Positions 1 through 64,000 of a DNA stretch of 64,000 nt are shown in pieces. The translations under genes and the position numbers were made by a program. The stretch lies in the IMG/VR virus record IMGVR_UViG_3300032237_000809, positions 1-64,000 of that record. One strand, written 5' to 3'. The notes beneath the pieces were generated by a model, which saw only the letters and a list, made by a program, of their open reading frames with translations, was not told where the DNA came from and searched no databases. The stretch's first letter is position 1, and the number at the start of each line of letters is the position of its first letter. The stretch comes from a virus (taxonomy: Duplodnaviria > Caudoviricetes).

Positions 1-124
1 ACCCTTTGTCAATCCCTGGACCCATAAGCATCCCTGATCGGTTAATCCAGATTCTCTTAAGGTTTCACCCGCTTGGACCGGTTCCCGATGGTGTAGGATT
101 AGCAAGCAATCAACCACACCACCA

Positions 125-283
125 ATGGCAAGTTTCAACGTCGCATCCGATCTTCAGACTCAACAACTGGTCTGGATTGCAAAGAATAGCAAAGACAAAC
201 AGATCGTGATTGCAGGTGAGATTCTCACTTCTACGTCAGCAAACATTTCCCGCGTGTATGCTGATCGGTTCAAAAACAACTGA
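125..283 (+). CDS. small hypothetical early protein (52 aa, MASFNVASDLQ...)
   Basis: Manual translation ATG125-TGA283; AC-rich leader (aaccacaccacca) and upstream TG-TAGGAT -10-like box; below ORF-track cutoff. Confidence 0.6.
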   Translation: MASFNVASDLQTQQLVWIAKNSKDKQIVIAGEILTSTSANISRVYADRFKNN

Positions 284-329
284 TTAGTTACACTTTTTCC
301 TCACCATTCTTCATTCCCCAAAACACAAA

Positions 330-464
330 ATGATCACCATTCGTTACTTCGCACCTTATAAGCAACAATGGTACAATCAGTCTTTTAATACAATCGAAGA
401 GGCACAACGTATGATCAATTTTTATAAATCATGCGGATCTTCTGCTGAGTTTGTTAAATGGTAA
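330..464 (+). CDS. small hypothetical early protein (44 aa, MITIRYFAPYKQQW...)
   Basis: Manual translation ATG330-TAA464; resembles small cyanomyophage early ORFs (recalled, not searched). Confidence 0.65.
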   Translation: MITIRYFAPYKQQWYNQSFNTIEEAQRMINFYKSCGSSAEFVKW

Positions 465-546
465 TCTAGTCGAGAATAATCTAGTCGAGACGCACACATT
501 CACATCTCGACTAGATTCACACATCACATCTAGTCGAGACGCACAC
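464..546. repeat. ATCTAGTCGAGA 12-mer cluster (3 direct + 1 inverted copy)
   Basis: Direct copies 464-475, 479-490, 528-539; inverted copy 505-516. Confidence 0.95.
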
Positions 547-564
547 AACAATCACACAAACGTC

Positions 565-723
565 ATGAATCTTCACACATTCACATCATCAGAACTCGAT
601 CTAATCTATGATGTCATCTTTGAGCGCCTGGGATGCACAGATGATGATAAAGATGTGCGCGATTGTAATAGTATCATTGATAAGATGCATGTGCATTGTG
701 TAATGTATAGTGATGCAGTATGA
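565..723 (+). CDS. small hypothetical protein (52 aa, MNLHTFTSSELDL...)
   Basis: ATG565 within the 451..723 ORF, after the repeat cluster and an AC-rich leader. Confidence 0.55.
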   Translation: MNLHTFTSSELDLIYDVIFERLGCTDDDKDVRDCNSIIDKMHVHCVMYSDAV

Positions 724-810
724 ATAGAAAAAGAATAAGAATAGAAAAAGAATAAGAATAGAAAAAGAATAAGAATAGAAAAAGAATAAGAATAGAAAAA
801 GAATAAGAAT
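722..810 (+). repeat. 17-bp tandem repeat GAATAGAAAAAGAATAA, about 5.2 copies
   Basis: Perfect units at 722, 739, 756, 773, 790 plus a partial unit. Confidence 0.95.
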
Positions 811-855
811 CAAAACCAAATTTATCTTGATTCTTATTCTTTATACTTTCTTTTC

Positions 856-915
856 AGGATTGCATTGTGATTCTTTATGGTCGTGGTGTGGTTATTTGAA
901 TCACAATGCAATCCT
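856..915. repeat. perfect 18-bp inverted repeat (hairpin/cruciform)
   Basis: AGGATTGCATTGTGATTC 856-873 / GAATCACAATGCAATCCT 898-915, 24-nt loop. Confidence 0.9.
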
Positions 916-1122
916 CAAAGGGCAGTTATTTCTTATAGTTTGCAATCGCAATCCATTTGGTATTTGATACTCTAACCAATCGGGATTGATTCTCTATTCT
1001 GTACTCTAACCTGCAACGTTCGGGCAGGTAGCACGGCATCGGGCGATCCGTCAAGCATTGAACGATCAGCGGTGCTAATGAGTCGGGTTTGGTGTTTGGT
1101 ATCCGTTGCTACCGTTTAGGGG

Positions 1123-1172
1123 TTGCGGGATCGGATGCGATCGGTTATTGTAAGCGAAGCGAACCTTGAAAA
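1123..1172 (+). promoter_or_regulatory. sigma70-type promoter followed by a boxA-like antitermination motif
   Basis: TTGCGG-N17-TATTGT (1123-1151); GAACCTTGAAAA at 1161-1172 matches the cyanobacterial rRNA-operon boxA consensus. Confidence 0.5.
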
Positions 1173-1339
1173 GTAAATAGCAGGATCGGGCGGTGCCGGA
1201 GGCATCGCGGGCGACGTGTCGGGCGGGATCCCATGCGCACCGGTTTGGTTATTTTATAAAGTTTCAAGTTTCGTTATAGGCGGATTCTGCCTATTTTCAG
1301 GTTAAAGTTTAAGTAAACCCTTTGAGAGTTCTTTACACA

Positions 1340-1630
1340 ATGGACATGCAATCCAACGCATCCAAAGCAGTCGAACTTGATGCCAAGATTAAGAAACTTT
1401 CTGAGCAGTTCGCTGCTCTTAAAGTAGAGTTACTGCAACAGATGATCGCTGACAATGTTAGTGAGATTGTGATCAAGCGGAAGAAAGTTGTACTCTGCCA
1501 CCGCCAAAACAAAGACTTTGGCAGTGAGATTAACCGCCAAGAGTTAGAACTTAAAGCGGAGAAGAAAAAGTTAGAAACTCTCGGAGAGTTTACCATCTCC
1601 AGTGTAACTGACTTCATTCAGGTTCGCTGA
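1340..1630 (+). CDS. hypothetical coiled-coil early protein
   Basis: ORF 1322..1630; ATG1340 preferred; followed by a GC hairpin. Confidence 0.75.
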   Translation: MDMQSNASKAVELDAKIKKLSEQFAALKVELLQQMIADNVSEIVIKRKKVVLCHRQNKDFGSEINRQELELKAEKKKLETLGEFTISSVTDFIQVR

Positions 1631-1635
1631 CAATC

Positions 1636-1660
1636 AGGGGAGGTTAATCTCCTCCCCTTT
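1636..1660 (+). terminator. GC hairpin plus pyrimidine tract
   Basis: AGGGGAGG-TTAAT-CTCTCCCCTTT after stop. Confidence 0.5.
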
Positions 1661-1690
1661 CGTTCACCCTTTCACCCCACACTTTCCGCC

Positions 1691-2089
1691 ATGACCGCTA
1701 CACTTTCCCGATACACTTTGAACTGGATCAATGGCACTCAATGGGAAAACTTCCCGGAGATAGGTTCAATCTACACCGATGAAGTTACCTTCTACACTGT
1801 AGACGGATACCGCTACAATGTCTCATTCTTTGTCAACGATGGCAGGCAACTAGGTCTGCTATTTGTAGACGTAGAGCAGAAAGATCCGCAGGGTTACAAT
1901 CAAACACTGCGCTATTGTCTGGGGCAGTTCTACAACAATCAAGGTGCAATCAAGTTCGCTTCGTTTGCACTTAGTCACTTTATTGAGACCGAAACGTGGA
2001 GCGTATGCCCAGGATTCCAGTACGTTGACATGATCGACGGCGAACCACATTCCCTCGCTGGTGATGAAATAGTCAGCGAGATTATCTGA
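1691..2089 (+). CDS. hypothetical early protein (132 aa)
   Basis: ORF track; C-rich SD-less leader like its neighbours. Confidence 0.75.
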   Translation: MTATLSRYTLNWINGTQWENFPEIGSIYTDEVTFYTVDGYRYNVSFFVNDGRQLGLLFVDVEQKDPQGYNQTLRYCLGQFYNNQGAIKFASFALSHFIETETWSVCPGFQYVDMIDGEPHSLAGDEIVSEII

Positions 2090-2102
2090 GTTCGTTACAA
2101 TC

Positions 2103-2130
2103 AGGGGCGGCAAGTTTCGCCCCTTTCTTT
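2103..2130 (+). terminator. intrinsic terminator-like hairpin
   Basis: AGGGGCGG-CAAGT-TTCGCCCCT-TTCTTT. Confidence 0.55.
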
Positions 2131-2156
2131 CAATCAACCCATTGCAATCATCGGTC

Positions 2157-2435
2157 ATGCTTTCTACTTTCGACGCCAACTTTCAGCGGATTCGTGATGT
2201 TGAGCAGTTCGCCATTGATTCTATCAATCGCGGCGGATTGCACGGCGATGGTATGATTGGGGAGGCAGAGTATCACTGCCAGGGTTATGCTGGAGAGGGC
2301 AATCCTCCGCATGATGTTATCATTGCGTGTCGCATTAAAAACGTAAACGGCAATCGCCGGTTCACGTTTACACTTAACGGCAAGCGAATCGCCTGCCATA
2401 AGATAGCACTCCGACTCGGAGAGTTGGGCGTCTAA
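2157..2435 (+). CDS. hypothetical early protein (92 aa)
   Basis: ATG2157 in ORF 2142..2435; followed by hairpin GGGCGGCAG..CTGCCGCCC. Confidence 0.7.
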   Translation: MLSTFDANFQRIRDVEQFAIDSINRGGLHGDGMIGEAEYHCQGYAGEGNPPHDVIIACRIKNVNGNRRFTFTLNGKRIACHKIALRLGELGV

Positions 2436-2663
2436 GTGTAATCATTCGTGGGCGGCAGTAAGGTATACGCTGCCGCCCTAATCGTTCGTTTATTGTTTCA
2501 TTCGTGCGTTCGTGATTTGCAGGGTATTTGGTATATTTTGGCGGCGCCCTTTAAGCCCATGGGTCCTATGGAGTCTACAAATACTTGCTTTCGGCATATA
2601 TATATCATGCTATAATCAACTTATAAAACCCATCAAAATTAAAATTTTTCCCGCCAAAAAATT

Positions 2664-3266
2664 ATGCCCCAAAAGATCTCAGAAGAAAAAATAAAATGGA
2701 TAAAGGAACTCCGAGAATCTGGAAATACATATGATAGTATTCGTAAAATTACAAAATCCTCAAAGAGGACTGTAAAAAAAATATGTGATTCATGCGTAAA
2801 AAATACATATCCGTCCGTAAAAATACCAGAAGGAATGAAAGAAACTGAATATCTGGGATATTATATTACTGAGGATGGAAGAGTATATCGAAAACCTGGA
2901 AGATGTGATGTAACTGGAATATATGGCGAACCAGATGAGAATGGATTAATATACTTAAAACCGGGGTTAAGGGGTAACCCAAAATATCCACAACATCATT
3001 ATGAATGCGTAAATATCTCAATTTGGGACAATAATGGAAAATATTTAAAGCGAATAACAAAATCAATTCATCAATTAGTTGCAGAAGTATTTGTTCCAAA
3101 TCCAAATAATTATACTGAAATAGATCATATTGACAGAAATAAAAAAAATAATTCTAAAGATAATTTAAGATGGACGACAAGATTTGATAATATGAGTTCT
3201 TGGGAAAGAGATGATGAATATAGAAAAAAATTGTCAGAAAATAATAGATGGAAGAATAAAATCTAA
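2664..3266 (+). CDS. HNH homing endonuclease (N-terminal HTH, NUMOD4-like region)
   Basis: IHQLVAEVF..NP..Y.EIDHIDRNKKNN..DNLRW motif; upstream TG-C-TATAAT at 2608-2616. Confidence 0.9.
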   Translation: MPQKISEEKIKWIKELRESGNTYDSIRKITKSSKRTVKKICDSCVKNTYPSVKIPEGMKETEYLGYYITEDGRVYRKPGRCDVTGIYGEPDENGLIYLKPGLRGNPKYPQHHYECVNISIWDNNGKYLKRITKSIHQLVAEVFVPNPNNYTEIDHIDRNKKNNSKDNLRWTTRFDNMSSWERDDEYRKKLSENNRWKNKI

Positions 3267-3308
3267 AAATACTATATAAATTGAAATTGTAACTTCATAT
3301 ACAAAAAC

Positions 3309-3482
3309 ATGAAAAAAAATTCCGGGGAAATTTTTGAGTCCGTACAGGTCGATCCAATTAATGGCGAATATTATTTGGTTATTCCTGAGATCATTGCAAA
3401 TGAACTCTCATGGTACGAAGATACTGAGATTAGTTTTAATCTTGAAGGAAATGAGGTAGTTCTCACAGAAAGGAAGCATTGA
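3309..3482 (+). CDS. small AbrB/MazE-like DNA-binding protein (57 aa)
   Basis: Manual translation MKKNSGEIFESVQVDPINGEYYLVIPEIIANELSWYEDTEISFNLEGNEVVL; swapped-hairpin pattern IP..I...L.W..D..I.F. Confidence 0.65.
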   Translation: MKKNSGEIFESVQVDPINGEYYLVIPEIIANELSWYEDTEISFNLEGNEVVLTERKH

Positions 3483-3507
3483 CAAACGATATATAATACG
3501 TTATGAT
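3479..3507 (+). promoter_or_regulatory. sigma70 promoter
   Basis: TTGACA-N17-TATGAT. Confidence 0.75.
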
Positions 3508-3531
3508 ACTGAAGTAACCGATTGAAATTCA

Positions 3532-3654
3532 ATGGAGTTGATTGATCGAATTAATAAAAATCTTCCAAATATTCTCAACAAAAATCACTTTCACAGATCA
3601 ACAATTTCTCACATTGTAAATAACAAAACTTATACACATTTATTAGAAAATTAA
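3532..3654 (+). pseudogene. probable homing-endonuclease C-terminal HTH remnant (40 aa)
   Basis: RSTISHIVNNKTYTHL resembles terminal HTHs of phage homing endonucleases; no catalytic domain. Confidence 0.4.
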
Positions 3655-3659
3655 TTAAA

Positions 3660-4415
3660 ATGGCAAAGGGATTCACGATTAAAGCAAAAGCCCCAACGGC
3701 TAACCCAGAACAAGAATGGGATTATGAAAAAGCAAAAGAATTAGTACGCGGAAAATCCGTAGTCTTTTGTCTTCCTGGAAGAGGAGTTTCATACCAATAT
3801 TTGAAGAGTTTCGTACAACTTTGCTTTGATTTGGTACAGAACGGAGCAAGTATTCAAATCTCGCAAGACTATTCATCCATGGTAAACTTTGCAAGATGCA
3901 AATGTTTAGGTGCAAATGTACTGCGTGGACCTGATCAGATTCCTTGGGATGGCAAACTCAATTACGATTGGCAACTTTGGATTGACTCGGATATCGTTTT
4001 CAATACAGAAAAGTTTTATCAATTAGTTTTAATGGAGAAAGATATTGCAGCGGGTTGGTACTGTACAGAAGATGGAGTGACAACTTCTGTGGCACACTGG
4101 TTAGAAGAAGATGATTTCCGCAATAATGGTGGAGTCATGAATCATGAAACACTTGAAAGCATCTCAAAGCGTCGGAAACCATTTACAGTAGACTATACTG
4201 GATTCGGATGGATTCTGATTAAGAATGGAGTCTTTGAACACGCAGAAATGAAGTATCCATGGTTTGCACCTAAAATGCAAGTCTTTGATTCTGGAGACGT
4301 TCAAGATATGTGTGGAGAAGATGTAAGCTTCTGTCTGGATGCAAAAGAAGCAGGATTTGAAATCTGGTGCGATCCTCGTATCAGAGTCGGTCACGAAAAA
4401 ACAAGAATCATTTGA
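3660..4415 (+). CDS. glycosyltransferase (GT-A fold)-like protein, conserved in cyanomyophages
   Basis: WIDSDI DxD motif; TGFG, GED.SFC and RVGHEK motifs. Confidence 0.8.
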   Translation: MAKGFTIKAKAPTANPEQEWDYEKAKELVRGKSVVFCLPGRGVSYQYLKSFVQLCFDLVQNGASIQISQDYSSMVNFARCKCLGANVLRGPDQIPWDGKLNYDWQLWIDSDIVFNTEKFYQLVLMEKDIAAGWYCTEDGVTTSVAHWLEEDDFRNNGGVMNHETLESISKRRKPFTVDYTGFGWILIKNGVFEHAEMKYPWFAPKMQVFDSGDVQDMCGEDVSFCLDAKEAGFEIWCDPRIRVGHEKTRII

Positions 4416-4419
4416 TATC

Positions 4420-4590
4420 ATGACAGACAAGTACAACATTCTATGTAAGGGACGTAAAATTTATTCATCACTTTCAGAGGAAGAGTACTTCAATATAATG
4501 GAGGATCTGGCAGTTAGTTTCTATCAGACAGGTTCTCCAAATCCAGATGAAATTGAAACTGAAATTTTGACAACTACTGAGGAAAATTAA
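4420..4590 (+). CDS. hypothetical protein (56 aa)
   Basis: ATG4420 in ORF 4339..4590, directly after the upstream gene. Confidence 0.75.
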   Translation: MTDKYNILCKGRKIYSSLSEEEYFNIMEDLAVSFYQTGSPNPDEIETEILTTTEEN

Positions 4591-4591
4591 C

Positions 4592-4732
4592 ATGTCTAAG
4601 AGACCTTCACTGTCTGGTAACATTATTGAATCAAAACCCAAAAAAACTCGTCAAGGGGCTGGTGCTCATACGAAGTACGCAGCATCTTCTCGTAATGGGG
4701 CTCATAAGAAGTACAGGGGACAAGGAAAATGA
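4592..4732 (+). CDS. small basic protein ending KKYRGQGK (46 aa)
   Basis: Manual translation; C-terminal YRGQG motif typical of a T4-like phage small protein family; GAGG SD. Confidence 0.75.
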   Translation: MSKRPSLSGNIIESKPKKTRQGAGAHTKYAASSRNGAHKKYRGQGK

Positions 4733-4851
4733 TGGCAAATAAGAAACCAAAGAAAAATCCCACCTTTGGTAATGGTGACGGTCGAAAAGCGACTGGTCAA
4801 TGTAGATCTGACGCTCAAAAAAAATCGTCAAATACTAAGAAGAAAAAATGA
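4732..4851 (+). CDS. small basic hypothetical protein (39 aa)
   Basis: Manual translation MANKKPKKNPTFGNGDGRK...; start/stop overlaps on both sides. Confidence 0.55.
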   Translation: MANKKPKKNPTFGNGDGRKATGQCRSDAQKKSSNTKKKK

Positions 4852-5045
4852 TTCAACTTAATCCGCTAATCCCATTAATTACTTCAAAAGGTAAGGGATG
4901 GGCATTTTTTTTAATTGATCGATCTCAAGAACATGACTTGGAATGGGTGGTTTTTCTTGATGATACCGGGGAATGCTGGACCTTTAAGAACAGTGATATT
5001 AGAATTCAAGAGAATTATACATTACATCGAAAATTAAACAAATAA
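4848..5045 (+). CDS. hypothetical protein (65 aa)
   Basis: ORF track; ATGA coupling. Confidence 0.75.
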   Translation: MIQLNPLIPLITSKGKGWAFFLIDRSQEHDLEWVVFLDDTGECWTFKNSDIRIQENYTLHRKLNK

Positions 5046-5071
5046 ATAACTTTTTAGTGTGATTTTATGCC

Positions 5072-5413
5072 TTGGAAAGATTCTCAATGGGTAAGCACCT
5101 CTTGTTAGAGGTTTATGATGTCAAATATAAACTTTTGAATGATGGTATTGCCATTCAGGAAGTCATGAAGCGTGGTATTAAACGTGCTAATATGACAATT
5201 CTGAACATTTATCAACATTGTTTTTATCCTCAGGGAATTACGATTGTCATTGCACTTTCAGAAAGTCATGTCTCGTGTCATACATGGCCTGAAGAAGGTG
5301 CCATTGCAATTGATGTCTATACATGTGGTGAAGGGAATCCTAAATTAATTGCTCTGGAACTTTTAAAATACTTGAATTCAAATAATTTTAGACTCAAAGA
5401 GATAGATCGTTAA
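5072..5413 (+). CDS. speD: S-adenosylmethionine decarboxylase proenzyme (AMG)
   Basis: GKHL..E, F.PQG.T, LSESH (autocleavage/pyruvoyl site), HTWPE and DVYTCG motifs. Confidence 0.95.
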   Translation: MERFSMGKHLLLEVYDVKYKLLNDGIAIQEVMKRGIKRANMTILNIYQHCFYPQGITIVIALSESHVSCHTWPEEGAIAIDVYTCGEGNPKLIALELLKYLNSNNFRLKEIDR

Positions 5414-5481
5414 ATATAAGAAGGGGAGATAGCAACCTCCTTCAAAAAAAAGTTCTGTTTTTAAACAAAACAGGAGCTAAA

Positions 5482-5727
5482 ATGTCAAATTTACCAGTTG
5501 ATAGAGACATAAATTACATGAGAGCAATGTGGGGAACCACAAAATTGGTTACTGATTATGAAAAACCAAGAACAATTCAGGAAATCATGCATGATGATAT
5601 TCCTCTGAGAAAGCATCATTTGAAAGAACAAACCGAACTTCATCAAAAAATTCGTAATGATGCAGATTATGATGATTGGGAATATGGAACAGAACCAAAT
5701 TATGGTTCTTCATGGAAATCGACATAA
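5482..5727 (+). CDS. hypothetical protein upstream of gp25
   Basis: ORF track; AGGAG SD inside a hairpin. Confidence 0.8.
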   Translation: MSNLPVDRDINYMRAMWGTTKLVTDYEKPRTIQEIMHDDIPLRKHHLKEQTELHQKIRNDADYDDWEYGTEPNYGSSWKST

Positions 5728-5753
5728 ATAAAATATAGGAATTTTATTCAAAT

Positions 5754-6155
5754 ATGGCAATACAAAGGATATCTAGATCATTTAAAGATATTAGTTTATC
5801 CTTTGTTCCACATCCTGTGACAAAGGATCTACCAATACTTAAAAATGAACGTGCAATCACAAGATCTATTCGTAATTTAGTAGAAACTATTCCAACAGAA
5901 AGATTCTTCAATTCTTTGATTGGATCTAATGTTCGATCAAGTTTATTTGAATTTGTAGACTATGGTACTGCATCAATTGTAGAAAATCAAATTAAAACTA
6001 CTATTAGTAATTTTGAACCAAGAGTCAATAACGTAAAAGTAGAAGTAAATCCTCAACCTGATGATAATTCATTTGATGTTACAGTTATTTTTGACATCAT
6101 TGGACAAGAATTTCCCACACAACAATTCACATTTCTGCTAGAGGCAACAAGATAA
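5754..6155 (+). CDS. gp25: baseplate wedge subunit gp25
   Basis: FKDISLSF..HP.T.D, SI.NL..T...ERFF, FEPRV; synteny with gp6. Confidence 0.95.
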   Translation: MAIQRISRSFKDISLSFVPHPVTKDLPILKNERAITRSIRNLVETIPTERFFNSLIGSNVRSSLFEFVDYGTASIVENQIKTTISNFEPRVNNVKVEVNPQPDDNSFDVTVIFDIIGQEFPTQQFTFLLEATR

Positions 6156-6156
6156 A

Positions 6157-8079
6157 ATGCCTTTTACCAAATTTACAAATCTAGATTTTGATCAAATAAA
6201 GACTTCTATCAAGGATTATCTCCGTGCTAACTCCACATTCACGGACTTTGACTTTGAAGGATCAAATTTTTCTGTCTTAATTGACACCCTTGCATATAAT
6301 ACCTATATTACAGCATTTAACTCAAATATGATTGTGAACGAATCCTTTTTGGATTCTGCTACACTCAGAGAAAATGTTGTTTCTTTGGCAAGAAATATTG
6401 GTTACGTACCACGCTCCAGAACCTGCTCTAAGGCACAAGTAACCATTAGTGGCACCACCACATCAACAGAAGATACTGCGACCATTCCAGCAGGTTTGAT
6501 ATGTGTAGGAACTGCTAATGATACATCATACACTTTTTCAGTTCCAGAGAATATTACGACAAAAATAGTAGATGGATCAATTACATTCAATAAAGTTGAT
6601 TCGCTTGGGAATGTTTCCGGAATTGATATCTATCAAGGAACATTTTTAACAAAAACTTTTATAGTAGATGGATCTCTTGATCAGAGATTTATTTTAGATA
6701 ATTCTAATATTGATACATCTACAATTACCGTGTATGTAAAAGGAATTCATGATAGCGGTCTTGGTGTAAAATATTCTTTAGTTGAAAATATATTAAATAT
6801 TGCTTCTACTTCGGAAATTTATTTAATTCAAGAGATTCAAGATGAAAAATATGAACTTTACTTTGGTGATGGAATATTCGGTAAAAAATTAGAAAATAAC
6901 GCTGTTATTACAATCAATTATATCACGACAGATGGATCTGATGGAAATGGATGCTCTCAATTTTCTTTACAAACAACTTTAAAATCATCTTCAGGAAATC
7001 CGATTTCATTTGGCCAAGTAACTGTTACTACAAATCAATCTTCAATCAATGGTGGAGAAATAGAACCAATTGATTCAATTAAGTATTTTGCTCCAAGAAT
7101 ATACTCTTCTCAATATAGGGCAGTTACTGCTCGTGACTATGAGGCAATTATTAAAAAGATTTATCCAGATACAGAATCTGTTGCGATTGTTGGTGGAGAA
7201 GAATTGGATCCCCCAGAATATGGAACTGTTAATATAAGTATCAAACCAAAGAATGGTACATTTGTATCACAATTTAATAAACAACAAATTAAAAATAAAT
7301 TAAAACAATATAGTGTTTCTGGAATTAATCAAAAGATAATTGACCTTAAAATACTATATGTTGAAATTGATTCATCAATTTATTACAATTCTTCTCAAGT
7401 ATCTGCCGTAGAGTCTTTAAAATCAAAAGTAATCAAATCTTTGACTGATTACTCAAACTCAATTGATCTCAATAGATTTGGAGGAAGATTCAAATATAGT
7501 AAAGTTTTACAGATCATCGACAATACTGATATTGCTATAACTTCTAATATCACCAAAGTCATTATCAGAAGAGATATTAAAGCATTAAAAAATCAGTTTG
7601 CTCAATATGAATTATGTTTTGGGAATAAATTTCATGTAAATTTAAATGGATACAATATAAAATCTACTGGATTTAAAATTGCCAATGAAACTGACACTTT
7701 ATACTTTACGGATACTCCAAATTCTGATGGATTGACTGGGGTAATATCAATTGTAAAAGGAATTCCAAATCAAGAAGGAAAAATTCAAATAATTGTAAAA
7801 TCTGCAGGAACAATTGATTATCAGAAGGGTGAAATTAAATTAGGTACTATTAATATAATTTCAACAGAAAAAGAGAATGATATTATTGAAATACAGGCAT
7901 ATCCAGAATCAAATGATGTTTTAGGATTGAATGACTTATATTTGAATTTTAATATCTCAAAAAGTATAATAAATATGGTCAGAGATGTGATAGCATCTGG
8001 AGATGAAATATCTGGAACAGTATTCTCTAGAGATTTTTATACTTCAAGTTATTCAAACGGAAACCTAATAAGAAAGTAA
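6157..8079 (+). CDS. gp6: baseplate wedge subunit gp6
   Basis: LDFDQIK..DFDFEGS..LAYNT..ESFLDSA..RENVVS.A..IGY.PRS; Q.RAVT..DY. Confidence 0.95.
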   Translation: MPFTKFTNLDFDQIKTSIKDYLRANSTFTDFDFEGSNFSVLIDTLAYNTYITAFNSNMIVNESFLDSATLRENVVSLARNIGYVPRSRTCSKAQVTISGTTTSTEDTATIPAGLICVGTANDTSYTFSVPENITTKIVDGSITFNKVDSLGNVSGIDIYQGTFLTKTFIVDGSLDQRFILDNSNIDTSTITVYVKGIHDSGLGVKYSLVENILNIASTSEIYLIQEIQDEKYELYFGDGIFGKKLENNAVITINYITTDGSDGNGCSQFSLQTTLKSSSGNPISFGQVTVTTNQSSINGGEIEPIDSIKYFAPRIYSSQYRAVTARDYEAIIKKIYPDTESVAIVGGEELDPPEYGTVNISIKPKNGTFVSQFNKQQIKNKLKQYSVSGINQKIIDLKILYVEIDSSIYYNSSQVSAVESLKSKVIKSLTDYSNSIDLNRFGGRFKYSKVLQIIDNTDIAITSNITKVIIRRDIKALKNQFAQYELCFGNKFHVNLNGYNIKSTGFKIANETDTLYFTDTPNSDGLTGVISIVKGIPNQEGKIQIIVKSAGTIDYQKGEIKLGTINIISTEKENDIIEIQAYPESNDVLGLNDLYLNFNISKSIINMVRDVIASGDEISGTVFSRDFYTSSYSNGNLIRK

Positions 8080-8083
8080 AATA

Positions 8084-11000
8084 ATGATACAGACTGGATT
8101 TGAATCTAGAGTAAAAATACAGCAGATAGTTAGTAACCAGATTCCAGAATTTATATTGGATGAAAGTCCTAAAACTTCTGAATTTTTAAAGCAATATTAT
8201 ATTTCTCAAGAATATCAAGGTGGTCCTGTAGATATTGCAGAGAATCTAGATCAATATTTAAAACTTGATAATCTAACTCCAGATGTTGTTGTAGATAAAT
8301 CAATACTAAGTAGTGATATTAATCTATCTACACAAATAATTACCATATCAAGTACTAAAGGATTCCCACAAAAATATGGTCTTATTAAAATTGATGATGA
8401 AATTATCACTTATACTGGTATAACAACCAATACTTTTACTGGTTGTATTCGTGGATTTAGTGGCATTACATCATATCATTCAGATTTTAATCAAGAAGAA
8501 TTAGTATTTTCTACATCTAAAGCAGAATCTCATACTAGTGGATCAATAGTACAAAATTTAAGTTCGTTATTTTTAAAGGAATTTTATAAAAAATTAAAAT
8601 ATTCTTTAACTCCTGGACTGGAAAATTTAGATTTTGTTTCTGATCTACATGTAGGTAATTTTATAAAAAATGCAAGATCTTTTTATCAATCTAAGGGTAC
8701 TGATGAATCTTTTAGAATCTTATTTAATGTTTTATATGGTGTTACTCCTAAGGTAATAAATTTAGAAGATTTTCTTATCAAACCATCATCTGCAGAATAT
8801 GTAAGAAGACAAGTAGTTTCTGCAGAAAGAATTTCTGGCAATCCATCAAAATTAGTTGGTCAAACAATTTTTAAATCGACAGATTCATCTACGAGTGCAT
8901 CAATATCTGAAGTAGAGATATTTACAAGAAGAAATAAAGTTTATTATAAATTATCGCTATTTATTGGATATGAAGAAGATTCTGCTGTTCAAGGAAACTT
9001 TACTATCACACAAAATACTAAGTGTGTAGAAAATGTTCCAATTGGATCATCAGTTATTACAGTAGATTCTACAATTGGATTTAATGAATCTGGCACTGTT
9101 GTATCAGGAAATAATGTAATTACTTACACCGAAAAGAGTATTAATCAATTTTTAGGATGTTCTGGAATAACATCAGCGATTAGTAGTGCAGATAATATAA
9201 GATCTGATGAGATCTATTATGGATATGAAGATGGTGATACAACCAAAAAAGTAGAATTGAGATTTACTGGAGTATTATCAAAATTTGTACCAATATCAAA
9301 ATCTTTTAAGGTTAGTATAGGTGATGAAATTTCAGTAAAAAATCTTGGAGAAAATATTACAAATCCAAATAATAATTCATCATATAAACAAATTTTTACA
9401 AATTCTTGGATTTATAATACTAGTTCAAGATATGAAATAAACTCTATTAGTGGATCGTCATTAATTCTCAAAAGTCCCATCGATCGTTCTAGTTTAAAAG
9501 AAGGCGATCAAGTAGAAATTTTAGAAAGAAATTCTAATAATGTAGTATTTCCTTCAATGGGAGGAGATTTTCCTTACGTTAAAGATGAAATTTATAAAAA
9601 TTCATATTCAGTCACTTTAAACAATTTTTCCTTTACTTTACAATCAGGAAAAGAATATGATTTAAGAAGAAAAGTAAATAAGGCAAGTAGTGCTATAGTA
9701 CCAATTAAATTTGGTAATGACATTATTTTGTCAGATATACAAAATGTATATAATGAAAGTGATGAATACATGTATGTGGCATCAAATTCTTTACCATCAA
9801 ATAATAAAAATCTAAACATACCTTATGCATATAAAATTGCAAAAACTATTAACGCATCTGTAGCAATTGGCATATCTGATAAAGTTTCAAATGGTTCATA
9901 TTCGACAATAGTATTTAATGATACTGTCCCATTTATTAGTGGAGATAGAGTATATTATGATCCACAATCAATTCCTATTTCTGGATTAACCACGGGGTAT
10001 TATTATGCTGAAGTTAGAACAAACAATAAAATTAGATTATATTCTTCAAGATCTTTTATTGCTGGAGACCAATATTTAACATATAGTTCACCAACTATTT
10101 CTGTAGGATCTGATAGATTCATATTATCATCTCAAAAATCTGCAGAAATTGCGCCACAAAAATTACTTAAAAAATTTCCATTAAAGCAAGATATAGGAAA
10201 TGGTTCGGATGAAATAACAATTCCAGGATCAACCGGAATGTTAATTAATGGAGTAGAAATTAAAAATTACAAATCAGATGATAAAATCTATTATGGGCCT
10301 TTAGAATCCATAGAAGTTTTAAATGGTGGCACAAATTATGATGTAATAAATCCACCAGTAATATCAATTTCTTCTGGAATAGGCGTAACTGCTCTAGTTC
10401 AACCAGTTATTAAAGGGAGTATTAAAAAAATCTTTATTGATCAGCAAGATTTTGATATCAATGATTCAGTATCTATTTCTGTAAGTGGTGGTAATGGTTA
10501 TGGTGCTGTTTTTGAACCTGTTATTAAGAAAAGAGTAAGAGAAATATATTTTGACTCCAGACTAACATATGGTATCGATTCAACCTACGAATCTTTAACA
10601 TTTTTAACAGATCATAATTTAAATAATGGCGATCAAATAATCTACAATTCTAATGGAAATGCAGAAATTGGAATTGGTACATACTATGGATCTAATAATG
10701 ATCAAAACAAAACATTAATTAATAATTTATCATATTATACAAAAGTTGAAAATAATAGAAGTATAAAATTATATTCAACTTATTTGGATTATTCGGCCGG
10801 TATTAACACCATAGGATTTACAGGGACCAATAATGTAGGTATCCACAAGTTTATATCTCTTTCAAATAAAAACACCTTATATGAAATTAAGGTCATTAAT
10901 GGTGGTGAGGGATATCAAAATAGAAAGTTGATTGTTGGTACAAACGGAATATCGACAATAACTAATACTATTACATTTAATGGGCATGGATTTGGTGATG

Positions 11001-14000
11001 GAGAACTTATTTCATATAATTATCAATCCTCTCCAATAGTAGGACTTTCAACATTAAATCAATTCTATATTTTAAAAGTAGATGAAGATTCTTTTAGATT
11101 ATGTGATGCTGGAATTGGTGGGACTAACCCAGCAAATTATAATAGAAAAAAATATGTTAAATTATCCTCAACTGGAACTGGTTATCAATATTTTAATTAT
11201 CCAAATATTTCAGTTCTAGTATCATATTCTAAAGTTGGCCTTGGAACTACAACACAAATTTATTCCAATATTACATCTGTACCAGTTGTTAGAGGAAGTA
11301 TAGTTGATGCATATCTATATGAAAGTGGGACTGATTATGGTTCGACTATATTAAATTTACATAAAAAACCATTAATATCAATAAAAAATGGAAAAGAGGC
11401 TCAATTAAGTCCAATAATTATTAATGGTACAATTGATTCAGTTTCAATTCAATATGGTGGATATGAATATTATTCCATACCAGATTTAATTGTTACGGAT
11501 TTATCTAATTCTGGTTCTGGTGCAGAATTAAAACCTATTATAACAGATGGAAAGATTACTTCCGTAAGTGTAATAAATCCTGGAATAGGATATTCTAGTT
11601 CATCAACTAGTATTCAAGTAAAATCTGCAGGAATAAATGCTATTTTTGATGTTAAAGTAAGATCTCTTACAGTAAATAATAATGTAAAATTTGGCAATGA
11701 GTTATTAACAAATAATCAAAATTATTTACAATATTCAGTTTGTGGATATTTTTCTACTTTGAGGCAATCATTTAAAGATACTGGATCAAATCATTCACCA
11801 ATAATTGGGTGGGCATATGATGGAAATCCAATATATGGATCTTATGGATATACTTCAATAGATTCTTCCACATCTATAAAATTATTAGAATCTGGATATA
11901 AACTGAATACTAGCAATATTAATAATAGACCAAATGGATTTGTAGGTGGATTCTTTGTTGAGGACTATACTTATACTAATTCTGGAGATTTAGATAAAAA
12001 TAATGGAAGATTTTCTATAACACCAGAATTTCCAGATGGTGTTTATGCTTATTTTGCTCCTATTAAAGTTGGGACATTGGAACCAGTTTTTCCATATTTT
12101 ATTGGAAATACTTATAGATCAAATTTTATAAAAGAAAACTCTAATATTAATCAATCATTTGATTTTAATAATTCAAGATTAACTAGAAATACTTTCCCAT
12201 ATAAAACTTCAGATAAGTATGCAGGTAATGATTTCATAGTAGAATCTAATGAATTTTCACAACAAAAATCAATCATTGAATCTGTTACAGATGGATATGT
12301 AAGTGATTTTGATATTTTAACTCGCGGATTAAATTATAAAGTTGGAGATTCTCTAAAATTTGATAGCACTAATACTTCTGGTGGAGGATTAGTATCTAGA
12401 GTTTCTTCCATACAAGGAATAGATATTGTAAATGTTAATACATCTACACAAATTTATGAAAATGCTGTCTTTACTTGGAAAAATGGATCAGAAGTAAATG
12501 TATCCATTTTACCAAATCATACTTTATTGAATAATGATACCATTGTAATTTCTGGGTTTTCTACCAATTTATCAAAATTAAATGGATACCATAGTATTGG
12601 TATTACATCGTATTATTCTAATGTTTTGGAAGATATTCCGGCATCAACAATTGGAATAACTACAGAAATATATGTTTCACAAATTCCAGATAATATTTCC
12701 ATTGGAAGTAGTATTACAATTAAAAATGAAGTACTATCAGTTATTGAAGTATTTAAAAATTTAAATATACTAAAGGTTAAAAGAGGATTAACTGGAATAT
12801 CACATACTGCAACAACACAAATAAATTTTATACCAAATTCATTTACAATTTTCAAAAATATTAATTATTTTGATTCAAAATTAAATGATAAGGTTTATTT
12901 TAATCCTCAAGAATCTGTAGGTATAGGTACAACTACTGGAATCACAAATTTAATTACATTCCCATTTGGAAATTCTAGTATTACAAGATCAGTTCCTACA
13001 AAAGGGATTTATATTGAAAATCATCCATTTAAAGATAATCAACAGGTTGTCTTCACCAGACCAAATGGTTCGTCAGCAATTTCAATATCAACCTCTTCAA
13101 ATTCATCTCCAACATACTTACCTAGTTCTGGAAATTCTCAAATTGTTTACATTGTAAATAAAAATATAAACACTATAGGCATAAAAACTGCAATAAATTC
13201 GCCAGAAGTATTTTTCATAACCAATGGAGATAATAATGATGAATACTCATTAGAAAATTCATATGAACAAATCGTTGGAAATGTTAAAAAAATTAAATCT
13301 ACAGTTTCCGTTTCAACATCACACAATTTAAGAAGTGGTGATCAAATTTTATTGAATATAAAACCAAATCGTTCTGTAGGAATTGGAACTTCTACATCGA
13401 TAGTTGTGAAAAGAGATACTAATTCTGGAAATATATTAATAAATCCTCTCGGATTTAGTTCCACCGGAATTAATACTATTACAAATTCAATAACTATTAA
13501 TTATCATAATTTTAATACTGGAGATAAAGTTTTATATTCTGCTAGTGATTTAGTTGCTTCTGGTCTTTCTACGGGTGCATACTATATCTACAAAATTGAT
13601 TCTAATATCTTTAAATTGTCAGAAACTTATGTAGATTCAACATCAATTTCACCTATATTTGTAAGCATTGCTTCAACTGGTGGAAAATATCAAAAAGTCT
13701 CATTAATTAATCCAAAAATATTATCAGTAAAAAATAATAATTTAGTATTTAATTTATCAGATTCTTCATTATTTGGGTATAAATTTAAACTTTTTTATGA
13801 TGAATACTTTAATAATGAATTTATTTCTACTGGATCAACAAGTGTATTTTCATCTGTTGGTATTGAGACCACTGGTGGTTACTCAGATTCATCATTAACA
13901 TTAAAATATTCTAACGAGTTACCTTCAAAATTATACTATAATCTAGAAAAATCTGGATATATTAGTACTTCAGATAAAGAAGTTATAGATGGATCTCAAA

Positions 14001-17000
14001 TAGTATTTACTGATAGTGTATATAATGGATACTATGCGATATCTGGAATAGGAACAACAACATTCAATATTTCACTAAAAGAAATTCCTGAAAAATTATC
14101 ATATTCTCAAAGTGATTGTGATGTTTTAGAATATTCAACTACTTCAAAAACTTCAAATGGGCCGATTAATAAAGTTAATATTATTTCCAGCGGAACTGGG
14201 TATAAAAAATTACCTATTTTTATTGGACTAGATTCGGAAAATGGGGTAGGTGCTTATATTGTTCCAAAATCTACTACGATAGGCAATCCAAAAGAAGTGA
14301 GAATTGTTAATGAGGGATTTGAATATTCTTCAGATAAAACTTTAGATCCAACTGCATACATATCCCCACTAATAACAATAGAAGATTCAAATACTATTTC
14401 TGATATTAAAGTTATAAATTCAGGAAAAAACTATACTAATGCACCTTCAATTCAAATTGTTAATTTACAAACTGGCGAAGATATCAATAGTGGAATTTTG
14501 AAATGTATTTTATCTGGCAATTCTATTTCTTCAGTTAATGTAGTTCAGGAACCAAAAGGATTGCCATCAACAGGGGTAAAATTATTTGCAACTAATAATA
14601 CAAATGGAATCAGTATTCAAAAAGTAGAGTCTTCATCTACAGGCATCTTTACTTGTGCAATAACTACGCCAACATTAGGTTTTAATATCCAACCATTTAA
14701 TATTGGAGATCAAGTATTTATTGAGGGTATACAAAAAGATGGATCTAGTGGATCTGGATTTAATTCCAAAGATTATGGTTATAAGTTTTTCGCCGTGAGT
14801 AATTATGATAACTTAGGTATTTTAGTTAGAGTAACAATTGATATTTCAAATTTAACAACAAATACTGGCATAGCAAAAACAATCCAAGACTCTTCAGGAA
14901 TAATTGTACAATCTACCAATTATCCCGATTTTAAGGTTACTCAAAAATCATCACTATTTTTAATTGGTGAAAAAATTATTTCAAATACTATTGAAAGGGA
15001 TCTTTTTATTACAAGTTCGGATAACAATTTTATTAAAGTTTCTGGATCTTATGAGTTATCAGTTGGAGAAATTATAAAAGGAAAGGAATCTGGAAATATT
15101 GCAACCATAAGTAAAATTGATAATAATTTAGGAAAATTTGAAATTAATTATTCAGTAAAAAAAGAAAATGGTTGGTCAAATGATATTGGAAAATTAAATC
15201 AAGATAATCAATTAATTTCCGATAATGATTATTATCAAAATCTTTCTTATACAATAAAAAGTCCTATTGAATACGAAACTTTAAGGACACCTGTAAATAG
15301 TTTACTTCATACTATCGGATTAAAAAACTTTGCAGATACTTCAATTACATCCAGTGCAAGTGCAAAACCCAAAATAACGAATAATGCAGAATACTTATCT
15401 GTAGTTAATAATACAATTAACGAAAATAGAGTTGATACAATCTACAACTTTGATTTGGTACAGGATATTGATCTTGTTAATGGTCAATCAAAATTTATAA
15501 AACTAAAAACTAAAAAATTAGCTCCTTATATACAGTGTATCAGTAATAGAGTTTTAAGAATAGATGACATAAATTCCAAATTTTCTAATAGTGATGGATC
15601 TCCCTCAGAATTTTTAAATATATTAAAAATTAATACTTCAGTATCTTACAATAACTTATTATTGAGAATTACTGATCCATCTAATTCAAAGATTCAGTTT
15701 ACAGAAATTGTATTATTAAACGACTTGAATAATACATTTATTCTAGAAAAAGAATCATTGATTAATAGTACCAATTATATTCAAGAAGAATATGGAAATT
15801 TTTCAGTTATTACAGATTCTCTTGGAGACAGATATTTAAGATTTAATCCTACAGATCCATATAATTATGATTATGATATTAAAGTAATTGAGAATAATTT
15901 TAATTCCACTAATACTGGTATTGGAACCACACCAGTAGGATTTGTAAATTTAACTAGTTCAAACGTTGACATTACATCTGGAATAACAAGTTCAATTATT
16001 TCAATTCCATCCAATAAAATTGAAGCGTTATACGCAAACATTCAAATAATTAATAAAAATTCTAATCAAATGAATTTTGTTGAATTATATTTAAACTATG
16101 ATGGATCTGATACATATATTTCAGAATATTACTTTGATTCAGAATCTTCAACAAATAATTATTCAGGAAATTTAATAGGTACATTTGGCGCCAATATTTC
16201 TTCTGGTGTTTTATCACTTAACTATACCAATAATTCAAATAGTAATGTTAGTGTTAGATCAAAAATTGTTGGATTTGGAACAACTTCAATTGGAATAGGA
16301 ACATATAGATTTAAATCTATTGGAGAAATTGATGGATATGAAAGAACAGCAATTTATCAATCAAATTACAGATCTAATGTTTCTTCAGCTTCAACTATAT
16401 TGTCATTAAATTTTACCGATTTTAACGCAGTCAAATCTTTAGTAAAAGTAAGTACAGGATCAACAAGTTCTCTTCATCAAGTATTGATGATTCATGATAA
16501 TGCTGATACATATACACAACAATTTGCCTTCATTTCTGTCGGCAGTACAAGTGGAATTGGAACTTTTGGTGGTACATATTCTGCAAATAATTTCAATTTA
16601 ATATTTTATCCAGATTCAAATATAACTTCGCCAATTAATATTCTATCATTTAATCAGTGTTTATATGGTACTTTAGATTCTACTAATGTGCCATCTGATT
16701 TAAATTATGGAAAAGTAACTGAATCTATTCAAGTTTATGCATATAATGCAATTAATGGTAATAGAATAAACAGATCTATATTTGATTTAACTTCTAATGG
16801 TTATCCCATTTTTGCAAAAACTTTTAATCCTTCTAATAATTCAGTATTAAATCCTTCTACTGGAGTATTTACAATAAAAAATCATTTCTTCAGTAATGCT
16901 GAAAAATTAATTTATACACCAAAATCAACACTTATTGGTATTGGAGAAAGTGCCGTAGGTATAGGATCTACATTAAATTCTGTTGGAATTATAACAAATA

Positions 17001-19765
17001 AGTTACCATCAGAAGTTTATGTAATTAAAGATACTGATAATACTTTTAGATTATCAACTAGAAAGGATTATGCATTGTTAGGAATAGGAGTAACATTTAC
17101 TTCTTATGGATTAGGAAATTCCCATCAACTTGAAATGGATAAAAAGAATGAAAAAACAATTATAACTGTTGACAATGTTATTCAGTATCCATTATTATTC
17201 ACTGAGATAAATTATAATTTATCCGGAAATGGTGGACAAATTGGAGCAGCATCTAGTTATATCTCATTGACCGGAATTTCTTCAATATCTCCCAAAGATA
17301 TTCTAAAAGTTGGTAATGAATATATGACCATTATTTCTGTTGGATTTGGTACTACGAATATTGGACCAATTACAAATAGTGGATTAGTTCCTTTAGTGCA
17401 AGTTAATAGAGGTTCTGTTGGATCGTCAGCAACTACGCATACAGATTCTACTAACGCTAGAATTTATAAAGGATCATACAATATCAATGGCAATACAATA
17501 TTTTTTGCAGAATCTCCTAGAGGAAATCCACAAATAACTAAGGACTCTAGCAATTTAGATTTTGAAACTTCAGATTTTACCGGAAGAGTTTATCTTAGAA
17601 GTGATTATACAACAAATAAAATATATGATGATATTTCAAATAAATTTACTGGCATAGGTAGAACTTTTACACTAACTGTTGGTGGTGCTAATACTGTTGG
17701 TTTAGGTTCTGAGGGTACAAATGGAATTTTACTTATAAATGGAATTTTTCAAATTCCAACAACTGAAAATAATCCAAGTAACAATTTTAAAATTATTGAA
17801 AGTTCTTCCGGCGGATCTGGTATATCAAGTGTTGTATTCTCAGGAGTAACTGATAATACTAATAATATAATTACTTCAATATATGATGTTAACCAAAATC
17901 AAACTCCAAGAGGAGGTTTAATTATTTCTCTTGGTTCTTCAATTGGACTTGGATATGCACCATTAGTAGGAGCTTCAGTTACTGCTGTAATCAATGGTGG
18001 TGGAAGTATAACCTCTGTTGGACTTGGAAGTACTGATATTATCGGTTCTGGATACAATGGTATTGTATCTGTAGGTGTTACTGTATATGAAAGTAATCAT
18101 GTTGGTGCATCCGCAACAATAACAGCAACTGTAGGTGCTGGAGGTACATTAGCATTCAATATTATAAATGGTGGTACTGGATATGTAAATCCGCAGATAT
18201 TTGTTTCCTCTCCATCTTATGAAAATTTGGAAATCACCGGAGTTTCTAGAATAGGCGTTGGTGCAACTACTAGTACTGGAATTGGATTATTGTTAAATGT
18301 AGAAGTTGAATCTAATTCTGCAACTGGAATTGGATCTACATATTTTGGAGTTACTTCATTTAAAATATCACGACAAGGATATGCATTTAGACTTGGTGAT
18401 GTGTTTAAACCAGTTGGATTAGTTACTGATAAAAGATTATCATCACCATTATCAGAATTTAAATTAACAGTTTTAGGTACTTTTTCAGATTCTTTTGCTG
18501 CTTGGCAATTTGGTGAACTTGATTATATAGATTCCATCAAAGATTATCAAGATGGAATTAGAACTAGATTTCCATTATTTTACAATTCAGAATTACTAAG
18601 TTTTGAAAAAGTAAGTAATTCTGGTATAGATTTAAGCAATTTATTATTAATTTTTATAAATGGAGTACTTCAAGATCCTGGAGTTTCATACCAATTTGAT
18701 AGTGGAACTTCCTTTATATTTACAACAGCACCGAAAAAAGAAGATATTGTTTCAATATTCTTTTATAGAGGAACTAAAGATGTAGATAGTAAAAAATATG
18801 ATGTAGTTCCAACTTTAAAAAAGGGAGATACTGTACAGATATTTAAAAATAACAATATTTCAGGAACAGTATCTCAAGATGAGAGAAAGATTTTTGACTT
18901 ATCATACTCAGATAAATTTGAAACTAACTCATATTCTGGTTTGGGAATTGATGATCAAAATTATAAACCAATTAGTTGGATTAAACAAAAAGTTGATTCT
19001 AAACTTAATGGGGAAATTGTTTATAAAACTAGAGATTCTCTTGAATCTCAAATTTATCCAACAGCACAAATAATCAAAGATTTTTCGTCAACAACAAATG
19101 AAATTTTTATCGATTATGGTCCAGGAATTGGACAAACCGTCAATATATTTAATTATGAAAATAATGCGCCAGGATCTATTAAATTTGATTGTTTAGTAGT
19201 AGATATAAATTCAAGTAATCCTACAAAAACTGAACTGATAAAAGATATAAGTTCAGTTCAAGGATTTTCTGGAATTATTACTGGAATTACAACTACTACT
19301 GGAATAAGTGGTAATCCACTAGCACTTAAGTTTTATTTAAATGCTGCATCTTTTAGTGCAACAGGTCTTACTACTGGATATCCGATTTATGTTAAGGATA
19401 CATATGTTGGAAAAGGAATTACTTCCATAGATAATTCAAATACAAAAATTGTTGGAATTGGATCATCTTTCTTAGATAATATCTATTATGTACATAGTAT
19501 TTCATACTCTGGATCTAATGCTGTGGTTATCTCCAATATAAAATCAAATACTTCAGTAGTTGGAATACAAACTACTGGAAGTATAACAAAACCTGTAGGA
19601 AAATTTTCTTGGGGAAGGTTATCTGGATTTAAACGATCTAGTTCACCTATTTCTATAGGAGTATCTGGAAAAACTATAGATGTTGGATTAACAACTTTTT
19701 CAAGTATTCAAAGAAGAAGCGATGGATTTAATTCCACAGGATCGTTATCTCCAAAACTTACATAA
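8084..19765 (+). CDS. gp7: giant baseplate wedge initiator gp7-like protein (3893 aa)
   Basis: Between gp6 and gp8; FY.SKGT..SF..LF, DNDYYQ..SY motifs; YHYH-like HSPIIGWAYDGNPIYG segment. Confidence 0.85.
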   Translation: MIQTGFESRVKIQQIVSNQIPEFILDESPKTSEFLKQYYISQEYQGGPVDIAENLDQYLKLDNLTPDVVVDKSILSSDINLSTQIITISSTKGFPQKYGLIKIDDEIITYTGITTNTFTGCIRGFSGITSYHSDFNQEELVFSTSKAESHTSGSIVQNLSSLFLKEFYKKLKYSLTPGLENLDFVSDLHVGNFIKNARSFYQSKGTDESFRILFNVLYGVTPKVINLEDFLIKPSSAEYVRRQVVSAERISGNPSKLVGQTIFKSTDSSTSASISEVEIFTRRNKVYYKLSLFIGYEEDSAVQGNFTITQNTKCVENVPIGSSVITVDSTIGFNESGTVVSGNNVITYTEKSINQFLGCSGITSAISSADNIRSDEIYYGYEDGDTTKKVELRFTGVLSKFVPISKSFKVSIGDEISVKNLGENITNPNNNSSYKQIFTNSWIYNTSSRYEINSISGSSLILKSPIDRSSLKEGDQVEILERNSNNVVFPSMGGDFPYVKDEIYKNSYSVTLNNFSFTLQSGKEYDLRRKVNKASSAIVPIKFGNDIILSDIQNVYNESDEYMYVASNSLPSNNKNLNIPYAYKIAKTINASVAIGISDKVSNGSYSTIVFNDTVPFISGDRVYYDPQSIPISGLTTGYYYAEVRTNNKIRLYSSRSFIAGDQYLTYSSPTISVGSDRFILSSQKSAEIAPQKLLKKFPLKQDIGNGSDEITIPGSTGMLINGVEIKNYKSDDKIYYGPLESIEVLNGGTNYDVINPPVISISSGIGVTALVQPVIKGSIKKIFIDQQDFDINDSVSISVSGGNGYGAVFEPVIKKRVREIYFDSRLTYGIDSTYESLTFLTDHNLNNGDQIIYNSNGNAEIGIGTYYGSNNDQNKTLINNLSYYTKVENNRSIKLYSTYLDYSAGINTIGFTGTNNVGIHKFISLSNKNTLYEIKVINGGEGYQNRKLIVGTNGISTITNTITFNGHGFGDGELISYNYQSSPIVGLSTLNQFYILKVDEDSFRLCDAGIGGTNPANYNRKKYVKLSSTGTGYQYFNYPNISVLVSYSKVGLGTTTQIYSNITSVPVVRGSIVDAYLYESGTDYGSTILNLHKKPLISIKNGKEAQLSPIIINGTIDSVSIQYGGYEYYSIPDLIVTDLSNSGSGAELKPIITDGKITSVSVINPGIGYSSSSTSIQVKSAGINAIFDVKVRSLTVNNNVKFGNELLTNNQNYLQYSVCGYFSTLRQSFKDTGSNHSPIIGWAYDGNPIYGSYGYTSIDSSTSIKLLESGYKLNTSNINNRPNGFVGGFFVEDYTYTNSGDLDKNNGRFSITPEFPDGVYAYFAPIKVGTLEPVFPYFIGNTYRSNFIKENSNINQSFDFNNSRLTRNTFPYKTSDKYAGNDFIVESNEFSQQKSIIESVTDGYVSDFDILTRGLNYKVGDSLKFDSTNTSGGGLVSRVSSIQGIDIVNVNTSTQIYENAVFTWKNGSEVNVSILPNHTLLNNDTIVISGFSTNLSKLNGYHSIGITSYYSNVLEDIPASTIGITTEIYVSQIPDNISIGSSITIKNEVLSVIEVFKNLNILKVKRGLTGISHTATTQINFIPNSFTIFKNINYFDSKLNDKVYFNPQESVGIGTTTGITNLITFPFGNSSITRSVPTKGIYIENHPFKDNQQVVFTRPNGSSAISISTSSNSSPTYLPSSGNSQIVYIVNKNINTIGIKTAINSPEVFFITNGDNNDEYSLENSYEQIVGNVKKIKSTVSVSTSHNLRSGDQILLNIKPNRSVGIGTSTSIVVKRDTNSGNILINPLGFSSTGINTITNSITINYHNFNTGDKVLYSASDLVASGLSTGAYYIYKIDSNIFKLSETYVDSTSISPIFVSIASTGGKYQKVSLINPKILSVKNNNLVFNLSDSSLFGYKFKLFYDEYFNNEFISTGSTSVFSSVGIETTGGYSDSSLTLKYSNELPSKLYYNLEKSGYISTSDKEVIDGSQIVFTDSVYNGYYAISGIGTTTFNISLKEIPEKLSYSQSDCDVLEYSTTSKTSNGPINKVNIISSGTGYKKLPIFIGLDSENGVGAYIVPKSTTIGNPKEVRIVNEGFEYSSDKTLDPTAYISPLITIEDSNTISDIKVINSGKNYTNAPSIQIVNLQTGEDINSGILKCILSGNSISSVNVVQEPKGLPSTGVKLFATNNTNGISIQKVESSSTGIFTCAITTPTLGFNIQPFNIGDQVFIEGIQKDGSSGSGFNSKDYGYKFFAVSNYDNLGILVRVTIDISNLTTNTGIAKTIQDSSGIIVQSTNYPDFKVTQKSSLFLIGEKIISNTIERDLFITSSDNNFIKVSGSYELSVGEIIKGKESGNIATISKIDNNLGKFEINYSVKKENGWSNDIGKLNQDNQLISDNDYYQNLSYTIKSPIEYETLRTPVNSLLHTIGLKNFADTSITSSASAKPKITNNAEYLSVVNNTINENRVDTIYNFDLVQDIDLVNGQSKFIKLKTKKLAPYIQCISNRVLRIDDINSKFSNSDGSPSEFLNILKINTSVSYNNLLLRITDPSNSKIQFTEIVLLNDLNNTFILEKESLINSTNYIQEEYGNFSVITDSLGDRYLRFNPTDPYNYDYDIKVIENNFNSTNTGIGTTPVGFVNLTSSNVDITSGITSSIISIPSNKIEALYANIQIINKNSNQMNFVELYLNYDGSDTYISEYYFDSESSTNNYSGNLIGTFGANISSGVLSLNYTNNSNSNVSVRSKIVGFGTTSIGIGTYRFKSIGEIDGYERTAIYQSNYRSNVSSASTILSLNFTDFNAVKSLVKVSTGSTSSLHQVLMIHDNADTYTQQFAFISVGSTSGIGTFGGTYSANNFNLIFYPDSNITSPINILSFNQCLYGTLDSTNVPSDLNYGKVTESIQVYAYNAINGNRINRSIFDLTSNGYPIFAKTFNPSNNSVLNPSTGVFTIKNHFFSNAEKLIYTPKSTLIGIGESAVGIGSTLNSVGIITNKLPSEVYVIKDTDNTFRLSTRKDYALLGIGVTFTSYGLGNSHQLEMDKKNEKTIITVDNVIQYPLLFTEINYNLSGNGGQIGAASSYISLTGISSISPKDILKVGNEYMTIISVGFGTTNIGPITNSGLVPLVQVNRGSVGSSATTHTDSTNARIYKGSYNINGNTIFFAESPRGNPQITKDSSNLDFETSDFTGRVYLRSDYTTNKIYDDISNKFTGIGRTFTLTVGGANTVGLGSEGTNGILLINGIFQIPTTENNPSNNFKIIESSSGGSGISSVVFSGVTDNTNNIITSIYDVNQNQTPRGGLIISLGSSIGLGYAPLVGASVTAVINGGGSITSVGLGSTDIIGSGYNGIVSVGVTVYESNHVGASATITATVGAGGTLAFNIINGGTGYVNPQIFVSSPSYENLEITGVSRIGVGATTSTGIGLLLNVEVESNSATGIGSTYFGVTSFKISRQGYAFRLGDVFKPVGLVTDKRLSSPLSEFKLTVLGTFSDSFAAWQFGELDYIDSIKDYQDGIRTRFPLFYNSELLSFEKVSNSGIDLSNLLLIFINGVLQDPGVSYQFDSGTSFIFTTAPKKEDIVSIFFYRGTKDVDSKKYDVVPTLKKGDTVQIFKNNNISGTVSQDERKIFDLSYSDKFETNSYSGLGIDDQNYKPISWIKQKVDSKLNGEIVYKTRDSLESQIYPTAQIIKDFSSTTNEIFIDYGPGIGQTVNIFNYENNAPGSIKFDCLVVDINSSNPTKTELIKDISSVQGFSGIITGITTTTGISGNPLALKFYLNAASFSATGLTTGYPIYVKDTYVGKGITSIDNSNTKIVGIGSSFLDNIYYVHSISYSGSNAVVISNIKSNTSVVGIQTTGSITKPVGKFSWGRLSGFKRSSSPISIGVSGKTIDVGLTTFSSIQRRSDGFNSTGSLSPKLT

Positions 19766-19786
19766 ATATAGAAAAAAAGTAATGAT

Positions 19787-21334
19787 ATGTCTGCATTTGT
19801 AACAGATCAGTTTAGAATTTTAAACGCAAATAATTTTGTAGATTCTGTAGTGGATTCTTCAAATTCATATTACGTTTTTCTTGGATTACCAAATCCAGAT
19901 CCATCTAGTATAGGATTTGGTAGAACTGATAATTGGAATATTAATCCAGTAATTCCAACCGATAATTTTTCATATCAAAATCACTATAGAGATACATCAA
20001 TTTTTGGAAAAAAAATTACTTCTTCAAATATTAGAAGAATTATAAGAAAGGTTGATTGGGTTGCAAATACACAGTATGAAATGTATAGGCATGACTACAG
20101 TATCTACAATCTATCCTCATTATCACAATCAGCAAGACTTTATGACTGTAATTATTACGTAGTTAATTCTAATTATAGAGTTTATATTTGTATAGATAAT
20201 GGATCTTCTGGAATTAATCCAACTATTGAAGGATCTCAGGATGAACCAACGTTTACAGATTTAGAACCATCTGTTGCTGGTACTAGTGGTGATGGATATA
20301 TTTGGAAATACTTATTTACAATTTCTCCTAGTGATATCATAAAGTTTGATTCTACAGAATATATTGTTGTTCCAAATGATTGGCAAACTTCAACCGATCC
20401 TCAAATTGTTTCAGTAAGAGAAAATGGAGATTCTTCATTAAATCAAAATCAAATAAAAAAAATATATATCGAAAATGGTGGATTAAATTACAATTCAGGA
20501 ACTGTTAGAATTCTTGGTGATGGTAGTGGCGGAGAAGTTTCAATTACAGTTGATTCAAATGGAAGTATAATTTCAACTACTGTAATATCTGGTGGTAGTG
20601 GATACACTTACGGAATAGTTGATTTAGGAAGTCTTCAAAAAAGTTCATCTTTAACTAATTATGCAAAATTGATACCAATAATCCCCCCTTCTAAAGGACA
20701 TGGATATGATCTATATAAAGAATTGGGAACTGATAAAATCTTAATCTATGCTCGTTTTGATGATTCGACAAAAGATTTTCCAATAGATACCAAATTTTCA
20801 CAGATTGGAATTGTTAAGAATCCAACATCTTTTGGGTCAGATGTAATTTTTACTCAAAATCAATATTCATCACTATATGCAATAAGACTTACTTCAGGAA
20901 CTGCTCCTGTTGTCGGACAAAAAATTACACAAACTGTAACTAATGGAATTGCAAAAGGGTATGTAGCTTCTTATGATAGCGAAACTCAAGTAATGAAATA
21001 TTTTATGGATAGATCATTATATTATAATCCAACTACCGGATATTATGATCAAACTGATTATTATGGTGTTTCCGATCAATCTGAGGTTTTAAATTTTGAA
21101 TCTTCATCCACTAATACTATTAAACCATATTCAGCATCTATTGATGTTAATTTAAACGATAATAAAGTTACAGTTGGAAGTAAAGTTGTAGATTTGGGAG
21201 TTGTTTTTAATGGTGGATTAGCAAATCCTGAGATAAATAAATCATCGGGAGATATCATTTACATTGATAATAGATCTCTGGTTTCTAGAAGTTCAAGACA
21301 AAAAGAAGACATTAAAATTATCCTGGAATTTTAA
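19787..21334 (+). CDS. gp8: baseplate wedge subunit gp8
   Basis: Y.MYRHDY, YV.NS.Y.VY.CI.N, DGY.WKYLF, PP.GHG, SGDIIYIDNR..R...QKEDIKI. Confidence 0.92.
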   Translation: MSAFVTDQFRILNANNFVDSVVDSSNSYYVFLGLPNPDPSSIGFGRTDNWNINPVIPTDNFSYQNHYRDTSIFGKKITSSNIRRIIRKVDWVANTQYEMYRHDYSIYNLSSLSQSARLYDCNYYVVNSNYRVYICIDNGSSGINPTIEGSQDEPTFTDLEPSVAGTSGDGYIWKYLFTISPSDIIKFDSTEYIVVPNDWQTSTDPQIVSVRENGDSSLNQNQIKKIYIENGGLNYNSGTVRILGDGSGGEVSITVDSNGSIISTTVISGGSGYTYGIVDLGSLQKSSSLTNYAKLIPIIPPSKGHGYDLYKELGTDKILIYARFDDSTKDFPIDTKFSQIGIVKNPTSFGSDVIFTQNQYSSLYAIRLTSGTAPVVGQKITQTVTNGIAKGYVASYDSETQVMKYFMDRSLYYNPTTGYYDQTDYYGVSDQSEVLNFESSSTNTIKPYSASIDVNLNDNKVTVGSKVVDLGVVFNGGLANPEINKSSGDIIYIDNRSLVSRSSRQKEDIKIILEF

Positions 21335-21339
21335 AGAAA

Positions 21340-24300
21340 ATGGCACAAAAAACAAATTTAAACGTCAGCCCATATTATGATGACTTTGATTCTGAGGGTA
21401 ATTTTTATAAAGTACTTTTTAATCCTGGAAAACCAGTACAATCAAGAGAGTTAACAACTCTTCAATCTATTTTACAAAATCAAATAGAAACTTTTGGTAG
21501 TAACATATTTAAAGAGGGATCTATGGTGATCCCTGGTAATATCGGTTATGATGGTCAATTTTATTCGGTTAAATTAAATTCTACCAATTTTGGTGTTGAT
21601 GTCTCATTATACATCAATTATTTTAAAGGGTTAAAAATAACAGGTCAATCATCTGGAACAACAGCAGTAATTCAGTATATTGCTCTACCACAAGGAAATA
21701 ATATAGAAGATTTAACAATTTATGTAAAATACTTAGATTCTGATAATAATTTTGTTTTCAACCCATTCCAAGATGGAGAATCTTTGATTGCTAATGAAAA
21801 TGTTACTTATGGTAATACTACGATTAGTGCTGGAACACCCTTCGCATCATTAATTTTTTCAAATGCAACTTCTATAGGATCTGCTGCTTCTATCAAAAAA
21901 GGCGTATATTTTATTAGGGGTTATTTTGTTAATGTAGAAGATCAAACAATACTTCTTGATGAATATACAAATACACCTTCATATAGAATTGGGTTGAAAA
22001 TTGATGAATTAATCATCACCGCTAAAGATGATCCGTTTTTATATGATAATGCTAAAGGATTTACCAATTATGCGGCTCCTGGAGCAGATAGGTTTAAAAT
22101 TAATTTAGTATTAACTAAGAAACTCTTAACAGATACTAATGATACAGATTTTGTTGAATTATTAAGAGTTCAGGATGGTAAAATTAAAAAAATTGACGTT
22201 AAAACTCAATATAATGTCATAAAAGATTATCTTGCACAAAGAACTTATGATGAATCTGGAGATTATTCAATAGAACCATTTATTCCATCAATACACAATT
22301 CATTAAATGATAGATTGGGAAATAATGGAATTTACTTTAGCAATGAAACAACCGATGAAGGTTCAACACCATCAGATGGTTTGATGTGTGTGAAAGTATC
22401 TCCAGGAAAATCTTATGTAAGGGGATATGATGTAGTTAAAATTGGAACAACTATCTTAGATGTTGAAAAACCAAGAGATACTGAAAAAATATCTAAGGTA
22501 AATATTCCTTTTGAAATGGGAAATATTTTAAGAGTTAATAATGTATCTGGAGTTCCGAGTGAAAGAAAAAATATTTCATTATATAATAGAAGAGTGGGTG
22601 ATTCTGGATCAATAATTGGTGATGCTAGAGTATATACATTTAATTTAACAGATGCATCATATTCTAATGCAACTACAAATTGGGATTTATATCTTTATGA
22701 TATTCAAACATATACAGTATTAACATTAAATTCTACAATTTCAACTCAAGAATTGCCAACAACTTCTTTTATTAAAGGTAAGAGTAGTGGATCTAGTGGA
22801 TATGCAGTTTATGACGGAGCAAATTCTACATCTGTTAGTTTAAGACAGACTTCTGGATCATTTTCCGTTGGTGAGCAAATTATAATCAATGGGTTGGATT
22901 CTGCAAGAACTATTACATCAATTACGGTTTATTCAACTCAAGATATCAAATCTGTATATCAATCAACTTCAGGATTTCCCACTTTTACTGCAGATCTACA
23001 ATTAGAAAAATTTGCTCTTCCAAATCAAGTTACAAAAGCAACAATTACTACTGGTGGATTGATATCTTCTCCTAGTAAGGTATTTACTGGGGTTAGATTG
23101 GGTAGCATTATTAGATATCAAACTCCTAGTGGAACTGATGAAAAATTTAATAGAGTAACTTCAATTTCTCCAGATGGTTTATCCATGACTGTTGCAGCAC
23201 TTGGAGCATCTGTTTCTGGAATATGTGATCGAACACTCCCATCATCTACATTAGAATATTCAATTTCAATTGGGACACCTATCATAAGAAATGAATCTTC
23301 TGGATATTTGTATGCAAAATTGCCAGATAAAAATATATCAACAGTAGAACTTTCAGATTCAAATATTTCAATCTCCAAGCAAATAACTAAAAATGTTTCG
23401 TCAAATACATTAACATTTAGTACTTCAGATTTTACACCAGGAATTAGTAGTTCATTCTTATTACCATTTGATGCCGAAAGATATTCGGTTCATTATTCAG
23501 ATGGTACAATTGAACCACTGACTTCCGATAAATTTGTATTAAATGGAAATACTGCAACATTATATAATTTGAATAAATCTACAGATACTGGAACCATTGT
23601 TAATATTGGATTAGTTAAAAATGGTATTCAAAGTAAGATAAAAGAATATAATAGAAGTAGAGTAATCAATATCACCGCATCAAAGTTTCCAAACTCGGGA
23701 GTTGGTGTAAATACTACCTTAAATGATGGATTATTATATAATAAATTCTATGGATTAAGAGTTCAAGATGAAGAGATATGTTTAAATTATCCGGATGTAT
23801 CAAAAGTTATTGCAGTTTATGAATCTTTTGACTCCAATAGTCTAACTTTTGATCAAATAGAGTTAAGTTCTAATTCTAATGTATCTACAAATGCAATAAT
23901 TGGCGAAAATATATTAGGAAATTCAAGCAAAGCAATAGCAAGAGTAGTAACAAAACCAGGTTCAAATATTTTAGGAATTGTTTATTTAAATGAAAATAGA
24001 TTTTCTATTAATGAACCTGTAACATTTGAAGAATCTAATATTAATACAAATATTGTAACAATAACATTAGGTAGTTATAAAAATATTACTAATTTGTATC
24101 GACTTGATAGTGGTCAAAAAGATCAATATTATGATTATTCTAGAATTGTTAGAAATCAAAATACAGTTGAACCTTCCAGAAATTTGTCAATAGTATTTGA
24201 TCATTATACTGTACCAGTTAATGATGATGGCGATGCATTTACGGTATTAAGTTATGATGAACAAAGATTTAGTAAGGATATTCCAAGTATTGGATTGAAT

Positions 24301-27300
24301 AATGTAAGAGCTTCAGATACATTAGATTTTAGACCAAGAGTATCTGTATTTACTGGTATGGATAGATCTCCATTTGATTTTTCATCAAGAACATCTGGAC
24401 TTCAAACAGATTTAAAAAGAATTTTATCTCCAAATGAAAGTTCTCTTATTGGATATAGTTATTATTTGGCAAGAATTGATAAACTTTATATTGATAAATT
24501 TGCAAAAATTTTTGTTGATAAAGGTATATCTGCAAAAAATCCAAAATCTCCTATAAAGAATGATGATGTAATGGAACTTGCAACCATTACATTACCACCA
24601 TATCTCTATGATCCGCAGGATGCAAGAATAACTCTTATTGATAATAGAAGATATACAATGAGAGATATTGGTAAAATTGAAGATAGAGTTGAAAATTTAG
24701 AAAGAGTAACATCTCTTACATTACTTGAAGTTAATACACAAACACTTCAAATTAAAGACGCTGATGGAAATGATAGATTTAAATCAGGATTCTTTGTAGA
24801 TGATTTTAAAAATTATGATTTAATTAATCCAGACAATTCTTCTATTCAAGTAAATGGAGATGTTAAGGAATTGAGACCTATTATTAGTAGAAATTCTCTT
24901 AAAAGTCAACTTGCTCCTGCAAAATATTTAATTGACGAAGAATTGGATTTGAGAGTAAATTTTGAATTATTAGATCCAAATGTTCAAAAAACTGGAAAAG
25001 CAGTAACTTTAAAATATGATTCTATTGGATGGATAGAGCAACCTTTTGCAACTAGAGTTGAAAATGTAAACCCATTTAATATTATCATATACAATGGAAA
25101 TATAACATTATCTCCAGAGGAGGATCGTTGGGTCAGAACAATCCAACTTCCAGATAGGCAAGTTTCGGTCACAAAAAATGTAAGTCTTGATCTAGGAACA
25201 ATTCAAGGACAAAATACTACAACTTCTTCCAAAATAAGTTTAGATGGTAATTGGAAATTGAGGGCAAACGACGTATATGTAGTAACTCAAACTTCAAATC
25301 AAATAACAAGTTCAAGTACAAATACTGATGTAAGTACTGAAAAATCTTTTGTTGGTTCTTATGAAGAATCATTTATGAGATCTAGAAATACTGAATTTTC
25401 AATATCAAATATTGCACCAAAGACACAATTTTATCAATTTTTTGATGGAAATAGTTCAGTAGATTTTATTCCAAAATTGGTAGAAATTTCAAATGATTCA
25501 ACTCTACAAAATTATGGGGCATCTGGATCATTTAAAGTCGGTGAAACAGTAATTGGAAGATATAATAATACTGATTTAATTTCATTTAGAGTTGCATCTG
25601 GAGATCACAAATATGGACAATATAGTTCTCCAACTACAACATACCAAATAAATCCATATTTACCAACTGAGAGGTTATCTTCTTCTTATAGTTCATCTTC
25701 AAAGGTTTTAAATATTGATACATATTCATTATCAGAAGAAGCACAGGGGAAATATTCTGGATACTTAATTAAAGGTATGAGATTAGTTGGTCAAACTAGT
25801 GGCGCAGTTGCATATGTAAAAGATTTAAGATTAATATCCGATAATTATGGTGATTTAATTGGTTCTTTCTTTTTAAGAGATCCAAATACAAATCCTCCAC
25901 CTACAGTAAGAATTCATACAGGAAAGAAAACTTTTAAAATAACATCAAGTTCTACCAACCAAACTCCACTCTCAGGAAGTACTGATATTTCTTCTGCAGA
26001 ATCTACTTATGTTTCTGAGGGTATTGCTGAACAATTTGAAAATATAGTCACTACAACTACAACTACAACTAATACTACAATAACTCAAATAAGTACAAAT
26101 ACTGAAACTATTGCAAGATATTATGATCCTTTAGCGCAAACATTTGTTGTTGGTGGAAATGTAGAAGCTCCAAATCCAATTAATACCAATGATGATGTAA
26201 ATGGTGCATTTTTAACTGCTATTGATTTATTTTTTGCTAAAAAAGATACTGAAAATTGTCCAGTAAAAATTGAAATAAGAACGGTTGAATTAGGAACTCC
26301 AACAAGAGTAATAATTGGAAGTCCAGTTACATTAAGACCAGATCAAGTAAATGTTTCAGACAATGCAGAAACTGCAACTCATGTTGTATTTGATTATCCA
26401 ATATTTTTACCTCCTGGTAGAGAATATGCAATTGTAATTATTTCTGAATCTAGTGACAAATATGAATTGTGGACTGCCCAAATGGGTGAAAGGACTGTAA
26501 ATACTGCATCATTACCTGATGCTGAAAGTGTTAGGTACACTAGACAATTTTCAATGGGAAGTCTATTTAAATCCCAAAATGGATCTATATGGACAGCAAA
26601 TCAGTATCAAGACCTCAAATTTAAACTTTATAAAGCACAATTTACATCAAATACCGGTACAGCATTCTTTTATAATCCAACTTTAGATGAAAGTAATAAC
26701 TACATTAGAACTTTAAATCAAAATCCAGTAACTTCATTATCCAAAATTGCAAAAATTGGAATTACTACGACATATAATTCTTCCACAATTGCAATTTTAA
26801 CAAATGGTAGAAAGATAGGAGAATCCGTAAAAACTTATAGATATGGAACAATATTTGGTACTGGAAGTTTTGCTTCTTCTGTTGGGATTACAACTGGTGG
26901 AAAAAATTATATCTCGGATAGTAATGTTGAGACATTTGCAATTACTGGCAATGGATCTGGATTAATATTAAATATTACTGCAAATTCTGGTATCATTACC
27001 GGAACTCCAACTATAGTATCTCCAGGAAATGGATATGCAATTGGGGATGTAGTTGGTATCGTTACATCAACCGCAGGAAATACCGGAACAGGGGCAAATA
27101 TTACTATTACTGGTAATGGTAATAGTATAGACACATTATATCTTTCTAATGTACAGGCGGAAACATTTACTATTGGTGCAACTTTAAATTACTACAACGA
27201 TTCAGGAGCAGCCGTTGGTCTTGGAACAACTGTTATTACAAGTAGATCCATTCCAAATGATTACAATTCAGGAAATTATATGCGAGTAGATCATTTTGAT

Positions 27301-28614
27301 CACGGAATGTATTCTAAAACAAATAAATTAACCATAAGTGGTATTGCACCAAGTTCTTCTCAGGTAATTCTTACCTCCCCATTACTAAGGTCAGAGGTCA
27401 ATACGATTAATATTTCAGATTCTTCCAATTTTGCCACATTTGAAAAAATGGCAGTTAGTGCAAGCAATCCTGGATATGTAAAAGTTGAAGATGAAATTAT
27501 TAGTTATCAATCTGTTGGTAACGGTACATTAAATACTCTTGGTAGAGGAATTGATTCTACTGTCATCTTAGATCATCCAATAGATAGTTTAGCATACAAA
27601 TATCAATTGAATGGAATTTCTCTTAGAAGAATTAATACAACTCATGACATTAGTGATTTAGATATTGGAATAGATGGATATTTTATTGAAATTGATAGAT
27701 CATCCGCAAAAGGTACGAATAGATCTTTTGATGGATCATTTATGGATGCTCCACAATTATCATTCACAAATACTCAAACTTTTGGTGGTTCTAATGTTAA
27801 GGCAACAGAAAATATTCAATATGATGCTATTGTCCCATATTACAATGTTGCAACCCCAAGTTCATCAACTTCCGTTACTGCATCAATAAGATCAATAACC
27901 GGTACTAGTATTTCTGGAAATGAAACTTCATTCTTAGATAATGGTTTTGAACCAGTACAATTGAATAAATTAAACAAATTAACTACCACAAGATTAGTAT
28001 GCTCCAATATAAATGAAATTACATATTTAACTAATTTACCTAGAAATAAATCACTTACTACTGGAATAACATTAAAGACAACTGATAATAATCTATCGCC
28101 TATAATTTATTGTGATAGTGCTAAGAGTGAGTTTTATAGTAATAGAATAGACAAACCAATAGAAGATTATGCATCTGATAATAGAGTTAATTCTTTAATA
28201 TATGATCCCCATGCTGCGGTTTATGTTTCAAATACAGTTAAATTAACTCAACCAGCATCTTCTCTGAAAGTAATTTTATCTGCATATCGTCATGAATCAT
28301 CTGATTTTAGAGTCCTTTACAGTTTAATCAGAGCAGATTCTAGTGAAATTCCTCAAGCATTTGAATTATTCCCTGGTTATGATAATTTAATATATACTAA
28401 TGGTGGTGGTTATTCTGTTAAAAATAAATCTAAAAATAATGGAAAACCAGATGTATTTGTAAGTTCAAGTTTGAATAATGAATTTTTAGAATATCAATTT
28501 ACTGCAGATAATCTTGATTTATTTACAGGTTATACAATTAAAATTGTAATGTCTGGAACCAACCAAGCATATGTTCCAATAATTAAACAACTTAGATCAA
28601 TAGCAGTAAGATGA
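21340..28614 (+). CDS. VrlC-like (DUF4815-type) large virion structural protein (2424 aa)
   Basis: LNVSPYYDDF..FY.VLF.PG..VQ.REL, RTYDESGDY, N.RYTMRDIG, DPLAQTF, GSLFKSQN motifs. Confidence 0.85.
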   Translation: MAQKTNLNVSPYYDDFDSEGNFYKVLFNPGKPVQSRELTTLQSILQNQIETFGSNIFKEGSMVIPGNIGYDGQFYSVKLNSTNFGVDVSLYINYFKGLKITGQSSGTTAVIQYIALPQGNNIEDLTIYVKYLDSDNNFVFNPFQDGESLIANENVTYGNTTISAGTPFASLIFSNATSIGSAASIKKGVYFIRGYFVNVEDQTILLDEYTNTPSYRIGLKIDELIITAKDDPFLYDNAKGFTNYAAPGADRFKINLVLTKKLLTDTNDTDFVELLRVQDGKIKKIDVKTQYNVIKDYLAQRTYDESGDYSIEPFIPSIHNSLNDRLGNNGIYFSNETTDEGSTPSDGLMCVKVSPGKSYVRGYDVVKIGTTILDVEKPRDTEKISKVNIPFEMGNILRVNNVSGVPSERKNISLYNRRVGDSGSIIGDARVYTFNLTDASYSNATTNWDLYLYDIQTYTVLTLNSTISTQELPTTSFIKGKSSGSSGYAVYDGANSTSVSLRQTSGSFSVGEQIIINGLDSARTITSITVYSTQDIKSVYQSTSGFPTFTADLQLEKFALPNQVTKATITTGGLISSPSKVFTGVRLGSIIRYQTPSGTDEKFNRVTSISPDGLSMTVAALGASVSGICDRTLPSSTLEYSISIGTPIIRNESSGYLYAKLPDKNISTVELSDSNISISKQITKNVSSNTLTFSTSDFTPGISSSFLLPFDAERYSVHYSDGTIEPLTSDKFVLNGNTATLYNLNKSTDTGTIVNIGLVKNGIQSKIKEYNRSRVINITASKFPNSGVGVNTTLNDGLLYNKFYGLRVQDEEICLNYPDVSKVIAVYESFDSNSLTFDQIELSSNSNVSTNAIIGENILGNSSKAIARVVTKPGSNILGIVYLNENRFSINEPVTFEESNINTNIVTITLGSYKNITNLYRLDSGQKDQYYDYSRIVRNQNTVEPSRNLSIVFDHYTVPVNDDGDAFTVLSYDEQRFSKDIPSIGLNNVRASDTLDFRPRVSVFTGMDRSPFDFSSRTSGLQTDLKRILSPNESSLIGYSYYLARIDKLYIDKFAKIFVDKGISAKNPKSPIKNDDVMELATITLPPYLYDPQDARITLIDNRRYTMRDIGKIEDRVENLERVTSLTLLEVNTQTLQIKDADGNDRFKSGFFVDDFKNYDLINPDNSSIQVNGDVKELRPIISRNSLKSQLAPAKYLIDEELDLRVNFELLDPNVQKTGKAVTLKYDSIGWIEQPFATRVENVNPFNIIIYNGNITLSPEEDRWVRTIQLPDRQVSVTKNVSLDLGTIQGQNTTTSSKISLDGNWKLRANDVYVVTQTSNQITSSSTNTDVSTEKSFVGSYEESFMRSRNTEFSISNIAPKTQFYQFFDGNSSVDFIPKLVEISNDSTLQNYGASGSFKVGETVIGRYNNTDLISFRVASGDHKYGQYSSPTTTYQINPYLPTERLSSSYSSSSKVLNIDTYSLSEEAQGKYSGYLIKGMRLVGQTSGAVAYVKDLRLISDNYGDLIGSFFLRDPNTNPPPTVRIHTGKKTFKITSSSTNQTPLSGSTDISSAESTYVSEGIAEQFENIVTTTTTTTNTTITQISTNTETIARYYDPLAQTFVVGGNVEAPNPINTNDDVNGAFLTAIDLFFAKKDTENCPVKIEIRTVELGTPTRVIIGSPVTLRPDQVNVSDNAETATHVVFDYPIFLPPGREYAIVIISESSDKYELWTAQMGERTVNTASLPDAESVRYTRQFSMGSLFKSQNGSIWTANQYQDLKFKLYKAQFTSNTGTAFFYNPTLDESNNYIRTLNQNPVTSLSKIAKIGITTTYNSSTIAILTNGRKIGESVKTYRYGTIFGTGSFASSVGITTGGKNYISDSNVETFAITGNGSGLILNITANSGIITGTPTIVSPGNGYAIGDVVGIVTSTAGNTGTGANITITGNGNSIDTLYLSNVQAETFTIGATLNYYNDSGAAVGLGTTVITSRSIPNDYNSGNYMRVDHFDHGMYSKTNKLTISGIAPSSSQVILTSPLLRSEVNTINISDSSNFATFEKMAVSASNPGYVKVEDEIISYQSVGNGTLNTLGRGIDSTVILDHPIDSLAYKYQLNGISLRRINTTHDISDLDIGIDGYFIEIDRSSAKGTNRSFDGSFMDAPQLSFTNTQTFGGSNVKATENIQYDAIVPYYNVATPSSSTSVTASIRSITGTSISGNETSFLDNGFEPVQLNKLNKLTTTRLVCSNINEITYLTNLPRNKSLTTGITLKTTDNNLSPIIYCDSAKSEFYSNRIDKPIEDYASDNRVNSLIYDPHAAVYVSNTVKLTQPASSLKVILSAYRHESSDFRVLYSLIRADSSEIPQAFELFPGYDNLIYTNGGGYSVKNKSKNNGKPDVFVSSSLNNEFLEYQFTADNLDLFTGYTIKIVMSGTNQAYVPIIKQLRSIAVR

Positions 28615-28817
28615 TAAGAGTTGAAGGTTATTCAAATTTATATCGTGATGAAGAAACTGGTGCCATAGTTAATTGTGATACTATGGCATATAATCAATAT
28701 ATAACTTCTTTAAATATGAAAAATTCTCAAAAAAAAGAAATTGATGGTATAAAAAATGAAATTAGTGAGATAAAATCTTTATTAAAACAATTGCTTGATA
28801 AAAATGGATCCATCTAA
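28611..28817 (+). CDS. hypothetical protein (68 aa)
   Basis: VEG..NLYRD..TGAIVN plus coiled coil; ATGA overlap. Confidence 0.8.
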   Translation: MIRVEGYSNLYRDEETGAIVNCDTMAYNQYITSLNMKNSQKKEIDGIKNEISEIKSLLKQLLDKNGSI

Positions 28818-28980
28818 AATTGAATTAAATTCTATTTCAAAACTTTTTGAATATGAAAAAATATCAAGAGAAATTGAACAATGTGATGACATTGATCAAT
28901 TAAAGAATATTGCAAAATCTTATGTGAAACTTCATCTTGCACAACAAGAATTAATTCTTCAATTAGGTAGTAAACTATAA
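28804..28980 (+). CDS. NblA-like (phycobilisome degradation adaptor-like) small protein
   Basis: 58 aa, helix-loop-helix pattern resembling NblA (IEL..S..FE....R.I.....DQL...A...KL...Q); by-eye similarity only. Confidence 0.45.
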   Translation: MDPSKIELNSISKLFEYEKISREIEQCDDIDQLKNIAKSYVKLHLAQQELILQLGSKL

Positions 28981-28988
28981 TATAAATA
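28981..28988 (+). promoter_or_regulatory. T4-type late promoter TATAAATA
   Basis: Exact consensus upstream of the neck cluster; further exact copies at 38810, 41239, 45816, 47856, 50552, 52003, 52071, 55731, 59464, 62228. Confidence 0.85.
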
Positions 28989-29011
28989 AGAAGTAGATAT
29001 TGAAAAAATAG

Positions 29012-29353
29012 ATGGCAGCCGTATATGTCAACAATTTAGTCATAAATGCTGGATGTACTTTTAGCCAATCATTTAGCTTAGAATCAATTGATACAAATTC
29101 TGCATTTAATTTGGTAGGATATACAATATCTGCACAAATGAGAAAATGGTCTGGAAGTTCTTCCGCTATAAATTTTACCACAAATACTCTTGTAACATCT
29201 CCAAATTCATTAATTATTAGTTTAACTGCAGATCAAACAAAAGATCTAAAACCTGGTAGATATGTTTATGATGTTGTAATCTATGACGATTATGATACTA
29301 AAATTAGAATTATTGAGGGTATGGTTCTTTTAAGAGAAGGAGTTACTCGATAA
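29012..29353 (+). CDS. hypothetical virion-associated protein (113 aa)
   Basis: L.GY...AQMRK, L.LT..QT..L..GRYVYDV, R..EG motifs; late promoter. Confidence 0.8.
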   Translation: MAAVYVNNLVINAGCTFSQSFSLESIDTNSAFNLVGYTISAQMRKWSGSSSAINFTTNTLVTSPNSLIISLTADQTKDLKPGRYVYDVVIYDDYDTKIRIIEGMVLLREGVTR

Positions 29354-29730
29354 TGGCAGATATAAGAGTTAGAGTAGGTCAAGAAAACGCTGTTAAAGTT
29401 ATTTCCAGTCTATCTTCTGCTGGCGGTAGAGCAGTAATTTCTGATAATGTAATTGGTGGAATTGCATCAGTTACACAATTGAGTGTAAGTGGTATTTCTA
29501 CATTTAATACATCTATATTTGCTGGAATATCAACTTTTTCAAATAGGTTATATATAAGAGGAGGTTTATATTTTACGCAATATTCCGCATATGGAATAGC
29601 ATATTATGGAACTGATGGTCAATTAAGTTTTACATCATCATCAGCAATTAATATTAGCAATAAAATACTTACAACTGATGAATTCGGCGTTCCAATTTGG
29701 TCAAATATAATCGATGGAGGATCATACTAA
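29353..29730 (+). CDS. hypothetical fibre-like virion protein
   Basis: GGIASVTQLSVSGISTF unit; C-terminal IDGG.Y. Confidence 0.75.
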   Translation: MADIRVRVGQENAVKVISSLSSAGGRAVISDNVIGGIASVTQLSVSGISTFNTSIFAGISTFSNRLYIRGGLYFTQYSAYGIAYYGTDGQLSFTSSSAINISNKILTTDEFGVPIWSNIIDGGSY

Positions 29731-30572
29731 TGGCAAAACCAAATAGTCGCCAAGAACTTGTAGATTACTGTCTAAGGCGCCTAGGCGCCCCTGTACTGGA
29801 GATTAACGTAGATGATGACCAAGTAGATGATTTGGTTGACGATGCCCTCCAGTACTTCCACGAGAGGCACTTTGATGGCGTTGAAAGAATGTATCTTAAG
29901 TACAAGATAACTCAGGCAGATATTGATAGAGGACATTCTCAAGGAACAACTGGAGTAGGAATAGTAACAACCACAGGATCCACAAATATTAGTGGAGTTG
30001 GTAGTACATCATTCAAATTTTATGAGACATCCAATTTTATTCAAGTACCAGATTCCGTAATAGGAATAGAAAAAGTATTTAAATTTGATACTAGTGATAT
30101 TTCTGGAGGAATGTTCAGTATTAAATATCAGTTATTTCTAAATGATTTATATTATTTCAATTCAGTAGAACTTCTTCAATATGCAATGGTAAAATCGTAT
30201 TTGGAAGACATTGATTTTTTATTAAAAACGGATAAACAAATAAGATTTAATAAAAGACAAAATAGAATGTATTTGGATATTGATTGGGGGGCACAAAAAG
30301 CAAATAGTTTTTTAATAATTGACTGTTATAGAATTTTAGATCCTAATGATTTCACAAAAGTATATAATGATAGTTTCTTAAAGAAATACCTTACCGCATT
30401 AATTAAAAGGCAATGGGGACAGAATCTAATTAAATTTAGAGGAGTTAAATTGCCTGGTGGTATTGAATTAAATGGTAGAGAATTATATGATGATGCTGAA
30501 AGAGATCTTAGTGCAATACAAGAAAGAATGTCAATGGATTATGAACTTCCACCCTATGATTTTGTTGGATAA
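29730..30572 (+). CDS. gp13: neck protein gp13
   Basis: L.DYCLR.LGAPVLEINV..DQ; IKRQWG.NL.KF.GV.LPGG..LNG; ATG29730 preferred. Confidence 0.95.
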   Translation: MAKPNSRQELVDYCLRRLGAPVLEINVDDDQVDDLVDDALQYFHERHFDGVERMYLKYKITQADIDRGHSQGTTGVGIVTTTGSTNISGVGSTSFKFYETSNFIQVPDSVIGIEKVFKFDTSDISGGMFSIKYQLFLNDLYYFNSVELLQYAMVKSYLEDIDFLLKTDKQIRFNKRQNRMYLDIDWGAQKANSFLIIDCYRILDPNDFTKVYNDSFLKKYLTALIKRQWGQNLIKFRGVKLPGGIELNGRELYDDAERDLSAIQERMSMDYELPPYDFVG

Positions 30573-31972
30573 TGGCACTAAATCCTTTTTTTCTACAAGG
30601 ATCACCTGGAGAACAAAGACTCATTCAAGAGTTAATTAATGAACAGTTACAAATTTATGGTATAGAAGTAACTTATATACCAAGAAAATTTGTAAAAAAA
30701 GAAACTATAATAAAAGAAGTTACTGCATCAAAATTTGATGATAATTTTTCTATAGAAGCTTATGTAAGTAATTATGATGGATATACTGGATCAGGAGATA
30801 TATTAACAAAATTTGGAATGAATTTGAAAGATGAAATAACTTTAATTATATCTAAAGAAAGATTTGAGGATTTTATATCTCCATTCCTATCTTCAATGAG
30901 TCCCGAAGAAATTATAGTATCAACTCGTCCAAGAGAAGGAGATATTATTTATTTTCCTTTAGGTAAAAGATTATTTGAAGTTAAGTTTGTAGAACATGAA
31001 AAACCATTTTATCAGTTAGGTAAAACGTATGTTTATGAAATTAGTTGTGAACTGTTTGAATTGGAAGATGAAATTGGTGGATTTAGTGATTCAAATTATG
31101 TAACTGAAGCAATAGATACAACTTTACAAGATCAAGGATATATAACTACTTTACAATTATTTGGAAGCGGACAAAGAGCAACTGCAAATACTGGTATTAA
31201 TAGTGGATATATTAGAAAAGTTTCATTAATTAATGATGGATATGATTATCTTATCCCACCAACAATTACATTTACTCCTGCTCCTAATGGGGGACAAACC
31301 GCATCTGCTGTAGCATTTACTACATGCAAAGGAGGAGTTTGTTCAATAAAAGAAATTTTATTAATAAATCCTGGATATGGATATACAGTAGAACCAAAAG
31401 TTAATATTATTAGTTCTGATAATGGATTTGGTGCTGAAGCAAAATGCGAATTTATTAAAAATTATTCTGGTATTGGTTCCATCGGTATACAAACTTATGG
31501 TAATGGATATGCAAATTCTCCAATAGTTACATTCAGTTCTCCTACAGTAGGTTCAGCAATAACTGCAATAGGGAAAGCAGTAGTTGGATCTTCGGGAAGT
31601 ATTACACAAATTTTAATTAAAGATGCTGGAATTGGATATGCTTCTACGCCATCAATTACAATACAAAATCCACCATTATTAACTGGAATTGGTACATATA
31701 AATTTAATGAAATTGTTACTGGATCAATTTCTGGCACAACTTCAAGAGTTAAATCTTGGTTCAAAGATACTAAGGTTCTTGAAGTTGGGGTGATTGACGG
31801 AACATTTGAAAATGGTGAAATAATTGTTGGATCTGCATCATCCGCAATATATACACTCAAATCTACTTCTGAAAGTAAATTTGTGGATAAATATGAAGAA
31901 AATGATCAGATAGAAAAAGAAGCTGATCTCATTGTAGATTTTTCAGAATCAAATCCATTTGGTAACTATTAA
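30572..31972 (+). CDS. gp14: neck protein gp14 with Gly-rich insertion
   Basis: EQ.LI..L..E...YG.EV.Y.PR, RP.EGD.IYFP, FEVKFVEHE.PFYQLG, DFSESNPFG. Confidence 0.93.
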   Translation: MALNPFFLQGSPGEQRLIQELINEQLQIYGIEVTYIPRKFVKKETIIKEVTASKFDDNFSIEAYVSNYDGYTGSGDILTKFGMNLKDEITLIISKERFEDFISPFLSSMSPEEIIVSTRPREGDIIYFPLGKRLFEVKFVEHEKPFYQLGKTYVYEISCELFELEDEIGGFSDSNYVTEAIDTTLQDQGYITTLQLFGSGQRATANTGINSGYIRKVSLINDGYDYLIPPTITFTPAPNGGQTASAVAFTTCKGGVCSIKEILLINPGYGYTVEPKVNIISSDNGFGAEAKCEFIKNYSGIGSIGIQTYGNGYANSPIVTFSSPTVGSAITAIGKAVVGSSGSITQILIKDAGIGYASTPSITIQNPPLLTGIGTYKFNEIVTGSISGTTSRVKSWFKDTKVLEVGVIDGTFENGEIIVGSASSAIYTLKSTSESKFVDKYEENDQIEKEADLIVDFSESNPFGNY

Positions 31973-32769
31973 TGCTAGGATCTTATTTTTATCATCATAT
32001 CATAAGAAAAACCATTATTGCTTTTGGTACTCTTTTTAATAACATCTATATAAAGCATCAAGATTCTGAAGAAAATATTTATAGTGAACTCAGAGTCCCA
32101 TTGGCATATGGTCCAATGCAAAAATTTCTTGCAAGACTTGAACAGCAAGCAGATTTAAATAAACCTGTTCAAACTACATTACCTAGAATGTCATTTGAAA
32201 TGGTTTCCATCAAATATGATCCAAGCAGAAAGGTTGGAGCAACACAATCTTTCTCAGCATCTGATGGAAATAAACTAAAAAAAGTTTATATGCCAGTTGC
32301 GTATAATATTGGATTTGAATTAAATATCTTTACAAAATTAAATGACGATTCATTCCAGATCGTAGAGCAGATTCTTCCTTATTTTCAACCAGCATTTACT
32401 CTTACTATAGATTTGGTAAATTCAATTGGTGAGAAAAGAGATATTCCTTTAGTTTTAGATGATGTTTCTTTTAAAGATGATTATGAAGGTGATTTTTCTA
32501 CAAGAAGATCTTTAATTTATACTCTAAAATTTACAGCAAAAACATATCTGTTTGGTCCTATTGCAGATACTACAGATGGTCTTATTCGTAAAGTACAAGT
32601 CGATCTCTATACGGGTACAGATACTGTAAATTCTAAGAGAGAAATGAGATATACAGTTGTTCCAGATCCTATTGATGCCGAACCAACTGATGACTTTGGA
32701 TTTAATGAGAATTGGGAATTCTTTAACGATTCTAAAACTTATAGTCCAACTCAAAAAACTGATATTTAA
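31972..32769 (+). CDS. gp15: tail sheath stabiliser/terminator gp15
   Basis: YFYH..IRK.I.AFGTLFN, VPLAYGP..KF, LPRMSFE, Q..EQILPYFQP. Confidence 0.95.
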   Translation: MLGSYFYHHIIRKTIIAFGTLFNNIYIKHQDSEENIYSELRVPLAYGPMQKFLARLEQQADLNKPVQTTLPRMSFEMVSIKYDPSRKVGATQSFSASDGNKLKKVYMPVAYNIGFELNIFTKLNDDSFQIVEQILPYFQPAFTLTIDLVNSIGEKRDIPLVLDDVSFKDDYEGDFSTRRSLIYTLKFTAKTYLFGPIADTTDGLIRKVQVDLYTGTDTVNSKREMRYTVVPDPIDAEPTDDFGFNENWEFFNDSKTYSPTQKTDI

Positions 32770-32780
32770 TGGTAATTAAT

Positions 32781-33209
32781 ATGGCAAATAATTTTGAATC
32801 CATTGATAAAACATTGAATACTAAAAGTAACATCATCGAAGTTGAACCAAAAGTATCCAATGTTAAAATACTGAAGGCGACTCCAGATGATATTCAAAAA
32901 GATTATGAATATAGTAGAGCACAATTATATTCACTTATTGAAAAAGGCCAGGAAACATTGAATGGCATTATGGAACTTGCAGCAGAAACTGCTAGTCCAA
33001 GGGCATATGAAGTTGCAGGACAGATTTTAAAAAGTGTTGGTGATACTGCAGATAAATTAATTGATCTTCAGAAGAAAATGAAAGGTATTGAAGATGAAGA
33101 TGCAAAGGCAACTAATAATGTAACTAATAATGCGGTTTTTGTTGGATCAACGTCAGAATTGCAAAAATTACTCAAAAAAGGTTTTCTAAATAATAAAGAG
33201 AAATTTTAA
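32781..33209 (+). CDS. gp16: terminase small subunit gp16
   Basis: DYEYSR..L..LIEKG, PRAYEV, NNAVFVGST.EL. Confidence 0.93.
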   Translation: MANNFESIDKTLNTKSNIIEVEPKVSNVKILKATPDDIQKDYEYSRAQLYSLIEKGQETLNGIMELAAETASPRAYEVAGQILKSVGDTADKLIDLQKKMKGIEDEDAKATNNVTNNAVFVGSTSELQKLLKKGFLNNKEKF

Positions 33210-33217
33210 ATATATAA

Positions 33218-35245
33218 ATGGATCTCAAGTCTCATAGAACAGTTGAACAAATTGCAAAGAAACATCGTTTGGATATTTCTTTTGTAAAAAAACAACTTGA
33301 AATGGGAATTCCAATTGAGCATGAACATACGCAAAATAGAATTATAGCAACTGATATTGCTCTTCAACATTTAGATGAGATTCCAGATTATTATACTCGT
33401 CTTAAAAAAATGGAAGCATCTGCAAAAAAAGAACATAAAAAGTTCAGAGATGTAAAAGAAGATGCTGTGACTGACCTTCAGAGAGGTATTACTGAATTAC
33501 CTGATGCATCCTATGATTCCATAGATAATTTAATGAGACGCATTATGAAGAAAAGAAAAATGAGCGCCAAACAACTTCATAATGATTTTGTTAATAGACA
33601 CAATCAAACTCCAGATACTTGGGCAAAAAAGAACATGAAGGAAGAAACCAAATCTGGAGATCAAGGTCTTCATGATTGGTTTGACAAATCCAAATCAAAA
33701 GATAAAAAACCAGGTTGGGTAAATGTTGTAACTGGCGGAACTTGTGCAAGTGATGAACCTGGAGAAGGAGTTCCAAAGTGTGTATCTTCTCAGAGAAGAG
33801 CAAATATGTCCAAAGAAGAAAGATTATCAGCATCAAGAAGAAAAAAAGCAGCAGATCCTAGACAACAAGAAAAATCTGGTGCTGCAAAACCAACAAATGT
33901 AAGGACGGAAGAAATGGATCTACAAGAAGTAAAAGATAAACCAGGTAAAGGTAGTGGTAAAAAAGATGCTTGTTATAATAAAGTAAAGTCAAGATATGAT
34001 GTTTGGCCTAGTGCATATGCATCTGGAGCACTTGTCAAGTGTCGTAAAGTTGGTGCTGCTAATTGGGGAACAAAAAGTGAGGCAGCAAACCTTGATCAAC
34101 AACCAGCAATTGCAATTAAGATGAAAAAGAAAGGAATTAAACCAAAATCAGAAATGGAGGAAGATTGTTGGGATGAATATAAGAAAAAAGGTATGAAAAA
34201 GAAAGGTAATAAAATGGTTCCAAATTGCGTTCCAATAAAAGAAACAATGGAAATGAAAAGATATTGTCCAAAATGTGCAAAAGAAGAAACTCGTGATGAA
34301 TGCAAATATGGGCAAAAATATTGGGATATGTTCTCAATGCCAATTACTTTAAAGCATTATACACCAAATACTCCCCATCCTGGAAATATGCCAGAAGAAA
34401 AAGATTATGAGTATTCAATGGCACGTTCTGAACTGAATACAATCATAAACGCCTCAAAAAGATTAAAGAAAAAAATAGGTAAAGGTGAAGGCAATCTTGA
34501 AGCATGGATTCAATCCAAAATTACTAAAGCCGCAGATTATATCGACACTGCTGCCGATTATATTGATAGTGGCGAAAGTAAAGTAAATGAAGATGTTACC
34601 ATTGAAGATGCGGACGGTAATACATTTCTCAGAATTATTAATATTATCAGACCGGAACGATTGAAGACAACAAGAGGTATTAGTAATAGATTAGTTGGAG
34701 AAAGTATTTCTAGTGAACCAAAGTTAAAACCAGGATCTGGACTTGGTGGTGGAAAACCAGTTTATGAGAAAGAAAAAGAACCAAAACCAACAGGTGCAGA
34801 ATTGCCAAAATTACCTTTAGCAAAGGGAGAAGGTGGATCTCCATATGAACCATATAAGGCACCAAAAGAGGATCCAAAAAATCCTTATGTTCCTGCACCA
34901 AAAAGACTAAAGGTTCAATTAGCACATTATGAGTTTGAAGGTAAAACTCTTTCTCAATTTATGATTGAAGCATCCGCTGCTTGGCAAAGAAAAGAGGGAA
35001 AGAATCCTGAGGGTGGTCTAAACAAAAAAGGAATCTCCTCATACCGAAAAGAGCATCCAGGATCACACCTTTCACTTGCGGTTACAACTAAACCATCAAA
35101 GTTGAAAGCAGGTTCTAAAAAAGCAAATCGCAGAAAGTCTTTTTGTAGTCGTATGTCTGGCATGAAAGCAAAATTAACAAGTGCAAAAACTGCAAATGAT
35201 CCTAATTCAAGAATCAATAAATCATTAAGAAAGTGGAATTGTTAG
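33218..35245 (+). CDS. modular basic hypothetical protein (675 aa), candidate internal-head polyprotein
   Basis: String of short modules (EHEH..IAL.HL.E.PDYY; WPSAYASG; CW..Y...VPNCVP; EAW.QSKIT; GGLN.KG..RRKSFC.RM) separated by Glu-ending linkers. Confidence 0.8.
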   Translation: MDLKSHRTVEQIAKKHRLDISFVKKQLEMGIPIEHEHTQNRIIATDIALQHLDEIPDYYTRLKKMEASAKKEHKKFRDVKEDAVTDLQRGITELPDASYDSIDNLMRRIMKKRKMSAKQLHNDFVNRHNQTPDTWAKKNMKEETKSGDQGLHDWFDKSKSKDKKPGWVNVVTGGTCASDEPGEGVPKCVSSQRRANMSKEERLSASRRKKAADPRQQEKSGAAKPTNVRTEEMDLQEVKDKPGKGSGKKDACYNKVKSRYDVWPSAYASGALVKCRKVGAANWGTKSEAANLDQQPAIAIKMKKKGIKPKSEMEEDCWDEYKKKGMKKKGNKMVPNCVPIKETMEMKRYCPKCAKEETRDECKYGQKYWDMFSMPITLKHYTPNTPHPGNMPEEKDYEYSMARSELNTIINASKRLKKKIGKGEGNLEAWIQSKITKAADYIDTAADYIDSGESKVNEDVTIEDADGNTFLRIINIIRPERLKTTRGISNRLVGESISSEPKLKPGSGLGGGKPVYEKEKEPKPTGAELPKLPLAKGEGGSPYEPYKAPKEDPKNPYVPAPKRLKVQLAHYEFEGKTLSQFMIEASAAWQRKEGKNPEGGLNKKGISSYRKEHPGSHLSLAVTTKPSKLKAGSKKANRRKSFCSRMSGMKAKLTSAKTANDPNSRINKSLRKWNC

Positions 35246-35246
35246 T

Positions 35247-36125
35247 ATGAATGAATTAACAGAACTTTTTAAGTTAGTAGCGCAAGAAAAGAAACAAAAA
35301 AAAGAAGAATTTGAATCTTTAGTCGGTGACTTGGGACTAGATTCCATCTTTGAGGAAGTTTCTATTCTCAAAACTAAGAGTAAAATAAAAAATAAAAAAG
35401 GTGATAAGGCACTCAAAGTATTTGAGGACTTACTATCATCTAGAGAGATGGAACCGAATATTGAAGAAGAAATTGAAGAAATTTTTGAAGTAGTAGAAGA
35501 ACTTCAAGAAGAACTTGAAGAACCAAAAAATAAACTGATTGAACGGTCATTAGGACTTCTTGCAGAACCATCAAATACTAAAGTTCAGCAAGACCCACTC
35601 ACTCCACTGGATCAGAAGTTTGCAACACTCGACGATTTACAGAAACATTACAGTACTTTCCTTTCTCGTATTCAACAACAACTCTCCACATTAGGTGGTG
35701 GTGGTGAAACTCGTTTAAGATACCTTGATGATATTGTGGGAGTTGCAACAAATTCAAGTGCTTATAATCAAAAGTTTTTGCAATGGAATTCAACTACAAA
35801 TACGGCAGAGTTTGTTGATCCAAGTGATTCTGAAACTACGACGATAGTTTCTATCAGTGGAATTACGCCATACTATCAAGCATCAAATGTAGATGATTAT
35901 ATTGGCGTAAGTGCGAATGTTCCCGTAACTATTGATTTGCCATTATCTCCCATAGTAGGTAAAAAAATTGTTGTAAAAGATGAGGGAAATAAAATCGCTA
36001 CATATAATATCACAGTACAAGCAGGTGCTGGAACAAGTGTTGAGAATGATAGTTCAGTTATTATGGATATCAATCATCAAAGTTTCACATACTTCTTTAA
36101 TGGAAATAATTGGTTCTTAATCTAA
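35247..36125 (+). CDS. hypothetical protein (292 aa), probable virion protein
   Basis: Acidic N-terminus; LSTLGGGGE.RL..LDD motif; beta-rich C-terminus. Confidence 0.8.
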   Translation: MNELTELFKLVAQEKKQKKEEFESLVGDLGLDSIFEEVSILKTKSKIKNKKGDKALKVFEDLLSSREMEPNIEEEIEEIFEVVEELQEELEEPKNKLIERSLGLLAEPSNTKVQQDPLTPLDQKFATLDDLQKHYSTFLSRIQQQLSTLGGGGETRLRYLDDIVGVATNSSAYNQKFLQWNSTTNTAEFVDPSDSETTTIVSISGITPYYQASNVDDYIGVSANVPVTIDLPLSPIVGKKIVVKDEGNKIATYNITVQAGAGTSVENDSSVIMDINHQSFTYFFNGNNWFLI

Positions 36126-36126
36126 T

Positions 36127-36981
36127 ATGTCATATAATCCTCTTCCACAACCAGCAAATGTAGTTGCCATTAGTGCTGGTTCATCGGTCACAGAAGTTAA
36201 TAGATTTCCAGTAGGTATTGGTTCCACTGGTTTTGTAACACTTAAAACTGGAAATACTCCAATCAGTTTTTCCAATCCACTTCCAGTATCATTGGGTTCA
36301 TCCAATATTACTATTACTGGTAATGTAAATGTAGGAACTACGGTATCAGTCACTAGTACTCCACAAAATCCAGTTCACACTCACATTACTGAAGTTGGTT
36401 CAAGTGGTATTTTGCAGGATATGGGTATCCCATATCTTCCAGTGGGTATATCAACTTTTAATAATATTATAGTTATCAAACAACCTGAAGGCAGTTTATA
36501 TTCATTCAACAATCACGCAACAAATACAAATCGCGGTTGGACTATGGACGATACAATGAGACCTGTGCTGAGTATTAGAGTGAATAGTTCTGGAACCACT
36601 ATAGCAGATTTGGCAGAAATTGCAGAATATGAAATTGGAAATAATAACGCAAGTCAAAGCACTATCATCTATGAGTGGTATGAGGGTGATATTAATATTT
36701 CTGGAGCAGCAATTCCTGCTTGGAATTCATTAGGAACAAAATTGCAATATAGAGTATATCAAGATAAGTATAGCAGTAATGCGGGAAATACCTTTACACA
36801 AAATAGTTCTGTTATGAGACATAGTGGAGTTATTATTGGAAAAAATACTTCAGGTGATGAAGGACCATCAACTATGCATGGTGGAGCATCTCCAAATATG
36901 CTTACACTTTGTATGAGAAGAGTTGATAACTCAACGAAATTGGATGTTTGGTTTGCTTTTACTTGTAAGGAATTATCTTAA
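36127..36981 (+). CDS. hypothetical protein (284 aa)
   Basis: ORF track; tight operon spacing. Confidence 0.8.
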   Translation: MSYNPLPQPANVVAISAGSSVTEVNRFPVGIGSTGFVTLKTGNTPISFSNPLPVSLGSSNITITGNVNVGTTVSVTSTPQNPVHTHITEVGSSGILQDMGIPYLPVGISTFNNIIVIKQPEGSLYSFNNHATNTNRGWTMDDTMRPVLSIRVNSSGTTIADLAEIAEYEIGNNNASQSTIIYEWYEGDINISGAAIPAWNSLGTKLQYRVYQDKYSSNAGNTFTQNSSVMRHSGVIIGKNTSGDEGPSTMHGGASPNMLTLCMRRVDNSTKLDVWFAFTCKELS

Positions 36982-36986
36982 CTATT

Positions 36987-38876
36987 ATGACAATCGAAGA
37001 TATTCAACTAAAGCAATCCGATGCTTATCTCTCTAATCCAAATTTAAAGAGAGCAAACACAACTATTGAGTGGACTGAAGATCAAATTATTGAGTTTTTG
37101 AGATGTAAAGAAAATCCTGTATATTTTGCAAAAAATTACATTAAAATTGTTTCTCTTGATGAAGGACTTGTTCCTTTTGAAATGTATCCGTTTCAGGAAA
37201 AATTAGTTCAACGATTTCATGAGAATCGTTTTAATATATGTAAAATGCCACGCCAAACCGGCAAATCTTTAGCATTAGACACTCCAATTCCAACTCCAAA
37301 TAGTTGGACAACAATGGGGGATTTAAAAGTTGGGGATGTTATTTTTTCCCCCTCTGGCGATAGTGTTTCGGTTACTATGAAAACTGAAATAATGTATAAT
37401 CATAATTGCTATAAATTATATTTTGATAATGGTGAGGAAATAGTTGCAGATGCGGGTCATTTATGGGAGGTTGATAGTTCATATTGGAGAACTGGTAAAA
37501 AAGTATTAACATCTCAAGAAATATACGATAAGTACGAAACAAAAACTAAAAATAAAAGAGGAAGTGGCGTTCAAGGGTCATTATATATTGAAAAATCCAA
37601 ACCAATCAATTTTATTAAAAACTCATTAGATATTGATCCATATCTTCTTGGAGTTTGGTTGGGAGATGGATATTCTTCAGATGGAAGAATTGTAGCACAT
37701 AAAGATGATTATGAGTTCTATAAGACTATATTCGATATAGAGCATGAAAGAGAAGATGGTAATTGTATGAGATTTAAAGTTAGAGATTTTAAATTAAAAT
37801 TAAAATCTCACAATTTATTAAAAAACAAACATATTCCACAAAATTATTTAAGATCTTCCTATGAAGATAGGTTAGAATTACTTCGTGGATTAATGGATAC
37901 CGATGGATCTGTTACAAAAAATACTAGATCTTTTGAATTTTATCAAAAAAATTATGATTTTATATTACAAGTTGTGGAATTGCTCTCTACCCTTGGCATT
38001 AAATCTAATATTAGAAGAAAAAAAATAAAAGACATTTACTATCACACAGTATCATTTACTACCAAAGAAAGAATATTCAATCTTTCAAGAAAATTGAATA
38101 ATATTGATGTGCTAAGACCAACAAGAATTCAAGAAAATCGACATTATATTCATAAGATAGAAAAAGTTGATAGTGTTCCAGTTGCTTGTATTCAAGTAGA
38201 TAGTGAAGATCATCTATTCTTATGTGGTAAGACTTTTATACCAACTCACAACTCTACAACTTGCGTATCCTACTTACTCCATTATGCAGTTTTTAATGAT
38301 AATGTAAATATTGCTATTCTAGCAAACAAAGCATCTACTGCTAAAGATCTTTTAGGAAGATTGCAACTAGCATATGAAAATCTTCCTAAATGGATGCAAC
38401 AAGGTATTGTATCTTGGAACAAGCAATCATTAGAACTAGAAAACGGATCAAAAATTGTTGCTGCTTCAACTTCCGCATCTGCTGTTCGTGGTGGATCTTA
38501 TAATATCATATTTTTGGACGAATTTGCGTTTATTCCAAATAATATTGCAGATCAGTTCTTTGCGTCGGTTTATCCTACTATTTCTTCCGGTAAATCTACC
38601 AAAGTAATTATTGTATCTACGCCTCACGGTATGAATCACTTCTACCGTATGTGGCATGATGCTGAGAAGGGTAAAAATGAATATGTTCCAACAGATGTTC
38701 ATTGGTCTGAAGTTCCTGGTAGAGATGCAAAATGGAAGGCATCTACGATTTCCAACACCAGCGAATCCCAATTTAAGGTAGAATTTGAAAGTCTTGACTA
38801 TACAACTGTTATAAATAATGGTATGATAGATGTATCTATCGGAGATTTATATGAACAACTCAAAAACGAACAGTAA
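36987..38876 (+). CDS. gp17: terminase large subunit gp17, N-terminal (ATPase) fragment with a contiguous intein and a split-intein N-half
   Basis: Walker A PRQTGK/STT interrupted by an intein; Walker B IIFLDEFAF; VSTPHG; ends QFKVEFE followed by 28-aa IntN. Confidence 0.95.
   Translation: MTIEDIQLKQSDAYLSNPNLKRANTTIEWTEDQIIEFLRCKENPVYFAKNYIKIVSLDEGLVPFEMYPFQEKLVQRFHENRFNICKMPRQTGKSLALDTPIPTPNSWTTMGDLKVGDVIFSPSGDSVSVTMKTEIMYNHNCYKLYFDNGEEIVADAGHLWEVDSSYWRTGKKVLTSQEIYDKYETKTKNKRGSGVQGSLYIEKSKPINFIKNSLDIDPYLLGVWLGDGYSSDGRIVAHKDDYEFYKTIFDIEHEREDGNCMRFKVRDFKLKLKSHNLLKNKHIPQNYLRSSYEDRLELLRGLMDTDGSVTKNTRSFEFYQKNYDFILQVVELLSTLGIKSNIRRKKIKDIYYHTVSFTTKERIFNLSRKLNNIDVLRPTRIQENRHYIHKIEKVDSVPVACIQVDSEDHLFLCGKTFIPTHNSTTCVSYLLHYAVFNDNVNIAILANKASTAKDLLGRLQLAYENLPKWMQQGIVSWNKQSLELENGSKIVAASTSASAVRGGSYNIIFLDEFAFIPNNIADQFFASVYPTISSGKSTKVIIVSTPHGMNHFYRMWHDAEKGKNEYVPTDVHWSEVPGRDAKWKASTISNTSESQFKVEFESLDYTTVINNGMIDVSIGDLYEQLKNEQ
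37266..38252 (+). mobile_element. 329-aa intein with LAGLIDADG endonuclease, class-3 signature
   Basis: SLALDTPIPTP...ADAGHLW...LLGVWLGDG...LLRGLMDTDG...VACIQVD...IPTHN|S; removal restores GKSTT. Confidence 0.95.
38790..38873 (+). mobile_element. split intein N-fragment (28 aa, SLDYTTVINNGMIDVSIGDLYEQLKNEQ)
   Basis: Follows extein EFE; block-A-like xLDY.T.I plus I.DLY..L, as in TerL atypical split inteins. Confidence 0.85.
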
Positions 38877-39996
38877 AAATATCACAAAAGAACAATTGGA
38901 ACATTTGTATCGTGATAAAAAAATGACTTTAGATGAGATTGGGATATATTTTGGATATGCAGATCGCCAACCCATTATTCGTTTATTTAAAAAATTTAAT
39001 ATAAAATCAAGAACAAAAGTGGAAAGTTCTGCCATAGTATTTGAAAATAAAAACAATATTCCGTCGAGAGATGAATTAAAAAAAGATTTAGAAACTATGA
39101 GCGTTTCTAAGGCAGCAAAAAAATATAATATTCATAGAGGATCTTTAACAAAAATTATAAAAAAATATGGTTTGGAAATAGATTATTTTGTAAATTTAAA
39201 TATCAAAGAAAATATTAACAACGAAGAATATAAAGATTTATCCCCCATAGAATTATCTTTGATATTTGGCGTAGAAGTACAGACTATAAAATACTACAAA
39301 AAAACATTCACTAGAAACCAATATGATTTAGAAACCATAAAGGAAAAATTTAACAAATATAATTTTAATTTTAATAGTAAAAGTTTAATAAAACAAATTA
39401 AATGTTCCGATAAAAATTTATATGATTCTATTTTTGAATTAACAAAAAATCAGTATTTACAAAGTAATAAATTTACTGAAAGAATTTATCGCCTTTTTAA
39501 TAATTATAGTGAAGATAAAATTGAACAATGTAAATATTGTAAAAATCCATTAAAATTTTATACTTATGAATTGGGATATGGTAATAGTGAGCATAATATT
39601 TGTAAAATGTGCAACCATTCTATTAATGGGGTATCATTAATTTCCCAAAAATTGTTTTGGAGCATTTATAATTCATTGAATTTTCAAGAAAAAAAGTTTT
39701 GCAAATTTTCAGAATTAAATATAGAAAAGAAAATTTATATAACTAGCAATGATAAATGTAAGTTACTAGAAGTAAAAAATAAATTAAATAAAAATTGCTA
39801 TTTTATTGATTTTATTTTCAATAATAAAATTATAGAATTTGATGGAACTTATTATCATAAAGATAAAGATAAAGATATAGCAAAAGACAAATTTTTAAAT
39901 CTCAAAGGTTATGAAGTTCTCCATATTGATGAATTGGAATATAAAAATTATCCCGAACAAATTTTAAACAAATGCATACAATTCCTGAAAGCGTAG
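38851..39996 (+). CDS. free-standing Vsr/DUF559-like homing endonuclease between the split-intein halves
   Basis: N-terminal HTH repeats, CxxC..CxxC, C-terminal IDF...IIEFDGTYYH...KD.FL...GYEVLHI.E; GGAG SD before ATG38851; TATAAATA at 38810. Confidence 0.85.
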   Translation: MNNSKTNSKNITKEQLEHLYRDKKMTLDEIGIYFGYADRQPIIRLFKKFNIKSRTKVESSAIVFENKNNIPSRDELKKDLETMSVSKAAKKYNIHRGSLTKIIKKYGLEIDYFVNLNIKENINNEEYKDLSPIELSLIFGVEVQTIKYYKKTFTRNQYDLETIKEKFNKYNFNFNSKSLIKQIKCSDKNLYDSIFELTKNQYLQSNKFTERIYRLFNNYSEDKIEQCKYCKNPLKFYTYELGYGNSEHNICKMCNHSINGVSLISQKLFWSIYNSLNFQEKKFCKFSELNIEKKIYITSNDKCKLLEVKNKLNKNCYFIDFIFNNKIIEFDGTYYHKDKDKDIAKDKFLNLKGYEVLHIDELEYKNYPEQILNKCIQFLKA

Positions 39997-40319
39997 TATT
40001 AAACAAAAAAGGACACAAAATACTTTCTCCTGAAGGTTTAGTATCCTTTTTTGGTATAAACAAAATAACTAAAAATAGTTACATTCATCTAAAGTTTTCT
40101 AATGGAAATGAATTGAAATGTTCTTTAGATCACCCATTATCTACAATTGATGGAATAATTAAAGCAAAGGATTTGGACAAATTTACAGAAATTTATACTA
40201 AGGATGGTGGATGTTTTTTAAAAAAATCAAAAATCATTGAGCAACAAATAGATCTATATGATATTGTAAATTCTGGTATTAACCACCTATATTATTCAAA
40301 TGATATAATATCACATAAC
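39972..40319 (+). mobile_element. split intein C-fragment (116 aa)
   Basis: KILSP.G...F.GI, block B KCSLDHP, block F LYDI, block G LYYSNDIISHN|C. Confidence 0.9.
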
Positions 40320-41225
40320 TGCGAGTTCTTAGGATCGGTAGATACATTAATCAATGCATCAAAACTTAGAACGATGGTTTATGAGGATCCATCTAAAAGA
40401 AATAAAGGTCTTGATGTTTATGAAGATCCAAAAGAAGATCACAATTATTTAATTACTGTTGACGTGGCAAGAGGTGTTGGAAACGATTATTCTGCATTTA
40501 TAGTATTTGATATTACAAATTTTCCATACAGAACAGTAGCAAAATATAAGAATAATGAAATAAAACCTATGATGTTTCCTGCTATTATTCATGAAGTAGC
40601 AAAAGCGTATGATGATGCTTGGTTATTGATTGAAGTTAATGACATTGGTGATCAGGTGGCAAGTATTCTTCATTTTGATCTTGAATATGATAATGTTTTA
40701 ATGTGTTCAATGCGCGGCCGCGCAGGTCAAATTGTAGGATCTGGATTTAGTGGTAAAAAATCTCAACTTGGTGTCCGTATGACATCAGCGGTTAAAAAGT
40801 TAGGATGTTCTAACTTAAGAACCTTAGTTGAGGACGATAAACTTCTGATTAATGACTATGATATGATCTCAGAACTTACTACATTTATTCAAAAAAGTAG
40901 ATCATTTGAAGCAGAAGAGGGATGTAATGATGATTTAGCAATGTGTCTTGTTATATTTTCTTGGTTAGTTGCTCAAGATTATTTTAAAGAAATGACGAAT
41001 AATGATGTTCGTAAAAGAATCTATGAAGAGCAAAAGAATCAAGTAGAACAAGATATGGCACCCTTTGGATTTATTTTGGATGGATTAGATGATCCCGAAA
41101 TTTACGTAGAACCTGAGACTGGTGATAGATGGTTATTTGCAACAGCACAAAATGAAAATCAACCTTTAGAAATTTGGAATGTTGATGAGTATGGTGATAG
41201 ATCTCATGAATGGAATTATCGCTAA
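39972..41225 (+). CDS. gp17: terminase large subunit gp17, C-terminal (nuclease) fragment preceded by split-intein C-half
   Basis: After SHN: CEFLGSVDTLI..., VDVARG.G.DYSA, IE.NDIG, NDDLAM RNase-H-like nuclease motifs. Confidence 0.95.
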   Translation: MHTIPESVVLNKKGHKILSPEGLVSFFGINKITKNSYIHLKFSNGNELKCSLDHPLSTIDGIIKAKDLDKFTEIYTKDGGCFLKKSKIIEQQIDLYDIVNSGINHLYYSNDIISHNCEFLGSVDTLINASKLRTMVYEDPSKRNKGLDVYEDPKEDHNYLITVDVARGVGNDYSAFIVFDITNFPYRTVAKYKNNEIKPMMFPAIIHEVAKAYDDAWLLIEVNDIGDQVASILHFDLEYDNVLMCSMRGRAGQIVGSGFSGKKSQLGVRMTSAVKKLGCSNLRTLVEDDKLLINDYDMISELTTFIQKSRSFEAEEGCNDDLAMCLVIFSWLVAQDYFKEMTNNDVRKRIYEEQKNQVEQDMAPFGFILDGLDDPEIYVEPETGDRWLFATAQNENQPLEIWNVDEYGDRSHEWNYR

Positions 41226-41282
41226 AGAGGCAGAATTTTATAAATACTTTTAGAATAATTCTGGACTTGTCGGGGAATAAAA

Positions 41283-43490
41283 ATGGCGCTAAATTTAGCA
41301 TCTCCTGGAATTGTAGTAAGGGAAGTTGACTTAACAGTTGGGAGAGTTGGGCCAGCTTCAAATAAAATTGGTGCAATCGTAGCTCCTTTTGCAAAGGGAC
41401 CTGTAGATTCACCAACTCTGGTTGAAACAGAGAAAGATTTACTAAACAATTTTGGTGAGCCATATGCAACAGATAAAAATTATGAGCATTGGTTAGTTGC
41501 TTCTTCTTATCTTGCATATGGGGGATCACTTAGAGTAGTGAGAGCAGACGACACATCATTTAAAAATGGTATGGTAGGTACTGCTGCTAGTGTTAAAATT
41601 AAAAGTTTAGAGCACTATACTGAATTAGGGTATGATGAAAACACAATTACTGATGTAACTATTGCTGCAAGAAATCCTGGTTCCTGGTCTAATGGAATTA
41701 GAGTAGCAATGATTGATGCTAAAGCAGATCAAATTTTAAATGGAATTGACACTACTAACATCACTATTGGATGTGGTCTTACACAATCTGCTAATAGTAA
41801 AGTTAAGGCAGGAATTGGAACAACATCAATTCTTGGAGGATACATAAAAGGTATTGTTACTGGTGTTGGAACTGCTGTAGGTCTTTCAACGAATCAAATT
41901 TTAGTTAAGTTTTTATCACATGTTTCTACTGGAGGAACAATTACAAATATTGATTATCAACCATCAAGTATCTATTCTTTTACTAATTCTGGATTTGTTT
42001 CAATTAGTACAAGTGGTGGATATATTGGAACTGCTGCATATAGTTCACAATTAGATTGGTTTGATCAGCAACAACTTGTACTTGGAAATACTGCAGTTGG
42101 ATCTGGAACAACATATATAACTATTAATTGGAATAATATTGCCGATCGTCCATCTACTTCAGATTATGCAGAATCTAGAGGATCAAGATTCGATGAAGTT
42201 CATATTGTAGTAATTGATGCCTTAGGGTCAATTACTGGTAATGCAGGAACAATTCTTGAGAAGCATTTAAATATTTCCAAAGCATCTGATGCACAATTTT
42301 CAGTTGGAAGTCCTTCTTACTGGAGAAAATATCTTGCAAATAATTCTGAATATATTTTTGGTGGATCTGCTCCAACAGGTATTGTAACTACTGGATTTAG
42401 TTATGATTTTACATTATCAAATGATATTGGTTGGGATCAAACTGCCGATGGTGGAACTGGAGGAGTTATTTTTGGTGGTACTGGAGCACAAAACTTTGTT
42501 CTTTCCAAAGGATCAGATTATGGTGGGAAAACGGGAATTAGTTCAACAGGTGCATTAACTGCATCAGTTGGAAAACTTTCTGAAGGATATGATTTATTTG
42601 AAAATACGGATAATTTTAAAGTTGATTTTCTCTTAATGGGTTCTGCAAATTATGGTATCTATGATGCTCAAGCACTTGCAGAAAAGGTCATTTCTGTTGC
42701 AGAATTAAGAAAAGATGCACTTGCATTTATTTCACCATATAGAGGATCTTCATTATCAGATACTTCAGATCAAAGCAAAGTAACTGTGTATTCGGATGCA
42801 ACAATTACTGATAAACTTATTGAATTCTATGCACCTATTACATCTTCAACTTATGCAGTATTTGATTCTGGATATAAGTACATGTATGATAGATTCTCAG
42901 ATACTTTTAGATATGTTCCCTTAAATGGTGATATTGCTGGAACTTGTGCTCGTAATGATATTAACAACTTCCCATGGTATTCGCCAGCAGGAACTTCAAG
43001 AGGAGCAATCTTGAACGCAGTGAAACTTGCATATAATCCATCTAAATCTCAAAGAGATCGTCTTTACACAAATAGAATTAATCCAGTTATCTTCTCCCCA
43101 GGAGCAGGTATTGTTTTATTTGGTGATAAAACTGCTTATGGTAAAGCATCTGCATTTGATAGAATTAACGTTCGTAGACTTTTTGTTTACTTAGAAACTG
43201 CAATTTCTTCAGCTGCTAAGGATCAACTTTTCCAGTTTAATGATGAAATCACAAGAACCAACTTCGTAAATATTATAGAACCATTCCTCCGCGATGTTCA
43301 AGCAAAGAGGGGAATTTATGATTATGTTGTTGTTTGTGATGAAACCAATAATACCGCAGCTGTAATTGATTCTAACGAATTTGTTGCAGATATTTACATC
43401 AAACCAGCAAGATCAATTAACTTCATTGGTCTTACTTTTGTCGCCACCAGAACTGGTGTTTCATTTGACGAAGTAATCGGTCAATTCTAA
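41283..43490 (+). CDS. gp18: tail sheath protein gp18
   Basis: SPG.VVREVDLT, PW.SPAG..RG, RD.LY...INPV, GDKT, FDRINVRRLF, IKPARSINFI. Confidence 0.97.
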   Translation: MALNLASPGIVVREVDLTVGRVGPASNKIGAIVAPFAKGPVDSPTLVETEKDLLNNFGEPYATDKNYEHWLVASSYLAYGGSLRVVRADDTSFKNGMVGTAASVKIKSLEHYTELGYDENTITDVTIAARNPGSWSNGIRVAMIDAKADQILNGIDTTNITIGCGLTQSANSKVKAGIGTTSILGGYIKGIVTGVGTAVGLSTNQILVKFLSHVSTGGTITNIDYQPSSIYSFTNSGFVSISTSGGYIGTAAYSSQLDWFDQQQLVLGNTAVGSGTTYITINWNNIADRPSTSDYAESRGSRFDEVHIVVIDALGSITGNAGTILEKHLNISKASDAQFSVGSPSYWRKYLANNSEYIFGGSAPTGIVTTGFSYDFTLSNDIGWDQTADGGTGGVIFGGTGAQNFVLSKGSDYGGKTGISSTGALTASVGKLSEGYDLFENTDNFKVDFLLMGSANYGIYDAQALAEKVISVAELRKDALAFISPYRGSSLSDTSDQSKVTVYSDATITDKLIEFYAPITSSTYAVFDSGYKYMYDRFSDTFRYVPLNGDIAGTCARNDINNFPWYSPAGTSRGAILNAVKLAYNPSKSQRDRLYTNRINPVIFSPGAGIVLFGDKTAYGKASAFDRINVRRLFVYLETAISSAAKDQLFQFNDEITRTNFVNIIEPFLRDVQAKRGIYDYVVVCDETNNTAAVIDSNEFVADIYIKPARSINFIGLTFVATRTGVSFDEVIGQF

Positions 43491-43511
43491 TTAATCTAGA
43501 GGTAAAAAACC

Positions 43512-44105
43512 ATGGCAACCAGAAATCAATTAAATCCACCTCCTTTAAGGAAGATTACCGACTTCAAGAGTAAACTCTCTGGTGGTGGTACTCGCGCAAA
43601 CCTTTTTGAAGTTGTATTGTCATTCCCAGCATCTTCTCCAACAGATAATGTTACTCTTGATAAAATTAGATTTTTAGTCAAAACAGCAGCTCTTCCAGCA
43701 TCCACTATTGGTCCTGTTAATGTTCCATTTAGAGGAAGAATTTTAAAAGTCGCTGGAGATAGAACTTTTGAAAGTTGGACTGTTACTGTAATTAATGATA
43801 CAGACTTTGCAATTCGTTCTGCTCTTGAAAAATGGGTCAATTCAATCAACAGAGTTTCTGATGCAACTGGTGCTACTGATCCAGCACTTTATCAAGCAGA
43901 TGCTTTTGTTTATCAATTAGATCGTGATGGTTCTACTCTTAGAGCATATCACATGTATGATATTTTCCCAACTAATATTTCACCAATTGCCCTTTCTTAT
44001 GATACCACTGATGCAATTGAAGATTTTACTTGTGAATTCCAAGTTCAATGGTGGGAAGCAATTAAAGGAAATGGTGCAAACTCCGGTGGTGAAGATATCA
44101 ACTAA
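43512..44105 (+). CDS. gp19: tail tube protein gp19
   Basis: GG.R.NLFEV, LPAS..G...VPFRGR.LK.AGDRTF..WT.TV.ND.DF. Confidence 0.97.
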   Translation: MATRNQLNPPPLRKITDFKSKLSGGGTRANLFEVVLSFPASSPTDNVTLDKIRFLVKTAALPASTIGPVNVPFRGRILKVAGDRTFESWTVTVINDTDFAIRSALEKWVNSINRVSDATGATDPALYQADAFVYQLDRDGSTLRAYHMYDIFPTNISPIALSYDTTDAIEDFTCEFQVQWWEAIKGNGANSGGEDIN

Positions 44106-44131
44106 ATATAATATACAGATAAAATTATAAG

Positions 44132-45820
44132 ATGGCAAAACTTTTTGGATTTTCAATTGATGATTCTAATGATAAACTAAAATCTAAATCTATTGTCTCC
44201 CCCGTTCCACCTAACAATGACGACGGGGTAGACAATTTTATTGCGAGTGGATTTTATGGTCAATATTTAGATATTGAAGGTGTTTATAGAACTGAATTTG
44301 ATTTAATCAAAAGATATCGTGAAATGGCATTACATCCTGAGTGTGATAATGCAATTGAAGATGTTGTAAATGAAGCAATTGTAAGTGATTTATATGATTC
44401 TCCAGTAGAAATTGAACTTTCAAATTTAAATGCTAGTGATAAATTAAAAGAAAAAATTAGAGAGGAATTTAAATATATTAAAGAACTCATGGATTTTGAC
44501 AGAAAATGTCATGAGATTTTTAGGAATTGGTATGTTGATGGTAAATTGTATTATTTAAAAGTAATTGATATTAAAAAACCTCAAGAGGGTATACAGGATC
44601 TGAGATATATTGATCCTATGAAGATGAAATTTGTTCGACAAGAAAAAAATAAAGATAAAAGAAATTTACTTAATATAAACACTGCACAAGAAACTGATAA
44701 GGTATTTTATCCAGAACTTGATGAATTTTTCTTATATACGCCTATACCATCTTACCCATCTGCGGGAATGATCAGTGGTGGTGGAACTGCTAAACATATT
44801 AAAATTGCCAGAGATTCGATAACATATGTTACTTCTGGTCTTGTAGACAGAAATAAAGGTACTATTCTTTCATATTTACATAAAGCAATCAAGGCTCTCA
44901 ATCAACTGAGAATGATTGAAGATTCACTTGTAATTTATAGACTTTCAAGAGCACCAGAACGTCGTATTTTTTATATTGATGTTGGCAATCTTCCTAAAGT
45001 AAAAGCGGAACAATATCTCAAAGAGGTTATGTCTCGCTATAGAAATAAGTTAGTTTACGATGCCAGCACTGGAGAAGTTCGTGATGATCGTAAATTTATG
45101 TCCATGATGGAAGATTTTTGGTTGCCTCGTCGTGAAGGTGGTAGAGGAACTGAAATTACTACTCTTCCAGGTGGTCAAAATCTTGGAGAACTTAGTGATA
45201 TTGAATATTTCCAGAAAAAACTTTATAGAGCACTCGGTGTTCCAGAATCTAGAATAGCTGGAAGTGGAGACGGATTTAATCTTGGTCGTTCATCAGAAAT
45301 TCTGAGAGATGAATTAAAATTTACAAAATTTGTAGGGCGTTTAAGAAAAAGATTTTCTAATCTGTTTAATGATATGCTCAAAACTCAATTAGTTTTGAAG
45401 AATATTGTTACTCCAGAAGATTGGGATTCGATGAGTGACCATATTCAATATGATTATCTTTATGACAATCAATTTGCTGAACTTAAAGAATCAGAACTGA
45501 TAAGTGAAAGATTGGGAATTCTTGCAACTATCGAACCTTATATTGGAAAATATTATTCACAAGAATATGTTCGCAAAAGAATACTGAGACAAACAGATAG
45601 TGAAATTATTGAGATAAATCAACAAATTAAGAGTGAAATTAAAAAAGGAATTATTCCAGATCCGGCAACAATTGATCCAATTACTGGCGAACCTTTACCA
45701 CCACCAGATCAAATGGGAATGGATACCGGAATGCCACAAGATCAGGGTATGGATCAACAATTGGCAGTACCACCACCTCCAATGCCATCTTCCAAAGAAG
45801 TTAAAAAAGCAGAGATATAA
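44132..45820 (+). CDS. gp20: portal vertex protein gp20
   Basis: YLHKAIK..NQLRM.ED..VIYR..RAPERRIFYIDVGNLPK.KAEQY; EDFWLPRREGGRGTEI. Confidence 0.98.
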   Translation: MAKLFGFSIDDSNDKLKSKSIVSPVPPNNDDGVDNFIASGFYGQYLDIEGVYRTEFDLIKRYREMALHPECDNAIEDVVNEAIVSDLYDSPVEIELSNLNASDKLKEKIREEFKYIKELMDFDRKCHEIFRNWYVDGKLYYLKVIDIKKPQEGIQDLRYIDPMKMKFVRQEKNKDKRNLLNINTAQETDKVFYPELDEFFLYTPIPSYPSAGMISGGGTAKHIKIARDSITYVTSGLVDRNKGTILSYLHKAIKALNQLRMIEDSLVIYRLSRAPERRIFYIDVGNLPKVKAEQYLKEVMSRYRNKLVYDASTGEVRDDRKFMSMMEDFWLPRREGGRGTEITTLPGGQNLGELSDIEYFQKKLYRALGVPESRIAGSGDGFNLGRSSEILRDELKFTKFVGRLRKRFSNLFNDMLKTQLVLKNIVTPEDWDSMSDHIQYDYLYDNQFAELKESELISERLGILATIEPYIGKYYSQEYVRKRILRQTDSEIIEINQQIKSEIKKGIIPDPATIDPITGEPLPPPDQMGMDTGMPQDQGMDQQLAVPPPPMPSSKEVKKAEI

Positions 45821-45850
45821 ATAATTATTATAATACTATATTAAAGTTTC

Positions 45851-46066
45851 ATGGAAGAACTTATCGATATGATTGCTACAGATTCTGCAGCATCTCAAAT
45901 TACTGACAGAATTAAGGATTTACTTTTTGCAAAAGCTGCAGAAAGAATTGATGGTGCTAAACCATATGTGGCTTCAACAATGTTTGGTGAGGATGATGTT
46001 GAAGATATTGAAAATGAAGATGATGAAGATGAAGATAGTGAAGAGTACTCCGAGGATCAAGAATAA
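45851..46066 (+). CDS. small acidic protein (prohead core gp67-like position)
   Basis: ORF track; late promoter 45816; acidic tail; position between gp20 and gp21. Confidence 0.75.
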   Translation: MEELIDMIATDSAASQITDRIKDLLFAKAAERIDGAKPYVASTMFGEDDVEDIENEDDEDEDSEEYSEDQE

Positions 46067-46608
46067 TGGCAATAAAAATTATTCAGGACACACAAATTCC
46101 AAAAATATCACCATCAGTTGGTGTTGCGGCAACGAGTGTACCTATTGCCCTTAAAACTGGATATTTAAGAATCACTATTGGATCAACTCTTGGATCTTCT
46201 GGCGGATATATTGCTATTGGAACTAACCCAGTAGCAACACAGGACAATTATCACATTACATCATATAGTGTTGATATCATAAAAGAACCTCTCAAAAATC
46301 AAAAAATTGCAGGAATTGTTACAGGAACGACTACAAAAATAATCTTTGATACGAATGAATGGCATTCTTTTAACGCACAAGATTATGTGACTATTTCTGG
46401 TGCTGCAACTGCTGGAATAAACACAACACATAATGCAATTGTTTCTTTAGATAATTCATCAGTTACGATTAATTTCAATAGTTCTTCAATTTCTTCACCA
46501 AATATTACTGGAGCATCACTTTCCAGAAGTGTAAAAGTATCTTGTCTTACTCATTCGCCAAGTACTTTTTTTAATATTGCAGAAGTAGTCACACTAGTCT
46601 CAGAATAA
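46066..46608 (+). CDS. hypothetical protein (180 aa)
   Basis: ORF track; coupled to upstream gene. Confidence 0.75.
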   Translation: MAIKIIQDTQIPKISPSVGVAATSVPIALKTGYLRITIGSTLGSSGGYIAIGTNPVATQDNYHITSYSVDIIKEPLKNQKIAGIVTGTTTKIIFDTNEWHSFNAQDYVTISGAATAGINTTHNAIVSLDNSSVTINFNSSSISSPNITGASLSRSVKVSCLTHSPSTFFNIAEVVTLVSE

Positions 46609-46612
46609 AAAA

Positions 46613-47263
46613 ATGAAACTCATCACAGAAGAAGTACAAAAGGTCAAATTTATTACAGAAGGAAAAGGTTCCGGAAAGAAAATGTTTATTGAAGGAATTT
46701 TCCTTCAAGGAGATATTTGTAATCGTAACGGAAGAATGTATCCAATGGATACTTTAATGAGAGAAGTAAAACGTTATAATGAATCTTTTGTCAATAAAGG
46801 TCGTGCTCTTGGAGAACTTGGGCATCCTGATGGTCCTACCGTTAATCTTGATCGTGTTTCTCACATGATTACTTCTCTCGTTAGAGAGGGAAGTAATATT
46901 AAAGGAAGAGCACAACTTCTTGAAACACCAATGGGAAAAATTGCCAAAGCACTTATTGCTGAAGGTGTTTGTCTTGGTGTTTCTTCCCGTGGTGTTGGAT
47001 CATTAAAAATGACTAATGAAGGTCATAAAATTGTTGGTGAAGATTTTATGTTGGCGACTGCAGCAGATATTGTTGCAGATCCTTCCGCACCTGATGCTTT
47101 TGTTCAGGGAATTATGGAAGGTAAAGAATGGATTTATGACAATAGTAAGCAGGTTTGGATTGCAGAATCAATTAAAAATATAATTGATAAAGATGTTAAA
47201 AAAAGAAAATTGACAGAAGAAAGAAAACTTGAGCATTTTGAGAAATTTATAAGTATGCTATGA
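46613..47263 (+). CDS. gp21: prohead protease gp21
   Basis: MKLI.E, NRNGR.Y, ALGELGHP, GVSSRG.GS, D.VADPSAPDAFV. Confidence 0.97.
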   Translation: MKLITEEVQKVKFITEGKGSGKKMFIEGIFLQGDICNRNGRMYPMDTLMREVKRYNESFVNKGRALGELGHPDGPTVNLDRVSHMITSLVREGSNIKGRAQLLETPMGKIAKALIAEGVCLGVSSRGVGSLKMTNEGHKIVGEDFMLATAADIVADPSAPDAFVQGIMEGKEWIYDNSKQVWIAESIKNIIDKDVKKRKLTEERKLEHFEKFISML

Positions 47264-47853
47264 AAAATGAACATTACGTTTATGCTCTTGTAGATCCAAT
47301 TAATAGAATTCCATTCTATATTGGTAAAGGTAAAAAAGATAGGTGTTATTCGCATTTAAAAGGATGTGCCAATTATAATGAAGAAAAATTGAATTATATC
47401 AAAAATATAAGACTTTTAGGATTTGAACCAGTGGTTTATAAAATTATTGAAAATTTATCAAATAAACATTCATTAGAATATGAAGATTATTTTATTGAAT
47501 ATTATAAAGAATTTCTTACAAACAAGAAGATAAGTCCACCAGATAGGACGGGATCTAAACTTTCAGAATATCACAAAAAAATATTAAAAGAAAAAAATTT
47601 AGGAAAAAAATTAAGTGAAAATCATAAAATAAAAATAGGTACATCTAATTCACATAAACCAAATTATAATATAAATAAAATTTATAAAGATAAATCTTTA
47701 CATAAAAATGAAGGATCAAAAAATCCTAACTCTAAAAAAATTATTTGTAATGGAATAACTTTTGGATGTATGAAAGATGCTTATGAATATTTTAATGTTT
47801 CTAAGCAGACTTTTAAGAAAAGATATGATTTTAATTTTCTTCCAAATCTTTAA
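47260..47853 (+). CDS. GIY-YIG homing endonuclease with NUMOD3-like repeats
   Basis: YVYALVDP...PFYIGKG...R..H; KLSE.HK.KI repeats. Confidence 0.85.
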   Translation: MKNEHYVYALVDPINRIPFYIGKGKKDRCYSHLKGCANYNEEKLNYIKNIRLLGFEPVVYKIIENLSNKHSLEYEDYFIEYYKEFLTNKKISPPDRTGSKLSEYHKKILKEKNLGKKLSENHKIKIGTSNSHKPNYNINKIYKDKSLHKNEGSKNPNSKKIICNGITFGCMKDAYEYFNVSKQTFKKRYDFNFLPNL

Positions 47854-47889
47854 ATTATAAATAAATATAGATTATACACAAAATCTAAA

Positions 47890-49047
47890 ATGTCCGTTGG
47901 TAGCAATTTACAAGAAATGGAAAACGTAGTAACCAAAGGAGCTGCACCTGCTGAACCAATGCAAAAGTTGTCCACTGGAATTGCTCCTGGACAAACTGGC
48001 GCATGGGAAGATTTAGGTGGACCTACTCCAGAAAATTATCGCACAGATGACGACTCAGCGAGACTTAATACTCCTGGATCTACTCTTCAACAAGTTAGAA
48101 ATGTCGTTAATGCTAAGGCTGCTGCGGCAGATCCTATGCAAACAATGGCAAAAGAAGATACTGAATATAATGACGATGAAGAACTTGTAGAAGAATCTGA
48201 AACCGAGGATGATAAAAAAGACAAAGAGGAAGATAAGAAGGAGTATGGCAAAAAGAATCCTTCTGCATCTGAAGAAGATGATAAGAAAAAGAAGGAAGAT
48301 GAAGATGAAATGAAGGAAGAGTATGACATTGAAGAAGATGTCAATGCTCTCCTTGCTGGTGAGGATCTTTCTGAAGAATTCCAAGAGAAAGCACGTACCA
48401 TCTTTGAAGCTGCTATTAGATCGAAAGTTTTTGAGATCAAAGAGCAGATTCAAGAAACCTATGAAAATGCACTCATTGAAGAAGTTGAAAATATTAAGCA
48501 AGGACTCACTGAAAGAGTTGATGCTTATCTTGAATATGTTGCAGATGAGTGGGTTTCAGAAAATGCCCTTGCAATTGAGCAAGGACTTAAAACTGAAATG
48601 ACTGAATCATTCCTCCTTGGAATGAAGAGTCTTTTTGAAGATCATTATGTATCAATCCCTGAAGAGAAATATGATGTAATCGAGAGTATGGTAGATAAAC
48701 TTGATGAAATGGAAGAAAAACTCAACGAGCAAATTGAAAAAAATATTGCTCTTAATAACAGATTAGCAGAGTCGGTTGCTGATGTAATCTTTGGAGATAT
48801 CTCCGATGGTCTTGCACTTTCGCAAAAAGACAAACTCGCTTCTCTTGCAGAAAATGTTGAGTTTGATAGTGAAGAAAACTATCGTGAGAAACTGGTAACT
48901 TTGAGGGAATCATACTTCCCATCTAATACTAGTACTCAAAGAGAAGTTACTGAGAATTTATCTGAAGAAGTAGAATATTCCAATCCTTCACAAATCAGTG
49001 GAACTATGGAAAGATATCTTTCAGTTCTCAGTAGAACTACTAAGTGA
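47890..49047 (+). CDS. gp22: prohead core scaffold gp22
   Basis: EDLGGPTPENY, LSEEF.EKA.TIFEAA, VD.YL.YV..EW..EN; upstream of gp23. Confidence 0.95.
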   Translation: MSVGSNLQEMENVVTKGAAPAEPMQKLSTGIAPGQTGAWEDLGGPTPENYRTDDDSARLNTPGSTLQQVRNVVNAKAAAADPMQTMAKEDTEYNDDEELVEESETEDDKKDKEEDKKEYGKKNPSASEEDDKKKKEDEDEMKEEYDIEEDVNALLAGEDLSEEFQEKARTIFEAAIRSKVFEIKEQIQETYENALIEEVENIKQGLTERVDAYLEYVADEWVSENALAIEQGLKTEMTESFLLGMKSLFEDHYVSIPEEKYDVIESMVDKLDEMEEKLNEQIEKNIALNNRLAESVADVIFGDISDGLALSQKDKLASLAENVEFDSEENYREKLVTLRESYFPSNTSTQREVTENLSEEVEYSNPSQISGTMERYLSVLSRTTK

Positions 49048-49099
49048 TTTTTAAATTATAACAAATCAAACTAACACGTTTTAACTAGAGGTAAAACAA

Positions 49100-50506
49100 A
49101 TGCAAATGTTCAATGCAGAATATTTGCAGGAGAAGTGGGCACCAATCCTGGACTATCAGGGACTTGATTCAATCAAGGATTCTCATCGTAGAATGGTTAC
49201 CGCTGTCCTGCTTGAAAACCAAGAAAAAACTATTCGTGAAGAGCGCGAGTTTCTTTCCGAAAACGTTCCAACCAATAGCACCGCCTCAGGATCCAATCCC
49301 GGTTTTAGTGGTAGTGCATCTTCACCTGTTGCTGGTTTCGATCCCGTTCTGATCTCCTTGATCAGACGTGCAATGCCTAACTTGGTCGCTTATGACCTTG
49401 CTGGTGTTCAACCAATGAACGGTCCTACAGGACTTATCTTCGCAATGCGTTCACGCTACAAGACACAACTTGGTACGGAAACATTCTACAACGAAGTAGA
49501 TTCCGCATTCTCAGGTCAAGGTTCAACCTTCACCGAAACCGAAGGATGGACTTCTGGTACAGTTGGTCTTGGTACTACTGCTCAGTCAGGTTCAAACCCA
49601 GGTCTTCTTGATGCAGCTGGAACCAACGCAACGGTTTATAACGTTGGTCAAGGTATGCGTACTGATAACGCAGAAAACCTTGGTACTGCCGAAGGTGGTC
49701 AGTTCAACGAAATGTCTTTCTCAATTGAGAAGATTACCGTTACTGCAAAGTCACGCGCTCTGAAAGCTGAGTACTCGTTAGAACTCGCACAAGATCTTAA
49801 GGCAATTCACGGGTTGAATGCAGAAGCTGAGTTGGCAAATCTTCTGTCAACTGAGATTCTTGCTGAAATCAACCGTGAAGTCATTCGTACCATCTATAAC
49901 GTTGCTAAGCCTGGTGCTCAAACCAACGTTGCTACTGCCGGTACTTTTGACCTTGATGTTGACTCCAACGGTCGTTGGTCAGTTGAGAAGTTCAAAGGAC
50001 TTATCTTCCAAATCGAGCGCGATGCTAACGCAATCGCACAACAAACTCGTAGAGGAAAGGGTAATATGATCCTCTGCTCGGCAGACGTTGCTTCGGCACT
50101 CACCATGGCAGGTGTTCTCGATTACACCCCAGCACTCAACGCTAATCTTAACGTTGATGACACTGGCAATACCTTCGCTGGTATCCTCCAAGGCAAGTAT
50201 AAGGTCTATATTGATCCTTATGCTGGTGGTTTCACAAACTCCAACGTCACTGGTGGTCAGTATTATGTTGTCGGTTATAAGGGTTCTTCACCTTATGACG
50301 CTGGACTCTTCTATTGTCCTTATGTTCCTCTCCAAATGGTTCGCGCCGTTGGTGAGAACACCTTCCAGCCTAAAATCGGATTCAAGACCAGATATGGCAT
50401 TGTTGCTAACCCATTCGCTAAGGGTGCAGACACTGCTAATCCTGGTGTTCTTGAGAGAAACACCAACGTCTACTACAGAAGAGTTACTGTTCAAAATTTA
50501 ATGTAA
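49100..50506 (+). CDS. gp23: major capsid protein gp23
   Basis: KW.P.L, LLENQ, FDPVLISL.RR..PNL.AYD..GVQPM.GPTGLIFAMR, SRALKAEY..ELAQDLKAIHGL, FQPKIGFKTRYG. Confidence 0.99.
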   Translation: MQMFNAEYLQEKWAPILDYQGLDSIKDSHRRMVTAVLLENQEKTIREEREFLSENVPTNSTASGSNPGFSGSASSPVAGFDPVLISLIRRAMPNLVAYDLAGVQPMNGPTGLIFAMRSRYKTQLGTETFYNEVDSAFSGQGSTFTETEGWTSGTVGLGTTAQSGSNPGLLDAAGTNATVYNVGQGMRTDNAENLGTAEGGQFNEMSFSIEKITVTAKSRALKAEYSLELAQDLKAIHGLNAEAELANLLSTEILAEINREVIRTIYNVAKPGAQTNVATAGTFDLDVDSNGRWSVEKFKGLIFQIERDANAIAQQTRRGKGNMILCSADVASALTMAGVLDYTPALNANLNVDDTGNTFAGILQGKYKVYIDPYAGGFTNSNVTGGQYYVVGYKGSSPYDAGLFYCPYVPLQMVRAVGENTFQPKIGFKTRYGIVANPFAKGADTANPGVLERNTNVYYRRVTVQNLM

Positions 50507-50526
50507 TTCTAACATTAAATACTATT

Positions 50527-50552
50527 AAAGGGATCTTAAGATCCCTTTTTTT
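50527..50552 (+). terminator. intrinsic terminator after gp23
   Basis: AAAGGGATC-TTAA-GATCCCTTTTTTT. Confidence 0.9.
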
Positions 50553-50582
50553 ATAAATAATTATGTTATAAACTTTGGTGAT

Positions 50583-51068
50583 ATGTTTTATATTTACAAG
50601 TCCACAAATAAAATTAATAATAAATTTTATATTGGGAGATGTAAGGGACCCATCAAAAAAAGGGAATATAAACACTGGTGGTATGCTACAAATAAAAAAA
50701 GTAATATGCCATTTCCAAATGCTTTAAGAAAATATGGAAGAAACAATTTTATATGGGAAATTTTAGAAGAAACTGAACAGTATAATAATGGTGAACGAGA
50801 GATATACTGGATAGATAAATTAAAACCAGATTATAATGCAACTTTAGGTGGAGATGGTGGAAAATTTGGACACACTTGTCCTGAACATGTAAAAGAAGCG
50901 ACAAGGCAATCTAGAATTGTGTCAGTAAAGGATAGAAAAACTGGAAAAATTTATAATTCTATGAAAGAAGCAAGAGAAGATACTGGAGTTTTTGAAAGTA
51001 GTATAGGTAGATCATTGAAATATAATGGACAAAATGGTAGATGGGAAAAAGTGTCTAAATACAAATAA
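50583..51068 (+). CDS. GIY-YIG (Seg-like) homing endonuclease
   Basis: YIYK.TN.IN.K.YIG, R...H, A.RKYG..NF, E..WI, YN...GG.G; NUMOD1-like C-terminus. Confidence 0.9.
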   Translation: MFYIYKSTNKINNKFYIGRCKGPIKKREYKHWWYATNKKSNMPFPNALRKYGRNNFIWEILEETEQYNNGEREIYWIDKLKPDYNATLGGDGGKFGHTCPEHVKEATRQSRIVSVKDRKTGKIYNSMKEAREDTGVFESSIGRSLKYNGQNGRWEKVSKYK

Positions 51069-51072
51069 AACG

Positions 51073-51459
51073 ATGAAGACGTTTAAACAATTCATGACAG
51101 AGGCAACACCATTTGCCTTAGTAGGACCAACGAGTGCCTATGGTCCTGGATTGTATGGAAATAAAACTGCAAGTGGTCAAGTTTTAACTCCAAATACTAT
51201 AGGAATTGCTCACAAAACACTTCCTTTAGGTAGTCAAGTTAGATTAACAGATCCAAAAACTAAAAAAAGTATACAAGTTCCTGTAATTGATAGAGGTCCT
51301 TATGTAGGAAATCGTCAAGCAGATATAACAGATGCTACTGTAAAAAGAATGGGTTATAAAGGATGGAAAGATTATGGAGTTCGTGATATAGATGTAACCC
51401 CAGTGGGAGCAAAGCCAACAAAACCTAAAAAACCACCAATTATTGGATTACCAGACTAA
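51073..51459 (+). CDS. RlpA-like double-psi beta-barrel lytic transglycosylase with capsid-targeting-like leader
   Basis: S.YG...G..TASG, AHKTLP.G..V, V.V.DRGPY...R..D; N-terminus MKTFKQFMTEA; ATG51073 preferred. Confidence 0.85.
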   Translation: MKTFKQFMTEATPFALVGPTSAYGPGLYGNKTASGQVLTPNTIGIAHKTLPLGSQVRLTDPKTKKSIQVPVIDRGPYVGNRQADITDATVKRMGYKGWKDYGVRDIDVTPVGAKPTKPKKPPIIGLPD

Positions 51460-52007
51460 TGGCAATTTCACCATATGCAAATCAAATTGGAAATAGAAAT
51501 TTTCTTTCTCCAGTTGGATTTAAATTTACTCTAGCAAAAGAACCTAAAGTTGCATTTTTCTGCAATTCTGCAAAAATTCCAGAAATTACTTTAGGAGTTG
51601 CCAAACAACCAACATATTTAAAAAATCTTGATGTTCCTGGAGAAATTCTCACATATGGGGATTTTACTTTAAAATTTTTAGTCGATGAAAATATGACTAA
51701 TTATATGTGTATTCATAATTGGTTAACTGGATTAGGATTTCCGGAAAGTGCAGACCAGTATAAAAAATTAACTACAAATGATCAAGAAGTAAGAGATTCT
51801 AAAAAGGCATTTAGTGATGGATCACTTCATATCTTAAATAGCAATTATAGGGATATTGCTATCATAAAATTAAAAGATTTATTTCCAATGTCATTGTCAG
51901 CATTAGAATTTGATGCTACATTAACTGATATATTATACCTTTCTGCAGAAGTCACCTTCAAATACACAATCTATGATATACTAGGAACAAACGGCAAACC
52001 CTTATAA
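51459..52007 (+). CDS. gp3: tail tube terminator/completion protein gp3
   Basis: NFLSP.GF.F, P.V.FF....IP, F.VDE...NY...HNW, FP.SLS.L.F. Confidence 0.9.
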   Translation: MAISPYANQIGNRNFLSPVGFKFTLAKEPKVAFFCNSAKIPEITLGVAKQPTYLKNLDVPGEILTYGDFTLKFLVDENMTNYMCIHNWLTGLGFPESADQYKKLTTNDQEVRDSKKAFSDGSLHILNSNYRDIAIIKLKDLFPMSLSALEFDATLTDILYLSAEVTFKYTIYDILGTNGKPL

Positions 52008-52015
52008 ATAATTTT

Positions 52016-52101
52016 GCTCTAATTGGTTGGCGCTTTTTGGAGATGGGTAGAGAAATCTACCCTATTCCATTATAAATAGTAATGCCAACCAAAATAGAAG
52101 C
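52016..52101 (+). promoter_or_regulatory. nested hairpin enclosing a late promoter upstream of a homing endonuclease
   Basis: TTGGTTGGC 52023-31 / GCCAACCAA 52084-92; inner GGGTAGA-GAAA-TCTACCC; TATAAATA 52071. Confidence 0.75.
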
Positions 52102-52103
52102 GG

Positions 52104-52784
52104 ATGAAAGATCCAAAAAGGTTTTATACCTACGCTTATTTGCGTAAAGATGGTACTGTATATTATGTAGGAAAAGGTGAAAAATATAGAGCATATAATA
52201 AAAACCATAATAACGTATATGTTCCACCCAAAGAAAGGATTATATTTTTAAAAAAAAATATTTTAGAAGAAGAAACATTTAAGCATGAAATCTATATGAT
52301 TGCTGTATTTGGTAGAAAAGATTTGGGTAAAGGTATTCTTCATAATAAAACAAATGGAGGAGATGGATCTTCAGGAAGAATAGTAACAGAAAATCAAAAA
52401 AATAAACAAAGTGAAAAGATGAAAGGAAGAAAAGGTCCTACAATAAGTGAAGAGGGTAGAAAAAAATTATCTCAAATTATGAAAGGTAACAAAAGAGGAA
52501 AACCTCATACACAAGAAACTAAGAAAAAAATTAGTGATTCGCATAAAGGAAAAAAACTCACAGAGGAACACAAGAAAAAATTAAGTGAGGTGCATATTAG
52601 TATTAAAAAAGGTCCCCATAGTCAAGAAACTAAAGATAAAATAAGTAAGGCACATAAAGATAAAAACCATTTTCCACCCTCTCAAAAAGGAACAAAATGG
52701 TGGAATAATGGACAAATAAACAAAAGAAATGTAGAATGTCCAGGAGAAGAGTGGTGTTTGGGGAAAATATCAAATGTCAATTGA
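52104..52784 (+). CDS. GIY-YIG-like homing endonuclease with NUMOD3 repeats
   Basis: FYTYAYLR.DG..YYVGKG...RA, E..MI..FGR, L.N.T.GG.G; H..ETK.KIS..HKG repeats. Confidence 0.88.
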   Translation: MKDPKRFYTYAYLRKDGTVYYVGKGEKYRAYNKNHNNVYVPPKERIIFLKKNILEEETFKHEIYMIAVFGRKDLGKGILHNKTNGGDGSSGRIVTENQKNKQSEKMKGRKGPTISEEGRKKLSQIMKGNKRGKPHTQETKKKISDSHKGKKLTEEHKKKLSEVHISIKKGPHSQETKDKISKAHKDKNHFPPSQKGTKWWNNGQINKRNVECPGEEWCLGKISNVN

Positions 52785-53211
52785 TTTGGAAAAACTGCAA
52801 GAAATGTGGCAGAGAGATTCTATCATTGATCCTGACAATTTACACAATGAATCTTTAAAAATTCCCCAACTACATTCAAAATATTATACAATTTACAATA
52901 CTATAATTCTTCTTCGTGAAAAGGCAAGAGAATCTTATAGTAAAATTAGATTAGAACGATACAACTACTACACAGGAAAGGCACCAGCAGAGGTTTATGT
53001 ACAAGAACCATTCCCATATAAGGTAAGAGAAAAGGACGGCATACAGAGGCATATGGATGCCGATGAGAGATTAAATAAAATAGATCTTAAAATAAAATAT
53101 TATGATGTTATTCTAAAATTTCTTGAAGAGATTATAAAATGTATTTCCAATCGAACTTATCAAATAAAAAATGCAATTGAATGGTCTAAATTTACATCAG
53201 GATACAATTAA
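52774..53211 (+). CDS. uvsY: recombination mediator UvsY
   Basis: W..D..ID...L..ES..IP.LH.KY, YY.GKA, R.YQIKNAI.W.KF..G; upstream of uvsW. Confidence 0.92.
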   Translation: MSIDLEKLQEMWQRDSIIDPDNLHNESLKIPQLHSKYYTIYNTIILLREKARESYSKIRLERYNYYTGKAPAEVYVQEPFPYKVREKDGIQRHMDADERLNKIDLKIKYYDVILKFLEEIIKCISNRTYQIKNAIEWSKFTSGYN

Positions 53212-53230
53212 GGCAGAAATGCCTTTTTTT
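53210..53230 (+). terminator. intrinsic terminator
   Basis: AAGGCA-GAAA-TGCCTTTTTTT. Confidence 0.8.
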
Positions 53231-53267
53231 ATTGCAAATAAATATTTGTATCTGAATGATATAAATC

Positions 53268-54737
53268 ATGAGTCATTTGACCATATCAAAAAAGAATGAA
53301 GTATATTTACATATTAATGCGGAACCTCATATCTATTATGAGTTATCTGATCAATTTACTTTTGATGTTCCAAATGCAAAATTTAGTCCTCAATTTCGTA
53401 ACAAATATTGGGATGGAAAAATACGCCTATTCTCTACACAAACCGGCGAAATATATGTAGGATTATTAGATAAAATAATCAAATTTTGTGAAGATCACAA
53501 TTATACCTACGAGTTTATAGATAATAAATTTTATGGACTTCCTTTTGAAGTAAATAAGAATATCTCAAAAGAGGGTGTAAAAGATTATGTAAATAAAATT
53601 AGTAGACACGTCCCACGTGACTATCAAGTTGATGGAGTATACGACGCTTTAAGATATAATCGCAAGTTATTGATATCTCCAACTGCTTCTGGAAAGTCGT
53701 TAATGATATATTCTGTTGTGAGATACTATGTTGAGAAGCAACAAAATATTTTGATAGTTGTTCCAACGACTTCCCTTGTAGAACAAATGTATAAAGATTT
53801 TGCAGATTATGGGTGGGATGTTGGTTCATACTGCCACAAGATCTACGCTGGAAAGGAAAGAGAAACAGATTCTCAAGTCATTATTACTACTTGGCAAAGC
53901 ATTTATAAATTGCCCAAGCAATATTTTGCCAGATTTAATGTAGTAGTAGGAGATGAGGCACACCAATTTAAATCCAAGTCACTAATATCTATAATGACAA
54001 AACTTTGTGATGCAAAATATAGATTTGGATTTACTGGAACATTAGATGGAAGTCAAACTCATAAGTGGGTATTGGAAGGATTGTTTGGACCCTCTTATAA
54101 GATTATTAAGACAGATGAACTCATGCAAAAAGGACATCTTGCTAAATTAGACATTAAAATACTGTTATTAAAACATCCCCCAAATCGATTTGATATTTTT
54201 GAGGATGAGGTTCAATATATTATTAATCATAAAAAAAGAAATAATTTTATTAAAAATCTTACTTTAGATCTTAAAGGAAATAGTCTTGTTTTATTTTCAA
54301 GAGTAGAAACTCATGGGCAACCTTTATATGAACTCATAAATAGTAACAAAATTGATGATCGTCATGTCTTTTTCATTCATGGTGGTGTGGAAACAGAGGA
54401 TAGAGAAAAGGTTAGAGAAATTACGGAAAAAGAAAATAACGCTATTATCGTTGCTTCTTATGGCACCTTTTCTACAGGAATTAACATTAAGAATCTACAT
54501 AATGTTGTTTTTGCTTCACCTTCAAAGTCTAGAATCCGCAATCTCCAATCAATTGGAAGAGTTTTAAGAAAGAGTGATAATAAAACAAAAGCAACTCTAT
54601 ATGACATTGCCGATGATATTAGTTATAAATCAAGAAAAAATTATACTCTTAATCATTTAATTGAAAGAATTAAAATTTATAATGAAGAAAATTTCAATTA
54701 TGATATTGTAAATATTAATTTAAAATCAGATGAATGA
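53268..54737 (+). CDS. uvsW: SF2 DNA helicase UvsW
   Basis: WDGKIRLF, PRDYQ, SPTASGKS, DEAH, GFTGT, QSIGRVLR. Confidence 0.97.
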   Translation: MSHLTISKKNEVYLHINAEPHIYYELSDQFTFDVPNAKFSPQFRNKYWDGKIRLFSTQTGEIYVGLLDKIIKFCEDHNYTYEFIDNKFYGLPFEVNKNISKEGVKDYVNKISRHVPRDYQVDGVYDALRYNRKLLISPTASGKSLMIYSVVRYYVEKQQNILIVVPTTSLVEQMYKDFADYGWDVGSYCHKIYAGKERETDSQVIITTWQSIYKLPKQYFARFNVVVGDEAHQFKSKSLISIMTKLCDAKYRFGFTGTLDGSQTHKWVLEGLFGPSYKIIKTDELMQKGHLAKLDIKILLLKHPPNRFDIFEDEVQYIINHKKRNNFIKNLTLDLKGNSLVLFSRVETHGQPLYELINSNKIDDRHVFFIHGGVETEDREKVREITEKENNAIIVASYGTFSTGINIKNLHNVVFASPSKSRIRNLQSIGRVLRKSDNKTKATLYDIADDISYKSRKNYTLNHLIERIKIYNEENFNYDIVNINLKSDE

Positions 54738-55131
54738 AGAATTTTATTGCTCATTAAAACTAATATCAGGAGAAGAAATATTCTCTCTCATCATGATCGA
54801 TGATAATGATGGAGATCCTATTATAATTTTACAAAATCCAGTTATAATGAAAATACATCAAAATTCTAACGGAATGGTAATAAAAATAAAACCATGGATG
54901 GAAATACCAGATGATGATTTTTATTTTATTAAATTTGATAAGGTAATCACTATGACAGAAGTAACTGATAATATTGCAATTAATTTTTATACAAAATATT
55001 TAAATGAAGAACCTTTAGTGAGTGATAGTAATGGTAAAGTTAATTTAACAAATAAGATGGGATATATTTCTTCAGTAGAAGAATCTAGAAAGAATCTTGA
55101 GAATATATTTAAAGGCCTTAAAGAAAGATAA
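54730..55131 (+). CDS. hypothetical protein (Sm-like fold likely) between uvsW and gp55
   Basis: KL.SGEEI, L.NP, PW motifs; conserved position. Confidence 0.8.
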   Translation: MNEEFYCSLKLISGEEIFSLIMIDDNDGDPIIILQNPVIMKIHQNSNGMVIKIKPWMEIPDDDFYFIKFDKVITMTEVTDNIAINFYTKYLNEEPLVSDSNGKVNLTNKMGYISSVEESRKNLENIFKGLKER

Positions 55132-55158
55132 ATCATCATCTTCAACCGGGACAAAGGT

Positions 55159-55210
55159 AGTCTACACAAGATTTGAATAGTTGTCAAGCCCCCTCAAAGT
55201 GTGCTATAAT
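55159..55210. promoter_or_regulatory. overlapping divergent sigma70 promoters
   Basis: + strand TTGTCA-N18-TATAAT (55181-55210); - strand TTGACA-N17-TAGACT (55187-55159). Confidence 0.65.
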
Positions 55211-55238
55211 TAACATAACTTATAGAAAGATTAATCTC

Positions 55239-55718
55239 ATGTCTAAAAAGAAATCAGAGCATTATGTAAACAACAAAGAATTTTTGGAAGCAATTACTAT
55301 CCATCGAGAAAAGATTGCTTATGCCAAAGAAAATGATTTACCAAAACCAAGAATTTCTGACTATATTGGTTCATGTTTTCTAAAGATTGCTACACATCTT
55401 TCATATAAACCAAATTTTGTAAATTATATGTTTCGTGAAGATATGATTTCTGATGGAATTGAAAACTGTGTTCAATACATCCATAATTTCAATCCAGAAA
55501 AGTCACAGAATCCATTTGCATATTTTACTCAAATTATTCACTATGCATTTCTTCGTAGAATTGAAAAGGAAAAGAAACAATTAAAAATTAAAAATAAAAT
55601 CATTGAACGTACTGGATTTGATGAGGTTATGATGATTGATGATAACTTGCTTTCTGGAAGCAATTCAGAGTATAATAGTATGAAAGATGCAATTCAATAT
55701 AGAAACAATAACCGATGA
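55239..55718 (+). CDS. gp55: late transcription sigma factor gp55
   Basis: HYVNN.EFL, YIG.CF.KIA..LS..PNF..Y...EDMI.DGIENC, NPFAYFTQI...AF.RRI..EK. Confidence 0.97.
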   Translation: MSKKKSEHYVNNKEFLEAITIHREKIAYAKENDLPKPRISDYIGSCFLKIATHLSYKPNFVNYMFREDMISDGIENCVQYIHNFNPEKSQNPFAYFTQIIHYAFLRRIEKEKKQLKIKNKIIERTGFDEVMMIDDNLLSGSNSEYNSMKDAIQYRNNNR

Positions 55719-55719
55719 C

Positions 55720-55756
55720 GCACCATAGTGTATAAATAAATAAAACACTATGGTGC
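55720..55756 (+). promoter_or_regulatory. 12-bp hairpin with a late promoter in its loop, upstream of HNH gene
   Basis: GCACCATAGTGT / ACACTATGGTGC; TATAAATA 55731-55738. Confidence 0.8.
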
Positions 55757-55759
55757 TTT

Positions 55760-56317
55760 ATGCCCAATCAATATTCACAGTCAAGAAAAAATAGATTAAA
55801 AGCAATAGAAAAGGGTAAAAAAACTTATACTAGTGAAACTATTTGTAAACACTGTGGAAGTTATGAAAAATATGTATCTACTTCTAATTGTGCCCCATGT
55901 TCTATAAAATCTGGTTTAGAAAAACTTAATAATAAAGAGTTGATGGAACCTTATAGAACAAAGGAGAAAAAGCAAAAATATTGTGAGGATAATAAAGAAA
56001 AAGTTAATGGAATAAAAAGAAAATATGCTAAAACTGAAAGAGGTAAAGCAGTAAGTTGTGAAAAGACAAGGAGATACCTTGCAAGAAAACAACTTGGTAT
56101 TCCAATAGATATTACGGAGCAGCAACTTCGAGAAATACAGGAAATATACCAACAGGCACAGCACTTGACTTTTACTACCGGTATGCAGTATGATGTAGAC
56201 CATATCATCCCTTTATTTGAGGGTGGACTACACCATCCGGATAACTTACAAGTTATTACACACAAAGAGCATCTTATGAAAACCGCACAAGAAAATAGTA
56301 GGAGGCAACAAAAGTGA
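55760..56317 (+). CDS. HNH homing endonuclease
   Basis: CKHC..C..C zinc motif; VDHIIPL..GGLH...NLQ.I....H..K. Confidence 0.9.
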   Translation: MPNQYSQSRKNRLKAIEKGKKTYTSETICKHCGSYEKYVSTSNCAPCSIKSGLEKLNNKELMEPYRTKEKKQKYCEDNKEKVNGIKRKYAKTERGKAVSCEKTRRYLARKQLGIPIDITEQQLREIQEIYQQAQHLTFTTGMQYDVDHIIPLFEGGLHHPDNLQVITHKEHLMKTAQENSRRQQK

Positions 56318-57351
56318 AAATTGGCGTAATTTCTGACACCCATTGGAGCGCCCGTAAAGCGTCTAAACATCTGCACGAGTATTTCCAACTTTTCTATGAT
56401 AATATCTTTTTTCCTGCTCTAAAAGATCATGGAGTAGAAACAGTCATTCATATGGGTGATGCTTTTGATAATCGTAAAAGTATTGATTTTTGGGGATTAA
56501 ATTGGACCAGAAGAGTTGTATTAGAACCTCTTAGAAAATATGAAGTTCATATGATTGTAGGTAATCATGATTGTTTTCTTCGCAACTCTAACGAAATTAA
56601 TTCCCCAGACCTACTTCTCAAAACTTATCCAAATATCAAAACTTATAGTTCTCCAACAAATACAAAAGTTGGTGGAATTGATATGACATTCATTCCTTGG
56701 ATTTGTAGTGAAAATTATGAAGAAACGATGAATGTAATTAAAAAATCGAAAGCAAAAGTTGCCTTTGGGCACTTAGAACTTCAAGGTTTTCGTGTAAATT
56801 GCAATTTAATTATGGAGGACCATGGATTGGATTCAAATATTTTTAAGAACTTCACAAAGGTATTTTCTGGTCATTACCATACTCGTTCTGACAATGGATC
56901 TATCTTCTATCTTGGTAATCCTTATGAAATGTATTGGACGGATGTAAATGATACTCGCGGATTTCATATTTTTGATACTGAAACGTTAGAGCATACGCCA
57001 ATTAATAATCCTTATAAATTGTTTTATAACATATATTATGAGGATACTCCTCATCAAATGTTTGATGCAACAGAATATGAAAATAAAATTGTAAAAATCA
57101 TTGTTCGTAAAAAATCTAAACCAAAAGATTTTGAAAAATTTGTAGATAAATTATATACAGTGGGTATTCAAGATCTTAAAATTATTGAAAATTTTGATAT
57201 ACAAGAAAGTGAAGATTTTGAAATTGATGAAGAAGAAAATACTATTTCAATTCTAAATCGTTATATTGATGATTCAGAAATTCAATATGATAAGAATATC
57301 ATTAAAGGTATTCTACAGGATCTTTATCAACAAGCTTGCGAAGTAGAATAA
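56314..57351 (+). CDS. gp47: recombination endonuclease gp47 (Mre11/SbcD-like)
   Basis: DTH, GD.FD.R, GNHD, GH.E, SGHYH metallophosphoesterase motifs. Confidence 0.96.
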   Translation: MKIGVISDTHWSARKASKHLHEYFQLFYDNIFFPALKDHGVETVIHMGDAFDNRKSIDFWGLNWTRRVVLEPLRKYEVHMIVGNHDCFLRNSNEINSPDLLLKTYPNIKTYSSPTNTKVGGIDMTFIPWICSENYEETMNVIKKSKAKVAFGHLELQGFRVNCNLIMEDHGLDSNIFKNFTKVFSGHYHTRSDNGSIFYLGNPYEMYWTDVNDTRGFHIFDTETLEHTPINNPYKLFYNIYYEDTPHQMFDATEYENKIVKIIVRKKSKPKDFEKFVDKLYTVGIQDLKIIENFDIQESEDFEIDEEENTISILNRYIDDSEIQYDKNIIKGILQDLYQQACEVE

Positions 57352-57617
57352 TGTTTCTTCTTACACTCAAGGATAAAAAAACTGATGGGGCATTTGCTGT
57401 AGAAGATAAATTTGGAGATAGAGTTTTATTTCTTTTTGAGGAGGAAGATGATGCAACTCGTTATGCATTAATGCTTGAAGATCAAGAAGAAAGTGAAATG
57501 GATGTTATAGAAATTGATGAAGAACTTGCCATTAGGACTTGTAAGATGTATAATTATAAGTATGCAGTGGTTACACCAAACGATATTGTGATTCCCCCTA
57601 AGAATGATAATTTTTAA
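57351..57617 (+). CDS. hypothetical protein between gp47 and gp46
   Basis: FEE.DDA.RYA..L, IVIPP; ATG57351. Confidence 0.8.
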   Translation: MFLLTLKDKKTDGAFAVEDKFGDRVLFLFEEEDDATRYALMLEDQEESEMDVIEIDEELAIRTCKMYNYKYAVVTPNDIVIPPKNDNF

Positions 57618-59319
57618 AACTATAAAATGGAAGAACTTTCTTTCTACAGGACAGCATTTCACTGAAATTGATTTTCAAAAAAATCATACAAATTTAATTG
57701 TTGGTACGAATGGTTCTGGAAAATCAACTCTTCTAGATGCACTCACATTTGCCCTATTTAATAAAGCATTTCGTAAAATTAACAAAAATCAACTTTCTAA
57801 TAGCACCAACGAAAAGGATTGTGTTGTTGAAGTTGAGTTTTCTATAAACAATAAAAATTATTTGGTTCGTCGTGGAATAAGACCAAATATTTTTGATATT
57901 GAGGTGAATGGGGTACAATTGCATAAAGAAGCAGATGATCGAGCAAATCAAAAAATCCTAGAAGAAAATATTCTAAAAGTTAATTACCACAGTTTTACAC
58001 AGATTGTGATTCTGGGTTCCAGCACTTTTGTTCCCTTTATGCAATTGACTACGGCAAATCGTCGCGAAGTGATTGAGGACTTGCTGGATATTCGTATCTT
58101 CTCTTCAATGAATAATTTGATTAAAGATAAGATTCGTCAGCAAAAGGACCAAATTAAATCTTTAGAACTAAAAAAACAATCTCTTAAAGATAAAGTTCAG
58201 ATGCAAAAAAACTTTATCGAACAATTAGAAAATCTTGGAAAAGATAATATAATTTCCAATAAGAAAAAGATTTCTAATTTAATCAGTGAAGTTGAGATTT
58301 ATATGAATCAAAATGCTCAAACTGAAGAAATGATATTTGGTTTTACTAAAAATCAAGAAGAGGTTATTGGTGCTACTGATAAATTAAAGAAATTAGATAA
58401 TTTAAAAGGTAAAATCTCTCAAAAAGTATCTACTATTACCAAAGAGCACAAGTTTTTTACTGAAAATACAGTTTGTCCTACATGCACACAAACTATTGAG
58501 GAAGAATTTAGGTTAAATAGAATTGCAGATTCTCAAAATAGTGCAAAAGAACTTCATAAAGGTTATAAAGATCTTGAAGATACTATAAAATTAGAAGAAG
58601 AGAGGGAGCGTCAATTTATTGCTCTATCTAAGGAGATTACGAAACTCAACAATGACATTTCTCAAAATAATGCTAGGATTTCCTCTAACCAACGACAGGT
58701 TAGGGATTTGGAAAGTGAAATTCAAACACTTACCGAACAACTTGAAAATAAGAATACTGAGCACGAAAAGTTAGAAGAGTTTCAGACCAATCTTCAAAAA
58801 GTCTTTGAAGATTTGGGAAATAAAAAAGAAGAGATAGTTTACTTTGATTTTGCATATTCTCTTCTTAAAGATGATGGTGTAAAGACTAAAATTATTAAAA
58901 AATATCTTCCCTTTATTAATCAGCAGGTAAATCGTTATTTGCAAATGATGGATTTTTATATTAATTTTCATCTCGATTCTGAGTTTAATGAGAGTATCAA
59001 GTCACCTATTCATGAGAACTTCTCTTATGCTTCTTTTAGTGAAGGTGAGAAAATGAGAGTAGATTTGAGTTTGTTATTTACTTGGAGAGAGGTTGCAAGA
59101 GTTAAGAATTCAGTCAATACAAATCTTTTAATTATGGATGAAGTTTTTGATAGTTCTCTTGATGGATTTGGGACCGATGAGTTTCTGAAAATTATTCGTT
59201 ATGTCATTAAGGATGCTAATATATTCGTGATTTCTCATAAGACTGGACTTGAGGACAAATTCCAAAGTGTCACAAGGTTTGACAAGAAGGGAGGATTCTC
59301 GTATAAAATAGAATCATAA
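57604..59319 (+). CDS. gp46: recombination ATPase gp46 (Rad50/SbcC-like)
   Basis: KNFLS.G, G.NGSGKS, CPTC zinc hook, FSEGE signature, MDE.FD.SLD, ISH. Confidence 0.97.
   Translation: MIIFKTIKWKNFLSTGQHFTEIDFQKNHTNLIVGTNGSGKSTLLDALTFALFNKAFRKINKNQLSNSTNEKDCVVEVEFSINNKNYLVRRGIRPNIFDIEVNGVQLHKEADDRANQKILEENILKVNYHSFTQIVILGSSTFVPFMQLTTANRREVIEDLLDIRIFSSMNNLIKDKIRQQKDQIKSLELKKQSLKDKVQMQKNFIEQLENLGKDNIISNKKKISNLISEVEIYMNQNAQTEEMIFGFTKNQEEVIGATDKLKKLDNLKGKISQKVSTITKEHKFFTENTVCPTCTQTIEEEFRLNRIADSQNSAKELHKGYKDLEDTIKLEEERERQFIALSKEITKLNNDISQNNARISSNQRQVRDLESEIQTLTEQLENKNTEHEKLEEFQTNLQKVFEDLGNKKEEIVYFDFAYSLLKDDGVKTKIIKKYLPFINQQVNRYLQMMDFYINFHLDSEFNESIKSPIHENFSYASFSEGEKMRVDLSLLFTWREVARVKNSVNTNLLIMDEVFDSSLDGFGTDEFLKIIRYVIKDANIFVISHKTGLEDKFQSVTRFDKKGGFSYKIES
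59253..59309 (+). promoter_or_regulatory. early/middle promoter with upstream quasi-palindromic box (copy 1 of 3)
   Basis: GGACAAATTCCAAAGTGTCACA, TTGACA 59279, TAAAAT 59304; similar boxes at 59964 and 63489. Confidence 0.6.
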
Positions 59320-59330
59320 GCAAAAAACCG

Positions 59331-59468
59331 ATGCAAGTTCCAAATCGCTACCATCACTCTAAAAAGGAACAAAAGCGGAAACTCAAACCGCAAGCACTCC
59401 GACAAGCAAAGGCCCGCCGCCAAGCACTCAAGAAGCGTCTCCATCAAAGAGACGCTTCTTTTTTATAA
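59331..59468 (+). CDS. small basic protein (45 aa, MQVPNRYHHSKKEQKRKLKPQALRQAK...)
   Basis: Manual translation; upstream promoter; resembles a recurring cyanomyophage peptide (recalled). Confidence 0.7.
   Translation: MQVPNRYHHSKKEQKRKLKPQALRQAKARRQALKKRLHQRDASFL
59430..59464 (+). terminator. intrinsic terminator overlapping the 3' end of the small ORF
   Basis: AAGAAGCGTCTC-CATCAAA-GAGACGCTTCTT-TTTT. Confidence 0.85.
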
Positions 59469-59489
59469 ATATCTAAAAAGATTTTAGAT

Positions 59490-59963
59490 ATGGCAATAAG
59501 AAGATCGCGTAAAGATGAAACTGAAGAAGAAATTGCAGGACAACCAATTCCAAGAAAAAATCTTAGTCCTAAGAAAAGACATGAATTTGAAAAAAGGAGA
59601 AGAGAGGAAAGAGCAAAAAGAGGTGATCCAAGAGTAGGGGATTCTTTTTCTTCTCAAAGAATGATTGGAAGTAGAGGACATGGATCAGAATATGAGAATA
59701 CTAGGGCAATTCGTGAAGAAATTATTTCATATCTTCTGGATGAAGGTTTTGCATCTAATGAGAAATCTGCAGAATCAATTATGAGTGCTATGAGTGAAAC
59801 ATGGATTGAGAGTATTTTTGAAGCAGAAATTCAACCACCAAGAGAAAGGGTTGGTAATCTAACTAATATTAATATCCCTCAAGAAGAAATAGATGCGGCA
59901 AAAAAAAGAACTCTTGAGAAGGCAAGGAGAATGAGGGAAAAAAGAAAAGAAAAAAAAGATTGA
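59490..59963 (+). CDS. late hypothetical protein with an L.DEG(F/Y)A...A..IM..MSE.W module
   Basis: ORF track; late promoter 59464; module shared with 62265 ORF. Confidence 0.8.
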   Translation: MAIRRSRKDETEEEIAGQPIPRKNLSPKKRHEFEKRRREERAKRGDPRVGDSFSSQRMIGSRGHGSEYENTRAIREEIISYLLDEGFASNEKSAESIMSAMSETWIESIFEAEIQPPRERVGNLTNINIPQEEIDAAKKRTLEKARRMREKRKEKKD

Positions 59964-60018
59964 CCACTTTTCAAACTGGTACATGAGAGGGTCTTAGCAC
60001 CCTCTTTTTTCGTATAGT
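59964..60018 (+). promoter_or_regulatory. box + terminator hairpin + -10 composite (copy 2)
   Basis: CCACTTTTCAAACTGGTACA; AGAGGGT-CTTAGC-ACCCTCT-T5; TATAGT 60013. Confidence 0.65.
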
Positions 60019-60041
60019 GGGTTCATACCGCACAAAACCAA

Positions 60042-62225
60042 ATGTCTGTCAATCTTGAAATCAAAGGAATGCTTGCTAAACTTCTGGCAACGGAAGATTT
60101 GATCGTTGAGCACAAAAAAGTAGAGACTGCTTGCTTCAACGTTCATACTCGTGTTTTGACCCTACCTTTCTGGGAAAAGGCTAGTGATGCTGTTTACACG
60201 ATGCTTGTAGCTCATGAATGTGGACATGCAATTTTTACGGATGATACTGATTGGTCCAATGAATATAAAATTCCTAAACAATTTGTGAATATTGTTGAAG
60301 ATGTGCGAATTGAAAAATTGATGAAGCGCAAGTATGCTGGTCTTGCCAAATCTTTTTTCAATGGTTATAGGGAACTTTCAATTGAAGATTTCTTTCAACT
60401 GGGAGATGAAGATGTTAATGAGATGAATCTTGCCGATCGTGTCAATCTTTATTATAAAATCGGAAATTTTATTTCTGTTGATTTTACAGAACAAGAGAAA
60501 GAGATTGTCGATCTTATTGGTAGTGTAGAAACTTTTGATGATGCATTGAAGGCTGCTGAAGTACTTTATAATTACTGTAAGCAAGAAAATGAAGAACAAG
60601 AATCTATTCCTGATCTGGATATTGATGCAAATCAATCTTCGGGTTCTCAGAATGATACACCTTCAGATCTCTCTGATCAAACTCAAGGTGAGAATCAATC
60701 TGAACCTACTCCAGATACTTCCGATAAAGATCAAGATGGAGAAAAATCTCAATCAAATGATTCTAAGAATGATTTTAATAATACACAAGAAAAATCTGTA
60801 GATAATCCAAAACCAAGCAATAAAGGTGGAAAGACTTCCGAACCAAAAGTTAATACTATGGATAAACTTGAGAAGTCTCTCAAAGATCTTGTAAATCTTG
60901 ACTCTGTTGATAATGTTTATGTTGAAATTCCCAAATTGGACATTGATAATCTTATCATCAGCAATTCAGAACTTCATAATGTTTGTGAAGAATACTGGGG
61001 TAACAATGTTGAAGCATTTATCACTGCAGATAAAGAGTTTCGTGAGTTTAAAAATTCTACTCAAAAAGAAGTCAATTATTTGGTGAAAGAATTTGAATGC
61101 CGTAAAGCTGCAGATAGTTATGCTCGCGCTACAACTGCCCGTACTGGTGTTTTAGATTGTACAAAACTTCATACTTACAAATACAATGATGATCTATTCC
61201 GAAAAGTTACCACTCTTGCAGATGGTAAAAATCATGGACTAGTGTTCATTCTGGATTGGTCGGGTTCCATGAGTAGAGTGATGTTGGATACCATTAAACA
61301 ACTTTTTAATCTTATTTGGTTCTGTAAAAAACTGAATATTCCTTTTGATGTCTATGCTTTTACATATGATTATCCAGTTTCTAAACGTGAAGAAAATGGC
61401 ACTGTAATTTATCGCAAACCCTCATACAAAAAAGATGATGGCATACTTTGTATTGATGACTCCTTTTCTTTGCTTAATATGCTGACTAGTAAAGTATCTA
61501 ATAGAACACTAGAAAAACAGATGTTGAATATCTATCGTATTGCCAGATATTTTGGTGATAGGAATTATTCTCCGTATAGCATTCCGATTGGTTGGACCCT
61601 TTCCGGAACACCTTTGAATGAAACTTTGGTTGCTCTTCATGAAATTCTTCCTATCTTTCAAAGGAACAATAAAGCTCAAAAAGTTCAGTGTGTAATTCTC
61701 ACAGATGGTGATGCACCACATTTGAAATATCACAAACAATTTAATAATCGAACGTATGGTGGGGATAGTATCCCATATCTGGGTATTGGATCTCTTGGTC
61801 AAAATTCTTATTTGCGTGATCGTAAGACTGGATATACATATTCTCTGAATTGTGGATATAAGGATTTTTCAAATCTTCTTCTTCGCAATCTTCGGGATAA
61901 ATTTCCATCCGTTAATTTTATTGGTATGAGAATTATAGAATCTCATGATTGTAGTAATTTTATTCGTCATTATACTGGATATAATTATGATTCTGATTAT
62001 GGAAAAATTATGAGTCAATGGAAAAAAGAAAAATCTTTTTCTATTAAAAATTCTGGATACCATACTTATTTTGGTATTTCTGCAAGTTCTCTTTCAAGTA
62101 TTGCAGAATTTCAAGTTATTGAAGATGCTACAAAATCTCAAATTAAAAATGCTTTTATGAAAAGTTTAAAGAGTAAAAAAATGAATAAAAAAGTTCTCAA
62201 TGAATTTATTGATTTAATTGTTTAA
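60042..62225 (+). CDS. metallopeptidase-like/VWA protein (CobT-like partner of the CobS AAA+ ATPase)
   Basis: HECGH (HExxH), N..ED.RIE, acidic linker, MIDAS DWSGS, GTPL, LTDG. Confidence 0.88.
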   Translation: MSVNLEIKGMLAKLLATEDLIVEHKKVETACFNVHTRVLTLPFWEKASDAVYTMLVAHECGHAIFTDDTDWSNEYKIPKQFVNIVEDVRIEKLMKRKYAGLAKSFFNGYRELSIEDFFQLGDEDVNEMNLADRVNLYYKIGNFISVDFTEQEKEIVDLIGSVETFDDALKAAEVLYNYCKQENEEQESIPDLDIDANQSSGSQNDTPSDLSDQTQGENQSEPTPDTSDKDQDGEKSQSNDSKNDFNNTQEKSVDNPKPSNKGGKTSEPKVNTMDKLEKSLKDLVNLDSVDNVYVEIPKLDIDNLIISNSELHNVCEEYWGNNVEAFITADKEFREFKNSTQKEVNYLVKEFECRKAADSYARATTARTGVLDCTKLHTYKYNDDLFRKVTTLADGKNHGLVFILDWSGSMSRVMLDTIKQLFNLIWFCKKLNIPFDVYAFTYDYPVSKREENGTVIYRKPSYKKDDGILCIDDSFSLLNMLTSKVSNRTLEKQMLNIYRIARYFGDRNYSPYSIPIGWTLSGTPLNETLVALHEILPIFQRNNKAQKVQCVILTDGDAPHLKYHKQFNNRTYGGDSIPYLGIGSLGQNSYLRDRKTGYTYSLNCGYKDFSNLLLRNLRDKFPSVNFIGMRIIESHDCSNFIRHYTGYNYDSDYGKIMSQWKKEKSFSIKNSGYHTYFGISASSLSSIAEFQVIEDATKSQIKNAFMKSLKSKKMNKKVLNEFIDLIV

Positions 62226-62264
62226 TTTATAAATAAGAATAGTAAAAGTAAAGTAAATAAGAAA

Positions 62265-63347
62265 ATGAACTCTGAACAAATTAAAGATCTTCATCTACTC
62301 TATACCGCAGTCTATGATGAAGATCTCAGAAAACAGTTTGATGAATATAACAATACCATCTATGACGAAGATATTGTAGAAGTTGCCACAGAGTACTTCT
62401 ATGCATATGGTCTGAATGATGATGGTATTGATATTCTGATTGAAAACATTGGTCTCGATTCTTTTGTGGAATTTGTTTATGATTTATCAGAAGATCTTTA
62501 TGATCTTACGGAAGCAAGAGCAGCAAGAAAAGCAAGGCCTGGTGGCAAAACTATTGAGCAAGTAAAAGCAGATATTGACGCCAAAGAAAAAAAAGCAGCA
62601 GCAAAGAAGGAAGCAAAGAAAAAAGTTACTACAGCAGCTACTGAGAAAACAGAAACAGAGAGAGTAAAACCAGAAACTCGTGGTCCTGAGAGTCAGGCAA
62701 AAGCACAACAACCAAAGGGAAAAAAACCTGTAAGAGATGCCATAGCAAGAACCATTCTTCAAGGTATTGAGCGTCATAATAAGGCAACAGCGACTGCAGG
62801 GCGCCTTGCTGGTGAAACTGGAGCAACTCTTGGTAGAATCGGTTCACTCGCTGCAGAGGCAGGTAGAAGGGCAGGTGAGCATATTAAAAAGCATGGATTG
62901 AAATCTCTTGCACATGAAGAAGTTGAACTTTTGGCGAATCAACTTATTGAGGAAGGTTATGATCTGAGTGATTATACTTGGGATGATATGATTGAGATTT
63001 ATGAAAAAACTGAGTCTAAGTATAAACCAAAAACCAAAGAAGAACTTGCAAGATATGTCTCTGCTCTTGATAGACTGCATCGTATGGCTACAGAAGTACG
63101 TGGACCAGAACCATCATCAACTCCAGAGAAAAAAAGAAAACCAAAAACGGATATGAGAAATGTCCAAGTTCATGAAGATCTTTATGATGTAATTCTCTCA
63201 CATCTTATCGATGAAGGTTATGCTGATTCTGTAGAACGGGCAGAAGTTATTATGGTGAATATGAGTGAAGAGTGGAGAGATGGAATTCTTGATGAAGCAA
63301 ATAGAGCAGACGATCATGTAACATCGAGTATGTATATGAGTAGTTAA
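62265..63347 (+). CDS. late modular hypothetical protein (candidate internal head protein); 3' end possibly frameshifted
   Basis: Late promoter 62228; L.EEGYDLS..TWDDM and LIDEGYA...A..IM.NMSEEW modules. Confidence 0.8.
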   Translation: MNSEQIKDLHLLYTAVYDEDLRKQFDEYNNTIYDEDIVEVATEYFYAYGLNDDGIDILIENIGLDSFVEFVYDLSEDLYDLTEARAARKARPGGKTIEQVKADIDAKEKKAAAKKEAKKKVTTAATEKTETERVKPETRGPESQAKAQQPKGKKPVRDAIARTILQGIERHNKATATAGRLAGETGATLGRIGSLAAEAGRRAGEHIKKHGLKSLAHEEVELLANQLIEEGYDLSDYTWDDMIEIYEKTESKYKPKTKEELARYVSALDRLHRMATEVRGPEPSSTPEKKRKPKTDMRNVQVHEDLYDVILSHLIDEGYADSVERAEVIMVNMSEEWRDGILDEANRADDHVTSSMYMSS

Positions 63348-63488
63348 CCATCTACCACAAATGCAAAAAAAATATCGTAGGCAAGGTAGAGACTTTAAGG
63401 GAGTTTTGCATCGTGATGATTGGGAAACCCAAGGAGAACCAATAAGACAAAAGGCACATAAAGATAGAAGAGGTGTAAAATCATAAAA

Positions 63489-63544
63489 CCACTTTCCAAA
63501 CCGTCACAAGGGGCACTTACCTGCCCCTTTTTTGTGTGTATAAT
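63489..63544 (+). promoter_or_regulatory. box + terminator hairpin + -10 composite (copy 3)
   Basis: CCACTTTCCAAACCGTCACA; AAGGGGCA-CTTACC-TGCCCCTT-TTTT; TATAAT 63539. Confidence 0.7.
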
Positions 63545-63578
63545 AAGAGAGTTCAAATGAAACACACCTAACTACATT

Positions 63579-64000
63579 ATGTCTCGTAAAAATTCTGTGA
63601 CCGACGATCAACTGTTTACTGAACTCAAAGAACTGTTTGGTTCTGAATTTAGTGCTGGTGATATCCGTGGATATTGTGCTTTTAACAATCTTAATTATCA
63701 GACCGTGACTCGCCGTCTGGAACCATTTAAAACTGATCGTGGTCGTTGGAATCTTGAAGTGACTCAAGAAAAAATTGACCAAATTGAGCATACCTTCCAA
63801 TCCCCCGCCGCTCTTCCAAGTCTTCCAGTTGTGCAACAAAATCTTATTCCTGAAAAAGACAATACTTTTGTTAAATTTGGAAATTTTAACGATATTAAAA
63901 AAATTATCTCTTCAAATCTTTTTTATCCGACGTTTATTACTGGTCTTTCTGGCAACGGAAAAACTTTCGGTATTGAGCAGGCATGTGCTCAACTGAAACG
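63579..64000 (+). CDS. cobS: CobS/MoxR-like AAA+ ATPase, truncated by window end
   Basis: Manual translation MSRKNSVTDDQL...RGRWNL...FVKFGNF...FITGLSGNGKT (Walker A); open to window edge. Confidence 0.9.
   Translation, partial: MSRKNSVTDDQLFTELKELFGSEFSAGDIRGYCAFNNLNYQTVTRRLEPFKTDRGRWNLEVTQEKIDQIEHTFQSPAALPSLPVVQQNLIPEKDNTFVKFGNFNDIKKIISSNLFYPTFITGLSGNGKTFGIEQACAQLK

Follow-up and report, generated by a model that had tools for sequence, protein, structure and literature searches.

Gene 17 of an uncultured T4-like cyanomyovirus, which encodes the large terminase (TerL), has very probably been invaded by two independent selfish elements, so that one cis- and one trans-splicing event would restore a TerL of 573 aa, while the endonucleases encoded by the elements would spread them. 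The locus lies within the window, i.e. the whole stretch of 64,000 nt analyzed here, which is taken from a 125.5-kb IMG/VR contig (~58% complete).

Organization of the locus and the reconstructed terminase

The host gene is carried by two ORFs with intein halves, between which lies a free-standing homing endonuclease gene, as in a fractured gene (Table 1). Pfam matches across the locus (Terminase_6N, LAGLIDADG_3, DUF559 and Terminase_6C) fall each where expected, and the coordinates and lengths given by a first-pass annotation (93, 329, 179 and 28 aa for extein, intein, extein and IntN; 116 and 301 aa for IntC and extein) all hold. The endonuclease gene overlaps both neighbours in other frames, by 26 nt at its 5' end (IntN) and by 25 nt at its 3' end (IntC); the start of ORF3 falls within it, with no visible Shine-Dalgarno sequence.

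Table 1. Features of the interrupted terminase locus, in window coordinates
Feature	Coordinates	Strand	Description
ORF1	36987-38876	+	629 aa: extein 1-93, intein 94-422, extein 423-601, IntN 602-629, stop
TerL extein part 1	36987..37265	+	aa 1-93; ends in Walker-A ...RQTGK; aligns to S-SRM01 and S-SKS1 TerL
Intein 1	37266..38252	+	contiguous, 329 aa, LAGLIDADG homing endonuclease domain; Pfam LAGLIDADG_3, E 1.5e-13
TerL extein part 2	38253..38789	+	ORF1 aa 423-601, remaining ATPase domain; ends ...FKVEFE
IntN	38790..38876	+	28 aa (nt 38790-38873) and stop codon; block A only, Ser1, no Cys
TATAAATA, T4-type late-promoter-like motif	38810..38817	+	within the coding region of IntN; the endonuclease ATG follows 34 nt downstream
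GGAG	38841-38844	+	6 nt upstream of endonuclease ATG 38851
EDxHD (Vsr-like) homing endonuclease gene (predicted)	38851..39996	+	381 aa, free-standing; Pfam DUF559, E 2.7e-7, above cut-off
ORF3	39972-41225	+	417 aa: IntC 1-116, extein 117-417
IntC	39972..40319	+	116 aa; block B (Ser51..His54), F, G (His115-Asn116)
TerL extein part 3	40320..41225	+	301 aa and stop, nuclease domain, Cys+1 start (CEFLGS...); Pfam Terminase_6C

The Walker-A Lys that closes extein part 1 is the equivalent of K166 in T4 gp17, extein part 2 matches the ATPase domain of the same protein (PDB 3EZK and 2O0H, E 2e-38), and extein part 3 matches PDB 3C6A (RB49) and 3EZK (T4 gp17, from about residue 356 on) with an E-value of 7e-40. 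Removing the inteins in silico from the 72.6-kDa N-precursor and the 47.7-kDa C-precursor yields a TerL of 573 aa and 65.7 kDa with the junctions ...TGK-STT... and ...VEFE-CEFLGS... restored. This product aligns gap-free, over 573/573 residues and with 85% identity, with the TerL of Synechococcus phage S-SRM01, the nearest cultured relative of the lineage, whose TerL is uninterrupted. The first-pass annotation had computed the same junctions (GKSTT and VEFE-CEFLGS) and the same length of 573 aa.

Group I introns carrying endonuclease ORFs occur in T4-like phages, and the interruption could in principle be a group I or II intron of this kind, or else result from misassembly or from decay of the gene into a pseudogene. 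We regard this as next to impossible: over positions 36800-41400 no intron RNA was recognized (no Rfam match at E≤1), and on either side of the break lie intein blocks (A, B, F and G) that are in frame with the exteins. Moreover, seven or more independent contigs in IMG/VR share the IntN–endonuclease–IntC cassette with the same layout, and all element parts are under purifying selection (dN/dS 0.05-0.24), which rules out chance or an assembly artefact.

The contiguous intein of the P-loop

Intein 1 interrupts the Walker-A motif between Lys and Ser, a classic intein site (K166|T167 in T4), and displays Ser1, His65, Trp67, Cys308 (block F) and Thr327-His-Asn329, followed by Ser+1. Its endonuclease domain contains two LAGLIDADG motifs with their acidic residues (ORF1 residues 220-229, ...LGDGY, and 298-308, ...MDTDGS), and its splicing domain matches Mycobacterium smegmatis DnaB intein 1 (PDB 6BS8, E 1.8e-25). 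The residues W67, C308 and T327 (blocks B, F:4 and G:5), which form the class 3 triad, are invariant in nine sequences (intein 1 and eight homologues). Together, the triad and the homology with 6BS8 argue that intein 1 is a class 3 (Trp-Cys-Thr) intein and would splice by the corresponding mechanism. Class 3 P-loop inteins of DnaB (intein 1 of M. smegmatis and M. chimaera) and of mycobacteriophage TerL (Tori 2010, PMC2807308; Kelley 2016, PMC5050341; Kelley 2018, PMC6195587) have in common with intein 1 the WCT triad, a position that separates the Walker-A Lys from Ser/Thr, and the His65/Trp67 numbering, which is identical in the Mch DnaB1 intein (PMC7664689); a LAGLIDADG domain is found in intein 1 as in many phage TerL inteins. 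Unlike in the mycobacterial class 3 inteins, the host is a T4-type (Terminase_6) cyanophage TerL and residue 1 is Ser rather than Ala.

This last difference matters for the class assignment since class 3 inteins are defined by the lack of an N-terminal Cys/Ser/Thr nucleophile and intein 1 does have Ser1. It is conceivable, if distinctly unlikely, that intein 1 splices by the class 1 route, which can use Ser, with the N-terminal Ser94 of ORF1 as the first nucleophile and the WCT residues as a relic. Position 1 is indeed Ser in the window and in one homologue (L015); however, it is Ala in six of the nine sequences and Met in another, despite strong purifying selection (dN/dS of intein 1 ~0.1), while Trp, block-F Cys and Thr do not vary across the homologues and the closest solved relative, M. 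smegmatis DnaB intein 1, belongs to class 3. Because relatives have Ala or Met at this position, Ser1 is probably not a nucleophile, or is dispensable, and it probably represents a neutral variant of the customary Ala.

The split intein, its endonuclease and a possible splicing pathway

The split intein is inserted at the junction between the ATPase and nuclease domains (about residue 354 in T4). Its split position lies between blocks A and B, leaving a short IntN and a long IntC with blocks B, F and G. IntN aligns to the first ~30 residues of mini-inteins that are contiguous and occupy the same TerL site, and IntN plus IntC are collinear with such mini-inteins (L026, L030 and L036), the break falling in a loop. 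IntC matches 'CatC' (PDB 6DSL_B; E 1.8e-17, query residues 9-121), the alignment reaching the +1 Cys-Glu. Judged by its sequence, the split intein is a member of the family of atypically split TerL inteins that comprises AceL-TerL, GOS-TerL and Cat. According to the summary in PMC11766414 of the literature on these inteins (Thiel 2014; Bachmann & Mootz 2015; Stevens 2018 for Cat, PDB 6DSL), Cat is the consensus of the naturally atypically split TerL inteins GOS-TerL and AceL-TerL, and trans-splicing in vitro is reported for AceL-TerL and for GOS-TerL, which is atypically split and has the Ser1/Cys+1 pair. All share with the intein studied here a TerL host, a very short IntN with block A only and a long IntC with blocks B, F and G. 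The Ser1/Cys+1 pair is that reported first for GOS-TerL, to which we liken our intein on the basis of the published description in PMC11766414; as for lengths, the IntN of 28 aa compares with reported values of 25 (AceL) and 37 (GOS), and the IntC of 116 aa with one of ~104.

Since the break lies exactly at the domain junction, where separate chains could conceivably work, one may ask whether TerL consists of non-covalently associated ATPase and nuclease chains held together by dead intein halves, with no ligation. This reading is highly improbable. Ser1, the block B His (His54), His115-Asn116 and Cys+1 are conserved in all alleles of type A (Ser1 intein with an EDxHD endonuclease), Ser1 being retained under both codon families, AGT and TCG, and IntC displays a dN/dS of 0.05-0.15. 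Furthermore, members of the family are reported to splice (PMC11766414), and an unspliced P-loop intein would inactivate the ATPase anyway.

For the endonuclease gene, the ATG at 38851 is preferred over the listed ORF start at 38830 because of the homologues and of the GGAG upstream. In the protein, N-terminal helical HTH-like repeats are followed by a CxxC...CxxC element, and the C-terminal domain is a nuclease (D320, E329, D331 and H336). Most of its 79 homologues match PF04480 or PF18741; 28 homologues show no change at D320, E329 and H336 and at least 90% conservation at D331, and the dN/dS is 0.15-0.24. An AF2 model (pLDDT 87) resembles I-Bth0305I (PDB 3R3P; Foldseek probability 0.99, TMt 0.56), with a profile match at E 1.4e-4. 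Its modeled fold, together with the residues E, D and H, marks it as a predicted EDxHD (Vsr-like) homing enzyme like I-Bth0305I, the prototype of these endonucleases (Taylor et al. 2011, PMC3239194), in line with the first-pass annotation. Both enzymes have a Vsr-like C-terminal fold with E/D/H residues and N-terminal HTH/NUMOD-like repeats (PMC3239194), but I-Bth0305I is encoded in a recA group I intron (PMC3239194) whereas the enzyme described here is free-standing between intein halves, is longer (381 aa), has the additional CxxC...CxxC and displays sequence similarity to I-Bth0305I over ~50 residues only.

The motif TATAAATA is conserved among endonuclease-bearing alleles and might function as a late promoter. 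The window contains 13 copies, a total not above chance; 12 of them are on the gene strand, and one lies 37 nt before gp18. An RNA hairpin over the Shine-Dalgarno sequence was not significant (z -0.28).

The data directly show the anatomy, the family membership of the parts, the conserved catalytic residues, the purifying selection and a mosaic of alleles that points to lateral transfer. From them we infer a pathway: that splicing takes place, in which order and how fast, that intein 1 follows the class 3 mechanism, that the endonucleases are active and on which target, and that the late promoter is used. Intein 1 would remove itself in cis, most likely by the branched-intermediate route involving block-F Cys308. 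The second element (IntN, the EDxHD endonuclease gene and IntC) would break gp17 into two cistrons, the N- and C-precursors being translated separately; the short IntN would dock into the near-complete IntC, as in AceL-TerL, GOS-TerL and Cat, and Ser1 and Cys+1 would then carry out trans-splicing, which together with the cis event would give the 65.7-kDa terminase. The endonucleases would serve the elements rather than the phage, by cutting element-free gp17 in co-infection so that repair copies the element in.

The phage might conversely exploit double splicing to control DNA packaging post-translationally, through a gate with two keys. The first key would be the class 3 intein, if its catalytic Cys responds to redox conditions as has been shown for the M. 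smegmatis DnaB relative; the second would be slow Ser1/Cys+1 trans-splicing, with the C-half possibly driven by an internal late promoter. Such a gate would make the activation of the terminase depend on redox or light conditions in the cyanobacterial host and on the stoichiometry of the halves. We consider it a long shot compared with the selfish-element reading.

Allele variety, homing and related loci

Some related TerL genes in IMG/VR are free of both elements, whereas others contain the first, the second or the two together. Sequence identity of each element between contigs reaches 95-100% within exteins that share only 60-92%, and the breakpoints coincide with the junctions or lie no more than ~20 nt away, which points to recent homing (lateral transfer). 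Intein 1 is 99% identical to its counterpart in L015 at the nucleotide level (9 mismatches over 987 nt) within exteins that are 82-92% identical, divergence resuming 21 nt upstream and at the last base of the intein. Likewise, the split cassette is 95-100% identical to those of L003 and L005, with a 5' breakpoint 9 nt before IntN in the comparison with L005 and a 3' breakpoint within 3 nt of the end of IntC in the comparison with L003. The 5' breakpoint relative to L003 lies 19 nt inside IntN, indicating that some exchange takes place between alleles already bearing the split intein. The same site also hosts a rival cassette, type B (Cat-like; Cys1 intein and GIY-YIG endonuclease), which is found in near-identical TerL genes (L015 and L016); the IntC of the type A allele described here is only ~34% identical to that of the type B alleles.

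The breakpoint inside IntN, together with the existence of split alleles that have no endonuclease (L010, L013 and L014), is also what one would expect if the EDxHD endonuclease targeted endonuclease-less split or contiguous intein alleles instead of intein-less gp17 and moved alone into existing inteins; Dassa 2009 (PMC2677866) proposed such an integration of endonuclease genes into inteins. We deem this unlikely, albeit less so than the other alternatives. L013 still contains the 5' and 3' ends of the endonuclease ORF, fused at a AATTGGAA microhomology, and is hence a deletion derivative and not a naive target, and the L005 5' and L003 3' boundaries coincide with the extein junctions, as expected if IntN–endonuclease–IntC enters empty sites as one unit.

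A gp17 fractured by a split intein is nothing new: Dassa, London, Stoddard, Schueler-Furman & Pietrokovski listed a gp17-like terminase locus of this kind from Lake Gatun in 2009 (PMC2677866), and the annotation of Aeromonas phage PX29 followed in 2010. As here, the fractured genes of Dassa 2009 are phage DNA-metabolism genes in which intein halves surround a free-standing Vsr-like endonuclease gene on the same strand (PMC2677866), an arrangement that the first-pass annotation had called established; the locus studied here differs in being whole on one 125-kb contig and in carrying a second, contiguous intein. In PX29, gp17 (17A/17B) likewise has a split intein with an endonuclease (annotated N-intein/GIY-YIG/C-intein). 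The cultured Vibrio phage VP-1 (MH363700) has a P-loop cis mini-intein and, at the homologous ...EYD|C site, a second intein that is interrupted by an endonuclease, a layout implying that its TerL, too, needs cis- and trans-splicing. Unlike the enzyme of our locus, the endonucleases of PX29 and VP-1 are of the GIY-YIG type and are fused to or overlap an intein half; the P-loop intein of VP-1 lacks the LAGLIDADG domain that intein 1 has, and the IntC of both phages is 29-35% identical to that of the window.

Double invasion of TerL by one whole and one split protein-splicing element is uncommon but recurs elsewhere. The stacking of two inteins and two endonucleases, initially called unusual, is so in frequency (0 of 57 complete TerL genes in an unbiased IMG/VR sample); in kind it is not, for a targeted IMG/VR search yielded at least six further doubles (L005, L010, L013, L015, L017 and L026), VP-1 is similar and every component of the locus belongs to a described family. 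Neither the locus nor the allele data change the current understanding. The locus provides, on a long contig, a complete natural example of a protein needing one cis- and one trans-splicing event. The allele population may be more useful than the locus itself: the coexisting alleles (with neither, one or both elements, rival cassettes, split inteins that lost their endonuclease and contiguous mini-inteins) form a series for testing the origin, spread and decay of fractured genes. AceL-TerL, GOS-TerL and Cat already serve as the basis of protein-labelling tools, for which the Cys-free, 28-aa IntN variants with Ser1 are additional candidates from nature. Finally, the same genome contains a second fractured gene, a helicase gene of the gp41-1 type.

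Architecture of the gp17 locus and its predicted splicing

The gp17 gene, which encodes the large terminase subunit (TerL), is distributed over three ORFs carried by the same strand (see the table), the limits of the exteins being set by alignment with the TerL of two Synechococcus phages, S-SRM01 and S-SKS1, in which the protein is uninterrupted. The first-pass annotation had read this locus as a fractured gene requiring both cis- and trans-splicing, with an endonuclease gene lying between the halves. ORF calls, TerL alignments and in-silico splicing confirmed every coordinate and length that it gave, and support the interpretation. Deletion of the inserts in silico yields a TerL of 573 aa (65.7 kDa), which aligns without gaps with the 573-aa TerL of S-SRM01 at 85% identity. 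A scan against Rfam detected no RNA intron at the terminase locus. The G+C content is ~20% across the middle ORF versus ~34% in the flanks, which fits foreign DNA. Note that the GenBank product names of S-SRM01 (MW015081.1) appear swapped at 2725–4446 and 4509–6686: the label 'tail sheath protein' is on the 573-aa TerL, and 'terminase large subunit' is on the sheath (725 aa).

Features of the fractured gp17 and gp41-like loci (arrows mark insertion or splice points)
Feature	Position	Length	Remarks
ORF1	36987–38876	629 aa	same strand as the other two ORFs
Extein, part 1	ORF1 residues 1–93
Intein 1	37266–38252	329 aa	exactly between Walker-A Lys and Ser (...RQTGK↓STT...); two LAGLIDADG motifs; Pfam LAGLIDADG_3, E 1.5e-13
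Extein, part 2	ORF1 residues 423–601		followed by 28 extra residues and a stop
TATAAATA	38810		within IntN codons
GGAG	38841		within IntN codons
Endonuclease ORF	38830/38851–39996		same strand as ORF1 and ORF3
ORF3	39972–41225	417 aa	same strand as ORF1; 116 extra residues, then a 301-aa extein
gp41-like helicase, fractured	G000:C1, about 77.2–80.4 kb		same phage genome, outside the window
gp41-like helicase locus, parts	L088:340–1671, 1721–2386, 2409–3005; L087:1834–2259

In the mechanism we propose, two precursors of 72.6 and 47.7 kDa would be made, intein 1 would leave in cis, and IntN would dock into IntC, allowing trans-splicing to link the ATPase domain to the nuclease domain; both endonucleases would drive the spread of their elements during co-infection.

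Intein 1 occupies the 'classic' P-loop site of phage TerL and cellular ATPases (PMC5050341), equivalent to T4 gp17 K166↓T167. Its splicing domain resembles the class 3 DnaB intein 1 of M. smegmatis (PDB 6BS8, E 1.8e-25). The intein also shows the triad typical of class 3 (Trp67, Cys308 in block F and Thr327), with His-Asn↓Ser after it. As this triad is invariant in eight IMG/VR homologues while position 1 varies (Ser in one, Ala in six, Met in one), the simplest view is that Ser1 is neutral variation, with the Cys of block F as the likely nucleophile. A novel chemistry, class 3 with an N-terminal nucleophile provided by Ser1, was considered and dropped as the leading reading, given the relatives with Ala or Met at that position.

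The second insertion lies at the ATPase/nuclease domain junction, near T4 gp17 residue 354. For IntC, the match is to CatC, an engineered consensus (PDB 6DSL_B, E 1.8e-17), and extends through the ...SH(N/A)↓CE junction. A phmmer search of the PDB with the 36-aa IntN region gave no match because the query is too short. IntN and IntC are collinear with contiguous mini-inteins present at the same TerL site in contigs L026, L030 and L036, the break falling in the loop after the first helix. The split is of the atypical short-N/long-C type of AceL-TerL and GOS-TerL, the GOS-TerL subtype being assigned from a review's description (PMC11766414) and the CatC homology; the Ser1/Cys+1 pair reported there for GOS-TerL is also that of the window split intein. 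The Ser1 codon is AGT in the window (38790–38792) and in contigs L005, L006, L009 and L010, and TCG in L003 (972–974), L004 and L013. The simplest route between these codons passes through Cys (TGT): either selection favors Ser, or the Cys-to-Ser change happened twice.

Homologues, together with a GGAG that precedes it by 6 nt, put the start of the intervening endonuclease at 38851 (381 aa). At its two ends the gene shares 26 nt with IntN and 25 nt with IntC, read in other frames. It matches DUF559 in Pfam. As a single sequence it found no PDB match, and the link to I-Bth0305I is made only by profile and fold searches: the profile hits the catalytic domain (3R3P) with an E-value of 1.4e-4, and the AlphaFold model (pLDDT 87; 28 homologues as input) resembles that domain (Foldseek probability 0.99), the whole-model Foldseek E-values being poor because the model contains several domains. 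D320, E329 and H336 never vary among the homologues, and at least 90% of these keep D331. Together, these matches and conserved residues point to a homing endonuclease of the EDxHD (Vsr-like) family (PMC3239194), a type reported from half of the fractured loci in an earlier study (Dassa 2009). The dN/dS ratios are about 0.1 for intein 1, 0.05–0.15 for IntC and 0.15–0.24 for the endonuclease.

The TATAAATA motif is kept in endonuclease-bearing alleles, and all but one of its 13 copies are on the gene strand, with no overall enrichment (13 observed versus 13.7 expected). Speculatively, TATAAATA and the GGAG at 38841 could provide the endonuclease and the overlapping C-half with their own late transcript, a promoter role backed only by strand bias and position. 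An RNA hairpin occluding the endonuclease Shine–Dalgarno sequence in read-through transcripts was predicted but was not significant (z −0.28).

Distribution and lateral transfer of the two elements

Among the 80 closest TerL C-domains in IMG/VR, chosen regardless of inteins, 57 span both insertion sites: 46 carry neither element, six the P-loop insert only, five the domain-junction insert only and none both. Alleles with both did turn up in an IntC-targeted search of IMG/VR. L005 has the architecture of the window, and L026 is also a double. L015 and L017 combine an intein 1 at 99% identity with a Cat-like Cys1 split intein and its GIY-YIG gene. In L010 (4811–5005), the endonuclease gene is deleted save for an 83-nt remnant, and both inteins are retained. 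In L013 (4857–5005), whose P-loop intein is of another kind (44% identity), the endonuclease gene collapsed at a AATTGGAA microhomology: its interior is gone between two AATTGGAA repeats, and IntC starts with GTG. Since both L010 and L013 lack the endonuclease yet remain split, loss of the gene evidently leaves the fracture unhealed. The claim that a double invasion is unusual thus stands as to frequency, doubles being uncommon (~1% is expected from the single frequencies), but they are recurrent, as the targeted search and the layout of Vibrio phage VP-1 show.

The Cat/AceL-like cassette, which pairs a Cys1 split intein with a GIY-YIG gene of 189 aa, is present at L015:4412–4981 and in L016, L019, L021 and L022; in L014, only 6 nt separate the halves of an intein of this type. 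It occupies the junction site of the window in TerL genes 90–98% identical to the window's, with an IntC only 34% identical. The presence of two cassettes at one site in near-identical genes means that rival elements compete for it.

Other arrangements were observed. In L012 (1371–5681), a pair of split inteins divides TerL into three ORFs. The halves of the P-loop intein have no gene between them; those of the intein at the domain junction are separated by a 2.1-kb gap with two antisense ORFs, one of 500 aa that is endonuclease-like and one of 152 aa, a putative DNA methyltransferase read by eye. In L154 (IMGVR_UViG_3300027977_000411), a 1.4-kb P-loop insert has IntC-like (29%) and EDxHD-like (40%) matches; it would be a split intein with a Vsr-like endonuclease, not a contiguous intein, at the Walker-A site.

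Compared between contigs, both elements are much more similar than the exteins around them. Over its 987 nt, intein 1 departs from that of L015 at nine positions, against 82–92% identity in the flanks; divergence resumes 21 nt upstream and at the last base of the intein. Similarly, the IntN-endonuclease-IntC cassette of the window is 95–100% identical to those of L003 and L005 along long stretches, with exteins at 60–88%; the match to L005 breaks off 9 nt upstream of IntN, and that to L003 breaks off, on the 3' side, no more than 3 nt from where IntC ends. Judged from these alignments, the mosaic bears the mark of recent lateral transfer, with each element moving as one unit. Some exchange also occurs between alleles already carrying the cassette, because the 5' breakpoint in L003 falls 19 nt inside IntN.

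A second fractured gene and related systems

The same genome contains a fractured gp41-like helicase gene. Its N-half ends in an IntN of ~88 aa that opens with a block A motif; next come a gene for a GIY-YIG endonuclease (221 aa), an extra 198-aa ORF and an IntC ending in ...THN↓SSS. This split intein is closely similar to gp41-1 (PDB 6QAZ), a split intein in wide use, and brings the inteins of the genome to at least three.

Each component of the gp17 locus belongs to a described family. In the Trichodesmium DnaE gene, contiguous inteins coexist with a split intein. Fractured gp17 genes are already in the literature (Dassa 2009), and that of the cultured Aeromonas phage PX29 is annotated in GenBank as 17A/17B. 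Our literature search found no explicit description of a TerL double. Vibrio phage VP-1 has an equivalent layout, with a P-loop cis intein and an endonuclease-interrupted intein at the homologous site, so the need for cis- plus trans-splicing in TerL is not unique to the window. In Escherichia phage kaaroe (MN850574, 2760–5871), gp17 is fractured elsewhere, inside the ATPase domain (Terminase_6N profile position 106/107), and its N-half is fused to a TnsA/endonuclease-I-like nuclease domain; this first ORF is annotated 'hypothetical protein'.

Follow-up and report, generated by a model that had tools for sequence, protein, structure and literature searches.

A probable split intein of the GOS-TerL type, with Ser1 and Cys+1, at the terminase locus of an uncultured T4-like phage

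GOS-TerL, studied by Bachmann and Mootz (2015, J Biol Chem 290:28792), is a characterised, atypically split intein of the terminase large subunit (TerL) that combines Ser1 with Cys+1 and, according to two papers, splices efficiently via an oxoester-to-thioester shift (PMC11766414, PMC10189870). Its 37-residue N-terminal fragment (IntN) can, by one of these accounts, be trimmed to 27-28 residues, and mutational work reportedly supports a direct Ser1-to-Cys+1 shift (PMC11766414). This short IntN is also reported to have been applied to N-terminal labelling (J Pept Sci 2017). AceL-TerL and gp41-1 lose their activity when given this pair (PMC11766414), and the result for AceL-TerL means that activity depends on context. 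A second body of work concerns the ‘fractured genes’ of Dassa et al. 2009, in which a Vsr-like endonuclease lies between intein halves, a Lake Gatun terminase locus included, and T4 late-promoter elements precede such endonuclease genes (PMC2677866). The same paper describes a terminase locus fractured in this way whose C-terminal fragment (IntC) is unusually long.

Here we analysed a window of 64,000 nt, positions 1 to 64,000 of IMG/VR record IMGVR_UViG_3300032237_000809, an uncultured T4-like phage record of 125.5 kb that is ~58% complete. The original prediction for this locus, made from its sequence, held that the intein family begins with Cys and regarded a Ser1/Cys+1 split intein as novel. 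Both views are superseded by GOS-TerL, the characterised member with this pair (PMC11766414, PMC10189870), a type that was, as reported there, described and biochemically tested in 2015.

Anatomy of the split terminase gene

TerL is encoded as two pieces, with IntN ending the N-half, IntC starting the C-half and an endonuclease gene between them (Table 1). Pfam domain positions place the split site near the boundary between the ATPase and nuclease domains. The N-extein ends in ...VEFE immediately before Ser1, which is residue 602 of the N-half (codon AGT, 38790-38792), and the position-1 nucleophile of class 1 inteins (Cys, Ser or Thr) is present as this Ser after EFE. At the other end, IntC closes with a terminal His-Asn directly followed by Cys+1, as in class 1 inteins. 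The His of the block-B TxxH motif is invariant in our IntC alignment, as are the terminal His-Asn and Cys+1, while this intein and many relatives have Ser in place of the Thr. Block F carries Asp and not the Cys of class 3 inteins. Every coordinate predicted for this arrangement (a TerL intein split atypically at the ATPase/nuclease junction, with a Ser1/Cys+1 pair and a short IntN) proved exact, and the 28-residue, Cys-free IntN starting with Ser was found as described.

Table 1 Features of the fractured terminase locus (window coordinates).
Feature	Position	Strand	Details
TerL N-half gene, 629 aa	36987..38876	+	ATPase domain; Pfam Terminase_6N E 5.1e-14; contiguous intein inside, IntN at end
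Contiguous intein, 329 aa, in Walker A loop	37266..38252	+	LAGLIDADG endonuclease domain; Pfam LAGLIDADG_3 E 1.5e-13
IntN, 28 residues, Ser1, without Cys	38790..38873	+	Stop codon 38874-38876; kept in relatives
T4 late-promoter-like TATAAATA (38810-38817) and GGAG (38841-38844)	38810..38844	+	Within IntN coding sequence, ahead of ATG 38851
Predicted free-standing homing endonuclease gene	38851..39996	+	381 aa from ATG 38851, or 388 aa from ATG 38830; Pfam DUF559
TerL C-half ORF	39972..41225	+	IntC 116 residues, then C-extein
IntC, 116 residues	39972..40319	+	Block B (SLDH), block F, block G (SHN); 6DSL_B CatC E 4.7e-16; alignment
C-extein, TerL nuclease domain	40320..41225	+	Cys+1 (TGC, 40320-40322) then EFLGS; Pfam Terminase_6C E 1.4e-12

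The insertion junction, EFE/CEF, is the same as in split relatives that begin with Cys (Cys1) and is uninterrupted in intein-free TerLs, where EFE is joined directly to CEFLGS. Removing both intein pieces therefore restores the host motif, and Cys+1 is a native residue of the host protein. The combination of a short IntN with a long IntC that holds blocks B, F and G fits atypically split TerL inteins, whose IntNs span about 25-37 residues. Among PDB sequences, IntC matched CatC, a consensus atypical TerL intein of solved structure, over query residues 9-117 and gp41-1 with an E value of 1.2e-5; IntN alone gave no match there, a 28-residue query being too short.

Similar to GOS-TerL, the intein sits in a T4-like TerL of metagenomic source, pairs Ser1 with Cys+1, has an IntC of about 115-116 residues and is split at the atypical position behind the first helix, so that IntC retains blocks B, F and G. 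It shares the EFE/CEF site, the split architecture and a homologous IntC with AceL-TerL and the Cat-TerL consensus (PDB 6DSL). We thus assign it to the GOS-TerL type from the insertion site, the split point, the residue pair, the lengths of the fragments and the homology with the Cat consensus, not from sequence identity. Unlike the 37-residue IntN of GOS-TerL, the natural IntN here is already at the minimal length of 28 residues, and its hairpin is shorter than in the Ser1 IntNs of relatives (34-38 residues). The host gene also differs from that of GOS-TerL in carrying a second, contiguous intein. Its boundaries, set from its own sequence and by comparison with L062, a relative that lacks the intein and reads GKS-IT, give the junctions GK/S...HN/S, with Ser1 and Ser+1. 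We found no second TerL nuclease half in the 125.5-kb, ~58% complete record.

Ser1 across related inteins

Among split N-halves, 13 protein clusters have Ser1; it also occurs at 16 loci with both halves seen and in two inteins of contiguous form (P0047, P0084). Across many independent assemblies it is encoded by AGT, TCG or TCA, and this use of three codons speaks for selection for Ser rather than a recent slip away from TGT. The Ser1 inteins group together in the IntC tree as a single clade (support 95/94), one label change being enough; AceL-TerL and Cat, which use Cys1 and show roughly 40-50% IntC identity, fall outside it. The expectation that Ser1 could be a singleton among Cys1 homologues was thus not borne out, as a whole clade carries it. 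AGT is one base away from TGT, which could hint at a sequencing or assembly error or at a Cys1 intein recently inactivated by mutation. However, Ser1 recurs in independent assemblies, the TCG and TCA codons of close relatives are two changes from any Cys codon, and the Ser1 clade is both monophyletic and large, leaving this account almost no probability. Sequencing error in particular was rejected by the recurrence of Ser1 in independent assemblies with three codons.

IntC yielded dN/dS values of 0.07-0.15 against relatives, similar to those of the exteins, which indicates purifying selection on IntC. Near-identical IntCs are paired with different IntN alleles, a pattern that agrees with reported promiscuity. 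Among GenBank isolate phages there was no close relative of IntC, the best matches being Vibrio phages at 31-35% identity. A scan of the alignment for IntC columns that discriminate Ser1 from Cys1 inteins picked out just two, residues 24 and 30 (the Asn of GINK versus Gln, Lys or Leu), too thin a basis on which to name a determinant.

Among uncultured T4-like phages, the Ser1/Cys+1 pair therefore marks out an entire clade of TerL inteins and not a single odd sequence. The view that the Ser1/Cys+1 pathway is no isolated case, and marks a large, mobile and monophyletic natural clade taking in contiguous forms and natural 28-residue IntNs, is better supported than a special role for the GCF Cys of IntC (below). 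The contiguous Ser1/Cys+1 forms add context for a known type, and sequences of the clade could supply natural variants for engineering split inteins with short IntNs.

Predicted splicing route and its alternatives

The anatomy, homology, catalytic-residue conservation, purifying selection and signs of mobility seen at this locus point to a class 1 split intein that is functional and belongs to the GOS-TerL type, lodged in the fractured terminase gene of a T4-like phage, a reading that we consider very likely and under which this member probably splices. By analogy with the pathway in the GOS-TerL literature, the 28-residue IntN on the ATPase half would bind the 116-residue IntC on the nuclease half to complete the HINT fold. 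Ser1 would then attack the preceding peptide bond to form an oxoester, and the native extein Cys+1 would accept the N-extein as a thioester. Cyclisation of the terminal Asn and an S-to-N shift would release full-length TerL reading ...EFE-CEF..., for which the separate contiguous Walker A intein would have to splice out too.

The original prediction had left a choice between unusual chemistry and a non-covalent zipper, in which splice-dead intein halves serve only to hold the ATPase and nuclease halves together. A zipper would suit the formally uphill oxoester-to-thioester transfer, the inactivation of AceL-TerL and gp41-1 by Ser1/Cys+1 (PMC11766414) and the position of the split site near a domain boundary. 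Yet such a device has no use for Ser1, for the His of block B, for the closing His-Asn or for Cys+1, and the clade retains them all, Ser1 through three codons. The low IntC dN/dS also argues against it, and the characterised relative GOS-TerL reportedly splices efficiently (PMC11766414, PMC10189870). We therefore regard a zipper as improbable: with its catalytic residues selectively kept, the intein fits the unusual chemistry reported for GOS-TerL.

Could an internal Cys of IntC relay the N-extein between Ser1 and Cys+1? IntC has two, one in KCSLDH at block B and one in GGCF near residue 80. The first had been put forward as compensation specific to Ser1; this idea fails, as the block-B Cys is common to Cys1 relatives, the Cat consensus and gp41-1. 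The second offers more to a relay: all Ser1 members and their closest Cys1 sister (L063) carry it, and the other Cys1 relatives lack it. But along the sequence it lies apart from the catalytic blocks, in the stretch separating block B from block F, block F has Asp instead of the class 3 Cys, and GOS-TerL mutations reportedly favour the direct Ser1-to-Cys+1 shift (PMC11766414). Splicing by such a relay accordingly has only a slim chance of being correct. There is similarly little likelihood that the GCF Cys relays or otherwise tunes the active site, easing the uphill oxoester-to-thioester step; if it did, its role would be a mechanistic variant beyond what is described for GOS-TerL.

Mechanism and labelling use are already published for GOS-TerL, so the locus opens no new question. 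The original prediction had suggested that a Cys-free IntN would be useful for protein labelling; the reported GOS-TerL application preceded it.

The endonuclease between the intein halves

At both ends the gene between the halves overlaps its neighbours, IntN on the 5′ side and IntC, by 25 nt, on the 3′ side, with all frames on one strand; three relatives (L060, L064 and L066) share both the gene and the 25-nt overlap. Its product has helix-turn-helix repeats in the N-terminal part and a Vsr-like nuclease (DUF559 / EDxHD-type) in the C-terminal part, where Pfam DUF559 matched residues 319-386 (E 2.7e-7; 30.8 bits against a cut-off of 20.6). The Vsr-like endonuclease family has been described (PMC2677866, PMC3239194), and a C-terminal Vsr-like nuclease in a multi-domain protein with N-terminal DNA-binding modules is shared with I-Bth0305I and the EDxHD homing endonucleases (PMC3239194). 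Unlike these likenesses in domain layout, a significant sequence match to the solved I-Bth0305I structure was lacking in a search of PDB sequences, which returned no match of any kind for the endonuclease. In PHROGs, the matches were all weak and fell in its N-terminal part; the families concerned are annotated as HNH endonucleases.

The promoter-like element within the IntN coding region has an ATAAAT core that does not vary among 10 aligned relatives, and TATAAATA may function as a late promoter. N-half, endonuclease and C-half on one strand in overlapping frames, a Vsr-like endonuclease, T4 late-promoter-like elements and a T4-like phage source are all shared with the fractured genes of Dassa et al. 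2009, a class defined in part by an endonuclease of either the Vsr-like (EDxHD) or the GIY-YIG family. There is no difference in kind from those loci; the assembled context here is longer (125.5 kb), and a gp41-1-type split intein is also present in the record. The endonuclease gene would be the mobility module by which the element spread and the intein became split. Derivatives without the endonuclease exist, and the split state thus outlasts endonuclease loss.

Architecture of the TerL locus

The record holding the window is a 125.5-kb IMG/VR virus (~58% complete) whose nearest TerL kin are T4-like cyanophage terminases, such as that of Synechococcus phage S-SRM01 (80% DNA identity across the extein parts). 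Its TerL locus comprises three overlapping plus-strand genes, the endonuclease ORF sharing 25 nt with the nuclease half. Because a contiguous Walker A intein and a split intein interrupt the same TerL, mature protein requires one cis- and one trans-splicing event. The gene order follows the 'fractured gene' layout of Dassa et al. 2009 (PMC2677866); the same study described free-standing Vsr-like endonucleases (a family later named EDxHD; PMC3239194), T4 late-promoter elements upstream of endonuclease genes, and a terminase locus from Lake Gatun whose split falls 'at an unusual point' and leaves a long C-terminal part of the intein.

Features of the TerL locus and of two endonuclease-less relatives
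Feature	Position	Strand	Details
TerL ATPase half	36987-38876	+	629 aa; Terminase_6N, E 5.1e-14
Contiguous LAGLIDADG intein	37266-38252	+	329 aa; inside ATPase half, Walker A loop (GK|S...HN|S; Ser1, Ser+1)
IntN	end of ORF 36987-38876	+	28 residues, no Cys; after extein ...VEFE; Ser1 (AGT, 38790)
TATAAATA and GGAG	38810-38844		inside IntN coding sequence, upstream of endonuclease ATG at 38851
Endonuclease ORF	38830/38851-39996	+	388/381 aa; C-terminus matches DUF559 (Vsr-like nuclease domain), E 2.7e-7, above cut-off
TerL nuclease half	39972-41225	+	IntC of 116 residues ending SHN, then Cys (40320), EFLGS; Terminase_6C, E 1.4e-12
Split Ser1 intein, endonuclease gene deleted	L011:5857-6010
Split Ser1 intein, endonuclease gene deleted	L005:5811-6003

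Homology and junction place the element among the atypical TerL split inteins. Its IntC matches CatC, from the solved consensus atypical TerL intein (6DSL_B, E 4.7e-16), and also gp41-1 (E 1.2e-5), with the block-B His and C-terminal SH(N) aligned. Intein-free TerL relatives join ...EFE straight to CEFLGS, so loss of both pieces re-creates the host motif, and Cys+1 belongs to TerL itself, where it is conserved. Cys1 relatives share this junction, with an IntN of 28-31 residues. The original prediction was exact in its coordinates and residues (Ser AGT at 38790, Cys-free 28-residue IntN, Cys at 40320) and right about the split TerL type, which confirms the observation; its interpretation is supported in part, as described below.

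Distribution of Ser1 among relatives

A protein search with the C-half, its scoring restricted to residues 1-125 (IntC plus the start of the C-extein), returned 260 clusters, and 114 of the best 120 of these were 56-100% identical to the scored stretch. Searching with the N-half end recovered split N-halves with Ser1 in 13 clusters and with Cys1 in another 13. Where both halves were visible, every IntC at least 63% identical to that of the window paired with Ser1 (16 loci), and those at most 55% identical paired with Cys1. The codon for Ser1 varies, being AGT in some loci, TCA in L010 and TCG in others, among them L001 and L002, which are the closest relatives; since TCG and TCA lie two changes from any Cys codon, Ser has been selected rather than arising by a fresh slip from TGT. 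Contiguous forms of the same TerL intein, again with Ser1 and Cys+1, occur in two proteins, P0047 and P0084; P0047 has a Walker A intein too.

Maximum-likelihood analysis of 26 IntC sequences placed the 14 with Ser1 in one group (support 95/94), and a single label change accounted for Ser1/Cys1. The homologue search that the original prediction called for found Ser1 conserved across a clade; as far as sequence comparison goes, a singleton or sequence error is ruled out by the 13 clusters, 16 loci, three codons and one supported clade. As nearest outgroup the tree has a Cys1 intein (L062:497-3211) whose halves flank a GIY-YIG/NUMOD3 endonuclease where the Ser1 loci have the Vsr-like gene; the same split point is thus shared by endonucleases of different kinds.

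Splicing pathway and IntC cysteines

The Ser1/Cys+1 combination in a TerL split intein is already known. In the account of a review (PMC11766414), GOS-TerL is a naturally, atypically split TerL intein with this pair (Bachmann and Mootz 2015); it follows a class 1 pathway, oxoester then thioester, tolerates Cys1 and accepts the AceL-TerL IntN, and its own 37-residue IntN can be reduced to 27. AceL-TerL, by the same account, is inactivated by the Ser1/Cys+1 pair. A 2017 paper is reported to use GOS-TerL for N-terminal chemical labelling. The split intein of the window is a new natural member of this characterised kind, set beside GOS-TerL by published description.

Anatomy, homology, conservation and selection are established from the sequences; that the split intein is active we infer, most likely by the pathway published for GOS-TerL. 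IntN and IntC would come together as a complete HINT fold, Ser1 would undergo an N-to-O shift followed by transfer to Cys+1, and Asn cyclisation with an S-to-N shift would yield full-length TerL, the Walker A intein being spliced out in cis. The original prediction had offered two alternatives. Under one, the halves act purely as a non-covalent zipper joining the TerL halves; such a zipper would have no need for Ser1, the block-B His, the His-Asn or Cys+1, yet every one of these is conserved. Under the other, the intein uses unusual chemistry, with the block-B Cys (KCSLDH) pointed out in this connection; the same Cys occurs in gp41-1, the Cat consensus and Cys1 relatives and is not an adaptation to Ser1. 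A different Cys, in a GCF motif near IntC residue 80, is present in the IntC alignment in every Ser1 member and, beyond these, in the Cys1 sister only; we consider a role for it as relay thiol improbable. Residues 24 and 30 are the only IntC positions that distinguish Ser1 members cleanly from those with Cys1.

Selection, mobility and neighbouring inteins

IntC dN/dS was 0.07-0.15 against nine relatives, with the flanking exteins in the same range. Against L001 (2160-2507), the window IntC (39972-40319) gave a dS of 0.11, whereas that of the flanking TerL extein was ~10x higher (1.2-1.4), so the intein is far younger than the surrounding gene. This contrast, the expected mark of homing, indicates that the intein cassette passed recently between diverged phages. 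The two IntCs are 98% identical, whereas the IntNs differ at 11.5 non-synonymous sites, including the Ser codon family; IntN and IntC alleles have thus been reshuffled in nature, in line with the promiscuity reported for the GOS-TerL IntC.

The split Ser1 intein is retained in two relatives with little between its halves, only 58 nt in L011 and 104 nt in L005. In L011, whose IntC starts with GTG, the endonuclease gene is reduced to its 5' and 3' ends, fused at a common AATTGGAA into a mini-ORF, a structure that identifies this locus as a deletion derivative. The ATAAAT core of the element within IntN is invariant in 10 relatives, synonymous positions included, and its first T is lost in endonuclease-less L011.

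Outside the window, at ~77200-79250 of the same record (L070:340-2386), the gp41 helicase N-half terminates in an IntN of 88 residues that closely matches that of the well-known gp41-1 split intein and is nearly identical to it, placing the phage close to the gp41-1 source (Dassa 2009). A 221-aa ORF follows at the position of the GIY-YIG endonuclease in gp41-1-type loci, its family here being putative, and farther downstream, at 79621-80064, there is a weak match to an intein C-terminus. Inteins also occur in the portal protein genes of related phages (L060:8975-11236 and L061:8530-10791; precomputed Pfam, Intein_splicing inside Portal_T4).
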